Assembly: GCA_002793855.1 (NCBI GenBank)
Contig: PFET01000008.1
Coordinates: forward strand, 9,171 to 59,572
Direction of reading: 5' to 3'
DNA: 50,402 nt
From: Candidatus Uhrbacteria bacterium CG10_big_fil_rev_8_21_14_0_10_48_11
GTDB lineage: Bacteria > Patescibacteriota > Patescibacteriia > GWA2-46-9
The notes beneath the pieces are model-generated. The model was not told the origin of the DNA and ran no database searches. It saw nothing but the letters and a program-made list of their open reading frames with translations. Within the stretch, counting starts at the first letter, position 1, and every line of letters begins with the position of its first letter. The position numbers were made by a program, and so were the translations under genes. Positions 1 through 50,402 of this stretch are shown here, one piece after another.

Positions 1-64
1 CCGATAGTTCCGATATAAAAAGTAGTTTTCAGTAATTCCGATAAGGATGGTTTTTTCATGGTAT

Positions 65-967
65 TTAATTACAATGTCCGCACTCTAACCCGATTTCATT
101 TATTTCCCGTTCTGAAACCATTTGAAGCGTGGGGTGATGAATATTGTATTTTTCTTTTAATAATTTTATTATTTCCGCAAGAATTTTTGTCCGTTCATTA
201 CTGCTTATTTCATTCGTGATAAGATGCACGCTCAAAAATCTATCGTTAGATCCTGTTTGCCAGACATGCAGATCGCTTACGTTTTTTACTCCTGAAAAAC
301 CAGATAAAAATTCCTTGATTTCTTCTAAAACCAATCCCTCCGGCACGGAATCCAAAAGTATATCTACCGACTCGGACAGTATTTCGTAGACTTCTTTAAA
401 TAAAAAAATGGAAACGGAAATTGATACAATCGGGTCAACCCAGTTCCAACCTGTGTAGTAAATAATGATTGCGGCGATAACAACACCCAAAGAAAATAAG
501 GCATCTTGTATCGAGTGAAGCCACGCACTTTTCAAGTTCAAATTTTTATCAGCGCCAGCTTGCAATAAATAGGTGGCGATACCATTACCTACTAGCGACA
601 CAATGGCTACAATAAGCATGGTAAACCCAGCGACTTGTTCAGGGTGGAAAATCCTTATCGTTGATTCGATCAAAACCCAGCCGCTTACTCCCAAAAGGAC
701 TCCGCCATTTACGAAAGCAATGATCACTTCAGCTCGCTTGTAGCCGAAAGTTTTTTGACTGGTGTTCGGACGCGTCATCACTTTTTCTCCCCACCAACTT
801 AGGGTCATTGAACCAATGTCGGTAAAATTATGAAGAGCCTCAGAAATCAAAGCCATACTTCTTGCCAGTATGCCGAAGATAATTTCAGCAATGACAATGA
901 TCACATTAATACTGATTGACCAGATGAGATTTTTTGAAGTTGTAGGATAATTATGATCAGACATCAA
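65..967 (-). CDS. czcD: Cation diffusion facilitator (CzcD/ZitB-like) transporter
   Basis: ALISEALHNFTD, TFGYKRAE, NLKSAWLHSIQD and DLHVW motifs; multiple TM helices; ATG at 964 is the likely start. Confidence 0.9.
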   Translation of the reverse strand: MMSDHNYPTTSKNLIWSISINVIIVIAEIIFGILARSMALISEALHNFTDIGSMTLSWWGEKVMTRPNTSQKTFGYKRAEVIIAFVNGGVLLGVSGWVLIESTIRIFHPEQVAGFTMLIVAIVSLVGNGIATYLLQAGADKNLNLKSAWLHSIQDALFSLGVVIAAIIIYYTGWNWVDPIVSISVSIFLFKEVYEILSESVDILLDSVPEGLVLEEIKEFLSGFSGVKNVSDLHVWQTGSNDRFLSVHLITNEISSNERTKILAEIIKLLKEKYNIHHPTLQMVSEREINEIGLECGHCN

Positions 968-968
968 A

Positions 969-1223
969 TTATAAATTTTTTTGTATTATTTCCTTAATTT
1001 TTTCAATATCAGGCAATGAACCAGTCAAAGCCGGTTTTCCATTTATGGCTAAAACTGGACTGGACATCACGCCCATTTCAACGATTTTTTGAATGTCGGT
1101 GATATATTCCACTTCCGTTTTTAATTTCAATTCTTCAGCCGCTTTCTTCGTCAGCTCAAATAACTTTTTACAAGACGAACAACCTGAACCTAAAACTTGA
1201 ATTTTCATAGTTTTATTCTCCAT
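969..1223 (-). CDS. Small redox-active disulfide protein (MTH895/TM0996-like thioredoxin family)
   Basis: KIQVLGSGCSSC and GVMSSPVLAING motifs; commonly found in ArsR operons. Confidence 0.85.
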   Translation of the reverse strand: MENKTMKIQVLGSGCSSCKKLFELTKKAAEELKLKTEVEYITDIQKIVEMGVMSSPVLAINGKPALTGSLPDIEKIKEIIQKNL

Positions 1224-1530
1224 ATGAATTTAGATAGTTATTTAATAATTTTGAATATTTTTTAATAACCTTTATATTGATTGAATAAATAACTTTTAAA
1301 CCTTTTTGCTTTGATGATACCAGCCCAAAATCTTTCAATACTTTTAAATGATGGGAAGTAAGATTTTGGGCTAAACCAAGATATTGCCAAATGTCGCAAA
1401 CACATTTTTCTCCACCTCGTAAAAGGCATAGAATTTTCAGGCGATTTTCTTCACTGATTATTTTCAAAAATTCAACAGTTTGCGACAAATTGGCAACTGA
1501 TTTTTTATCTATACAACACCTTGGTTTCAT
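1213..1530 (-). CDS. ArsR/SmtB family metalloregulator
   Basis: RLKILCLL..EKCVCDI..LTSHHLKVLKDFGLV winged HTH. Confidence 0.9.
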   Translation of the reverse strand: MKPRCCIDKKSVANLSQTVEFLKIISEENRLKILCLLRGGEKCVCDIWQYLGLAQNLTSHHLKVLKDFGLVSSKQKGLKVIYSINIKVIKKYSKLLNNYLNSYGE

Positions 1531-1550
1531 AAATTTATTTATTGATTATA

Positions 1551-1600
1551 ACTATATCAATACTTATTGATATAGTAATCTTTTCAATTTTGGTTGTCAA
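1551..1600 (-). promoter_or_regulatory. ArsR operator (12-2-12 inverted repeat) overlapping a sigma70 promoter
   Basis: ACTATATCAATA-CT-TATTGATATAGT at 1551-1576; minus-strand TTGACA (1600-1595)-N17-TACTAT (1577-1572). Confidence 0.75.
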
Positions 1601-1617
1601 GTTTTTATGTAAAGAAG

Positions 1618-2487
1618 TATACGAAATGCTGGATGGCCAACAGCGCACTATCAGTATCGGGGAATATGTGAATGGCGATTTTTCACTCAATGATTATTTT
1701 TTCCATAATCTCACCAAAGAAGAACAAGACCAGATTTTGAATTACGAATTGATGATTTACTTCTGCGAGGGCACGGACAAAGAACGACTGGACTGGTTCA
1801 AAACCATTAATATCGCTGGTGAAAAATTGACGGACCAAGAACTACGTAACGCCGCTTATACCGACTCGTGGCTTTCTGACGCAAAGCTGAAATTTAGCAA
1901 AACAAGTTGCGCGGCGTATCTTTTGGCAAATGATGGCGGATCACTGCTAAAAGGTTCACCAATCAGACAAGAATACTTGGAAACTGCACTCTCGTGGACA
2001 AATAACGGCGCAGTAGCCGGTTACATGGCAAAACAGCAGCACGACAAAAACGCTAACGAGTTATGGCCATACTTCCAAGATGTTATTGCGTGGGTGCGAA
2101 AGACCTTTCCAAATTATCGAAAAGAAATGGCGAGCGTGCATTGGGGTGAGCTGTACAACAAAGTTAAGGATAAAAAGCTAAACGCTAAAAAACTGGAAAC
2201 GGAAGTTGAGGAATTGATGAAAGACGAAGATGTAACGAAAAAATCGGGAATCTATCCGTATTTTAACCCGCGATGATCGGCACTTAAATAGCCATTCATT
2301 TACCGACGACATGAAGCGAGAGGTACACGAAAGACAAAAGGGCATTTGTCCGTTCCGCAAAGAAAAGTTTGATATTTCTGAAATGGAAGCCGACCACCTT
2401 ACTCCTTGGCACGAGGGTGGTAAAACTAACGCAGAAAATTGCCAGTTGTTGTGCACAGACGATAACCGGAGAAAGTCTGGAAAATAA
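1618..2487 (+). pseudogene. DUF262 + HNH (GmrSD-like) endonuclease, 5'-truncated and frameshifted
   Basis: Begins abruptly near LDGQQR; frame breaks near 2262; shifted frame gives EADHLTPWHEGGKTNAENCQLLCTDDNRRKSGK* (HNH). Confidence 0.8.
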
Positions 2488-2633
2488 ATTGCAAGAGACG
2501 ACTTGGTCATAAAAACATGTCGTATTTTGTATCTTGGCCAGTTGCTGGCATACGCGAACAGCGAGGGATTAAAGATTTAATTTCTAAGGCGTATATCAAC
2601 AAAGAAACTATTAATTAATACTTATATATTATT

Positions 2634-3043
2634 ATGACTGAACAAAAAAAGAAAAAACAATTTTAGTCGTAGCAGATGAAAAACCTCTTCTCAATGCTAT
2701 AAAAAAGAAGCTTGAAGCAAGTGGTGTTTCTATTCTTGCCGCCAGAAACGCGGAGCAGGCGTATAATTACGTAGAAGATATTAGTGGCATTAGTGCTGTT
2801 TGGCTTGATCATTATCTTTTGGGCAAAGAAAGCGGTTTGGATTTTGCCGCTAAATGCAAAAAGACTGGGTCACCGGGTAATCATATTCCAATTTATGTCG
2901 TTTCTAATACGGTAAGCTCAGACAAGGTACAAACCTATTTGCGTTTTGGGGTGGAGAAATATTTTGTAAAAGCAGAAAACAGGCTTGATGAGATTATTGA
3001 AGAAATCCAAAAATTTCTTGTCGTCGGAAGCAAGCGCGAATAA
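2634..3043 (+). pseudogene. Response regulator receiver, frameshifted
   Basis: ATG 2634, frame lost in A-runs near 2645-2657; next frame reads TILVVADEKPLL..VWLDHYL..VVSN..YFVKAE. Confidence 0.7.
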
Positions 3044-3045
3044 CT

Positions 3046-3410
3046 ATGAGTAAAGTTTTAATAATTGAGGATGGTAGAGCGTCGCTGAAAGCGCTTGTAG
3101 AGAAATTTACTCGAGAGGGTTTTTGATTTTAGAAGCTCATGACGGAGAAGAAGGTCTGAAAATATCTCTTAAAGAGCAGCCGGATATTATTTTACTTGAC
3201 ATAGTTATGCCCAAAATGGACGGCATTACCATGTTGAAGGAATTGCGAGAAGACCGCTGGGGCAAAAATGCAAAAGTACTTCTTCTCAATACTCTAAGTC
3301 GCAATGAAAAAATAGCTGAGGCCATGAGTCTTGGCACATTCGAATACCTAATAAAAACGGACTGGAAAATTGAAGAGGTGGTGAAAAGAGTAAAAGAGAA
3401 ATTAAGTTAG
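3046..3410 (+). pseudogene. Response regulator receiver, frameshifted
   Basis: MSKVLIIEDG.. hits TGA after T-run 3120-3124; other frame gives PDIILLDIVMPKMDG..YLIK. Confidence 0.75.
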
Positions 3411-3664
3411 CAGGCTTTTGTTGTTTAAACTAAGGTTTCGGCGCGCGCCTTTTTGCTTTGCCGAGTAGAGATACCCCTATACCTTTCAAAGAAGAAGGTT
3501 TATTAGTGAATCAGATTTTTTATATCTGTTTTTTGAGTTTAGTGGTAGACTTTAACACGTTGATACTAATTGACCAAAACACGGAGTACTGAACAATTGT
3601 AGTAAACAGTGCTATCTTTACCTTATTGGTTTTTCTTTGTTAATTACTAATATCCATTATTGCT

Positions 3665-3991
3665 ATGGCAGAAAAAATATTGAGTGATCAAAATTTTCAG
3701 TCCGAAGTGTTGCAATCCTCGGTACCTGTTCTTGTTGATTTTTGGGCTCCGTGGTGCGGCCCTTGTTTGGTAATGGGACCGATTATTCAAAAATTGGCAG
3801 GGGAGTATGCTGATAAGCCAGTTACCATTGGAAAGCTTAACGTAGATGAAAACCAGACAACGGCCGGAAGCTATGGGATTATGAGTATCCCGACAATCTT
3901 GATTTTTAAGGACGGCAAGGTGCATGATCAGATTGTTGGCGTACAGTCAGAGGCTTTACTACGTCAAAAAATTAACGGGGTTATAGGATAA
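3665..3991 (+). CDS. trxA: Thioredoxin
   Basis: VDFWAPWCGPC and IMSIPT motifs. Confidence 0.95.
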   Translation: MAEKILSDQNFQSEVLQSSVPVLVDFWAPWCGPCLVMGPIIQKLAGEYADKPVTIGKLNVDENQTTAGSYGIMSIPTILIFKDGKVHDQIVGVQSEALLRQKINGVIG

Positions 3992-4017
3992 CTTAACGGA
4001 GAAGTTGCCTTGTTGCT

Positions 4018-4566
4018 ATGCGAACTATACTTTTTGCAGCGCATGCAACGAGCACTGACAATGAGGCGGGTATTTCTTCTGGTTGGTCTGACGCACCACT
4101 TTCACCTTTGGGCGAACAGCGGGCAAGGGAGTTGGGGGAGCGATACAAAGGAGTACCCTTGCGCGCCGTGTATTGCTCTGAGCTGCAGCGCTCTTATCAA
4201 ACAGGTCCTCTTGCTTTTGGTGATGTTTCTGCGGTCAGTTTACTTTGTGATCAGCGTTTGATTGAGTGTAATTATGGGGATTTCACTGGTTATCCAAGCG
4301 GGGAAGTAGAAGCACAGCGAGCGCAGCGAATTACAACCCCGTTTCCTAATGGTGAAAGCTATAACGAGTGTGTTGCTCGTATGAAAAATTTTTTGGTAGA
4401 GCTGCAAGGGCGACACGAAAAGGGAGACATTTTGATTATTGGTCATAGGGCCACACAATTTGGCCTTGAATATTTACTAAACCATCGGCCACTTGAGGTA
4501 GTAGTTAACGAACCATTTCACTGGCAACCAGAATGGCGCTATCAGCTTCCAGAGCAGTTCGCGTAA
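4018..4566 (+). CDS. Histidine phosphatase (phosphoglycerate mutase-like) family protein
   Basis: N-terminal AHA in place of RHG, SELQRS, LIECNYGD, GESY, IIGH. Confidence 0.8.
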   Translation: MRTILFAAHATSTDNEAGISSGWSDAPLSPLGEQRARELGERYKGVPLRAVYCSELQRSYQTGPLAFGDVSAVSLLCDQRLIECNYGDFTGYPSGEVEAQRAQRITTPFPNGESYNECVARMKNFLVELQGRHEKGDILIIGHRATQFGLEYLLNHRPLEVVVNEPFHWQPEWRYQLPEQFA

Positions 4567-4573
4567 TTTCGTT

Positions 4574-5167
4574 ATGGCAAGTTTTCGGCCGGTAGAATCA
4601 TATCGTAGAGGGCAAGGTTACCAAATTATTGCCGGTATTGACGAGGTTGGAAGAGGGGCACTTGCTGGTCCACTTGTCGCGGCTGCACTGGTTTTACGGC
4701 CACACGTAAAACTTGGCGGATTAAAAGATTCGAAAGCTTTACGCTCACAACAGCGAGAACATTATGCGTCGCGGATTATTGCCGGCGCAGTTGCCTACGC
4801 GTTTGGTGTAGTGAGCGCAAGAGAAATCGACCGGCTAGGCATTGCGAAGGCAAACAACGTAGCATTTATTCGCGCACTTGACGGTTTGAGAGTTCGACCA
4901 GATTACGTGCTAGCTGATTACTTTTCACTTGCCGGGTACCGTTGTCCAATAGAAGGAGTGAAGGGTGGGGATACCGACGTTCGGACCATTGCTGCGGCAT
5001 CAGTTATCGCTAAAGTGCATCGAGATGGTATGATGAGAAAGTTGCATTGTCGCTATCCTGCCTATGGTTTTGCTAAACACGTCGGTTATGGTACGGTCTT
5101 GCATCGGCGAGCTATTCGCCGTTATGGCTTAAGCCCAATTCATCGTTGCTCTTTCCGGCTTGCCTAA
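4574..5167 (+). CDS. rnhB: Ribonuclease HII
   Basis: GIDEVGRGALAGP, LKDSK, IAAASVIAKVHRD, KHVGYGT. Confidence 0.95.
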   Translation: MASFRPVESYRRGQGYQIIAGIDEVGRGALAGPLVAAALVLRPHVKLGGLKDSKALRSQQREHYASRIIAGAVAYAFGVVSAREIDRLGIAKANNVAFIRALDGLRVRPDYVLADYFSLAGYRCPIEGVKGGDTDVRTIAAASVIAKVHRDGMMRKLHCRYPAYGFAKHVGYGTVLHRRAIRRYGLSPIHRCSFRLA

Positions 5168-5217
5168 TTTGTTTTTGTTGTATTACACTAGATGACCAAC
5201 CTCTTTACCTCATTGAT

Positions 5218-5628
5218 ATGACCATACATTTGTTACAGTTTTTGTCTCCGTCCTACTTGTTCGTCAATTTTCCGAGACCGTTGAGCCCTTCGTTTCTTTA
5301 TCTTTGGCTCATTGTGAGCTTGTTTCTTGTCTTTGGGGGAGCAGCGTTGAGGATTGGCATCTCTTACAAAAAAGCATTGTTGCCCGCCTGGATAAAGTGG
5401 TGGCAACGAGTTGGTGTGGCGGCAATGAATTTTGGTATTTTTTCGCTTATCTTTCTCTTTTTCCGTCAGGAGCAAACGCCATGGTTTTCTTCGCGTTACT
5501 GGATTGTCCTCTTGCTACTCGCAGTAATTGCTTGGGGGGCGTACCTTGGTGTGCTTGCCTGGAAAGAAATTCCACTGCGAGCGGCTGCCGAAGAAGAAGA
5601 TCGACGAAAAAGAAAGTACTTGCCGTAG
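5218..5628 (+). CDS. Hypothetical membrane protein (about 3 TM)
   Basis: Hydrophobic helices, basic C-terminus (RKRKYLP); fits between rnhB and yraN. Confidence 0.7.
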   Translation: MTIHLLQFLSPSYLFVNFPRPLSPSFLYLWLIVSLFLVFGGAALRIGISYKKALLPAWIKWWQRVGVAAMNFGIFSLIFLFFRQEQTPWFSSRYWIVLLLLAVIAWGAYLGVLAWKEIPLRAAAEEEDRRKRKYLP

Positions 5629-5635
5629 CGGAAGT

Positions 5636-6013
5636 ATGGAGGGGAGAAAAGCAGTTGGGGAGCAAGGGGAGGCATTGGCGCGACATTATTTGAGGCATTG
5701 CGGATTTACCATTCTTGAAACTAATGCCCGCTTTGGACACCACGAAGTTGATATTATTGCCCGCGACAAAAAAGAAATTGTCTTTGTAGAAGTAAAAACG
5801 CGAAGCGGTGCGCAGTTTGGCACACCAGAAGCCTCTGTCACAAGTCGGAAAATTCGTAATCTTGAACAAGCACTGGCGACCTATTTGAATAGACATCCTA
5901 GCATTGCTGCTGCCCGTATTGATGTGGTCGCTATTTATTTTACCGAAGGGAGAAAGCCTCGCCTCAAGCACTTTCGGTCGGTGGGCGAAGGGCAACTTGT
6001 TTTTCTATCATAA
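5636..6013 (+). CDS. yraN: YraN/UPF0102 family nuclease
   Basis: GEQGEALARHYL, EVDIIA, FVEVKTR, RIDVVAI. Confidence 0.9.
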   Translation: MEGRKAVGEQGEALARHYLRHCGFTILETNARFGHHEVDIIARDKKEIVFVEVKTRSGAQFGTPEASVTSRKIRNLEQALATYLNRHPSIAAARIDVVAIYFTEGRKPRLKHFRSVGEGQLVFLS

Positions 6014-6090
6014 CTAGGGTAGACTAGTTATAGACCTCATTCTTCAGAATGAGTTTTTTATTTGCCCCCGCAGGGCTAACATTATTGAGT

Positions 6091-7353
6091 ATGACAACAG
6101 CTTCGCCGATTAAAGCGGCAGTTGAACAGATCGCCGAGGAGAAAGGGCTGATGGTTGCTTCTATTGTGGGTACGATTGAAGCAGCGCTTGCGGCAGCGTA
6201 CCGAAAAGATTTTGGAGAGAAGAATCAGAATATTAGGGTAAGCTTTGATTTAGATACTGCCGAGACGCATGTATTTGATGTAAAGACCGTTATAGACGAT
6301 GCGTTAGTTGAAGCTGCTGAAGCTCGAGCAGAAGAAGAAGGGGGTGGTGCGAGCCCTGAGGAGGAAGAAGAGTTTCGCTATAATCCAAAATTGCATTTGG
6401 GTTTGACTGCTGCACGAGAGCTGAAAGATAGTGCAGAGGTTGGTGAAGAGATTCGTACTGAGCTTTCGGTTCCTGGAGAGTATGGGCGCATGGCGGCCCA
6501 GACCGCAAAGCAGGTAATTATTCAAAAAATTAGAGAAGCTGAGCACGCAAACGTTTTTGAAGCGTACAAAGACAAGGTGCATCAGGTTATTACGGCAACC
6601 GTCCAGCGAAGAGATGGACGAACGATTATTATGGATCTCGGAAGAGGGACAGGCATACTGCCATTCGAAGAACAGATGCCGCGAGAACGGTATAATGTTG
6701 GAGATAGGTTGCGCGTCTACGTGTTGCAGGTTTCAGAGATGCCAAAAGGTCCAGAAATTTTACTGTCGCGTTCTCACCCTGAGGTGGTCCGGCAGGTGTT
6801 TGCCATGGAAATTCCTGAGATCGCAAATGGGCTTATTGAAATTAAAGGTCTCTCCCGGGAAGCTGGTGCTCGTTCTAAGGTGGCCGTTGCGGCAGTTGAC
6901 CCAAATGTTGATCCGATTGGGTCTTGTGTTGGTCAACGCGGTACCAGAGTGCAAACCATTATTAGCGAACTTGCTGGCGAGAAAATTGATATCATTGAAT
7001 TTAGCGATGATCCCATTCGCTACATCTCAAATGCACTTTCTCCCGCAAAGGTGTTGACTCTTGAAGTTGACGAAGACGAACACACCGCTGTGGCGACCGT
7101 TGCCGAAGATCAGCTTTCGCTGGCGATTGGTAAGGGTGGGCAGAATGTACGCTTGGCCGCAAAACTTACCGGTTGGCGTATTGATATTCGTTCTGAGGAA
7201 GGGGAGTTGCAGGAAATTGAAGAGGACGGAGAAACAACAGTGATACCAGCTGTTGATGATGACGATGAAGAAGTGGTGGGTACTACTGATTCTGTTGACA
7301 AAGAAGCAGAAGGAGTAGAAGAAAAGCCGGCGACCGAAGAAACAAACGCGTAA
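6091..7353 (+). CDS. nusA: Transcription termination factor NusA
   Basis: GRMAAQTAKQVIIQKIREAE, S1/KH domains, LAIGKGGQNVRLAAKLTGWRIDI; start could be 6049. Confidence 0.97.
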   Translation: MTTASPIKAAVEQIAEEKGLMVASIVGTIEAALAAAYRKDFGEKNQNIRVSFDLDTAETHVFDVKTVIDDALVEAAEARAEEEGGGASPEEEEEFRYNPKLHLGLTAARELKDSAEVGEEIRTELSVPGEYGRMAAQTAKQVIIQKIREAEHANVFEAYKDKVHQVITATVQRRDGRTIIMDLGRGTGILPFEEQMPRERYNVGDRLRVYVLQVSEMPKGPEILLSRSHPEVVRQVFAMEIPEIANGLIEIKGLSREAGARSKVAVAAVDPNVDPIGSCVGQRGTRVQTIISELAGEKIDIIEFSDDPIRYISNALSPAKVLTLEVDEDEHTAVATVAEDQLSLAIGKGGQNVRLAAKLTGWRIDIRSEEGELQEIEEDGETTVIPAVDDDDEEVVGTTDSVDKEAEGVEEKPATEETNA

Positions 7354-7380
7354 CGTTACTTTATTTATTATTTCGTATCT

Positions 7381-9378
7381 ATGCATATTCCCTACACAAT
7401 AGTGTTTGCCCTTTTGGCTGGTGCCGCAGCAGTGCTTTACGGTGGTATTTTGATTAGATGGTTGTTACGTTTACCGAGCGGGGACGAAACAATGCAAAGT
7501 ATTGCCTCGGCCATCGAAGAGGGTGCCCGTGCTTACTTAAAACGTCAGTATACGAGCGTTCTTGCGGTGGCAATTCCAGTAGCACTACTTATTGGGTTGT
7601 TTATTTCTTGGTTAACGGCGTTAGGATTTGTTGTAGGCGCTTGCCTCTCAGCGTTGGCCGGATATATCGGGATGCGTATCTCGGTTAAATCAAATGTCCG
7701 CACAACAGAAGCAGCCAAGGAAGGATTGGCAGCCGCTTTTCGTGTCGCCGTTCGCGGTGGTGCCGTGACTGGATTTTTAGTCGTGGGATTGGGCCTCCTT
7801 GGGGTGGCCGGTTTTTATCTAGCAACGGGGGATATTCATGCGTTACTTGGGGTAGGCTTTGGTGGCAGCTTAATTTCTATTTTTGCTCGTCTTGGTGGTG
7901 GTATCTTTACGAAAGCGGCAGACGTGGGGGCTGATCTTGTTGGTAAACTTGAAGCTGGTATTCCAGAAGATGACCCACGAAACCCGGCGGTCATTGCGGA
8001 CAACGTGGGAGACAACGTTGGTGACTGTGCAGGTATGGCAGCAGATCTTTTTGAGACCTATGCGGTGACCTCTATCGCAACTATGTTGTTGGCAACGCTT
8101 CTCTATCCAGCGTACCCCGCAGTGGTGCTGTACCCATTGGCGCTTGGCGCGGTTGCTATCATTGCTTCAATTGTTGGCTCGTGGTTCATTAGGTTAAAGG
8201 GGGACAAGATTATGTCAGCCCTTTATCATGGGCTCATCGTTGCCGGTGTACTAGCTGCCATTGGTTTTTGGCCAGTGACCGACAAACTCCTTGCGGGTAT
8301 TCCTGGTCTCTCGACCAAAGCAGTGTTTCTCTCCGCACTTATTGGTTTAGTTGTTACGGGTGCGCTTATCTATATTACTGAGTACTACACTAGTACAACA
8401 CATAGCCCCGTACAAAAACTAGCAGCCGCCTCGGTTGGTGGTCATGGTACGAACATTATTGCGGGACTAGCGCTGTCAATGCGGGCGACAGTGTTGCCGG
8501 TAATTGTCATTGTGCTTGGTATTCTCGGGGCGAATTATCTTTCTGGACTTTTTGGTATTGCGGTAGCGGCGATGGCAATGCTCTCACTTGCCGGTATTAT
8601 TGTTGCAATTGACGCCTATGGTCCTATTACCGACAACGCAGGAGGTATTGCTGAAATGGCGCATTTATCAGAAGCGGTTCGTAGCGTTACTGACCCACTG
8701 GACGCTGTAGGTAACACCACAAAAGCGGTTACGAAAGCGTACGCTATCGGCTCGGCAGGACTCGCGACTTTGGTACTTTTTGGGGACTACTTGCATGCGG
8801 TTGAGAAGACTGGCTCCCTTTTTACTTTTTCACTTAGCACGCCGGCGATCATCGCCGGACTTTTCGCCGGAGGTGTTGTTACCTTTTGGTTTGCTGCGCT
8901 TGCTATGCAGGCAGTGGGAGATGCTGCGGGCAGCGTAGTCGAAGAAGTGCGTCGTCAGTTTCGCGATATTCCGGGTATCATGGACGGTAGCGGTAAGCCG
9001 GACTACGGCAAGGCGGTTGATATCGTTACCAAGGAAGCAATTCGGAAGATGATTTTTCCTGCGCTGCTTGCGGTGCTGGCCCCGATTATTGTCGGTTTTG
9101 CTTTTGGCGTCGAAGCGCTTGGGGGACTTCTTATCGGTGCTATCATCACCGGACTCTTTGTTGCCATTTCAATGACCACCGGCGGTGGGGCATGGGACAA
9201 CGCCAAGAAGTACATTGAGTCCGGTGCGCATGGAGGCAAAGGTTCTCCCGCGCATCAGGCAGCAGTTACGGGTGATACGGTTGGTGATCCCTACAAAGAC
9301 ACTGCCGGTCCAGCCATTAACCCGATGATTAAGGTGTTAAATATTGTTGCGCTTCTCGTTGTTGCGTTGATTATCTAG
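7381..9378 (+). CDS. hppA: Membrane-bound ion-translocating pyrophosphatase
   Basis: [44 protein letters not shown]. Confidence 0.95.
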
Positions 9379-9398
9379 TTTTACCCGGCTTGAGAGTT

Positions 9399-9434
9399 AA
9401 CAAGAAAGCGCCCATTGGGGCGCTTTCTTGTTTT
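9399..9434. terminator. Intrinsic terminator between convergent hppA and pilin genes
   Basis: AACAAGAAAGCGCCC-attg-GGGCGCTTTCTTGTT inverted repeat. Confidence 0.8.
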
Positions 9435-9448
9435 AGTTTATTTGCAGC

Positions 9449-9859
9449 CTAGCCAATAGTTCCTTCTAAAATTTTAGAAACCAGATAATCTGTTGCTGCG
9501 TAAGAGGCGGCAATAATAATGAGACCAATAAGGGCATTGCGAAGCGTTTGTTGGGCTTGCTCTACACGGTCTTGGTTGCCTCTTGCTGTCATCCACAGCG
9601 CGCCGGCGTAAATCATCAAAACGACAAAAATAATAGCAAGCAAAGTGAGGGCAACGCGAATAATTCTGGAAACGCGAATAATCAGTATCTGTTGAGTGTT
9701 TTGACTATTCAAAAGTGTGCTTTGTCCGTAGACACTGCCGATAGGTCGGAGGTTATCGTAGATTTGATTGAGGGGGTCTGTTGTGCCGAGTGCCGGTGTT
9801 GCTACAAGGAGGCAGAAAGAACTAACGAGAATGCTTGCAAGTACTTTTTTTAGTCGCAT
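9449..9859 (-). CDS. VirB2/TrbC-like (T4SS-type) pilin 7
   Basis: Signal peptide plus two TM helices; YAGALWMTARGNQDRVEQA..ALIGLIII. Confidence 0.8.
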   Translation of the reverse strand: MRLKKVLASILVSSFCLLVATPALGTTDPLNQIYDNLRPIGSVYGQSTLLNSQNTQQILIIRVSRIIRVALTLLAIIFVVLMIYAGALWMTARGNQDRVEQAQQTLRNALIGLIIIAASYAATDYLVSKILEGTIG

Positions 9860-9866
9860 ATATGAG

Positions 9867-10283
9867 CTAGTAGAACACTGGCCTAAAGACTGATTCGCCA
9901 ATACGCTGTACTACAAAAGCGGTGATGAAGTAGGCGAGAAAGACGATAACGGCGCCACTAATTGCTTGAATAATAAGATTGCGGGAACGTTCCACTTGAT
10001 CTTCATTACCCCGAGCGGTCATCCAAAGGTATCCGGCGTACACCATAAGAAGGACAAATACGATACCAATAAGGCCAAGGGCTATTTGAATGATACGTGC
10101 AATAATGATTTGGGGAGTCTGTGGTGTTTGGTTGAGAAGCGCTGCGTTTTGAAAAGTATTTAGGTTGTTTTGCGCATGATCAAAACCAGACTGACTTGGT
10201 GTTGTTGTCTGTGCCAATACTATAAGCGGAAGGACAAAGGAGACAACGAGGACAGCTACTCTTTTTAGTAATCGTGCTTTCAT
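9867..10283 (-). CDS. VirB2/TrbC-like pilin 6
   Basis: YAGYLWMTARGNEDQVERS..AISGAVIV. Confidence 0.8.
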   Translation of the reverse strand: MKARLLKRVAVLVVSFVLPLIVLAQTTTPSQSGFDHAQNNLNTFQNAALLNQTPQTPQIIIARIIQIALGLIGIVFVLLMVYAGYLWMTARGNEDQVERSRNLIIQAISGAVIVFLAYFITAFVVQRIGESVFRPVFY

Positions 10284-10732
10284 AGACCAGGACTAGCTTG
10301 GGTTACCACACCGATGAGTTGCGTGACAACGAACTGGGTAAGCGAGAAGGTAGCCAAAACAATAATGATACCAATCACTGAGTTGCGGATATAATCTTGT
10401 GCATCGGTTACCTGTTCTTTGTTGCCGCGAGCGGTCATCCAGAGATAGCCGCCGTAAATGGTAAGAATAGCAAAGACAATACCGACAAAACCAAGAGTCA
10501 GGCTTACAAGAGAACCGACAATGCCAAGGAGGGTGTCTTCTCCAATGCCATCGTTTTGCCACGAGGGAATAAGTCCGGCGTCACAGGCAACGCGATTGAG
10601 AACGGTGCTAAATTTGGGGTCGGTACCTGAATCGCAGCTAGCATTCAAGGGACCGGCCAGCACCACTGGTGGAACAAGCAGTGCCATAAGAGAGAATGTG
10701 GTGATGGCTATTTTTGCAGTACGAAGTCCCAT
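10280..10732 (-). CDS. VirB2/TrbC-like pilin 5
   Basis: YGGYLWMTARGNKEQVTDA..SVIGIIIV; Cys pair in the variable N-region. Confidence 0.8.
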   Translation of the reverse strand: MGLRTAKIAITTFSLMALLVPPVVLAGPLNASCDSGTDPKFSTVLNRVACDAGLIPSWQNDGIGEDTLLGIVGSLVSLTLGFVGIVFAILTIYGGYLWMTARGNKEQVTDAQDYIRNSVIGIIIVLATFSLTQFVVTQLIGVVTQASPGL

Positions 10733-10734
10733 AA

Positions 10735-11160
10735 CTAAAAGCCGACTATGTCAGTAGTCGAAGCAATTTGGGAAAGGATGAAGTAGGTAAGAATATAAGA
10801 ACCGAACATGACGGCTGCTCCTATAGTGGCGCTAATCATTTTTTTTCTGGCGTGCTCTACTTGTTCTTCATTGCCTCCGGCGGTCATCCACAAAATACCG
10901 CCGTGGACAACTTGCACAATAAAAAGCACACCAATAAAACCAACAAGGATATTAAGGTACAGCCCAAAAATTTCTAGAGGAGTAATTTTATCTGTGGTTG
11001 CCCCAGTTCGGAGACCCGCACTGTTTGCTACCTCTTGATAGCTGTTTTGAATGAGACCCGGTAAGCCGTTAGCGCCTGTTGTCGCAGCTGATGTCCCAAC
11101 AGGAAGTGACGCAAAAAAAAGAGTAATCGCGTAGAAGATTTGTTTGGTTGCTTTTTTCAT
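10735..11160 (-). CDS. VirB2/TrbC-like pilin 4
   Basis: HGGILWMTAGGNEEQVEHARK..ATIG. Confidence 0.8.
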   Translation of the reverse strand: MKKATKQIFYAITLFFASLPVGTSAATTGANGLPGLIQNSYQEVANSAGLRTGATTDKITPLEIFGLYLNILVGFIGVLFIVQVVHGGILWMTAGGNEEQVEHARKKMISATIGAAVMFGSYILTYFILSQIASTTDIVGF

Positions 11161-11164
11161 AGTT

Positions 11165-11578
11165 TTAGCTACAGCTTGTTACGCCAATTGTGCAGAGGAT
11201 CGTATTGATCAGAAAGTTGGTGCCAATATAAGCAGTAAAGACAATGATCACCCCGATAGCAGAGTTAAAGATAGTTGTCCGAGCCTTCTCTATTTTTTCC
11301 TCATTGCCTTCGGCTGTTAACCAAATTTCACCAGCACCAAAGATAGAAAGCATAAATATAACACCAGTAATACCGAGAACGGTTTTGACGATGCCCCCAA
11401 TGATTTCGTTAAGATTTCTATCTACATTTAAGCTTGCCTCTTCAGCTGTTTTGTTCAGGCCGTAATTTTCGCTGCTTGGGGAAGGCGACTGCGCAAACGC
11501 CGGTGCTACAACAAACACCCCGACAAGAAGTAGCGAGAGAGGAAAAGCAAGTACGGTTTTTTTAGCAGCAAAGGACAT
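11165..11578 (-). CDS. VirB2/TrbC-like pilin 3
   Basis: GAGEIWLTAEGNEEKIEKAR..SAIGVIIV. Confidence 0.8.
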   Translation of the reverse strand: MSFAAKKTVLAFPLSLLLVGVFVVAPAFAQSPSPSSENYGLNKTAEEASLNVDRNLNEIIGGIVKTVLGITGVIFMLSIFGAGEIWLTAEGNEEKIEKARTTIFNSAIGVIIVFTAYIGTNFLINTILCTIGVTSCS

Positions 11579-11594
11579 GGAATTCTATAGATAA

Positions 11595-11633
11595 TATTAC
11601 ACCCCTCAACCAAAAAAGGCGAGGGGTGTAATA
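11595..11633 (-). terminator. Stem-loop after pilin 2
   Basis: TATTACACCCCTC...GAGGGGTGTAATA 13-bp inverted repeat. Confidence 0.6.
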
Positions 11634-11652
11634 GAACGATAGTATAACGTGG

Positions 11653-12066
11653 TTATGAGGCAGTAACGCCTGTCGTCGTTTCAAGAATCGTGTTAATGAT
11701 GTAGCTGGCAATTGCGTAGGCGCTCAAAATAATAATGAGACCGATCAGCCCCGCAGTCAACGTTGCTCTAGCCGAGGACACGCGCTCTTCGTTTCCTGCC
11801 GCCGTCATCCACTGGAAGCCGCCGTAGAGAACAATTAACACTGCGACGATACCGAGGAAGCCGAGGAGGACACGAACGATTCTGGCGATAACGACGCGAA
11901 CGTCGCCATTGGCGTCACCGAGACCAATATTGTCTTTGATGTCGTTGAGCCCAAGATCGTCAGGGGAAAGCGTTCCGCTAGTGCTCTGCGCCAAAGCGAT
12001 AAATGGTGCCATCATTGCTACTGCAACACCGGTTGCCGCGAGTCGTTTGATGAGTTGTTTCTTCAT
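11653..12066 (-). CDS. VirB2/TrbC-like pilin 2 (candidate major subunit)
   Basis: YGGFQWMTAAGNEERVSSAR..GLIGLIIILSAY; SD GAGGAGGTGA upstream. Confidence 0.85.
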   Translation of the reverse strand: MKKQLIKRLAATGVAVAMMAPFIALAQSTSGTLSPDDLGLNDIKDNIGLGDANGDVRVVIARIVRVLLGFLGIVAVLIVLYGGFQWMTAAGNEERVSSARATLTAGLIGLIIILSAYAIASYIINTILETTTGVTAS

Positions 12067-12174
12067 GGTATCACCTCCTCTCAATCTCCCAGCGGGAGTT
12101 AAGGGTTAACAGTTCAACAATTATACTGTTGTTATCGTAGCGGTAAACAAACACAAGGTCAATGGTTGCGCGCA

Positions 12175-12621
12175 CTACGATCTCGGTACCTCCAAAACCG
12201 GTCGTTCAAATCCTGAGTTACTTGGGTTGTTAAAAAGGGTTGCTGGTTCACCAAGCGTGCCACCAGTGAGCGCGGTTGCAGCAAAATTGATGATGACCCA
12301 AGAGCCAAAAATAATAAGAAGTCCAATAAGGGCACCTTCAAAAACTTTTTTCCCGTGCTCAATTCGTTGCGCGTTACCGGTTGAAGTCATCCAGATGAGT
12401 CCACCATAGACAAAGACAAGGAGGGTAACGCTACCAACGACTTGTAGAATCTGATTGTAGATGTTAAGACCGAGCTGGATAAAATCGGTAATGCCACAGT
12501 TGGGTGCACCGAAGTCGGCGCAGCCCTGAGGGATGAGTCCGCTGTCAGCTGAAGCAAAAGCGACCGGCGCCAGAAGGAGTAGCAGAATGATAAACCTGTA
12601 GTACTGTTGACGACTCAGCAT
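12175..12621 (-). CDS. VirB2/TrbC-like pilin 1
   Basis: GLIPQGC..NCGITDF, YGGLIWMTSTGNAQRIEHGKK..ALIGLLIIFGSW. Confidence 0.8.
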   Translation of the reverse strand: MLSRQQYYRFIILLLLLAPVAFASADSGLIPQGCADFGAPNCGITDFIQLGLNIYNQILQVVGSVTLLVFVYGGLIWMTSTGNAQRIEHGKKVFEGALIGLLIIFGSWVIINFAATALTGGTLGEPATLFNNPSNSGFERPVLEVPRS

Positions 12622-12625
12622 AAGC

Positions 12626-13990
12626 CTATTGGATAGTTTGGTTAATGCGCTGGATAGTGTTGGCGACGGCAGATTTCAGGTCGGTCGTTCCATTAACGAC
12701 TGCTGTAATGAGGTCATCAAAGGATGCTTCCGCTGTCGCTGGATCGTTTCCTCTATACCAGCTTTGTGCAGTGAGCAGTTCTGAGGCGAATGGTTCACGA
12801 AGAGCGTCACCTTTCTGCTCGTCGATGAGCGACCGAAGGGCAGGTGGCTTACCAGAAGCGGCAAGGTAGGAGCGGTCGTTTTCTGCTTTTGCCGCAAACT
12901 GCAAGAAGTCCCAGGCGAGATCGGGGTGGGCAGATTTTTTTGAAACTGTTTCTACCCAGTAGTTAGCGAAGTTTACTTTGTTGTTGACGGCATCTGCTTG
13001 CGGAATAGGAGCAACCGCCCAATTCAACTGCGGTGCACGCGAACGGATAATGGGTATTTGATAACTATAGCCAAAGAAGAAGGCGACGCGACCGGAAGTA
13101 AAGGCTTCTAGTGCGTCCGGCATGGTGCTGTTCCACGTGTAGGCTTCTTTCGTAGGATTTGCAAAATCGGTGTAGAAGCGCAACGCTTCAAGTCCTGGTA
13201 CAAATGTTTTGTTTGGGAACTGTGCCGGTACGAGCTGGAAGGTTGCATACCCTCTGGCGTCTGTCATATTGGCCCCATTTTGCATCATCAGCACCGAGAG
13301 AATATCAGAGAAGCGAGGGATGTTGTTGGCGGTGCCGAGCGCACTTCCGGCAACCACGATTTGCCCGGCTTCGTTAAGTTTAGTGATGCGGGCGACTGCC
13401 TGCAAAAATTGTGTCCAATCTTCTGGTGGGGTAGCAATGCCAGCACTGTTCAGGATGTCTTTATTATAGAAGAGCGCTAGGGTATCAACGCCGAGCGGTA
13501 AGCCATATGCTTGCTCTTTGCCGTCACTACTTTGCCGAATGACGTCTTTTCCAACCGCATCAATGAACGCTTGGCGGATAGTTGAGGGACTGGCGGTGGG
13601 CTTAGTTTGCATTGCGTAATTAGGATTTTGCCCACTAGAAGTTGCGGTAGCGAGTGTGGTTGTTGCCGGTAGCGGTGTAATCTTTGATTGGTATTTGCCG
13701 ACCCACGTGTTATGAATGGAGAAGATATCCGGACCGCGGTCTTCGGCTAGCGCCTCTAAAAACTGCTGTTCGTACTCTTCGTAGCGCAGCATTTTGTACT
13801 TAATGGTTACATACGGATGGAGCGCGTGGTAGGCGTCGATGATGCCTTTCATAGTGTCTTCACTGTCAAAGACGCGCCAGTAGTTAAGTGTTACCGGCTT
13901 AGGGGTGACGCGTTGTTGGCAGCCAAGCCCCAGTGCCGGCAAGGCCAAGAAGAGGAGTAGCGGGAGGAGATTTCGAACGGTTTTCATCAT
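12626..13990 (-). CDS. Extracellular solute-binding lipoprotein (sugar ABC SBP family 1)
   Basis: Lipobox-like GLGC, GPDIF, YGLP..LALFYNKD, AWDFLQF. Confidence 0.85.
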   Translation of the reverse strand: MMKTVRNLLPLLLFLALPALGLGCQQRVTPKPVTLNYWRVFDSEDTMKGIIDAYHALHPYVTIKYKMLRYEEYEQQFLEALAEDRGPDIFSIHNTWVGKYQSKITPLPATTTLATATSSGQNPNYAMQTKPTASPSTIRQAFIDAVGKDVIRQSSDGKEQAYGLPLGVDTLALFYNKDILNSAGIATPPEDWTQFLQAVARITKLNEAGQIVVAGSALGTANNIPRFSDILSVLMMQNGANMTDARGYATFQLVPAQFPNKTFVPGLEALRFYTDFANPTKEAYTWNSTMPDALEAFTSGRVAFFFGYSYQIPIIRSRAPQLNWAVAPIPQADAVNNKVNFANYWVETVSKKSAHPDLAWDFLQFAAKAENDRSYLAASGKPPALRSLIDEQKGDALREPFASELLTAQSWYRGNDPATAEASFDDLITAVVNGTTDLKSAVANTIQRINQTIQ

Positions 13991-14847
13991 ACGCGTTTGA
14001 GGTAGCTGCGAAACGCACCTTTAAGTTCTGGATGCGCAAGCCCCATATCGACTGTTGCCTTAAGAAAACCCAGCTTGTCTCCACAGTCCAGCCGTTTGCC
14101 ACTGTGCGTATAGGCGTAGAGCGGATGGTTTTTTTGGTAGCGCGCAAAGGCATCCGCAATCCGTAGCTCGCTGCCCTTTTTAACTTTAATACCCTTTAAT
14201 GTTTTAAGAAGATTTGGGGTGATAATGGCGCGGCCAATGTTTGCGAGCCTTGAAGGCGCAATTTCAAGGGATGGCTTTTCTATAAATTGGTTAACGAGGT
14301 GGAGATTTGGTCGAATTTGTTCGCCACCAATAATACCAAAGCGGCTTACTTGCTGTCGGGGTATTTTGCTTACCGTTATGACTGGCGCTGAGAATTCTTC
14401 GTAGATTTTGATGACCTCAGCTAGGCATGGTGTTTTACTCTGAATAATTTCGTCCCCGTAAAGCATGGCGAACGGTTCGTTTTTGAGCAGGTTGTACGCT
14501 TCAAGAATCGCATGGCCGTCACCGAGCGGTTCTGGCTGGCGAATATAAATGAAGTTTGCAAAACGAGCAAGACGTTGAATTTCTTTAAGTGCTTTACGCT
14601 TGTTGTCGTGGCGAAGCCGAGTTTCTAATTCTAAGTTTCTGTCAAAATGGTCTTCGATGGCACGCTTACTTTGTCCAGTGATAATAATGATGTCCTTAAT
14701 GCCTGACGCTACTGCCTCTTCAACCACGTACTGAATAACGGGCTTATCGACAAGCGTTAGCATTTCTTTTGGTTGCGCTTTGGTGGCAGGAAGAAATCGC
14801 GTACCAAAACCTGCGGCTGGTATGACTGCTTTGGTAATCTGTTGCAT
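13987..14847 (-). CDS. galU: UTP--glucose-1-phosphate uridylyltransferase
   Basis: KAVIPAAGFGTRFLPATKAQPKEML, RQPEPLGDGHA. Confidence 0.93.
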   Translation of the reverse strand: MQQITKAVIPAAGFGTRFLPATKAQPKEMLTLVDKPVIQYVVEEAVASGIKDIIIITGQSKRAIEDHFDRNLELETRLRHDNKRKALKEIQRLARFANFIYIRQPEPLGDGHAILEAYNLLKNEPFAMLYGDEIIQSKTPCLAEVIKIYEEFSAPVITVSKIPRQQVSRFGIIGGEQIRPNLHLVNQFIEKPSLEIAPSRLANIGRAIITPNLLKTLKGIKVKKGSELRIADAFARYQKNHPLYAYTHSGKRLDCGDKLGFLKATVDMGLAHPELKGAFRSYLKRV

Positions 14848-14885
14848 AATAATAGTGTACCAGATGTTAGCGGTGTGATGCCAGC

Positions 14886-17792
14886 TTAAACCGTTTCTTC
14901 TTCGTCGATGATATCAAAGGGCAGCACGGGTGAAGGGTTCCACCACCAGCGGTAGGCGAGTGCGCCGGCTAGGGCAATAAGTCCAATGCCGGTTGCCAAA
15001 TAGTAGTTGATGCTCCACGGCGTTTCGGGCGGCGCCGTAACCACTGCAGTCGACGTAGTGGGCGTTGTAAGTTGCTGCGCAGCTACAATATCGTCGGCGT
15101 CGCGCGTCAGCAGGCGGAAGCCAGCGCTGGAGAGGCTAAGAATGCCGGTTACGGTAACTGGTGTGCCAACCGCATAGGGTCGTTTTTGGGTAACGCCGAC
15201 CGGCATTACCACGCGAATGGTTTTGTTTTCGGACGTAATAAGTGCAAAGCCAGTGCTGTTTCCTTTATCAACTGTCCCGTCAACCGCCATAAGCGTACCG
15301 AATTTTTCCGCCGTTTCTTGGTAGAGTTCTGCAACCAGCTCTGTGTCGTCGCCGCCTAATAGAGTTATTGCGTTCTCTTCGGTAACGCGAAGACGCGGTT
15401 CGCCGCTTACTAAGTGGAGGGAGCCGCTAACTTGTAGTCGGTCACCGCGGGCAATGGAGAGCGAAACAGTTGGGTCAAGATCGACGCGTAAGTTTTCGAT
15501 GCCGCTACTTGCTGTGATGTGGGTGAGGTAGAGCGCATTAGTAGCAAAGGTATTAGGCTCGGCAAGTACGGTGCCGGAAACAATCAGTTCACCGCCAGTC
15601 GGCGTCGTTATCGAGGACGCTTGGTCGACAGTATTTTTGGCCCCCGGTGTCGTGGTGGTTGTCCAAACCCAGACGTCATCTTCGTTTCTGGCATACGCGG
15701 TGCCGATGGTGCTGCTTGGGTAGGTTACACTATCAACCTCATCACCGTTTGCGTTAAGCAAGGTAACAGTGTCGCCAGTATTGTTGAGAGCGATGTGTGT
15801 TTGCGTTTTAGGAAGAAGGACGTAACCAAAAGCTGCTATCGAACTTGGTTCGGTAAGGGTGAAGCGACGACCGCTAGCGTCTTCAACACTCCAGCCGGCA
15901 AGTGAGATTGGCGTCGCGCCATCATTGTAGAGTTCTATCCATTCGTCATTGCCAGTTGGCGGGGAAGGGAACAGTTCGTTAAGCGTAAGGGCTGAGTGCG
16001 AAGTGCTTATGCCGGCGACGCGACCAGCTGGTGCGGTGGCGTTTTCGCCAACGGTAACCGTTTGCTGTATCTTTTTTTGATTCCCATGGTCGTCCGTAAC
16101 GGTGAGTGTTACCGGATACGTTCCGGCATGGGGGTACGTATAGACAACAACTTCTCCTGTGGCATTCGCGCCGTCACCAAGGAACCAGTTGTAGGTTAGC
16201 GGTTCGTGCTCTGGGTCAAAACTATCTTCCGCGCTCATTACCACCGCTTCGTTAAGTGCTACGTGCGTTGGTAGATAGAGGGTAGCAACGGGAGGTTTGT
16301 CTTTGTGCAGAAAAATATTAGCTTCTCCCGGCGTCGGAGTGGCCATCCATAGCCATCCCTGATCAGTGAGTGCAAAACTTTGGTTTTCGGGGGCGTCTTC
16401 TTTGTAGCGCGCGGTATCAGTTGCTCGTGTTTTGTTAGGCGCGATGAGTCGTACCGCATCACCACCAAAATTTTTTATGGCAATACGCGAAACCGACCGC
16501 GGCACAACAAAGTAGCCCCCCGCGTCTACCATAGTGCTAGAGAAATCGTCAGTGTTGATGGTGTAATGCTCACTGTCGCCAAGCGACAACTGCCAACCAG
16601 TGGCATCAATCGGCGCCGAGGCGGTGTTTAAGAGTTCTATAAACTCATCGTCCCCACTACCAAATGGGTTTGGTAAAAGTTCATTTATTTTAAGGCCAGA
16701 GGTTGCTACCGTGTTTTTTGTCGAGCTACTACCAGATTCTTCAGTGATGCCGTTTGGTAACCCTTTGGTTGGGGTTGTCGTCAGTGCAAAATCGGCAGCG
16801 TCATTGTTGGTTGACTCTCCATCAACAATGCGAGCAACAGCGTTTGGATCTTTGGCTGCTGGTGCGTTCGACTCGCCGGCATTCCAGTCGCCATAGGCAA
16901 TTTGGTCGACGGTTTCTCCGGACGGTCCTTTTATAATGATAGCGTCGCCACTATTGTTGAGCTGTCCTTTAGGTTGGGTAACTACTAAAAAGCCGCCCGC
17001 TTTTATCGATCCCGAAAGGGCAGTTACTTGTCCTGTTCCGTTAGCAAGCGTCCAACCGTCAGATGAAATGGTTGCGGTCGTGGTATTAAAAAGTTCTACC
17101 CATTCGGTGTCGTTGTCTGCCGGGTCGGAGACAAATTCGTTAATGCGTAGCGCTCCGGTTTGCGCTAGTGCCGGTCGAGGAACGCCACCACCACTGGCTA
17201 CCGGAGTCGGATTTTCTGGCGGCGGTGTCGGGGGTGCTTCTACTGGAATGGCGCCAGTAAGTTCAAAGTCAGCCGCGTTGTTGTCAGTGTCTTGTATTTG
17301 TTCGTTGGCGTAGCGACGACTTAATACTTGTCCGCTCTCTGGGTTGGGCGCTGCTGAGCCTTCAACATTGGTTGCTGAACCAAAACCAACCTTATCGATG
17401 ACGGTGTTGCCGTTGTCACTATAGAGAAGAATGGTGTTGCCGGCGGCGATCGAATTTTGTGTTGAGTAGGTTAGATCAGCAGTAACACTACCAGCGTAAT
17501 CACTACTTGCAATACGTAGAGCGCCCTTGCTGGCGATAGTGCTGTCAGGAAAGGTGGTCAAAAGGTTAGCGGTTGTTCCACTTGCAGTTTGCTTACTGAG
17601 TCGCCAGCCAGAAATCGAAACCGGTGCGTCAGTTGGGTTATAAAGTTCGACAAATTCGTCTTTGGCGCTTGTGCCGACAATTTGTATTTTTGCAATGACA
17701 ACATGAGTGACGGTTGCCGCATGGACAGTCGGAGAAATTGCCAGCGCGATTAAAAACGACGCGCTGATACCAAAAAGCATTACCCTTGTCAT
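14886..17792 (-). CDS. Secreted, membrane-anchored protein with four lamin-tail domains, PKD and OB-like regions
   Basis: Repeated INE..P....DEF/WIELYN motifs, DPEHEPLTYNW..GDG PKD segment, signal peptide, C-terminal TM. Confidence 0.85.
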   Translation of the reverse strand: MTRVMLFGISASFLIALAISPTVHAATVTHVVIAKIQIVGTSAKDEFVELYNPTDAPVSISGWRLSKQTASGTTANLLTTFPDSTIASKGALRIASSDYAGSVTADLTYSTQNSIAAGNTILLYSDNGNTVIDKVGFGSATNVEGSAAPNPESGQVLSRRYANEQIQDTDNNAADFELTGAIPVEAPPTPPPENPTPVASGGGVPRPALAQTGALRINEFVSDPADNDTEWVELFNTTTATISSDGWTLANGTGQVTALSGSIKAGGFLVVTQPKGQLNNSGDAIIIKGPSGETVDQIAYGDWNAGESNAPAAKDPNAVARIVDGESTNNDAADFALTTTPTKGLPNGITEESGSSSTKNTVATSGLKINELLPNPFGSGDDEFIELLNTASAPIDATGWQLSLGDSEHYTINTDDFSSTMVDAGGYFVVPRSVSRIAIKNFGGDAVRLIAPNKTRATDTARYKEDAPENQSFALTDQGWLWMATPTPGEANIFLHKDKPPVATLYLPTHVALNEAVVMSAEDSFDPEHEPLTYNWFLGDGANATGEVVVYTYPHAGTYPVTLTVTDDHGNQKKIQQTVTVGENATAPAGRVAGISTSHSALTLNELFPSPPTGNDEWIELYNDGATPISLAGWSVEDASGRRFTLTEPSSIAAFGYVLLPKTQTHIALNNTGDTVTLLNANGDEVDSVTYPSSTIGTAYARNEDDVWVWTTTTTPGAKNTVDQASSITTPTGGELIVSGTVLAEPNTFATNALYLTHITASSGIENLRVDLDPTVSLSIARGDRLQVSGSLHLVSGEPRLRVTEENAITLLGGDDTELVAELYQETAEKFGTLMAVDGTVDKGNSTGFALITSENKTIRVVMPVGVTQKRPYAVGTPVTVTGILSLSSAGFRLLTRDADDIVAAQQLTTPTTSTAVVTAPPETPWSINYYLATGIGLIALAGALAYRWWWNPSPVLPFDIIDEEETV

Positions 17793-17962
17793 AGCTTTTG
17801 GTTAAGAAATAAGGTTTTGCTAGTATACGTCCGCCACTTTGACAATAAAAGGTCGGGGTTTAAAGTTGGCTCGCAAGTGATGACACGGCATCACATTGTG
17901 AGCGTTGGAGTCATTTGCTTAGCAAGGTGGCGGAGGAACCGCCAACAACCAACTCGCTTCGG

Positions 17963-18004
17963 CGGGCAGAAGGCGGCTTCGCCGTTGCCTTCTGCCCGTT
18001 TTTT
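17963..18004 (+). terminator. Intrinsic terminator
   Basis: CGGGCAGAAGGC...GCCTTCTGCCCG followed by T6. Confidence 0.8.
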
Positions 18005-18044
18005 CTTGTTTTAAAAAATGGTCGGCGATATACTGCCTACTCGT

Positions 18045-18131
18045 GCCGGGGTGGTGGAATTGGTATACACGCAGGGTTTAGGACCCTGTGCCCGTAAGGG
18101 CTTGAGGGTTCGAGTCCCTCCTCCGGCACCA
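18045..18131 (+). tRNA. tRNA-Leu(TAG)
   Basis: Cloverleaf with CAGGG-TTTAGGA-CCCTG anticodon arm, long variable arm, GTTCGAGTC T-loop, CCA end. Confidence 0.95.
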
Positions 18132-18176
18132 ATAATGTCAGTTATGACTTTGTCATAACCTATAAAATATCAGTAG

Positions 18177-18232
18177 TCCCGCCAGCAGGCGGGGCACCAG
18201 GTACGTTTATCCCGCCAGCAGGCGGGGCACCA
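18177..18232 (+). repeat. Two 23-bp direct repeats of a mini-hairpin ending GGCACCA
   Basis: TCCCGCCAGCAGGCGGGGCACCA at 18177-18199 and 18210-18232. Confidence 0.85.
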
Positions 18233-18462
18233 TTTTTAAAATAATAGTCCTATCAATAACCCAAGTATCAGCAACAGAAGGATACAAAAAGCAAGCCCAA
18301 TGAGGGGCTTGCTTTTTTATTGGTTTTGTTGTAATTTCGCTTCAATCGGTCTTGCGAGACCAAATCAAAAGCAGGGGTGCCATCTTGCACAAAACACCGC
18401 CGCCCTGACAACAGGGCACCAGAAGCAAGAGGTTTATAAGGGGTTGGAAAAGAGGAAGAGGA

Positions 18463-18807
18463 ATGGAAAGAGCAACTGAGGAGGTCTCTCTTCTGTGTCA
18501 GGAGCTCTGTACGGTTACCTTCACCCACAAGTGGAGACGTGGCTGCGGAGCTCCCTGTCTCCACGTGCGGGTAGGGTACACGCTCAGTTGGTGCTGCGGA
18601 CCGATGAGCAGAGCAGAAGCGAAGGAGCGAATCGCCAAAGAAATCGAAGTAAAGAAAGGTATGCTGGTTGACACCAGAGAAGGCAGAAAACGCTTGCGTG
18701 TTTCTGCGCATTGGCGTCGACCCAGCCTTGAAGATTTCATCAATTCGCTTTTGGAGAAGGGCGTTGCAGTGCCCGTCTTCGAGCCGAGCCTACCAGAAGA
18801 GGAGTAA
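18463..18807 (+). CDS. Hypothetical protein
   Basis: Purine-rich RBS, 114 aa ORF, downstream hairpin near 18813-18849. Confidence 0.55.
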   Translation: MERATEEVSLLCQELCTVTFTHKWRRGCGAPCLHVRVGYTLSWCCGPMSRAEAKERIAKEIEVKKGMLVDTREGRKRLRVSAHWRRPSLEDFINSLLEKGVAVPVFEPSLPEEE

Positions 18808-18913
18808 GTCTGTGGAGGCGGTGCTGATGTTCGAACCAGCGCCGCCTCCAAATATTTTCTGAAGCAGTTTTTTGTGCTAAAATAAGCGGGTTAGCGGTCC
18901 AACAAGAATACCT

Positions 18914-19516
18914 ATGACTATCTCCTGGCTTGGCCAGAATTGTTTTAAAATAGAGGGCAAAAACACAACCGTTGTCATTGATCCATTCGAAGGTTCGACG
19001 GGTAATCGCATGCCAAAAACGGCGGCTGACTTATTGCTTCTCCCGCGCCCCTTCCCAGTAAAGGGCAGAGACTTTTTGAAGGACGATACCTTTACCATTG
19101 AATCCCCGGGGGAATACGAGGTAAAGGAGGTACTTGTTGAAGGGCAAGCAGCGGGTGCCAGCAAGGAAACCGTTTTTCATTTTGTGATTGATGGGGTGCA
19201 CTGTGGTCACCTTGGTAACCAAAAAATACTCGACGAGACAGCGGCGGAACTACTCGAAGGGGTAGACATTTTGTTTGTGCCAGTTGGTGGCAGCGAGGTA
19301 TTTTCACCAAGCGAAGCAGCCGAGGTTGTAAACAAAATTGAGCCGCGGGTTATCATTCCGATGCACTTCAAAGAACCGGCGGCGCCAAAACGTGAACCGG
19401 TGAACTCTTTTGCAAAAGAAGTGGGGCAGGCAAATGTCGAGCATCTTAAAAAATTTGCTGTGACCAAGAAAGATCTTCCCAATGACGAAACCAAACTCGT
19501 CGTCCTCGACGCTTAA
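18914..19516 (+). CDS. MBL-fold hydrolase-like protein (degenerate metal site)
   Basis: ISWLGQNCFKI, VIDPF, PGEYEV, ILFVPVGG, IIPMH; no HxHxDH. Confidence 0.8.
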   Translation: MTISWLGQNCFKIEGKNTTVVIDPFEGSTGNRMPKTAADLLLLPRPFPVKGRDFLKDDTFTIESPGEYEVKEVLVEGQAAGASKETVFHFVIDGVHCGHLGNQKILDETAAELLEGVDILFVPVGGSEVFSPSEAAEVVNKIEPRVIIPMHFKEPAAPKREPVNSFAKEVGQANVEHLKKFAVTKKDLPNDETKLVVLDA

Positions 19517-19988
19517 AAAGCCGTCGCGCAAAACCGACAGTTCTCGCCGCCGGCCGGCGACAACGGAGAAGCGCGTAAAGAAGCTTTCGGAAAAAGCACC
19601 AGAGGTTGTCGTGTCACCGATGAGCGAAACGTTCCCGCACCCTTCAGTATCAACCAATAATGAGACGAAGAAAATGGCGCTCTATACCGCAGTTTCGGTT
19701 TTTATGTTTTTGGTTGTGCTAGGCTGGGGGTGGTCACTTCGTTTTTCGCTTGAGGTGCCGCCATCCAGTGACCCCGCAGCGCAGGAGTTACAAAAAACAG
19801 TGGGAGAATTTTCTACACTCTTTCAGCAAACGGTAGATGATGCAAAAAAGTTGTCTGTCCCTACACCAACCGATGTTTCACCTGTGGCAAATAGCACCGC
19901 ACCAACACTGACACCGCAAGAGATTGAAAGTTTAAAACAAAAAGTGTTAGAGAATACTACAACCCAACACCTTCCCTCACAACCGTAA
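19482..19988 (+). CDS. Hypothetical single-TM protein
   Basis: Basic N-terminus, one TM helix, upstream of gyrA. Confidence 0.65.
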   Translation: MTKPNSSSSTLKKPSRKTDSSRRRPATTEKRVKKLSEKAPEVVVSPMSETFPHPSVSTNNETKKMALYTAVSVFMFLVVLGWGWSLRFSLEVPPSSDPAAQELQKTVGEFSTLFQQTVDDAKKLSVPTPTDVSPVANSTAPTLTPQEIESLKQKVLENTTTQHLPSQP

Positions 19989-19994
19989 TGTTTT

Positions 19995-22487
19995 ATGAAA
20001 GACAAGGATAAAAAAAAAGAGAGCGATATTACGATTATCAAAAACGTCGGGCAGATTGCCCCGCGTGGTTTGGTGGCGGAAATGGAAGAGTCGTACCTTG
20101 ACTACGCGATGTCGGTTATTGTGTCGCGCGCACTTCCGGATGTGCGAGATGGGCTAAAGCCAGTGCAGCGTCGCATCCTTTACGCTATGGTACAGACAGG
20201 ATTGCGCGCTAACGGTAAGACCAGAAAGTCCGCCACCGTTGTTGGTGAAGTGATGGGAAAATATCATCCGCATGGCGACAGCGCGATTTATGATGCTATG
20301 GTTCGTTTGGCGCAGCCCTTCTCGATGCGTGACCCGCTCATTATCGGACAAGGAAACTTTGGTTCGATGGATGGCGACAGCGCAGCCGCTATGCGTTACA
20401 CCGAGGCGAAGCTCTCACTTATCGCCGAAGAACTCTTGGCAGATATCGACAAGAACACCGTTGAGTTTGTGCCAAACTATGACGGTTCTCACCAAGAGCC
20501 GTTGGTGCTTCCGGGTAAGATGCCGAATTTGCTCGTCAATGGTACGGCCGGTATTGCTGTTGGTATGGCGACCTCTATCCCGCCGCATAACCTTGGCGAG
20601 GTTGCTGATGCTGCGGTGCATCTTATCGATAATGCCGAGGCGACGGTAGAAGATTTGATGCAGTTTGTTCCTGGGCCGGACTATCCAACCGGCGGGACGA
20701 TTTATGACATTAAGGCCATTCGAGAAGCGTACGGTACTGGTCGCGGTTCGATTGTAACGCGAGCAAAAGCTGAAATTGAAGAAGAGAAGAGTGGTGCATT
20801 CCGTATCGTGGTTACCGAGATCCCGTATCAAGTGAACAAGGCTACCCTCGTTGAACGCATTGCAACGCTGGTGCAGGATAAAAAGATTGAAGGCATTCGG
20901 GATTTGCGCGATGAGTCTGACAAGGCAGGTGTTCGGGTGGTGATTGAACTAAAGAAAGACAGTTACCCAAAGAAAGTCCTGAACCAACTCTACAAACACA
21001 CTGAACTGCAGCAGACTTTCCACCTTAATATGTTGGCGCTAGTTGACGGCGTGCAGCCACGGGTACTTAACTTGAAAACGGTACTAGAGGAATACATTAA
21101 GCATCGCGAAACAGTTGTTAAGCGTCGCGCAGAATTTGAACTTGAGCGGGCGCGGGCAAAAGCGCACATTTTAGAGGGGTTGAAAATTGCCGAAGACAAC
21201 ATTGATGCCGTCATCAAGCTTATTAAGAAATCTGCCGACAAGGACGAGGCGCGTCTTGGTTTGATGAAGAAGTTTAAGTTATCAGAGTTGCAAGCCGTCG
21301 CCATTTTGGAGATGCGCCTGCAGCAGTTGGCGAACTTGGAGCGACTTAAAATTGAAGACGAGCTTAAAGAGAAGCGGCAGATTATGAAAGAGCTTACTAC
21401 CTTGCTTGCTTCAGCAAAGAAAATTCGAGACGTCGTCAAAGACGAACTGCTGTCCCTCAAAGAACAGTTTGCAACACCACGACGTACCGTGGTGGTAAAG
21501 GGGCCAGTTGGTGAGTTTACCTCCGAAGATTTGATACCAGATGAACCCACGGTGGTAGCGGTAACGAGTGGTGGCTACATTAAACGACTGCCACCTGATA
21601 GTTTCCGGACCCAAGCGCGCGGCGGCAAAGGAGTGGTTGGTCTTACCACAAAAGAAGATGACTTTGTTGCGCACTTGGTTTCTACCAACACGCATGCCGA
21701 TCTCTTGTTCTTTACTACCGCAGGTCGCGTGTTCCAGCTGAAAGCGTACGAGGTTCCGGTTACTTCTCGTATTGCCAAAGGACAAGCCATTGTGAACTTC
21801 TTGCAGCTAGTGCCGGATGAGAGCGTTACCGCGGTGCTGCCGTTTACCGACCGTACGACCTTCTCTTATCTTGTGATGGGTACCAGCAAAGGAGTTGTTA
21901 AGAAAGTGCCGCTCGAACAGTTTGTTGCGGTGCGCCGCTCTGGCCTTATTGCCATCAGGCTGCGCAAAGATGACATCTTGCGCTGGGTAGAGCCATCTTC
22001 TGGCAATGATGAGATTTTATTTGTTACAAAAACCGGTCAGTCGATTCGCTTCAAAGAGAAAGGCGTACGGTCAATGGGTCGCTCTGCCGGCGGGGTTATG
22101 GGTATTCGCATCCGAGAGAATGACGAGGTGATGCTGATGCGGGTGCTACCAACCGGCAAAGCCGCCAACGCGCATGAACTTATCGTGGTAAGTGAGCTAG
22201 GTTTTGGTAAGCGTACAAAACTTTCTAACCACAAGGTGCAGGGACGTGGCGGTAGCGGAGTAAAAGCTGCGGACGTCACCAAAAAGACTGGTCCGCTTGT
22301 TGGTGGCGCGGTTTTTGTCCCCGATGAAGAGCCGCTGCCCGACCTTATTGTCATCTCGACTGGAGGTCAGGTCATTCGTATCCCATACCAATCGGTAAGC
22401 TTACTTGGTCGCGTCACGCAGGGGGTACGCCTCATGCGAATGAAGAAACCTGGGGATAGGGTTGCTTCTGTGACGCTGGTCGGGTAA
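19995..22487 (+). CDS. gyrA: DNA gyrase subunit A
   Basis: [32 protein letters not shown], GyrA-box QARGGKG. Confidence 0.97.
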
Positions 22488-22520
22488 GATGCTCTAGCCT
22501 TTACTAACTAGTTTTAGTCT

Positions 22521-22769
22521 ATGTCTGTACCAGCCCAACGCCGTACCGCCGCCCATAGGCGTCGTCGTCAGTCGCACAATGCATTGAAGCATAAGTCACT
22601 TACCACCTGCGATAAGTGCGGCACAAAGAAACTTCCGCACATTGCCTGTGCCGTTTGTGGCACCTACCGTGGACGACAAGTACTTACCGCCGCTTCGGTT
22701 CGTCAGGCGCGCAACGCCAAGAAGACCACCGCTGCTCGTCCTGCAAAAAAGGAAACCGAACGTAAGTAA
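22521..22769 (+). CDS. rpmF: 50S ribosomal protein L32
   Basis: MSVP..RRRQSH, CDKCG..PHIACAVCGTYRGR. Confidence 0.93.
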   Translation: MSVPAQRRTAAHRRRRQSHNALKHKSLTTCDKCGTKKLPHIACAVCGTYRGRQVLTAASVRQARNAKKTTAARPAKKETERK

Positions 22770-22778
22770 GACTTTAAG

Positions 22779-23273
22779 ATGTCGAACCGCCACCTTGCTC
22801 GGACGGTCGCAATGCAGTCGCTCTACGAGCTTGATTTTGCCGAACCGCTAGCAACACTTACCCTTGACGATGCTTTGCGTCAGCGGCTCGATACGCTTGT
22901 ACGAGGGAATATGAAAGAGTTCGCGCCCGGCGCCGAAGACGAAACCTTTACCTCGGCGCTTGTTGCCGGAGTGGTAGAACATATAGCGGAGATTGATCCT
23001 TATCTCACCAAGTATGCGCCCGAGTGGCCGATTGGTCAAATCACCATTGTTGATCGCAACATTTTGCGGATTGGCGTTTTTGAACTTGTCATTACTCACG
23101 ACGTGCCGGCTAAGGTGGCCATTAACGAAGCAATCGAACTTGCCAAAGCATTTGGTGGTGAGTCGTCAGGCAGATTCGTAAATGGTGTCCTTGGTGCAAT
23201 TTATAAAGACAGTGCCGATTCGGCGACTGAGGTTGCTGATGAAGGTAGTAAAACAGAACAGCATGAATCATAA
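22779..23273 (+). CDS. nusB: Antitermination factor NusB
   Basis: [36 protein letters not shown]. Confidence 0.95.
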
Positions 23274-23955
23274 TCTCGAACAGTTTGAAGAGAGACTTGG
23301 TGTTACGTTTGCTAACCGCGATTTTTTGGAACAGGCGCTCGTTCATCGTTCGTACCTCAACGAGAATCCGACCTTTCCCTTTGGTCACAATGAACGGCTA
23401 GAGTTTTTGGGTGATGCCGTTCTCGAGCTGGTGGTTACTGAGTACCTCTATAAAAATTATGAGAATCCAGAAGGAGACCTTACCAATTGGCGAGCGAGTT
23501 TGGTTAACACTAAGATGCTTGCCGAAGTAGCAGAAGAGCTACACATGCGCGACTACCTTTACCTGTCGCGGGGCGAGGCAAAAGAGACTAACCCCAAGGC
23601 CAGAACCTACATTTTAGCAAACACGTTTGAGGCCGTTGTGGGGGCGATGTACCTTGATCAAGGTTTTGGCGCGGCAGAAAAATTTATCCACCAGTTTCTC
23701 TTGCCACGACTGCCGCACATTTTAGAGCACGAACTGTACCGCGACCCTAAGAGCGCTTTTCAGGAAGCTTCTCAGGAAAAAGTCGGGATTACACCGAACT
23801 ATCGCGTTGTCAGTGAAACCGGTCCGGATCACGCTAAAATTTTCACCATTGGTATTTATCTTAATGATGAGCTTGTCGCCGAGGGTACAGGTGCCAGCAA
23901 GCAAGAAGGCGAAGAGGCGGCCGCACGGGCAGCGCTCAAAGCAAAGTCGTGGTAG
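23263..23955 (+). CDS. rnc: Ribonuclease III
   Basis: [13 protein letters not shown], dsRBD with GPDHAKIF. Confidence 0.96.
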
Positions 23956-23967
23956 AATAACTACCCT

Positions 23968-25002
23968 ATGGCGATTGATGATTTTCTAAAAAAAGCGGTA
24001 AGCGCCGGTGCTTCAGATTTACACTTGGCGGATTCGTACGCGCCGACAATTCGCGTCGACGGCGAATTGCAGCAGCTTGCAGGTAGCCCGTTGACCGCAA
24101 AAGATATTGAAGCAGCTGCATTTAGTATGATTAGTCCCGCATCCAAGGAGCGTTTCTTAAAAGAACGCGAGCTTGATTTTGCGTACGAAAAAGAGGGGCT
24201 TGGTCGGTTTCGGGTAAACCTGTTTTTGGAGCGTGGCAATGTTGGGCTCGTTGCACGGGTTATCCCGACGACAGTGCCGACGATGGAGTCGCTCTCAATG
24301 CCGGAGATTATGTACGACCTTGCGCGGCTTGACCAAGGGTTGGTGCTGATGACCGGTCCGACTGGTCACGGTAAGTCCACCTCACTTGCTGCTATGATTG
24401 ATCTCATCAATACCGAGCGGGCAAACAATATTGTTACTTTCGAGGATCCGGTCGAGTTCATTTTTGTACCAAAGAAGAGCATGATTAAGCAGCGAGAACT
24501 TGGTACCGATATGCTCTCCTTTAGCGAAGGGTTGAAACACGTGCTACGTCAAGATCCTAATGTCATTATGGTTGGCGAGATGCGTGATCTTGAAACTATT
24601 TCGACTGCTATCACGGTCGCGGAAACGGGACATCTTGTTTTGGCGACCTTGCACACATTTAGCGCCGCACAAACTATTGATCGTATCATTGACGCCTTCC
24701 CACCATATCAGCAGGATCAAGTTCGGCTGCAGATTTCAATGACACTTCGCGGTGTTGTGTCGCAGCGGTTGTTGCCCAAAATTGGCGGCGGTCGGGTAGC
24801 GGCGCGAGAGGTAATGATGGCGACCCCAGCGGTTGGTTCGCTCATTCGCGATAATAAAATTGCGCAACTCGCTACCGCCATTCAAACCGGAAAAGCCGAG
24901 GGCATGCAGCCGCTCGATCGCGATATCATCCGCCTCATTAAAGAAGGAGTGGTCGCCCCCGACGTCGCAAAACGCTACGCGCTTCACCCGGAGTCGTTCT
25001 AG
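23968..25002 (+). CDS. pilT: Type IV pilus retraction ATPase PilT
   Basis: ASDLHL, GPTGHGKST, EDPVE, LRQDPNVIMVGEMRD, AETGHLVLATLHT. Confidence 0.93.
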   Translation: MAIDDFLKKAVSAGASDLHLADSYAPTIRVDGELQQLAGSPLTAKDIEAAAFSMISPASKERFLKERELDFAYEKEGLGRFRVNLFLERGNVGLVARVIPTTVPTMESLSMPEIMYDLARLDQGLVLMTGPTGHGKSTSLAAMIDLINTERANNIVTFEDPVEFIFVPKKSMIKQRELGTDMLSFSEGLKHVLRQDPNVIMVGEMRDLETISTAITVAETGHLVLATLHTFSAAQTIDRIIDAFPPYQQDQVRLQISMTLRGVVSQRLLPKIGGGRVAAREVMMATPAVGSLIRDNKIAQLATAIQTGKAEGMQPLDRDIIRLIKEGVVAPDVAKRYALHPESF

Positions 25003-25117
25003 TCTCCGGGTTTGCCACCTTTCGCGCCGCTGGTTGGTAGCCAAGGGTGTACAGAATTTAAAAAACCATTTACACTTTGCCTTCGTAGTTGCGCCTCGAG
25101 GGTTTTACTATATTTAC

Positions 25118-25192
25118 GCCTCTATAGCTCAACGGATAGAGCACTGGTCTTCGGAACCAGGGATGGGGGTTCGATTCCCTCTGGGGGCACCA
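25118..25192 (+). tRNA. tRNA-Arg(TCG)
   Basis: CTGGT-CTTCGGA-ACCAG anticodon arm, GTTCGATTC T-loop, CCA end. Confidence 0.95.
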
Positions 25193-25265
25193 TTCGACTC
25201 GCTTCGCTCGCTCATGGCAAGCAATCCTTTTGGCGAGTCGAATGTCCTGAGCAAAGTCGAAGGAC
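25191..25265. repeat. REP-like palindromic element
   Basis: CATTCGACTCGC (25191-25202)/GCGAGTCGAATG (25233-25244) 12-bp IR, followed by GTCCTGAGC..GTCGAAGGAC. Confidence 0.55.
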
Positions 25266-25322
25266 TACATCTTCATTCGCAAAGGTTTGTTTTTGCTATA
25301 CGCTATATGTTATTTGCCATAT

Positions 25323-25398
25323 GGGTCGGTAGCTCAATCGGTAGAGCAGATCCCTCTTAAGGATAAGGTTCTGGGTTCGATTCCCAGCCGACCCACCA
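25323..25398 (+). tRNA. tRNA-Lys(CTT)
   Basis: 76-nt cloverleaf, loop CTCTTAA, GTTCGATTC T-loop, CCA end. Confidence 0.95.
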
Positions 25399-25527
25399 AG
25401 GAAAATACGGTTCCAAATGGAGCCAAATGTATTATGTTCTCAGCAGTTCAAGTCCCACCCGTGTCCAAAGAATTCCATGCCCCATACGGGTTCGGGACTT
25501 AAACGGCGATCGTGATAAATAGCAGAC

Positions 25528-25559
25528 AGTAAAACGCCCCTCGCGGGGTGTTTTACTTT
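25528..25559. terminator. Intrinsic terminator-like hairpin
   Basis: AGTAAAACGCCCC-tcgc-GGGGTGTTTTACT. Confidence 0.65.
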
Positions 25560-25710
25560 GCGCGGCAGACTCCCGTGGTGTCAGCTCAGAGGGGGAAACG
25601 TTTAACTTTAAGTGGGCAATGTGCATGAGAAAACAATAGACTTAGAGGACTGGGTTGATAACAATAAAACACCACTCGTTTTTCAAGACGTTATTCGGTT
25701 TAAATAACGT

Positions 25711-26339
25711 CTATAGTCGAAGTTTCTTTTTTCGGTCCGCCCACTCCTCTTTCGCCTGCTTTGTTTCTTCTCGCGCCCACTTTTTGTGAACCTTGTCTCA
25801 GTGTCGTTTGACTGATTTCCAGATCGGGTCAAAATGTTCGATGAGATCGGGATTCTCCTTTTTCAAGAATATATACTCATGAACAGATCCATTGTCATTG
25901 AGAATTTCTCTAGCATATAGCTTGCCCTCTCGAACCAGTTTTTTGAGCGTCGGTGCATTAATTTTTAGTTCGTCTTTGAGCTTCCATGACGAAAAGTAGC
26001 TTTCTCGATTATTGAAGATGAATGTAGGCACAACGCTATCTTTCACTGCCTTTTGACACACTAAACATTTGGGGCCATACCAATCGTGCCAGCCGGTCGT
26101 TTCGTTGATTGAGGAGTGGCAAAGGATGCAGCTATAGTTCCCGTCGACAGGAAAACCGTCAGGCTCCTTTTTAAGACGACGCTTTTTTGACGATCCTTCA
26201 TATCGATGTCCATGAGCAGTTTAAAGAAGTTCAGCAAATTGTAAGCTGACTCGTAGGCTTCTTTGTCGTCGAGCTCTTTGCCATATTCTTTTTTGTAAAT
26301 TTTTTTGAATTCCTCAATCGCTTCTTTTGATGGTTCCAT
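25711..26339 (-). pseudogene. Hypothetical protein with two CxxC motifs, frameshift plus premature stop
   Basis: MEPSKEAIEEFKKIYKKEYG.. shifts near 26185 into RRLKKEPDGF..CILC..KCLVCQKA; TGA at 25798-25800; frame continues to TAG at 25711. Confidence 0.7.
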
Positions 26340-26527
26340 AGGTTTAATGGGTTAAGTAATTTAACGGTTGCATATTACACCGAGGACTGGACAAAGAGCG
26401 ATAAACATGCTATCTTAGGATGTCTTTTCCTAATGTTTTTCAGTCTAGTTTCCGAGGAGAAAAGACCCAAACGGCCAAGGGATAGCGGCTACAGAACATC
26501 GGGCAAGCAGCCTGACAGGAGGCCATC

Positions 26528-27436
26528 ATGGCAAAGTACAGTTCGTTGACAAGAGGACAGGATGAGGCGCTCGTGAACAAGCTCGGTGAAGCCTTCGATG
26601 GCGATGGACTCGCTGCAGTCCACGCTATCTTGGCTGGTGCCAAGGTGACGATTGAAGAGGTTATTGCAACCTTCTTCGACTGTCACGGCCGACGCATCCC
26701 GCCCCGGGGCATCAAGGCAGCAGTGTGCGATGCGAATCGCACGTACCACTTGCTTCAACCGGAGACCATCGACTACGTCGCTCGTCTCGAGCGGGTGCGC
26801 GATGCCTTCGAGGGCAAGGTGAAACTGCCCGAGGCTGCCTGGTTCGAGGACGCCATCGGCGGACTCAAGGTGAAGGTCACGAGTGACTCCAAGATTGAGA
26901 ACGCTCTGAAGGGCGTGCATCTGCCGAACGTCGTTCCGCAGATGGTAGTCGTCGAACACGGCACCACGCTCGACGATGTGCTGCTGCTCGCTCTCGGTCG
27001 CTCCTACCAGAAGGAGTTCCCAGCTCGTCCCTTCAACAACTACCGCAAGGGCAAGCTGACGGGACAGACGACCGTCATCGAGGGAAGCAAGCTCGATATT
27101 CTTGTCGAGCGGGCGAAGCAGGGTCCAGTTCCCCTGATCGAGTTCCCGACCGCGACGCAAGGGTACTCGGTTCACGCGCAACGCGAGCAGATGGAAACGA
27201 TGCCAAAGGGGTTCATCCTCAACGGCTTCAACACTATCCTCAGCGCCATCATGTGGCCGGACGTCATCTGCCGGGACTACAAGACCCCGGTGATCGACCT
27301 CTCCGCCTATCAGTGGCGGGGCGCCGAGTACTCGCTCGCCCTGCTCTCGCGCGACGGCTTCCTCGACTTCGACTACGGGGCGAGCCTCGCTGGTGCGGGC
27401 GGCGACTGCTCTGGTGGCGTGTCCTTCCTCGGGTAG
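26528..27436 (+). CDS. DGR target (variable) protein with C-terminal VR, presumed CLec-like fold
   Basis: Last 40 codons match TR with adenine-biased mismatches; ends SGGVSFLG; GGAGG RBS; GC-rich. Confidence 0.92.
   Translation: MAKYSSLTRGQDEALVNKLGEAFDGDGLAAVHAILAGAKVTIEEVIATFFDCHGRRIPPRGIKAAVCDANRTYHLLQPETIDYVARLERVRDAFEGKVKLPEAAWFEDAIGGLKVKVTSDSKIENALKGVHLPNVVPQMVVVEHGTTLDDVLLLALGRSYQKEFPARPFNNYRKGKLTGQTTVIEGSKLDILVERAKQGPVPLIEFPTATQGYSVHAQREQMETMPKGFILNGFNTILSAIMWPDVICRDYKTPVIDLSAYQWRGAEYSLALLSRDGFLDFDYGASLAGAGGDCSGGVSFLG
27314..27433 (+). repeat. DGR variable repeat (VR); identical A-free 3' segment 27410-27432 is the probable initiation (IMH-proximal) region
   Basis: Ungapped 120-bp alignment to 27868-27987, 100/120 identical. 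Confidence 0.95.
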
Positions 27437-27447
27437 TGAGGGTCTTC

Positions 27448-27516
27448 GGGCTTCGGTGGCTTGAACCTTGGACCAAGGATTTCGGTCTTTGGTCTTTCGG
27501 TTCACCACCGATGCCC
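27448..27516 (+). other. Long hairpin immediately 3' of VR (candidate DGR targeting element)
   Basis: GGGC.TCGGTGG..TGAACC / GGTTCA.CCACCGA.GCCC outer stem; inner GACCAAGGAT-TTCG-GTCTTTGGTC. Confidence 0.65.
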
Positions 27517-27525
27517 CAGTTTACG

Positions 27526-27567
27526 AACGAGGGTGTGATGTAATGTCGCACCCTCGTTTTTCGTTTT
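27526..27567 (+). terminator. Intrinsic terminator of the DGR target gene
   Basis: AACGAGGGTG...CACCCTCGTT followed by a T-rich tail. Confidence 0.75.
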
Positions 27568-27867
27568 CAAAAAATTGCTATACTGCATTTGAGATTAGGC
27601 TCTTGTACCGTGGTTGGCTCATCCTGATCACGGCCGCCGAAATCCTCGTAGCTCACCAACGTGTCGGAATCCGACAGTTACCAGTCTCGACTGAGTTTGA
27701 TTGTCGGAGCGTACATGGAGCACGCAGACACTACGTACCGTTTCCTGTGGTCCAGTCGCCTCTGTCAGTTGACGGGTGGCGGACATGAAAGAAGGGACCG
27801 AATAAAATTCAGACTCGGAGTCAACGTGGCCGAGAGTCGGTGCCAATGGATAGGAAACGGTATTTTC

Positions 27868-27987
27868 TGGCAGGACGCCGAGTACTCGCTCTACCTGAAC
27901 TCGAACGACGACTTCCTCTACTTCGACAACAGGGCGAACCTCGCTGATGCGAACGACAACTACTCTGGTGGCGTGTCCTTCCTCGGA
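27868..27987 (+). ncRNA. DGR template repeat (TR)
   Basis: 26 adenines, six AAC codons; 18 of 20 differences from VR are at TR A. Confidence 0.95.
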
Positions 27988-28002
27988 TTGTGTCTGTTAA
28001 AA

Positions 28003-28046
28003 AGCCGGCGAGAGCTTGCGCAACTAAGCAAGCTCTCGTATCGGCT
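28003..28046. other. Hairpin 3' of TR overlapping the avd stop codon
   Basis: CGAGAGCTTGC/GCAAGCTCTCG 11-bp stem extended by AGCCG/CGGCT; the A-run 5' of it gives a U-tail on the minus strand. Confidence 0.65.
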
Positions 28047-28404
28047 GCTGAATGTTATTGAGCGATCGTTGCCAGCCACCAAGCATCCGTCCGATCTCTT
28101 GAATCTGAGTTTGCAGAGTAACGTATTTTTTGGCATCTATCGCGCAAATTTCTCTGGCTAGTCGCAAGAGAATCTTGAGCGCATCGAACTTGACGTTCGC
28201 TTGTCGTAAAAGTACCAGTTTTTCTGTTTGTGGAGTGCTGCTGGCCGCCAGTAGCAATTCAAGCGTTGAGAGAATGTAACGCTCACACTTGGCACCGAGG
28301 GTATACTTGTCCTTTTTTGGAAATAGCAGTGAGTAGCTGTAAAAAGTTTTATAGAGATCATAAAGTTTTTGTACGATGGGTATTTCCTCTTGTTGTTTTA
28401 CGGT

Positions 28405-28419
<15 letters not shown>
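28024..28419 (-). CDS. avd: DGR accessory variability determinant (Avd-like four-helix bundle)
   Basis: IPIVQKLYDL..FPKKDKYTLG..LKILLRLA..EIGRMLGGW; 131 aa from ATG 28419. Confidence 0.9.
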
Positions 28420-29502
<1,083 letters not shown>

Positions 29503-30063
29503 AAAAGCAGTAAATAAGCAAAATGGAACACGGTACATACCCCGTTTTCGTGTTCCATTTGTTCCATTTTGGATTTTTGACTACTGGCCCAGCTGCCTGG
29601 TAGGCTACCTATATAAGGGATTGAAAAGGCCGTAAAACCTACTGGTGGGAGTTCAGGAGCTTGCCGTCCCACCAGAAAAACAAGACCTCTTTTGGCGTCA
29701 TTTTTATATGATGTATTACGCAGGGAATCGAACGTGCAGCAGCGAGCGCTGAGTGATTGTGGAAGCAATCATGAATACCGCGAGCGCCGATGGATGCGAG
29801 TCAATCGAGCATCCAGTGCTGCCCAGGACAGAGCACTGAGTCGTATTGCTGAAGACGAAGTGCGTCGGAATTCCCAGCCGACCCACCAAACCGTTCGAGA
29901 TAACCTCCCGGTTTTCTCGAATAACTCTTTCCCTCCGCCAAGGACGTACTGATTTTATTTCGGCTGCTCAACGAGCAAAGCCTGATTGAGCATCCTCACA
30001 AAATCAGTACTCGCAAGAAAGCTGGAAAGCGCCGAGGGTTTTAAGTTCGCCAGCTGGCGGACG

Positions 30064-30082
30064 GATTCCAGCCGACCCACCA
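30064..30082 (+). repeat. Third, degenerate copy of the tRNA-Lys 3' end
   Basis: GATTCCAGCCGACCCACCA, one C shorter than the tRNA sequence. Confidence 0.75.
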
Positions 30083-30323
30083 TTCTTCGCTCTCCGAGCT
30101 TCGAACGGCACGCCAGTCATTTTTCATAATTTTGAAGAGCACAGCTATTTTATAAAAAAGCAAAAAGCGAAGAATGTCCTGCCGAAGTTTACACAGAGGA
30201 CGAAGGAGGACTTTCCTACTCGTTTATTTAGCAGCTTATTTACTTGACACATTAGGTCATTCGAAAAAAGTTGAGTGCGGACCTGCTTTTCGGAGTAGGT
30301 ACCATGATAGAAGGAGTAAAACA

Positions 30324-30560
30324 ATGTACCGAGCGATAGCAGCCGAAACGACACAGCCGGCACTGAAGCTGACTGAGCGGGAGAAAGAGATTCTTCGCCT
30401 GGTCTCCGACGGCCTCACCAATGCCGAGATCGCCTCGGGTCTACTCGTCGCACGCGAGACCGTGAAGTCGGAGCTCAAGCGCATCTTCCACAAGCTCAGT
30501 CACGAGATCAGGAATCGCACGCAGGCGGCGGTTCTACTCGTAAAGAACGGCTGGCTCTGA
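30324..30560 (+). CDS. Stand-alone LuxR/GerE-type HTH regulator
   Basis: LTEREKEILRLVSDGLTNAEIA..TVKSELKRIFHKL..RNRTQA; AAGGAG RBS. Confidence 0.88.
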   Translation: MYRAIAAETTQPALKLTEREKEILRLVSDGLTNAEIASGLLVARETVKSELKRIFHKLSHEIRNRTQAAVLLVKNGWL

Positions 30561-30669
30561 GTCGGCAGCGACTGTGCCTGATCGGCCGGGACGTACTTGT
30601 TGCATTTCCGGCATTCTTTTTTACAAAAAACTAATTTTTAAAAAACCATACATCGTGTATCATTACCCC

Positions 30670-31416
30670 ATGCTTCCTATTATTGCTATTGCAAATTTGG
30701 TAAACGGCGTGCTCTCAGGATTTCTTACGTTACGACTCTATCGTCGTTATCAAAGAAGGATGCGCGAACATACACCACCGGCGGGCGTCCAGTATTTTAT
30801 TGCTTTCTATTTTGTCCTCACCATTGTGTGGCTTCTTTATTCTACTCCCGGTCTTATCACGACTAACCTCACTTGGATTATGGTGTTTCAGTCGCTGGCT
30901 GATTTGTTCGTCCTTGTTGGTGCTGCTGTTGTTCTTAATATCGTATGCTTCGCGCTGCACAAACCAAACCTTGCGGTGATGCTGTCTTTGGTTGTCGCGA
31001 CGTGCGGGGTTGCTTACCTCTTTGGGCTCGTGTTTTCTCACCCGCCGTCAATTCAAGAAGTTATTCCGCCTTATGTTTACTGGCATCCGGCAACACCAAA
31101 CTGGATACGGGTCGTGAGCGGCATTGTGGCGGCGCTTAGTTCGTTGACGTTTATTAGCACCTTTGTGGTGTTGGGGTTTAAGGTAAAGACGAACAATTTG
31201 GTTCGCCGCCGGTCGTTCTTTTTGGCAGCGGGGATGTTTTTTCTCTTTCTCGCATCGCTTACTTTTTTCATATTTTCAACCGGAGGGTTCCTTCTTACCA
31301 TGAGTTCTTCCCTTTTAGGAGTAGCCGGATTATTCGTTATGCTTCGCGGTGTCCCGTACCACGATGAGCATAACGAACAAATGGCAACGTATCTAAAAGA
31401 GAGTACTCCAAGTTAG
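30670..31416 (+). CDS. Hypothetical polytopic membrane protein (about 7 TM)
   Basis: Successive hydrophobic helices; no catalytic motif recognised. Confidence 0.7.
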   Translation: MLPIIAIANLVNGVLSGFLTLRLYRRYQRRMREHTPPAGVQYFIAFYFVLTIVWLLYSTPGLITTNLTWIMVFQSLADLFVLVGAAVVLNIVCFALHKPNLAVMLSLVVATCGVAYLFGLVFSHPPSIQEVIPPYVYWHPATPNWIRVVSGIVAALSSLTFISTFVVLGFKVKTNNLVRRRSFFLAAGMFFLFLASLTFFIFSTGGFLLTMSSSLLGVAGLFVMLRGVPYHDEHNEQMATYLKESTPS

Positions 31417-31436
31417 GGGGGCTATTTGAAAGTTAA

Positions 31437-31979
31437 TTAATTTTTAAAAGCCGAGATTGTTGTTTTATTTTTATAGCCAGACAATGGAGCTAAAATATTT
31501 TTTGTCCTAATCTTCATTTTTGGTGACGACGCCCGGGGTAGCTGCTTTCTGCAACTGCCCCGGGCGTCGGTGTCTTCGGTTTCACGGCATCTCGTGGGCA
31601 TGCCTCTGGCGGTGCCCACAGGTGACGTCCGCGAAAGTACCTTCCCGAATGTCTTCCGGGAATTAGAAGAAGTTGAGTCGGCAGTGTGTCTTGAACTCTC
31701 CCGACCCGTCTTCGACGATGAGATGAACGGGCTTCCTTCCGGGTGCCCGGGCGACGCGGCAGGTGCCCTTGCGCCGCGGTACCAGGCCCCTCGAAAAAGG
31801 CACAGTGCGCAGGTGATTTCTCCGACCGGTCGCTCCTCAATTTTGCCGTTGTACGAACGGAAGGCGCGAATCGTTCCCGCGACGTCGATGCCACAGCAGG
31901 TGACATCATTTTCATCGATGGCGTGTCGCACGTAGCGTTTCTTGAACCGGACGGTCTTTACTCTCCGTGGTTCGGACAT
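31437..31979 (-). CDS. Hypothetical protein, possible Zn-binding N-domain; 3' half doubtful
   Basis: AAGGAG RBS; H..TCC...TCALC pattern; low-complexity tail. Confidence 0.4.
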   Translation of the reverse strand: MSEPRRVKTVRFKKRYVRHAIDENDVTCCGIDVAGTIRAFRSYNGKIEERPVGEITCALCLFRGAWYRGARAPAASPGHPEGSPFISSSKTGRESSRHTADSTSSNSRKTFGKVLSRTSPVGTARGMPTRCRETEDTDARGSCRKQLPRASSPKMKIRTKNILAPLSGYKNKTTISAFKN

Positions 31980-32017
31980 GGCGTTCTCCTTGGCGCTTTG
32001 AAGAGCGCGGTTGTGTT

Positions 32018-32577
32018 CTATCTGAGTGATTGGACGAATCCAATGAGGCGCGTCCCGACGAGCACTGCACTTGCTCCGGGTTTGATGTCCGCGATGGTCC
32101 GGAGGTTGCTAGCTTGGCAGAGCCAGTTTCGTCCGAACGCGGCACGGGCTTGTTCCCACGTTTCTGTTTTGCTGTTCTCGGGTTGATAAAGAAGCCGCAA
32201 GTCGCGGTCATTCCAGACCGCACGGTAGGCAGCCGGGATTCTCCGCAATTCCTCGACAGTGTAGGGTTCGATGAGGCAGCTCATCGAACAGTACTCGGGG
32301 ATTCGTCCGACTACCAGAACGTGGGTAGCGCCCGCGTCGAATGCGGCCTTGACCTCATCGTCGCTTGCGTGGATTCCCTTGGCGAGAATGGGCTGGTTCT
32401 CCGCCACGCTTCGCTGACGAGCTTCATCGACCCGCCCCAGCGTGCATCGGTGTGGATCGAGATCCAGTCTCCGTGTTCGTTCGCGATGTCAAAGAGCTCA
32501 TCCCAGCTTCGCTCTGACCGCCAGCCGGAAGAGGCTTGTGTCTTTACTTCGGCGATGAATGTGATGTTGCCAATCAT
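32018..32577 (-). pseudogene. Short indole-3-glycerol-phosphate synthase (TrpC)-like TIM barrel, frameshifted
   Basis: FIAEVKT, ISIHTDARWGGS, then frameshift near 32400, PILAKG, WNDRDL, QASNL, GASAVLVG. Confidence 0.7.
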
Positions 32578-32841
32578 GGCTTCTCTCCTCCTCGACCTTG
32601 TTTTGAATATGACGAGGGCTTTATGCACCATACTAACGCATAAAACCCTCGCCACATTATTGTTAAGGAGCACATCATCTTGTTCCATTTTATATTATTT
32701 GGTCAACTTGTAATGTTGATTTCTCTTGCTTCCAGCATTGAATTAGCGTAAGGCGGTGCAGTTCGTAACCTGGAGGGATCGCAAAAAGGTTTGCGGTTGT
32801 TCATTTTATCAATCACATTCGAGAACGTTTCGGAGGACATC

Positions 32842-33429
32842 ATGAATATTCGAAGGGCGCTCATGAGCGTCAGTGACAAAACCGGCCTTACCTAGTTTGC
32901 TGCTGGCTTGCAGCTGCTCGGTGTTGAAATCATCTCGACCGGTGGAACCGCTACGGCACTCGCCAAAACCGGCGTCGTCGTTCAGCCGGTCGAGAAGTTC
33001 ACTGGTTACCCGGAGATGCTCGGGGGGAGAGTGAAGACTCTGCACCCCAAGGTGCACGGTGGGATTCTCTGGAGGAGAGGGCATCCGGAGGATCACGCTA
33101 CGGTGCTCAAGTACGGATTGCAGTCGATCGACCTCGTCTGCGTCAACCTCTACCCGTTCGCGGACACCGTCGCGAAGGGTCGAGTTCGCCGAATGTGTCG
33201 AGCAAATCGACATCGGCGGACCCGCCATGCTTCGCTCCGCGGCGAAGAATCACGAGGACGTCATCGTCCTCGTCGATCCGGCGGACTACGCCGGGCGCTG
33301 ACCGATCTTCGCGACGGCAACCCGCTTTCGCCGGAGGCGCGGCGCCACCTCGCATGGAAGGTGTTCGTGCATACTGCAGCATACGACGCCACCATCGCGG
33401 CGTACTTTGCCGGACACATTGTCGCCTGA
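32842..33429 (+). pseudogene. purH: PurH N-terminal IMP cyclohydrolase domain only, inactivated
   Basis: [50 protein letters not shown]; TAG at 32893 and two frameshifts (near 33180 and 33295). Confidence 0.88.
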
Positions 33430-33551
33430 AGACGCCACCGTGTCCGTTCGCCTTTCGCCAGAGGAGCTCCGCACTTGCAGTCATGCCGGTGCGGAGCTCC
33501 TTTCACGTATAGTGAGTTCTGTCGTAGCGTGCCGACGAATTGTGTTAAAAT

Positions 33552-33974
33552 ATGAATACTATGTTAAATCTTTCTCAACCGTTGGTCGGTGTTGTTGTTA
33601 TGGTTTTTAAAGAAGGTAAAGTGCTTCTTCACAAGCGCAAAGGTTCCCACGGGAATAATGAATACGGATCGCTCGGGGGTCACCTTGAACATGGGGAATC
33701 ATTTGAGGAGTGTGCCAGACGAGAATGTCGTGAAGAGGCCGGTATTGAGATTCAAAACGTGCGCTTCCTTTTTTTGATGAATGTAAAGAGGTACGCTCCG
33801 AAACATTATGTTCACATCAATTTAGTCGCTGATTGGAAAAGTGGTGAGCCAAAAAATATGGAGCCAGACAAAGGAGGAGAATGGCAGTGGTACGACCTGG
33901 AAAAATTACCTAGCCCTCTTTTTTACACCGAGCCATTCGTTTTTGAGTCGTTGAAGACGGGTCAAAATTATTGA
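33552..33974 (+). CDS. Nudix hydrolase (MutT/NUDT15-like)
   Basis: GGHLEHGESFEECARRECREEAGI Nudix box; EPDK..WQW. Confidence 0.9.
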   Translation: MNTMLNLSQPLVGVVVMVFKEGKVLLHKRKGSHGNNEYGSLGGHLEHGESFEECARRECREEAGIEIQNVRFLFLMNVKRYAPKHYVHINLVADWKSGEPKNMEPDKGGEWQWYDLEKLPSPLFYTEPFVFESLKTGQNY

Positions 33975-34054
33975 GACGCCTAGATGTTTATTCTGAGTAA
34001 GCAATAGCGAGAGAAAGCAGTTTGTTTCGCGGGACTAATGAGAAGAAGTTCCGG

Positions 34055-34083
34055 TTGACTTTATTCGTTTTCTCTGGTAGTCT
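34055..34083 (+). promoter_or_regulatory. sigma70-type promoter
   Basis: TTGACT-N17-TAGTCT with TG extension. Confidence 0.55.
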
Positions 34084-34146
34084 TTTCTCATACCATGCAG
34101 TATCGCATGGTTTTGTGTTCATTTACTCACCTAACCGCACCGAATT

Positions 34147-34269
34147 ATGATGTATTTCGATGGCGAGGACATGTCGACACCGACAGCTCCCGCAGACGGT
34201 GACGGCGACACTCAGGCAACGACTCCAGAAGAGCCGGCAACTGAGGGTGGCGAAACGTCAGCTGAGTAA
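34147..34269 (+). CDS. 40-aa acidic small protein
   Basis: MMYFDGEDMSTPTAPADGDGDTQATTPEEPATEGGETSAE*; flanked by promoter and terminator. Confidence 0.55.
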   Translation: MMYFDGEDMSTPTAPADGDGDTQATTPEEPATEGGETSAE

Positions 34270-34286
34270 ATTACTCTCAGCACTAC

Positions 34287-34321
34287 AAACAGAACCCCCG
34301 CATGGGGGTTCTGTTTTTTTT
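34287..34321 (+). terminator. Intrinsic terminator
   Basis: AAACAGAACCCCC-gcat-GGGGGTTCTGTTT plus T-run. Confidence 0.85.
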
Positions 34322-34369
34322 ATTGTCATTTGCCGTGAGCAACCGACAAGTGATACTCTCTAGGATATT

Positions 34370-35386
34370 ATGGATAGAATCATAGAACCAGAAACACACG
34401 ACGAAGACGAGTCTTTGGACACGACCCTGCGCCCACGTGAACTCAAAGATTACGTCGGACAAGACAAGGTAAAAGAGAACCTTGGCGTGTTAATGGCGGC
34501 CGCCAAAAAACGTGGTGAATCAATTGAACACGTCCTTCTTTACGGCTCTCCGGGGTTAGGTAAGACGACACTCGCACACATCATTGCTCGCGAGATGAAT
34601 TCGAACATTCGGGTGACGTCCGGCCCAGCTCTTGCTAAGGCGGGTGACCTTGCTGCCATTTTAACAAACCTACAAGAAGGCGACGTTCTCTTTATTGATG
34701 AGATTCATCGACTAAACAAGACCATCGAAGAGATACTCTACCCAGCAATGGAAGAGTTTGCGCTTGACCTCATCATTGGTAAGGGTCCAAGCGCCCGTAC
34801 GCTACGTCTTGATTTGCCGAAGTTCAGTATTGTCGGGGCGACAACGAAGGTGAGCCTACTGTCTGCTCCACTTCGCGATCGCTTTGGGGCTACCTATCGT
34901 CTAAACTTTTACGAACCAGAAGACATTGAGCAAATTTTACGTCGTTCTGCAAAAATTTTGGGAGTACGCGCTGACGACGAGGCACTGAAAGCGGTTGCTG
35001 AACGTTCGCGGCGAACACCACGCATTGCTAACCGCCTCTTAAAGCGCGTACGCGACGTAGCGGACGTTAAAGGAGATGGAACCATTACCCCCGCCGTTAC
35101 CGAAGCTGCCTGGGATATGTTGGACGTTGACCTTTATGGTCTCGATGAGGTTGATCGGCGCATTTTAGAAACGATTATAGAAAAATTTGGCGGTGGCCCC
35201 GTTGGTGTTGCGACGTTGGCTGCCGCGACAGCAGAAGAAACAGCAACCATAGAAGATGTGTATGAGCCGTTTTTGATGCAGATTGGTTTTTTGCAGCGAA
35301 CTCCGCGTGGACGAGTGGTTACCGAACACGCCTATCGGCATCTTAAGATTGATCCACCAGATGATTTGCAGCAGCGGTTATTGTAG
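34370..35386 (+). CDS. ruvB: Holliday junction helicase RuvB
   Basis: [31 protein letters not shown]. Confidence 0.97.
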
Positions 35387-35400
35387 TGCTGCCCTTTGTG

Positions 35401-35438
35401 TACAATAAAATCACCCGCTCGTGCGGGTGATTTTTGTA
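35401..35438. terminator. Bidirectional terminator
   Basis: AAAATCACCCGC-tcgt-GCGGGTGATTTT between convergent genes. Confidence 0.8.
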
Positions 35439-35471
35439 TTATATAGAACGCGAGGCGAAGTTGTGCGATCG

Positions 35472-37469
35472 TTAATTATACCACTGCGCGATATTAGTAT
35501 TTACGTAGAAGAAAGTGAGAATGTCGAGGTAATTTTTCCCTTTTTTGGCCATATCGTTTGCGGCAAGTTGCGACATGCCGACACCATGCCCAAAACGCTG
35601 TCGCCCAACATCTTCTGGTACGGGTTTTCTGACGAGCCACGGTTTTGGCGTGCCGCCCCAAACATCTTCCCACGACCGAGTCGTACCGTCGGTGCTTGCT
35701 GAGTAAGGAGTAACCACAACGCTACCGTTGTAGGTAACTACCTGTCCGCGCGTTGCGTCAACTGCGGTGCTTACTGCTGGTAATCGTTTTTCTGATTCGT
35801 ACCCTCGGTAGTATTGATCGCTAACGGTTGCCACAACATCAAAGTGACGAGCAAGGTGCTTCGTGCTGGCATCGTGATGGTAGAGAGCATAGCTGCGCGC
35901 TGCGGTGATGAGCGCCTTTTGATATTCTGGCTCTGCGGCATTTGAACTCTCTGCGAGTCCGCGCAGATAATCTTCCATCGGGAGTTCGTTGATAATCCAC
36001 ACTTTTTGGTCTGCTTCTGACCAGCGAATTTCAATGGCGCCACGGTAGGTATTGTCATTCCATCCCGGATGGTAGGCGACAGGGTTGCTAAAGGTGGTAA
36101 GCGTAATGATACTTGGGTCAGTTGCCGCAACAACCTGAAGCGGCAAAGGGGAGGTAATGAGCGGACCGGGGCTTACCGCAGTGTATGCTCCAGTTGCAGC
36201 GTTGTACGAGAGGAAGGTTGTCATACCGGCCGCAACTTTTACAAATTCTTTTCCAGCATTATCTCGAATGATATAGGGAAGGTTTGCGGTAACACCAAGC
36301 TGTCCTTCTAGTTTATCAATCCCGACACGCATAATTGGTTCCGTATGGCTTGGCTGACAGAGGCCACTTTCTGACGGGTTACCAGGATCTTGTTCGAGGT
36401 CTTGATTTTGGTCGGCGGCAATACAAACGATCGTTGGTGAACTGGTGGTTGTTGGTGGTGCTGATGGTGTTACCACTGGTGCAGGCATTGCGACACTTAT
36501 CGGCAAGTGAAAGCGTGACCCTTCAATAAGCGTGTCTCCGTTTAGGGTCAGGTAAAACTCAGGGTTATACTGTCCGCCCATTGTCGGCGCCTTGATGATA
36601 AAAGAGAAAAAGCCAAGTTCGCTCGGCTGCGTGAGTGGTGCCGACTGGTTTAGTATGACGATACTTGAAACCCATGAACTGTCTTTAAAAGAAACGTTGG
36701 CAGTAGAGGAAGGGTCAAAATTGAGCGCAACCAAACTTGGTGAGACGTTTCTCCAGTTGCGATCCCCTGTATTTTTTATGCCAATAGTAAAGGTAGCAGC
36801 GGCACCTGCCTGAAGAGAAAGTGATTGAGCAGATTTGATAAGCGGCGTTGCAGTGGCATACGGATTTGTCCGCAATGTGTCTGCGGTTGCTGTTGTTGCC
36901 GAAGAAGTTGGCACTGGTGTAGGTACTGCTGCCGGCGCGCTTGCTGTTGGGGTAGAAGTTGTTTGGGTATTGGTCGAGGAGGCAGTGTTACCAACGGTTA
37001 AGGTTAGGCTAAAGTCAGACCCCTCAATTTTTTTGTCTCCAGCAAAGACGGCAAACATATTATTGAAAGTGGCATTTTTTTGGGGCGCCTCAAGCGGTAG
37101 GTTAAAATAGGCGACCTGTCCCGGCGCAACCGTGTTTGGCGTCATGGAGGTAACGGTGAGTTTGTCTATCCAGAGGTGGCTTGAGAACCAGTGTTCATAG
37201 CGGACATTTTGAGTTGTCTTGGCCGTTATTCTATCGGTACCCGCGCTTGACCATGTGGTCGAACCAATATTTTTAAAACCAATAGCGTAGGTGTAGGGTT
37301 GAAGTTGTGTCAGTGTTGTTGGCACCTTCGAAGTAATCATTTTTTGTGCCGCGTACGTTGCCGCATACGTGGGCGGCGTAGTAGCAACTGCGCAAACCAA
37401 GAGCACAGCCGTCAGTAACGGAAGCGAAAGTCGGCGGGCGTGATGAGTTGCAATACGGAGTGACGGCAT
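35472..37469 (-). CDS. SpoIID/LytB domain secreted protein with N-terminal Ig-like repeats
   Basis: INELPMEDYLRGLAE, AARSYA, FDV..TVSDQYYRG, GHGVGMSQ; two KNxG..W repeats. Confidence 0.85.
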   Translation of the reverse strand: MPSLRIATHHARRLSLPLLTAVLLVCAVATTPPTYAATYAAQKMITSKVPTTLTQLQPYTYAIGFKNIGSTTWSSAGTDRITAKTTQNVRYEHWFSSHLWIDKLTVTSMTPNTVAPGQVAYFNLPLEAPQKNATFNNMFAVFAGDKKIEGSDFSLTLTVGNTASSTNTQTTSTPTASAPAAVPTPVPTSSATTATADTLRTNPYATATPLIKSAQSLSLQAGAAATFTIGIKNTGDRNWRNVSPSLVALNFDPSSTANVSFKDSSWVSSIVILNQSAPLTQPSELGFFSFIIKAPTMGGQYNPEFYLTLNGDTLIEGSRFHLPISVAMPAPVVTPSAPPTTTSSPTIVCIAADQNQDLEQDPGNPSESGLCQPSHTEPIMRVGIDKLEGQLGVTANLPYIIRDNAGKEFVKVAAGMTTFLSYNAATGAYTAVSPGPLITSPLPLQVVAATDPSIITLTTFSNPVAYHPGWNDNTYRGAIEIRWSEADQKVWIINELPMEDYLRGLAESSNAAEPEYQKALITAARSYALYHHDASTKHLARHFDVVATVSDQYYRGYESEKRLPAVSTAVDATRGQVVTYNGSVVVTPYSASTDGTTRSWEDVWGGTPKPWLVRKPVPEDVGRQRFGHGVGMSQLAANDMAKKGKNYLDILTFFYVNTNIAQWYN

Positions 37470-37628
37470 ACAGTAAAAGCTATTTGTTGTAGAGATAAAA
37501 CGACCCCGTTCACGCCAGCGCTTGAACAGGGCTTGTTTCAGAAGAAAGTTTCAGAAGAATGGCGGCGTTTGTGTTACTCACTTTTTATTAGTGTAGCACA
37601 ATTTAACCCCTTTTGTCCAGCTGCGAAG

Positions 37629-38489
37629 CTACGATTTATCGCGTAACGCTTTTAGCCATTTCAGTTCGCGAATAATTTCTGTCCCTTTGCTGTCACGCGG
37701 TGTCTCCAAAAGAAAATTAATTTTTTTAAGTCGCGGTTCTGACACTAGTGCCGCAACTGTTTTCTTCCCAAGTTTTCCGGCGCCAATATTTTCATGCCGG
37801 TCGACGTGCGACCCAAGATTAGTTTTTGAGTCGTTAAGGTGCAAGAGCTTGAGGCGAGAGTGTCCGACAATGTTGTCAAACGCATTGAGTGTTTTAGTAA
37901 GTGTTTGCGGCGTACGAATGTCGTACCCTGAAGCAAAGAGGTGCTGGGTATCAAGGCAGATATTGAGAACATTTTTTTTATGCAATTTTTTTTCAACGCC
38001 CGTAATGATAGTTGCCAGTTCTTCAAAGGTGTCACCAAGCGTTTCTCCGGCGCCAGCGGCAATTTCAATGAGCAGCTTTGTTTTGCCACGGTAGTCTTTC
38101 AGTATAGAAACAAGCCCTTCAATCGTCATTGCCAGCCCTTGTTTGAGGCCGATTGTTTTTGCCGAACCAAGGTGAGTCATCACCGCGTCAACACCAAGCA
38201 TTGATCCGCGTTCAAGTTCGCCGCGAATAATATTTATGGTTCCGTTTCGAATGCGATTATTTTCTGAAGCAAAGTTGATGAAGTAGGGGGTGTGAATGTA
38301 GGCAGCATGAAGGTTGCATCGTTTCATGTCTGCTTTGAAGCGGGTAACAATTTCAGGAGTGAGCACTGGCGCGGCACCGCCCTGCGGAGAACGGCTGAAG
38401 AACTGCACCACTTCACAACCCAGTGCCGCTGCGCGTTCCGGTACGTTGTCAATGCCACCTGCGGCTGAAATGTGCGCGCCAAAGTACAT
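37629..38489 (-). CDS. nfo: Endonuclease IV
   Basis: GAHISAAGG, HTPYFIN, CLDTQH, HLNDSK, DRHENIG, LETP. Confidence 0.95.
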   Translation of the reverse strand: MYFGAHISAAGGIDNVPERAAALGCEVVQFFSRSPQGGAAPVLTPEIVTRFKADMKRCNLHAAYIHTPYFINFASENNRIRNGTINIIRGELERGSMLGVDAVMTHLGSAKTIGLKQGLAMTIEGLVSILKDYRGKTKLLIEIAAGAGETLGDTFEELATIITGVEKKLHKKNVLNICLDTQHLFASGYDIRTPQTLTKTLNAFDNIVGHSRLKLLHLNDSKTNLGSHVDRHENIGAGKLGKKTVAALVSEPRLKKINFLLETPRDSKGTEIIRELKWLKALRDKS

Positions 38490-39784
38490 TACTTCGTGTT
38501 GGCCAACTCAACCATTCGTGCCATAACGTTACGTGTCAGGACGAGATGTTTGAGGTGGCTGTCGTAGTCGCGGCTCTTCACTTCTTCGCGAATATCTTCA
38601 TCTTCGGGCTTTGAGTAGTGCTCGAGAATGAGGGTACGCTCACTTTCAATTTCTTCATCGGTTACCTCGATGTGTTCTTCGTCGGCGATAGCACGCACCA
38701 GCAGTGCCGCCTGTACGCGAGTGAGCGCCTCGGGCAACCATGATTTTTTCAGCTCTTCCACATTTTTACCCAGATGCTCAATGTAGGTTGACCACTCTAA
38801 CCCCTGAGCAGCCACCTGTCCTTGTACGCGTGAGAGAATTTTTTGCAGCTCCGCTTCTATTAAGAGGTCGGGTATTTCTTCAAAGGTACTTTGCTTGATG
38901 AGCTTTTCGATGATTGCTCGCTCGACACGTTGCTGCTCTTTTGAGGTTTCCATTGTGGCGAGGTTTTCTTTAATTTGTTCGCGCAGGGCATCGAGTGTGG
39001 CAAAGTTGCCAAGTGATTTAATGAAGGCGTCATCTATTTTCGGTCTGGTTTTTTCGAGCACTTCAGTAACGGTTACCTTGTAGCCAACGATTTTGCCAGC
39101 AAGTACTTTGTCGTAGTGGTCTGCAGGAAAAGGGAGCTCGAAAGTTTTGGTATCTCCTTTTTTCATACCAATGAGCTGTTCTTTGAAACCAGGAATGACG
39201 TAGGGTTGAGTCAGGTCTACCTTGTGCCCGCGTGATTGGCCACCTTCAAGAGGTACGCCTTCTTTAGACATGTCCATAGCAATAGTAATGGTATCCTCTG
39301 CTGTTGCTGCTTTGTCAGCCGGCTTTGTTTCAGCCCTAAGGTCGCGGAGCTCCTCGACCACCTTGTCAATTTGTTTGTCGGTAACGGCAGCAGGTTTTTG
39401 AGGCTCACGAATACTCTTGTAGTCACCGAGCGTTACTTTTGGCAACACGGCAATTTTTGCAGTGAACTCAATTGGCTCGTTTGGTGCAAGCTTGGTTACT
39501 TGTATATCTGGTTCGCCAACGGTTGGCAGTTTTTCTTGTTCTAGAATGGTCACGAAGGCAGCTGGCACCGTAAAACGAACGGCGCGTTCGAGCAGCGCCA
39601 TTTCACCAAACGCCCGCCGAGCTTGGTCAACAGATGCTTTGCCTGGTCGAAACCCGGCTAGCGGATGCTCCCGCTGCAGATCGCGCGCCGCGCGAGCAAT
39701 AGGTTCGGTTAGCTCTTCTGGTGGAATGGAAATAGTGAGAACGAGGACCCCTTTGGTGGTGCTTTTTGATGAAAGTGTTGGCAT
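38489..39784 (-). CDS. tig: Trigger factor
   Basis: GFRPGKA signature, FKBP domain IPGFKEQLIGMK..FPADH. Confidence 0.93.
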   Translation of the reverse strand: MPTLSSKSTTKGVLVLTISIPPEELTEPIARAARDLQREHPLAGFRPGKASVDQARRAFGEMALLERAVRFTVPAAFVTILEQEKLPTVGEPDIQVTKLAPNEPIEFTAKIAVLPKVTLGDYKSIREPQKPAAVTDKQIDKVVEELRDLRAETKPADKAATAEDTITIAMDMSKEGVPLEGGQSRGHKVDLTQPYVIPGFKEQLIGMKKGDTKTFELPFPADHYDKVLAGKIVGYKVTVTEVLEKTRPKIDDAFIKSLGNFATLDALREQIKENLATMETSKEQQRVERAIIEKLIKQSTFEEIPDLLIEAELQKILSRVQGQVAAQGLEWSTYIEHLGKNVEELKKSWLPEALTRVQAALLVRAIADEEHIEVTDEEIESERTLILEHYSKPEDEDIREEVKSRDYDSHLKHLVLTRNVMARMVELANTK

Positions 39785-39909
39785 AGTGCCGTTACTGTAT
39801 CGGTATTTGCAAAGGGATGCAACCGTTGCCGCTTGCTGCATACTAGAGCTCTTTGTTTGGCTGTTGTGCTATACTTTTAAGGTCTTACTTTTCATTTAAA
39901 TACTAGGCT

Positions 39910-40017
39910 ATGCCAATACTTTTTGTTCCAAGCGCCCCGGTCGTGTTGAGCTTCCTTTTGTCACTTATGGCTGCATGGCTCAGCATCGTTATTTTTGTTG
40001 TGGCCTTTGCCCTCTAA
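39910..40017 (+). CDS. Candidate 35-aa membrane peptide
   Basis: MPILFVPSAPVVLSFLLSLMAAWLSIVIFVVAFAL*, 18 bp before yebC. Confidence 0.4.
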   Translation: MPILFVPSAPVVLSFLLSLMAAWLSIVIFVVAFAL

Positions 40018-40035
40018 GGTAAGTTTTGCGCTGGT

Positions 40036-40755
40036 ATGTCCGGACATTCAAAATGGGCGACGACACGACGCCACAAAGCCGTTGTTGATGCTAAACGTGG
40101 TGCTCATTTTACAAAATTATCTAAAGCGATAACGGTCGCTGCTCGCGAAGGAGGCGGTGACCCAGATCGCAATATGAAACTGCGTTTGTCGGTTGATTTG
40201 GCGCGTTCGGCCAGTATGCCAAAAGAGAATATTGAGCGAGCGATCAAGCGAGGAACGGGGGAGCTTGTGGGGGACACGGTAGAAGAGCTTGTCTATGAAG
40301 GATTTGGGCCCGAAGGAGTAGCGCTTCTGGTTGAAGTTATGACTGATAATCGCAATCGTACCGTGAGTGACGTAAAAAAGGTCTTTACAAAATATGGATG
40401 CTCGATGGGCGCGCAAGGTAGCGTGGGTTGGATGTTTGAGCGGAAGGGGGCCATTCGTATAATCCCGACCAGCGACACAATGGTAGACGAGCTTGTGCTT
40501 ATTGACCTTGGTGTTGAAGATATTATTAGTGAAGATGAAGAACTTCTTCTTCTGACACCACCAGATAAACTGACTACTATCGAGCGCGGAGTACAAGAGT
40601 TGGGGTATACCGTTGAGCAGTCCGAACTCGTCTACTGGCCAAAGTCCCCGGTTGCGTTTCCTGAAGATCGGGCAGGGGAAAAGTTAGGTCAGCTTGTTGA
40701 TACTCTCGATAACCTAGATGACGTCGTTAACGTTTTTACCAATACAACCAGCTAA
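40036..40755 (+). CDS. yebC: YebC/PmpR family protein
   Basis: MSGHSKW, YEGFGPEG, TDNRNRT, WMFERKG. Confidence 0.95.
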   Translation: MSGHSKWATTRRHKAVVDAKRGAHFTKLSKAITVAAREGGGDPDRNMKLRLSVDLARSASMPKENIERAIKRGTGELVGDTVEELVYEGFGPEGVALLVEVMTDNRNRTVSDVKKVFTKYGCSMGAQGSVGWMFERKGAIRIIPTSDTMVDELVLIDLGVEDIISEDEELLLLTPPDKLTTIERGVQELGYTVEQSELVYWPKSPVAFPEDRAGEKLGQLVDTLDNLDDVVNVFTNTTS

Positions 40756-40756
40756 G

Positions 40757-41236
40757 ATGAGTAACTGCGTTCTCGGCATCGATCCGGGGTACGGTCGGAT
40801 GGGTTACGGTGTTGTAGAAACAAAAAATGGCATCGCTCACTGCTTGACCTATGGTTGCATAGAGACCCCAGCAACGATGGTGCTTCCCGATCGACTTTAC
40901 GCTATTCATCGGGCCGTGGTTGAACTAGTGCGTGAGTACACGCCGCGACTTGTTGGCGTTGAAACTATTCTGTTTCAAAAAAATGTAAAAACCGCCATTG
41001 CGGTAGCTGAAGCTCGTGGCGTTGTACTGTCCGCCGTTGCTGCGGCTGGTGTAGCGGTTGTCGAGGTGACACCGACAGAGGTTAAGCAAGCGCTAACTGG
41101 TTACGGCAAGGCGGAAAAACAGCAAGTGCAATATATGGTGAAGCAGCTTTTTCGTTTTACCAAAGTGCCAAAGCCAGATGATGCGGCGGATGCTCTTGCG
41201 GTTGCGATTGCCACTGAAGGACAGGGTCGATTTTAA
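40757..41236 (+). CDS. ruvC: Holliday junction resolvase RuvC
   Basis: LGIDPG, EARGV, VKQALTGYGKAEK, DDAADALA. Confidence 0.95.
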   Translation: MSNCVLGIDPGYGRMGYGVVETKNGIAHCLTYGCIETPATMVLPDRLYAIHRAVVELVREYTPRLVGVETILFQKNVKTAIAVAEARGVVLSAVAAAGVAVVEVTPTEVKQALTGYGKAEKQQVQYMVKQLFRFTKVPKPDDAADALAVAIATEGQGRF

Positions 41237-41251
41237 ATTGTGTGCACGGTG

Positions 41252-42577
41252 TTACCGGGTGTAGCTGAGTGGGTTAACGCGAACACCGTTAACAATAACT
41301 TCAAAGTGTAAGTGTGGACCAGTAGAATGACCGGTTGAACCCATAAGGGCGATAGTTTCACCACGGGTAACGCGCTGCCCTGTGACTGTTAGGTTTTTGG
41401 TTGCGTGTGCGTAGCGAGTGACAAGTCCGTTATCGTGACGAATGACGGTCATATTGCCGTAGGCGCCACCCCAACGAGATTCAAGGACTACGCCATCTTC
41501 GCTGGCAAAAATTGGCACACCGATGTGTCCTTTAATATCAATGCCACTATGGCGATAGCTGTAGTATTGATTGATATGGTGGTCGACTGTTGGCCAAAGG
41601 AGCTTCGTTCCCCCGTCACTGGTTGAACGTGTGGGGATGTTGGTATATTGCAACGTAGAGGTTGACGCCGGTGCTCGTCGGTACGTTGGTGTAGCCACCG
41701 GTTTTTTACCTCCAGGTATAATGAGCTCAGTACCGATCGTGACACTGGTCGGATCAGCAATACCGTTAAAGAGTAAAATCGCATCTTCACTAACGCTGTA
41801 TCGTTTTGCAATTGCTCCTATGGTTTCTCTTGATTTTACAGTATGCACGACCCCATCAACCGGGAGAATAGTAAGTTTTTGGCCCGGTCGAATAAGCGAG
41901 CGGTTCGTAAGAGTATTGGCGTCTAGCAGGGTTGTTAGTCGTAGCTGGAATTTGGCGGCGATGCCGGCGGGCGTGTCGCCGTCCGCCACGGTGTATTCTT
42001 GAATTTTGGTGCGTGGTGCAACGCTCGTTTCAGTTAGCGGCAGGTACGGCTGGAAGACAGCATTACCGTCGTAGCTAAGGTACGTTCGTGGTGGGGTTTC
42101 TATAGAAGTATCTTCGGGTGTTGCGGCGCTGGTTACCGCGCTGTCTGGTAATGCCGGCAGCCCGTTAAGTTCTAGTCCTTCATCAACACCGATGACATTA
42201 AATACGAGTTGCCCAATAACGAAATCTTGCGCACCAGCCTTTGGTGTCGTCATATTGGCACCAAGCGTAACTAGCGCTAGCATAATGGTAATGCCGTGTA
42301 GTAGGTAGCGGTGTGAAAATGGTCGGAGCCAACGTGAAGATACACCACCAAAGACTCGTCGCATGCCTCGCCGACCGCGCCGGTACCAGCCATAGAGTGG
42401 GGCAACAACAACGAGAATCGCGTAGAGGCTACCGCGACCCATTTTTTGCAAAAGACGGCCGACGAAACGGCCGTGTCCGCGCTGTACTTGTTGCCGTAAA
42501 TAAACAAAACTCTTGGTTACCAAGAGTAGTGTTTTTACGCCGAGCTTTTTGAGGCCGCGGCTCATAAGTTCTCGCAC
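41252..42577 (-). CDS. LysM-domain M23 peptidase
   Basis: Two LysM repeats; HSGID, YAH, GSTGHSTGPHLHFE. Confidence 0.92.
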   Translation of the reverse strand: MRELMSRGLKKLGVKTLLLVTKSFVYLRQQVQRGHGRFVGRLLQKMGRGSLYAILVVVAPLYGWYRRGRRGMRRVFGGVSSRWLRPFSHRYLLHGITIMLALVTLGANMTTPKAGAQDFVIGQLVFNVIGVDEGLELNGLPALPDSAVTSAATPEDTSIETPPRTYLSYDGNAVFQPYLPLTETSVAPRTKIQEYTVADGDTPAGIAAKFQLRLTTLLDANTLTNRSLIRPGQKLTILPVDGVVHTVKSRETIGAIAKRYSVSEDAILLFNGIADPTSVTIGTELIIPGGKKPVATPTYRRAPASTSTLQYTNIPTRSTSDGGTKLLWPTVDHHINQYYSYRHSGIDIKGHIGVPIFASEDGVVLESRWGGAYGNMTVIRHDNGLVTRYAHATKNLTVTGQRVTRGETIALMGSTGHSTGPHLHFEVIVNGVRVNPLSYTR

Positions 42578-42654
42578 TCTATCACATTCACGGTTTTTGC
42601 GTCAACCATCTGCGACCATTGTGAGCTTCTAATTGAGAGTGCTACACTGCCTTT

Positions 42655-43596
42655 ATGGAGTACTTAATTGGCGCAGCTATTTTACTCGCCGTTGTTGTCG
42701 GTGGTTTTGTTGTGCTCGATCGTCGCTTACGCACGCTTGGCGTGTCACGTGATGACGACAAAGGATTTATGCTGCTTAACCAGAACATGCAGGGCGTGCA
42801 GTCTCGTCTTGACGAAACTACGCGTTCATTAAATACACGGCTTGATCGCGCGGCCGAGGTTATTCAAGGAGTTAATCAGGAGCTTGGTCATATGAAAGAG
42901 ATTGGCCGCTCTATGCGTGACCTGCAAGATTTTTTGAAGTCGCCGAAATTACGCGGTAACATTGGTGAACAGGTTATGCGTGATTTGCTAGAGCAATATT
43001 TTCCTCGCGCGCACTTTGATTTGCAACATACCTTTAGCACTGGGGATCGTGTTGATGCGGTGCTTAAAACCGACAAGGGGCTTATCTCGATTGACTCTAA
43101 GTTTCCCCTTGAAAATTTTCAGCGGATGCATCGCGCCGAATCAGAAGCCGACGCAGCAGTAGCGTTGCGTGATTTTATACGCGATACCAAGAAGCATATC
43201 AGCGACATTAGTAAAAAATACATTCTGCCCGCCGAAGGAACCGCGGACTTTGCCATTATGTACGTGCCGTCGGAATCTATTTATTATGAAATTATTCGTC
43301 AAGACGAAGAGCTTAATGGGTTTGCCAATGAGAAGCGTGTCTTTCTGGTTTCACCAAACAGCTTTTACTATTTCTTAAAAGTGGTGATGATTGGACTGGA
43401 AGGAAAGCGGGTGGAGGAAAATGCGCGACGTATTTTGGAAACGATGCGCGCCATTCAAAAAGATGCGACGAAATTTGGTAGTGAACTTGAGGTAATGTCA
43501 AAACATATCACGAACGCCAAGAATGCGGTTGATCGGGTCAACACCGAGTACGCACGTTTGGCTGGCCGCATTGATGATATTCGATTACTTACCTAG
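42655..43596 (+). CDS. rmuC: RmuC family protein
   Basis: N-terminal TM, RGNIGE, IDSKFP, DFAIMYVPSE. Confidence 0.92.
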   Translation: MEYLIGAAILLAVVVGGFVVLDRRLRTLGVSRDDDKGFMLLNQNMQGVQSRLDETTRSLNTRLDRAAEVIQGVNQELGHMKEIGRSMRDLQDFLKSPKLRGNIGEQVMRDLLEQYFPRAHFDLQHTFSTGDRVDAVLKTDKGLISIDSKFPLENFQRMHRAESEADAAVALRDFIRDTKKHISDISKKYILPAEGTADFAIMYVPSESIYYEIIRQDEELNGFANEKRVFLVSPNSFYYFLKVVMIGLEGKRVEENARRILETMRAIQKDATKFGSELEVMSKHITNAKNAVDRVNTEYARLAGRIDDIRLLT

Positions 43597-43599
43597 CCC

Positions 43600-44535
43600 A
43601 TGTTGACAGCAACGGCAGCAGCGATCGAGCGAACTCTCTCTTACTTCTCACTATTTCAGTATCCGCTCACCGCAAACGAGATTTGGCAACTACTGTGGCC
43701 AGGAAATGGTACGTCGTGCCCTCTTTCGACAGTTGTGTTTGAGCTAGAAGAGAATAACGACTTGCGCAACCTGATCATTAAAGATGGTCCGTTTTTTCAG
43801 CTGGCGTCCTCCGAACCTTTGCGTTCAATCCGAGAGCAACGTTACCGCATCGCAACAACGAAAATGCGTCGGGCAAAACGTTTGGCGTCGGCACTTACTT
43901 GGCTGCCGTGGGTAGAGGGGGTGGCGGTCTGCAATTCACTTGGTTACCAAAATACACGAGCCAAGAGCGACATCGATTTTTTTATCATTACCAAACCCGG
44001 CACTATTTGGCTTACCCGTTTTGTGACGGTTGGTGCGCTCACCGCTGTTCGTCAGCGACCACATGGAGAGCATACTCCGAATGCCCTTTGTTTAAGTTTT
44101 TTCGTGACGGGAAACTCGCTCAACCTTGCACCGTTGGCGCTTCCAGGAGGAGATCCACACTTCGCTTACTGGATAGCACAGATGACCCCACTTTTTGGAA
44201 GGGGTGCCATTTGGAAACAGTTTTGGGATGCCAACCGATGGGTGCAAGTACTTTTGCCTAACAGTAGCGGCTACGGTGACTACCCGCATTCATTTTATCG
44301 ACAGGGAAAAAGAACCAAGCCGGCGGGCAGTGTTACTCGTTGGCTTGATCGATTAGCGGAGCTGTTTCAGCGGCGTCGTTTTCCTGCGCCTATACGGGAA
44401 GGTCTTGCGCGAAAAGATAGTAACGTTGTTGCTAGTAAAGAGGTGCTAAAATTTCATACTAACGATCGTCGCGCAGCCTATCGCAGCGCATGGAAAGAGC
44501 ATACTAATACCTTTATAAATCATCATGTGGCGTAA
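43600..44535 (+). CDS. Conserved hypothetical nucleotidyltransferase-fold protein
   Basis: FQYPLT, CNSLG...SDIDFFII (DxD), CLSFF. Confidence 0.7.
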   Translation: MLTATAAAIERTLSYFSLFQYPLTANEIWQLLWPGNGTSCPLSTVVFELEENNDLRNLIIKDGPFFQLASSEPLRSIREQRYRIATTKMRRAKRLASALTWLPWVEGVAVCNSLGYQNTRAKSDIDFFIITKPGTIWLTRFVTVGALTAVRQRPHGEHTPNALCLSFFVTGNSLNLAPLALPGGDPHFAYWIAQMTPLFGRGAIWKQFWDANRWVQVLLPNSSGYGDYPHSFYRQGKRTKPAGSVTRWLDRLAELFQRRRFPAPIREGLARKDSNVVASKEVLKFHTNDRRAAYRSAWKEHTNTFINHHVA

Positions 44536-45886
44536 ACGTTTTTTTGCACTCATCATTTTTCTTTTACCGTGGCAGGCACATTATGTATTGCTGTCCTCAA
44601 CGTTGGCAGACACAGTGTCGTCCTATACTGCTATTAACCTCTATGCGATCGATGTCTTACTGTTGATTGCTATCCTATGGTCATGGCGATCGGTGCTTTT
44701 TTGGTTTCAGTCGTGCGCACGCAGTCGGACGACATGGCGCAGTAAAGTTTTTGTGGCTGTTGTCGGGTGTGCGGTTGCGATAAATCTTATGGGTTCCCCC
44801 GTTTTGGCGTTGGCTGTCGTGCAGGCAGTGACCCTACTCCTTTTTATGTTTTTTGGTATTGCTCTTATTCAAGAGAATGACTGGCGTCGCGTTCGTTTCG
44901 CTTTTATTGTTTCTGCCGCTGTGCAGTCATTACTAGCACTAACTCAATTTTTTACCCAGAGCATCGTTGGTAGTACTTTTTTTGGTATGGCACAACAGAT
45001 GGCGAGTCATGGTGGTACTTCGGTTATCGAAACAGCGAGCGAACGGTTGCTTCGTGCCTATGGCAGTTTCCCGCATCCAAATATTCTTGGTGGCTTTTTG
45101 GCACTTGCTCTTGTGGCAACCATTGATTGGTATTTTGTTGCTTATGAGAATTTTCAAGCGTGGTGGAATAAGCACGGCGTTGGTAACCGCGCACTCTATC
45201 GAGAACCGGAAGTACGAAATATGGCAGCCACCGTGTCACTTTTACTGGGGATGGTAGTCATTATTTTTTCCGGTCTTTACGTTACCTTTTCTCGGGGTGC
45301 GGCACTTGCGGCTGGTATTGGTGTATTGGTCTATTTTTTGCACAAAGCGTGGCACAATCGGGTGCGTGCTTCTGCTCTTGCCTTTAAGCTTGGCTTAGCA
45401 TTGATGCTTACTATGCTTACGTGGGCGTTTATTGTGCCAGGGTTATGGACGGCGAGGGTTACTTCGTCGACTCGTCTTGATACGCTTTCGAATACTTCTC
45501 GTTTGGCAGAGTTTGCCGAAGGTGAGGCACTCTTTTTACAGCATCCGGTGTTTGGCGTCGGTATCGCTAATTACATTCCGGCGTTGCTACTATCAAAGCC
45601 AAATGAACCATCGTATACCTACCAACCAGCACATAACGTACTACTCATTGTCGGTGTTGAGCTGGGTCTTGTCGGTATCGTACTGCTGGCGGGTGGTGTC
45701 TTTGTTAATCTGCGAAAGATTCGTCAGTGGTTAGAACGGGGGGCTGTGGTTTTTGTTGGAGCGTTAAGTATTTTTCTTGTTCTTGCGTCACTCGACCATT
45801 ATCTTTGGACTCTTCACTCTGGGTTGGTTTTTTGGTTGATTGCCGTAGTCCTCTATTACCCGCTTCCCAGCCGAAGGCACTCTTGA
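44525..45886 (+). CDS. O-antigen ligase/Wzy_C family membrane protein
   Basis: RAYGSFPHPNILGG, TFSRG, GVGIANY, PAHN, DHY. Confidence 0.88.
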   Translation: MWRKRFFALIIFLLPWQAHYVLLSSTLADTVSSYTAINLYAIDVLLLIAILWSWRSVLFWFQSCARSRTTWRSKVFVAVVGCAVAINLMGSPVLALAVVQAVTLLLFMFFGIALIQENDWRRVRFAFIVSAAVQSLLALTQFFTQSIVGSTFFGMAQQMASHGGTSVIETASERLLRAYGSFPHPNILGGFLALALVATIDWYFVAYENFQAWWNKHGVGNRALYREPEVRNMAATVSLLLGMVVIIFSGLYVTFSRGAALAAGIGVLVYFLHKAWHNRVRASALAFKLGLALMLTMLTWAFIVPGLWTARVTSSTRLDTLSNTSRLAEFAEGEALFLQHPVFGVGIANYIPALLLSKPNEPSYTYQPAHNVLLIVGVELGLVGIVLLAGGVFVNLRKIRQWLERGAVVFVGALSIFLVLASLDHYLWTLHSGLVFWLIAVVLYYPLPSRRHS

Positions 45887-45917
45887 CAAGTTGGCACTCT
45901 CTCTAGTAGACTGCTAC
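45883..45917 (+). promoter_or_regulatory. groESL promoter with CIRCE (HrcA operator)
   Basis: TTGACA 45883-45888; TTGGCACTC-N9-GACTGCTAC 45891-45917 versus consensus TTAGCACTC-N9-GAGTGCTAA. Confidence 0.8.
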
Positions 45918-45992
45918 TTACTCCGCCTCCGCGGAGGCCTTGCTCTTTAGCAGGGTCTTTCTTATCTTATTATTCATTAAAATAAGAGCGTT

Positions 45993-46283
45993 ATGAAATT
46001 GAAACCATTAGGGGATCACGTTATTGTGCAGCCAGCAAAAGAAGAAGAAGTTACAAAGTCGGGTATCATCATTCCGGATACGGCCAAAGACGAGAAGCCA
46101 GAGCAGGGCAAGGTCGTTGCGGTTGGTCCGGGGAAGTTAAATGATGACGGTGAGCGGATAGCAATGTCAGTGAAGGTCGGGGATACCGTTGTCTTTAAGA
46201 AGTACAGTCCGGACGAGGTTACGGTTGGCGATGAAGAGTATCTGGTAGTGATCGAGTCGGACATCATTGCCATTGTTGAATAA
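45993..46283 (+). CDS. groES: Co-chaperonin GroES
   Basis: LKPLGDHV, TKSGIIIPDTA, VAVGPG. Confidence 0.97.
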   Translation: MKLKPLGDHVIVQPAKEEEVTKSGIIIPDTAKDEKPEQGKVVAVGPGKLNDDGERIAMSVKVGDTVVFKKYSPDEVTVGDEEYLVVIESDIIAIVE

Positions 46284-46301
46284 TTTTTACCTACACATAT
46301 T

Positions 46302-47957
46302 ATGGCAAAAACAATTGAGTTTAAAGAAGAAGCTCGCGCAGGTATTAAGCGCGGCATCGACAAGGTTGCAAACGCTGTTAAAGTGACCCTTGGACCCGCT
46401 GGCCGACACGTTGTATTAGACAGGGGGTTTGGTTCGCCGACGGTGACGAACGACGGGGTAACAATTGCAAAAGAAATCGAATTGGAAGATAAGATTGAAA
46501 ACGTTGGCGCTTCGTTGGTGCAGGAGGTGGCTAGCAAAACGAATGACATTGCCGGAGATGGTACAACGACCGCAACGGTACTTGTTCAAGCAATGGTGGC
46601 AGAAGGTTTTAAGCAGATTGCCGCTGGTGGTAACCCAGTAGTGTTGCAGCAGTTAATTCACAAACGAGTTGGGGAGATTGTTGGTGAACTTAAAGCAATG
46701 GCAAAACCGGTTACGACAGATGCGGAGATTGCACAAGTGGCTACCATTTCTTCCGGAGATGCCGAGGTTGGTAAGCTCATCGCAGAAGCAATGAAAGAGG
46801 TTGGCAAAGACGGCGTCATCACCGTTGAAGAGTCGCAGACTTTTGGTCTTGAGAAAGAAGTGGTAAAGGGAATGCGGTTTGACCGGGGTTACGTTTCGCC
46901 TTACCTCATTACAAACGCAGAGCGCATGGTGGCCGAGTACAGCGACGCCTACCTGTTGCTTACCGACAAAAAGATTTCTGCGTTGAGTGAAATTTTGCCG
47001 ATTCTAGAAAAGCTGGCGCAGGTAGGGAAAAAAGAGTTGGTCATTATTGCCGAAGATGTTGACGGTGAGGCATTGGCGACGCTTATTGTGAATAAGTTGC
47101 GCGGTACGTTTAGCGCGCTCGCCATTAAGGCGCCCGGTTATGGTGATCGCCGCAAAGAGATGCTGGAAGACATTGCCGTGTTGACGGGCGGTCGGGTTAT
47201 TTCGGAAGATACCGGACTTAAGCTTGAGCATACAACCGTTGAAGATCTTGGACAGGCGCGCCGCGTGGTATCTCGTAAAGAAGAAACAGACATTGTTGAA
47301 GGAAAAGGGGACGAGGCGGCCATTAAAGATCGTGTAGCGCAGTTGCGCCGAGAGCTTGAAGCGTCTGACAGCGAGTTCGATCGCGAAAAGTTGCAGGAGC
47401 GTGTTGCGAAGCTCTCTGGTGGAGTAGGAGTGATTAAAGTTGGTGCCGCTACCGAGACAGAGATGAAAGACAAGAAGTTTAAAATTGAAGACGCCCTTCA
47501 CGCTACGAAAGCTGCGGTTGAAGAAGGCATTGTTCCAGGTGGTGGCATTGCGCTTGCTATGCTGTCCAGTCAATTTAAGGCAATGATGGCGTCAGGAAAA
47601 ACCGAACCGTTTTCTTATCCTGAAACCATTGTAGACAAAGCGCTTACGGTACCGCTTAGATTGATTATTGAGAATGCCGGTGCCGACGGCTCTGTCATCT
47701 TCTATACTATAGTAGAGAAGCAGAAAGCAGGAGCTGGCAAAAAGGTAGGCTATAATCCAATAACGGGTGAGTACGTTGATATGATTGAAGAGGGTATTAT
47801 CGACCCAGTAAAGGTGACCCGTACGGCGTTAGAGAATGCTGCCTCTATTGCGGCGACCTTACTAACAACAGAAGTGGTCATTACCGATAAGCCAGAAAAG
47901 AACGAGAAGAGCCCCGCGATGCCTTCTGGTATGGGTGGCGACATGGGAATGTATTAA
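46302..47957 (+). CDS. groEL: Chaperonin GroEL
   Basis: [25 protein letters not shown]-type tail. Confidence 0.98.
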
Positions 47958-47975
47958 GGCGGAGAAGTGGGTGAT

Positions 47976-48010
47976 AAAAAACGGACGACGTAAAGTCGTC
48001 CGTTTTTTTT
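47976..48010 (+). terminator. Intrinsic terminator
   Basis: AAAAAACGGACGAC-gtaaa-GTCGTCCGTTTTTTTT. Confidence 0.88.
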
Positions 48011-48032
48011 GGCTTGTGCTATACTTTTTCAT

Positions 48033-48467
48033 ATGGCGGAAACGTTTGCAAACTATAAAAAACTACTGACCGGCTTTGCTCGTGTGCTCACTTCAGCAAG
48101 TGGCATCATTGCGGTTGCCGTGCTACTGCTTGCCGCCAACGAACTCTTTGTCCGTCAGTGGTTGAATGTTCCGCCGATTGCTTACGCCGTGTACTGGATT
48201 GCCCTTGCCGGAATGTTTATTGTTCTTGCTCGCTACGCTTGGGCGCGCATCAATCCGAACAGCACGCAACTTTTAGTGCAAGCATTTTTGGTTGGACTCG
48301 GTGTCGGTTTGTTTGCTGCACTAGTAAAGGTTGTCCTTTATCGAGAACTCTGGACGGCGTTTAATTTATTCGCTGAGCCGTTGCGCACCGCACTCTTTGG
48401 AATCGTCCTCGTCTGGTTTATGGCGCACATCGACGAGCGACATCATTCTTCACTTACCACTCATTAA
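48033..48467 (+). CDS. Hypothetical membrane protein (about 4 TM)
   Basis: Hydrophobic helices; TGcTATACT just upstream. Confidence 0.65.
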   Translation: MAETFANYKKLLTGFARVLTSASGIIAVAVLLLAANELFVRQWLNVPPIAYAVYWIALAGMFIVLARYAWARINPNSTQLLVQAFLVGLGVGLFAALVKVVLYRELWTAFNLFAEPLRTALFGIVLVWFMAHIDERHHSSLTTH

Positions 48468-48475
48468 AAAAGTGT

Positions 48476-48835
48476 ATGCCACGAACACAAAAGAAAAAGC
48501 AATCTGCGGTTTCGTCCCCAGTAGTCTCACGACCAGATGAGCGTGACTGGATGTTAGCTGCTGTTTCTTACCTTTGGATTTTTTGTGTCATTCCGTTGGT
48601 GTTGCGTAAAGGAAGTCCGTTTGTTCAGTTCCATGCCAAACAAGGAGCGGTTCTGGCTATCACTTGGTTTCTCCTCTGGGTGGTTGGCATCATTCCGATT
48701 TTAGGATGGCTCGTTTTTTTCTTTGGTAGCATTCTTCTGGTTGCAGTGAACTTGCTTGCTATTGTTCGCGCTTGGCATGGAGACCAGTGGAAAATCCCTT
48801 ATCTTTACGATTACGTTGCCTACCTTGATCTCTAG
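48476..48835 (+). CDS. DUF4870-like membrane protein
   Basis: AAVSYL, FVQFHAKQG, IIPILG, AWHGDQWKIP. Confidence 0.8.
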   Translation: MPRTQKKKQSAVSSPVVSRPDERDWMLAAVSYLWIFCVIPLVLRKGSPFVQFHAKQGAVLAITWFLLWVVGIIPILGWLVFFFGSILLVAVNLLAIVRAWHGDQWKIPYLYDYVAYLDL

Positions 48836-48932
48836 TTTTTGATTTTGTTTCTACCGCTTCTTTCTGTTATAATCAAACCATCATTTCTAATCGCGGTGTT
48901 TAAAAAATACTGCCAGTGAGGGATTGACTATA

Positions 48933-50402
48933 GTGCGCAAAAATAGAAAAAAATTTATTCGTCGTTTACGAGAACGTTGTACCACCGCAGCGGTCATTTT
49001 TACGTTGCTGGCGCACATGTTTGGGGGCATAATTCCGCAAGCTCTTGCTGCGGCTGGTGTGCCGCTTGTTCTCAGTCATCAAGGACGATTGCTAGATGCT
49101 AGTGGTAATTTGCTTGGCAGCTCGTCAGGAACAAATTACTGTTTCCGTTTCTCTTTTTATAGCGACAATACGGTTGGTTCACCAGACACAAAGCTCTGGC
49201 CAAGTGGAACGCCGTCAACCATGACCATTCCAGTGGTCAATGGCGTCTTTAATGTTGGCATAGGGGATACGACGGCAGGTGGAGATACGCTTGATTACGA
49301 TTTTCAAACAAGTAATGATATCTATTTCAATGTAGAGGTTGCTGATCAGGTGGGCGGATCTTGTGCGGGGGTGACTTTCGAAACGTTAAGTCCCCGTCAG
49401 CGTATTGTTGCCTCTGGTTACACCATTAACGCAAAGACCGTTGGCGGTTTTACACCAGCAGAATCGGCAAGTGGAAATCAGATTCCGGTACTGACTTCGG
49501 GCAACTTGGCGTTAGGCGGAACGAATCCAGAAATTAATGTGACTGGCTCTAACACACTTACCTTGCAGGGAGGTGCTGGTACGGGTGCCATTCAATTTTT
49601 TTCTGCCTCGAACAACATTAGCTCAAGCGGCGCGCTTACCATAGCCGGCGCATTCGATACGGCTTCGACCATCCAAGCAGGTTCATCGAACATTACGATT
49701 ACGACCGCCGCTGGTTATCTTGATGCTGGTGCAATACAGTTGACGGATGCTGGTGCCGGTGGAACATCTTCTACTTCTGGTCTTGAGGTGGTTTCAAATA
49801 ACTTAGGATTACTGCAGGGGTGTGCGGATAGTGAAGTGCTTAAGTGGACGGAAGCAACTGGCGTGTGGGGTTGTGCCGCCGATGTCACCGGTGCCGCCGC
49901 TTCACTACAGGGTTCCTATGATGGTGGTTCAAGTATTACTACTTTAGACGCCAATGATCTTGCGGTAACACTTTCTGATACTGCCACCGATTCGAATTTT
50001 GCAATTGGTATTGCAACCGGTGCAACTGGTATCGTTTTCATTACCCGCGCTGATGGCGCCGGCACTGCTGATCCGGCTGAACTGTTCCTCCTTCACAACG
50101 CCGACACTGATCGCGCCCAACCTGTCGCTCTTAAGGTAACCTCTGCCGCCGGCGGTATTACTACGGCGCTTGATTTGTCTGATGCCAACATTGGAACGGC
50201 GATTTCGTTTGGCTCAAACGACATCACCACGACGAGCGGTACGATCACCGCAGCAGAACTAGATAGGTTGACTGGAAAGAATGCGGCGCTGGTTGACACC
50301 AACGATGCCGTGGCTACCGCCATCACCGGCACCGGGGCGCTCGCCGCCGGCTCCATCGCTTCCGGCTTTGGCACCATCGCTACCGGCAACGCCATCTCCG
50401 GC
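48933..50402 (+). CDS. Large secreted surface/fibre-like protein, 5' part (runs off the window)
   Basis: Absent from the ORF track (no stop); signal peptide then VPLVLSHQGRLLDASG..FRFSFY..LWP..NGVFNVGIG, G/S/T/A-rich, same frame at window end (GALAAGSIASGFG). Confidence 0.8.
   Translation, partial: MRKNRKKFIRRLRERCTTAAVIFTLLAHMFGGIIPQALAAAGVPLVLSHQGRLLDASGNLLGSSSGTNYCFRFSFYSDNTVGSPDTKLWPSGTPSTMTIPVVNGVFNVGIGDTTAGGDTLDYDFQTSNDIYFNVEVADQVGGSCAGVTFETLSPRQRIVASGYTINAKTVGGFTPAESASGNQIPVLTSGNLALGGTNPEINVTGSNTLTLQGGAGTGAIQFFSASNNISSSGALTIAGAFDTASTIQAGSSNITITTAAGYLDAGAIQLTDAGAGGTSSTSGLEVVSNNLGLLQGCADSEVLKWTEATGVWGCAADVTGAAASLQGSYDGGSSITTLDANDLAVTLSDTATDSNFAIGIATGATGIVFITRADGAGTADPAELFLLHNADTDRAQPVALKVTSAAGGITTALDLSDANIGTAISFGSNDITTTSGTITAAELDRLTGKNAALVDTNDAVATAITGTGALAAGSIASGFGTIATGNAISG

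What the first reader, a model, noticed from the sequence alone, without database searches (positions are those of the whole stretch)
28024..28419. avd is antisense, between TR and RT, with a 15-bp head-to-head overlap with RT
Seen: order is target(+), TR(+), avd(-), RT(+), and the likely start codons (RT 28405, avd 28419) overlap. Known: in BPP-1, avd-TR-brt are co-oriented. Inference: each promoter must lie within or beyond the other gene, so a TR-RT transcript would be antisense to avd mRNA. This offers possible control by transcriptional interference or RNase III (rnc lies 4 kb away).
Basis: partly seen in the sequence, partly recalled or inferred. Interest (0 to 1): 0.7.

Follow-up and report, generated by a model that had tools for sequence, protein, structure and literature searches.

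The report
Standard CPR-type DGR gene layout
The backwards-facing helper gene that overlaps the start of the reverse transcriptase is real, but it is the usual, already catalogued layout of these mutation-generating elements in tiny groundwater bacteria; looking closer turned up a conserved folded RNA and slippery repeats that may matter more.

Summary
The order is target/VR(+), TR(+), avd(-), RT(+). The avd ATG (28419) and the RT ATG (28405) overlap by 15 bp, and by at least 9 bp with any standard start codon.

The layout is not new. Wu et al. 2018 list it as architecture B3, TR-(avd)-RT, which makes up 90% of their CPR DGR set. In my samples of relatives, avd lay head-to-head with RT in 31 of 31, 76 of 76 and 72 of 73 assessable loci. 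The conserved cores of the two genes lie a median of 61 nt apart, so there is no room for a normal divergent promoter gap.

The proposed TR-RT transcript antisense to avd is not supported as a family rule. A covariation-supported RNA domain lies just 5' of TR (window 27727-27874). Two helices, P0 and P1, clamp the TR. A hairpin follows TR and overlaps the avd stop codon. This looks like a rearranged (permuted) version of the BPP-1 DGR RNA, with no need for RNA beyond the hairpin. That is inference.

Side findings:
- The RT contains a (CT)16 repeat, the only long dinucleotide repeat in the genome.
- Relatives carry repeats at the same site, and these split the RT reading frame.
- 67 of 164 junctions carry poly-G tracts.
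- The window's RT reads YADN where relatives read YADD.

No RNA data were available.

The parts
26528..27436 (+). DGR target gene (302 aa) with the variable repeat at its 3' end
   Evidence: ORF. It holds the VR copy. No Pfam family at E<=0.01.
27314..27438 (+). Variable repeat (VR)
   Evidence: 125-nt direct repeat with TR, 83% identical. 18 of 21 mismatches lie opposite TR adenines.
27466..27478 (.). Short palindrome (6+1+6) 28 nt after VR; candidate for the inverted repeat that follows IMH in other DGRs
   Evidence: Read directly. The block is conserved in the same-genus relative. Role inferred from Wu et al. passages.
27525..27559 (+). Terminator-like hairpin plus T-run after the target gene
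   Evidence: 16 pairs, then a T-rich tail.
27576..27584 (+). Candidate extended -10 element (TGnTAYACT) for the TR-carrying RNA
   Evidence: Read and conserved in the same-genus relative. Inference only: no TSS data, and the scan does not list it.
27724..27729 (+). P0 5' strand. It pairs with the 6 nt that start at the last TR base (27992-27997). It is followed by the conserved ACU at 27730-27732 (invariant in the 30-sequence seed alignment), the candidate priming site.
   Evidence: at least 6 bp in 33 of 51 loci, against a swap-control mean of 12.6 and maximum of 21 in 1000 swaps. Present in the MFE fold.
27727..27874 (+). Conserved structured RNA domain (model R1) directly 5' of TR. P1 is 27735-27747 with 27851-27863. 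P2 is about 27749-27753 with 27795-27799. A conserved single strand lies at 27800-27812. P3 is about 27813-27818 with 27830-27838.
   Evidence: cmsearch 76.9 bits, E 5.8e-21, the only hit in the window and in the 891-kb genome. Covariation.
27868..27992 (+). Template repeat (TR)
   Evidence: 26 adenines, 25 of them at codon positions 1 or 2 of the VR frame.
28009..28038 (.). Hairpin 16 nt after TR, with the avd stop codon in its loop. On the minus strand it is followed by a T-run, so it looks like the avd terminator. On the plus strand it sits where Handa et al. place the Avd-binding stem-loop.
   Evidence: Passages of 10.1101/2023.10.23.563531.
28024..28419 (-). avd (131 aa plus stop codon)
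   Evidence: Pfam bAvd E 5.7e-19. N-terminus aligned with relatives.
28405..28419 (.). 15-nt head-to-head overlap of the RT and avd coding starts
28405..29502 (+). DGR reverse transcriptase (365 aa plus stop codon)
   Evidence: RVT_1 E 5e-21. 44-49% identical to 24 aligned relatives; up to 80% identical over residues 3-197 to the RT of the same-family genome G002.
28961..28992 (+). (CT)16 repeat inside RT. It codes Ser-Leu repeats in the loop between motif A and motif B and is in frame here.
   Evidence: It is the only dinucleotide repeat above 5 units in the genome. Public contigs break there.
29134..29136 (+). Asn codon in YADN, where 24 of 24 aligned relatives have the second Asp of YxDD. 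The Lys codon at 29035-29037 likewise replaces the Asn of IGNLTSQ.

Best explanation
This is an ordinary member of the CPR (Patescibacteria) class of diversity-generating retroelements, architecture B3.

**What is shown**
- avd and RT are divergent genes whose coding starts overlap by 15 nt.
- This compact junction (overlapping, abutting or a few nt apart) is a conserved trait of the whole RT clade.
- A structured RNA domain with strong covariation lies immediately 5' of TR.
- A helix (P1) ends 4 nt before TR.
- A second helix (P0) joins the bases just 5' of a conserved ACU (invariant in the 30-sequence seed alignment) to the bases just 3' of TR.
- A hairpin follows TR and overlaps the last codons of avd.

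**What is inferred**
- The TR is expressed as a discrete non-coding RNA of about 320-450 nt that starts upstream of 27724 and needs nothing beyond the hairpin.
- The elements that lie between TR and brt in phage BPP-1 are the priming adenosine, one strand of the stop duplex, a stem-loop, an A-rich single strand and the RT-binding stem-loop. Here they sit upstream of TR, so the RNA is circularly permuted.
- That frees the TR-RT interval, so avd can sit there in antisense, converging on the hairpin.
- avd and RT are then transcribed from promoters buried in each other's first codons. That is workable in a genome that hardly uses Shine-Dalgarno sites and often uses leaderless mRNAs.
- Control of the machinery is more likely stochastic, through slippery repeats in RT and in avd of relatives, than through antisense RNA.
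- This particular copy may be catalytically impaired (YADN).
For: **Layout**
- The components are established.
- B3 is defined in Wu et al..
- avd is opposite and adjacent to RT in 31 of 31 loci, in 76 of 80 (the other 4 have RT at the contig start), and in 72 of 80 (7 without flank, 1 with none).
- In 164 distinct junctions the core-to-core distance has a median of 61 nt (IQR 52-72), and 160 are at most 100 nt.
- Of 97 junctions without a G tract, 74 had ATG/ATG picks: 24 overlap, 11 abut, 37 have gaps of 1-25 nt and 2 have larger gaps.
- TR is on the RT strand in 80 of 80 loci with a detected pair (24 of 104 had none). It ends -4 to 80 nt before the avd stop in 76 of 80.

**RNA**
- RNAalifold predicts 24 pairs, 21 of them with compensatory changes.
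- The model finds one hit in each of 90 of 100 sources, always upstream of TR on the RT strand, and one hit per genome in 3 of 4 genomes.
- 94.8% of cells are paired, against 40-51% when partners are slid. The covariation score is 0.869 against 0.10-0.17.
- The 40 nt upstream of TR are not complementary to the 140 nt downstream (mean z -0.31; 3 of 73 below -2). They are complementary to far-upstream sequence, which is the stronger partner in 56 of 73.
- P0 is supported.
- The MFE fold contains P0, P1 and the hairpin, with z -3.93.
- A hairpin of at least 6 bp is present in 73 of 76 spacers.

**Translation context**
- SD-like motifs occur before 8% of starts against 5% background.
- TANNNT peaks at -12 (47 of 514 against about 10).
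Against: - There are no transcript data of any kind, so RNA ends, promoters and the independence of the three transcripts are all inferred.
- In the window itself the hairpin's T-run lies on the avd strand, not the TR strand. Read-through from TR into antisense avd and on into RT is therefore not excluded here. No plus-strand terminator was predicted between 27560 and 29500.
- 31 of 73 relatives have no T-run on either side of the hairpin.
- No -10-like element stands at the leaderless position before RT or avd in the window. There is no positional peak in 30 relatives.
- The alignment used for one search was fitted to the model, which favours pairing.
- The P0 control baseline is high (12.6 of 51 by chance).
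- The analogy of R1 elements to the BPP-1 stop duplex, thumb ring and RT-binding stem-loop rests on order and position only.
- Handa et al. report stop duplexes between upstream and downstream segments in DGRs including CPR ones. I could not see their table S3.
- All loci were picked by similarity to this RT, so they sample one clade.
Confidence: 0.68

Rival explanations
1. TR and RT are made as one long plus-strand transcript that runs antisense through the whole of avd. The pairing of this RNA with avd mRNA, cut by RNase III or acting through transcriptional interference, sets the Avd:RT ratio.
For: In the window no plus-strand terminator is predicted between TR and the end of RT, and the hairpin after TR lacks a plus-strand T-run. 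RT has no recognisable promoter of its own. An RNase III gene is present in the genome.
Against: The conserved RNA elements lie upstream of TR and end at the hairpin. In 36 of 73 relatives the hairpin is followed by a T-run on the TR strand. That would stop such a transcript in cassettes with the same layout. rnc sits among housekeeping genes. No RNA data exist.
Confidence: 0.17
2. The overlap is an annotation artefact. The true starts lie downstream, and a normal divergent intergenic promoter region separates the genes.
For: Start codons were not mapped experimentally. avd has a TTG two codons in, at 28413.
Against: There is no ATG, GTG or TTG between 28405 and the conserved RT N-terminal motif. 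There is none between 28413 and the conserved Avd motif. The conserved cores are only 55 nt apart in the window and a median of 61 nt apart in 164 junctions. The paired ATGs keep their spacing while the codons between them change.
Confidence: 0.03
3. The cassette in this genome is a decaying, no longer active DGR. Its junction and repeat are then relics without present function.
For: The RT has YADN and IGK at two positions where 24 of 24 aligned relatives agree. It has the most deviations (5 of 89 near-invariant columns) in the set. 3 of 21 TR/VR mismatches are not at adenines. A same-family genome (G002, 100% complete) has RT and avd but no R1 RNA or TR.
Against: All reading frames are intact, including across (CT)16. 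R1, P0, P1, TR and the hairpin are all present and fold. 18 adenine-specific differences show past activity. Whether YADN abolishes activity was not tested; that the second Asp is essential is recalled from other RTs.
Confidence: 0.3

Closest known systems
DGR architecture B3, TR-(avd)-RT, of Wu et al. 2018 (Nucleic Acids Res 46:11, PMC5758913)
   Same: Same order and strands: TR, then avd on the reverse strand, then RT, with the target upstream. [quoted passage not shown]
   Different: Nothing in the layout. The paper's main text has no occurrence of 'promoter', 'secondary structure', 'spacer' or 'antisense', and it uses 'overlap' only in other contexts. The near-zero avd-RT spacing, the leader RNA and the repeats are therefore not discussed there. 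Its supplements were not read.
Bordetella phage BPP-1 DGR (mtd-avd-TR-brt)
   Same: Same parts: an RT with the LTSQ motif, Avd, TR/VR with adenine-specific differences, and VR at the 3' end of the target.
   Different: In BPP-1 avd is co-oriented and upstream of TR, and a 140-nt spacer RNA lies between TR and brt. Here avd is antisense in that interval and overlaps the RT start.
BPP-1 DGR RNA elements of Handa et al. (bioRxiv 10.1101/2023.10.23.563531; passages and section 10 read)
   Same: A stem-loop just downstream of TR. A duplex of about 13 bp abutting the 5' end of TR. A strand that pairs with the 3' end of TR, followed by an adenosine and then the duplex strand. After that come a stem-loop, an A-rich single strand and a second stem-loop.
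   Different: Here the partner strand and all following elements lie upstream of TR, not downstream. The connectivity is permuted. Binding and priming were not tested.
Simple-sequence-repeat contingency (phase-variable) genes of Neisseria, Haemophilus and Campylobacter
   Same: Long homopolymer or dinucleotide tracts inside coding sequence. Their length differs between otherwise identical DNA and decides the reading frame.
   Different: Here the tracts lie in the RT and Avd genes of a mutagenic retroelement in CPR bacteria. Reversible switching and any phenotype are untested. My searches listed no paper that links such repeats to DGRs.

Membership tests
Diversity-generating retroelement | Reverse transcriptase of the DGR clade with the motif-4 ...LTSQ signature | tested here: met
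   RVT_1 E 5e-21. It aligns end to end with 24 RTs that sit in TR/VR cassettes. IGKLTSQ is present. The motif name is recalled.
Diversity-generating retroelement | TR/VR repeat pair whose differences fall at TR adenines, with VR at the 3' end of a gene | tested here: met
   18 of 21 mismatches fall at TR adenines. VR ends at the target stop codon.
Diversity-generating retroelement | Accessory variability determinant (Avd) | tested here: met
   Pfam bAvd 69 bits against a cut-off of 40.
Diversity-generating retroelement | Intact catalytic YxDD box | tested here: not met
   YADN at 29125-29136. 24 of 24 aligned relatives have DD. The element is a DGR by architecture, but activity of this copy is doubtful.
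Diversity-generating retroelement | Ongoing VR diversification in the population | tested here: inconclusive
   Only contigs of 4 DNA runs could be laid, and no variant letters were listed.
Architecture B3 (Wu et al. 2018) | Core order TR, avd on the reverse strand, RT | tested here: met
   against the definition read.
Architecture B3 (Wu et al. 2018) | Host of the candidate phyla radiation | tested here: met
   The genome is 891 kb and 97% complete. Nearest named relatives are Uhrbacteria and other Patescibacteria MAGs.
BPP-1-type DGR RNA | Stem-loop immediately downstream of TR (Avd-binding) | tested here: met
   Met by position only: the window hairpin is at 28009-28038, and 73 of 76 relatives have one. 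Binding is not testable here.
BPP-1-type DGR RNA | Stop duplex formed between the segment upstream of TR and the spacer downstream of TR | tested here: not met
   There is no excess complementarity with the 140 nt downstream. The partner is upstream, with covariation.
BPP-1-type DGR RNA | Priming adenosine preceded by a strand that pairs with the 3' end of TR | tested here: inconclusive
   The P0 pairing and the conserved ACU fit this. Priming itself is not testable here.
SSR contingency locus | Long repeat tract inside the coding sequence, rare in the genome | tested here: met
   (CT)16 in RT. The next longest dinucleotide repeats have 5 units.
SSR contingency locus | Tract length differs between otherwise identical DNA and changes the frame | tested here: met
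   Met in a relative, not in the window. Contigs L121, L153 and L154 are 98.9-100% identical (L121 and L153 have no mismatches). They carry (CT)14, 16 and 21, and RT is intact only with 14. That strain lacks TR and R1.
SSR contingency locus | Reversible ON/OFF switching with a phenotype | not testable with these tools
   Needs read-level or culture data.

The most novel reading that the evidence does not exclude
CPR DGRs differ from the textbook BPP-1 element in two undescribed ways.

1. Their template RNA is a circular permutation of the BPP-1 DGR RNA. The priming adenosine, the stop-duplex strand, the A-rich single strand and the RT-binding stem-loop all sit upstream of TR. The RNA ends at the Avd-binding hairpin. 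This is why avd can sit antisense between TR and RT.

2. The mutagenic machinery is itself placed under stochastic ON/OFF switches: poly-G/C tracts at the 5' end of avd, and poly-G, (AG)n or (CT)n tracts in one loop of RT. Only a fraction of cells in a population can then diversify.
Probability: 0.45. Interest if true: 0.75.

Novelty: new member of a known kind. Interest (0 to 1): 0.42.

Why it matters

What could matter to people who study or engineer DGRs is the explanation behind the layout. A covariation-supported RNA domain upstream of TR clamps the template between two helices. It gives a concrete, testable model of how the most numerous class of natural DGRs primes cDNA synthesis without a TR-RT spacer.

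The repeats in RT and avd suggest that hypermutation is switched on in only part of a population. That would bear on how DGR activity is read from metagenomes. It would also bear on why many CPR DGR RTs look 'broken' in assemblies.

Tried and rejected
**RNA evidence**
- The look-up of sequencing runs listed 8 runs and no RNA holder.
- Laying contigs of 4 DNA runs gave no variant letters. The contigs stop at the (CT) repeat. Parts of the VR region are without cover in 3 runs, which proves nothing.

**Promoters**
- The consensus scan found 3 promoter-like sites against 2.1 expected, none at the junction.
- A -10 profile over 30 junctions showed no positional peak.
- The genome-wide leaderless signal at -12 is not matched before RT or avd.
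- I therefore could not place either promoter.

**Shine-Dalgarno sites**
- Neither gene has one, but such sites are rare genome-wide, so this is uninformative.

**Rfam**
- Only tRNAs reached the gathering threshold.
- Nothing was found on the R1 element even at E<=10.
- The RT-1 to RT-19 motifs of Weinberg et al. (passages read) were thus not matched, if they are in the library.

**Literature**
- Paul et al. 2017 (Nat Microbiol 2:17045) is not held, so its figures on CPR cassettes could not be checked.
- Roux et al. 2021 does not mention avd.
- Paul and Eren 2022 say nothing on orientation.
- bioRxiv supplements, including Handa table S3, are closed.

**Other**
- Earlier notes of this scan had nothing for this place.
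- I rejected the rnc link, because rnc lies in a housekeeping gene run.
- I considered a poly-G tract as a Shine-Dalgarno mimic for RT and rejected it. Its distance to the ATG varies from about 9 to 22 nt.

Full report
**1. The observation**

The region holds a complete DGR cassette.
- The target ORF 26528-27436 (+) ends in a 125-nt variable repeat (27314-27438).
- The template repeat lies at 27868-27992 (+). The two copies differ at 21 positions, 18 of them adenines in TR.
- On the minus strand, 28024-28419 encodes a 131-aa protein that matches Pfam bAvd (E 5.7e-19).
- On the plus strand, 28405-29502 encodes a 365-aa reverse transcriptase (RVT_1, E 5e-21).
- ATG 28405-28407 and CAT 28417-28419 give a 15-nt head-to-head overlap.

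Start-codon choice cannot remove the overlap.
- avd has only one other candidate before its conserved motif, TTG at 28413.
- RT has none downstream of 28405, only TTGs upstream. The overlap is therefore at least 9 nt.
- In the same-family genome G002 both ATGs keep the 15-nt spacing while the three codons between them differ. Other subgroups keep ATGnnnCAT, ATGCAT or CATATG.

**2. How general the layout is**

The window comes from an 891-kb, 97% complete genome with one DGR RT. In a sample of its class, 157 of 401 genomes had an RT homologue at E<=1e-20.

I examined three sets of loci, all chosen by similarity to this RT and therefore sampling one clade.
- Set 1: 31 distinct loci from that class sample. 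An Avd gene lies directly upstream of RT on the other strand in 31 of 31.
- Set 2: 80 loci from species genomes, titled Patescibacteria, Uhrbacteria, Magasanikbacteria, Peregrinibacteria and others. Avd is opposite and adjacent in 76. The other 4 have RT at the contig start.
- Set 3: 80 metagenome contigs. Avd is opposite and adjacent in 72, 7 have no upstream flank and 1 has none.

The sets give 164 distinct junctions.
- The distance between a conserved RT codon (residue 11) and a conserved Avd codon has a median of 61 nt (IQR 52-72). It is at most 100 nt in 160 of 164.
- Of the 97 junctions without a G tract, 74 had ATG/ATG picks by a fixed rule. Of these, 24 overlap, 11 abut (CATATG), 37 have gaps of 1-25 nt and 2 have larger gaps.

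TR also keeps its place. A TR/VR pair was detected in 80 of 104 loci. TR lies on the RT strand in 80 of 80, and it ends -4 to 80 nt (median 36.5) before the avd stop codon in 76 of 80. The whole cassette is stereotyped.

**3. It is already catalogued**

Wu et al. 2018 (PMC5758913; section 22 and passages read) define architecture B3 as TR-(avd)-RT, with parentheses meaning the reverse strand.

That paper's main text does not use 'promoter', 'antisense', 'spacer' or 'secondary structure'. Paul et al. 2017 could not be read.

**4. Why avd can sit there: the RNA**

*A conserved domain upstream of TR.* The roughly 150 nt before TR are conserved across the clade.
- RNAalifold on 30 sequences gave three helices with 24 pairs, 21 of them with compensatory changes.
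- A covariance model found exactly one hit in each of 90 of 100 sources, always just upstream of TR on the RT strand. In the window it lies at 27727-27874 (76.9 bits, E 5.8e-21).
- It hits once per genome in G000, G001 and G003, and not at all in G002.
- On 88 distinct sequences, 94.8% of cells pair against 40-51% with slid partners. 23 of 24 pairs show double changes. The covariation score is 0.869 against 0.10-0.17. The alignment was fitted to the model, which favours pairing.
- Rfam 15 has nothing there, even at E<=10.

*Two helices clamp the template.*
- Helix P1 (13 bp; window 27735-27747 with 27851-27863) ends 4 nt before TR.
- A further helix, P0, joins the 6-9 nt just 5' of a conserved ACU (invariant in the 30-sequence seed alignment) to the bases just 3' of TR.
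- P0 has at least 6 contiguous pairs in 33 of 51 loci, with 29 distinct sequences. Swapping partners between loci gives a mean of 12.6 and a maximum of 21 in 1000 swaps.
- In the window, 27724-27729 pairs with 27992-27997.
- The MFE fold of 27716-28046 contains P0, P1 and the terminal hairpin. Its z-score is -3.93, and 0 of 100 shuffles fold as well.

*The partner is upstream, not downstream.* The 40 nt upstream of TR show no excess complementarity to the 140 nt downstream (mean z -0.31; 3 of 73 below -2; mononucleotide shuffles). They do to far-upstream sequence, which is the stronger partner in 56 of 73.

*The hairpin after TR.*
- A hairpin of at least 6 bp lies between TR and the avd stop in 73 of 76 loci, and one of at least 8 bp in 62.
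- In the window it is 28009-28038, with the avd stop codon in its loop.

*Comparison with BPP-1.* Handa et al. (bioRxiv 10.1101/2023.10.23.563531; passages and section 10 read) describe the BPP-1 RNA in this order:
- an upstream strand of a 'stop' duplex;
- TR;
- the Avd-binding stem-loop;
- a strand that pairs with the TR 3' end;
- the priming A56;
- the other stop strand;
- a stem-loop, adenosines and a single-stranded 'thumb ring';
- the RT-binding stem-loop.

The CPR order is:
- the P0 strand;
- ACU;
- the P1 strand;
- the P2 stem-loop;
- an A-rich conserved single strand;
- the P3 stem-loop;
- the other P1 strand;
- TR;
- the other P0 strand;
- the hairpin.

The local arrangement is the same but the connectivity is permuted. 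I infer that the CPR template RNA needs nothing beyond the hairpin. That leaves the TR-RT interval free for a convergent avd. Binding and priming roles rest on analogy only.

**5. Transcription**

In 36 of 73 relatives the hairpin is followed by at least 5 T in 9 nt on the TR strand. The count is 6 of 73 on the avd strand, and 31 have neither. In many cassettes of identical layout the TR RNA therefore probably terminates there.

The window is one of the 6. Its T-run serves avd, so read-through into antisense avd is not excluded here, and no plus-strand terminator is predicted before the end of RT.

I could not locate the avd or RT promoters.

The genome hardly uses SD-like motifs: 8% of first starts against 5% background. 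It shows a TANNNT peak at -12 before starts (47 of 514 against about 10), which is the mark of leaderless mRNAs. Genes without any 5' leader are therefore plausible here. Neither RT nor avd has that box at -12.

A TGnTAYACT element at 27576-27584 and the sequence after it are conserved in the same-genus relative (84% identity over the VR-to-R1 spacer). This may be the promoter of the TR RNA.

rnc lies at 23182-23955 next to gyrA, nusB and a T2SSE ATPase. I see no reason to link it to the DGR.

No RNA run holds the region.

**6. Repeats in the machinery (side finding, partly followed)**

*The window's repeat.* The window's RT contains (CT)16 at 28961-28992, in frame. It codes Ser-Leu repeats in the loop between motifs A and B. 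It is the only dinucleotide repeat above 5 units in the 891-kb genome.

*Close relatives.* The same-genus genome G001 has C12(CT)14 and the same-family genome G002 has (CT)16 at the same site. In both the RT is split into two frames exactly there, with the downstream half intact.

*Direct length polymorphism.* Three metagenome contigs of the G002 strain carry (CT)14, 16 and 21. They are 98.9-100% identical pairwise, and L121 and L153 have no mismatches. RT is one ORF only with (CT)14. The caveat is that this strain has no R1 RNA or TR next to avd or anywhere in its genome. It may be a remnant.

*Other split RTs.* Seven more RT hits, chosen because they were split, all break at the same loop. 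Six of them have G9-G12 or (AG)8-9 at the break.

*Overall tally.* Among 187 distinct RT loci, 175 are intact and 12 are split. 8 intact ones carry a repeat in that loop. 9 of the 12 splits lie at the loop. The sampling favours intact RTs in the three main sets and split ones in the seven extra loci.

*Tracts in avd.* 67 of 164 junctions carry a G7-G13 tract, which is poly-C in the avd sense, at the 5' end of avd. In the first 104 loci, 39 had one. An in-frame start lies upstream of the tract in 20 of these 39 and none in 19, most of which have an ATG in another frame (automated, starts unverified). The window has no such tract.

*Literature.* Searches for DGR with phase variation, phase-variable or homopolymer listed no paper on this. 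I saw listings only.

*Alternatives.* These are assembly error at repeats, transcriptional slippage, or decay.

**7. State of this copy**

The RT reads YADN at 29125-29136 and IGKLTSQ at 29029-29049. All 24 aligned relatives have DD and N at those columns. It has 5 deviations at 89 near-invariant columns, the most in the set. Frames and RNA elements are intact. Activity is uncertain.

**8. Verdict**

The layout is the known CPR norm. The antisense-control idea is untested and not needed.

The most useful results are the upstream RNA domain with its clamp on TR, and the repeats. Both are clade-wide and, as far as I could search, undescribed.

Noticed in passing
window 28961-28992; L002, L003, L012, L114-L121, L153, L154: A simple repeat, (CT)n, (AG)n or poly-G, sits in one loop of the RT in a subset of relatives. 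The RT frame is split exactly there in several. One strain shows (CT)14, 16 and 21 in otherwise near-identical contigs.
   Followed up: partly
junction upstream of RT in 67 of 164 related loci (e.g. L004, L014, L032, L098, L108); not in the window: A G7-G13 tract, poly-C in the avd sense, lies at the 5' end of avd. In the first 104 loci, about half of the 39 tract-bearing ones have an in-frame upstream start and half do not. It looks like a contingency tract.
   Followed up: partly
window 29035-29037 and 29134-29136: The RT has Lys in IGNLTSQ and Asn in YADD, where 24 of 24 aligned relatives agree. The enzyme of this copy may be impaired.
   Followed up: partly
G002 (L002, L066, L121, L153, L154): This same-family genome is 100% complete and has avd and RT, but it has no R1 RNA and no TR/VR pair. 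It looks like a remnant cassette. Contigs L121 and L153 also differ by an indel of about 196 nt downstream of RT.
   Followed up: partly
window 27441-27505, palindrome 27466-27478: The block right after VR is almost unchanged in the same-genus relative and holds a 6+1+6 palindrome. It may be the inverted repeat that helps target recognition in other DGRs.
   Followed up: no
window 27576-27727: The stretch between the target terminator and the R1 domain is highly conserved with G001, including a TGnTAYACT element. The RNA may start here and may hold further structure.
   Followed up: no
whole genome G000: SD-like motifs are barely enriched before starts (8% against 5%). TANNNT peaks 12 nt before start codons. 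This suggests widespread leaderless mRNAs in this organism.
   Followed up: partly
window 25118-26339: tRNA-Arg and tRNA-Lys lie just upstream of the cassette. Two small minus-strand ORFs (25798-26339) without Pfam matches lie between them and the target gene. GC drops to about 0.40 there and rises to about 0.60 in the target gene.
   Followed up: no
window 31437-33429: A GC-rich stretch has overlapping ORFs on both strands without Pfam matches, and a short ORF with only the start of an AICARFT/IMPCHase (purH-like) protein. It may be a broken or mis-framed gene.
   Followed up: no
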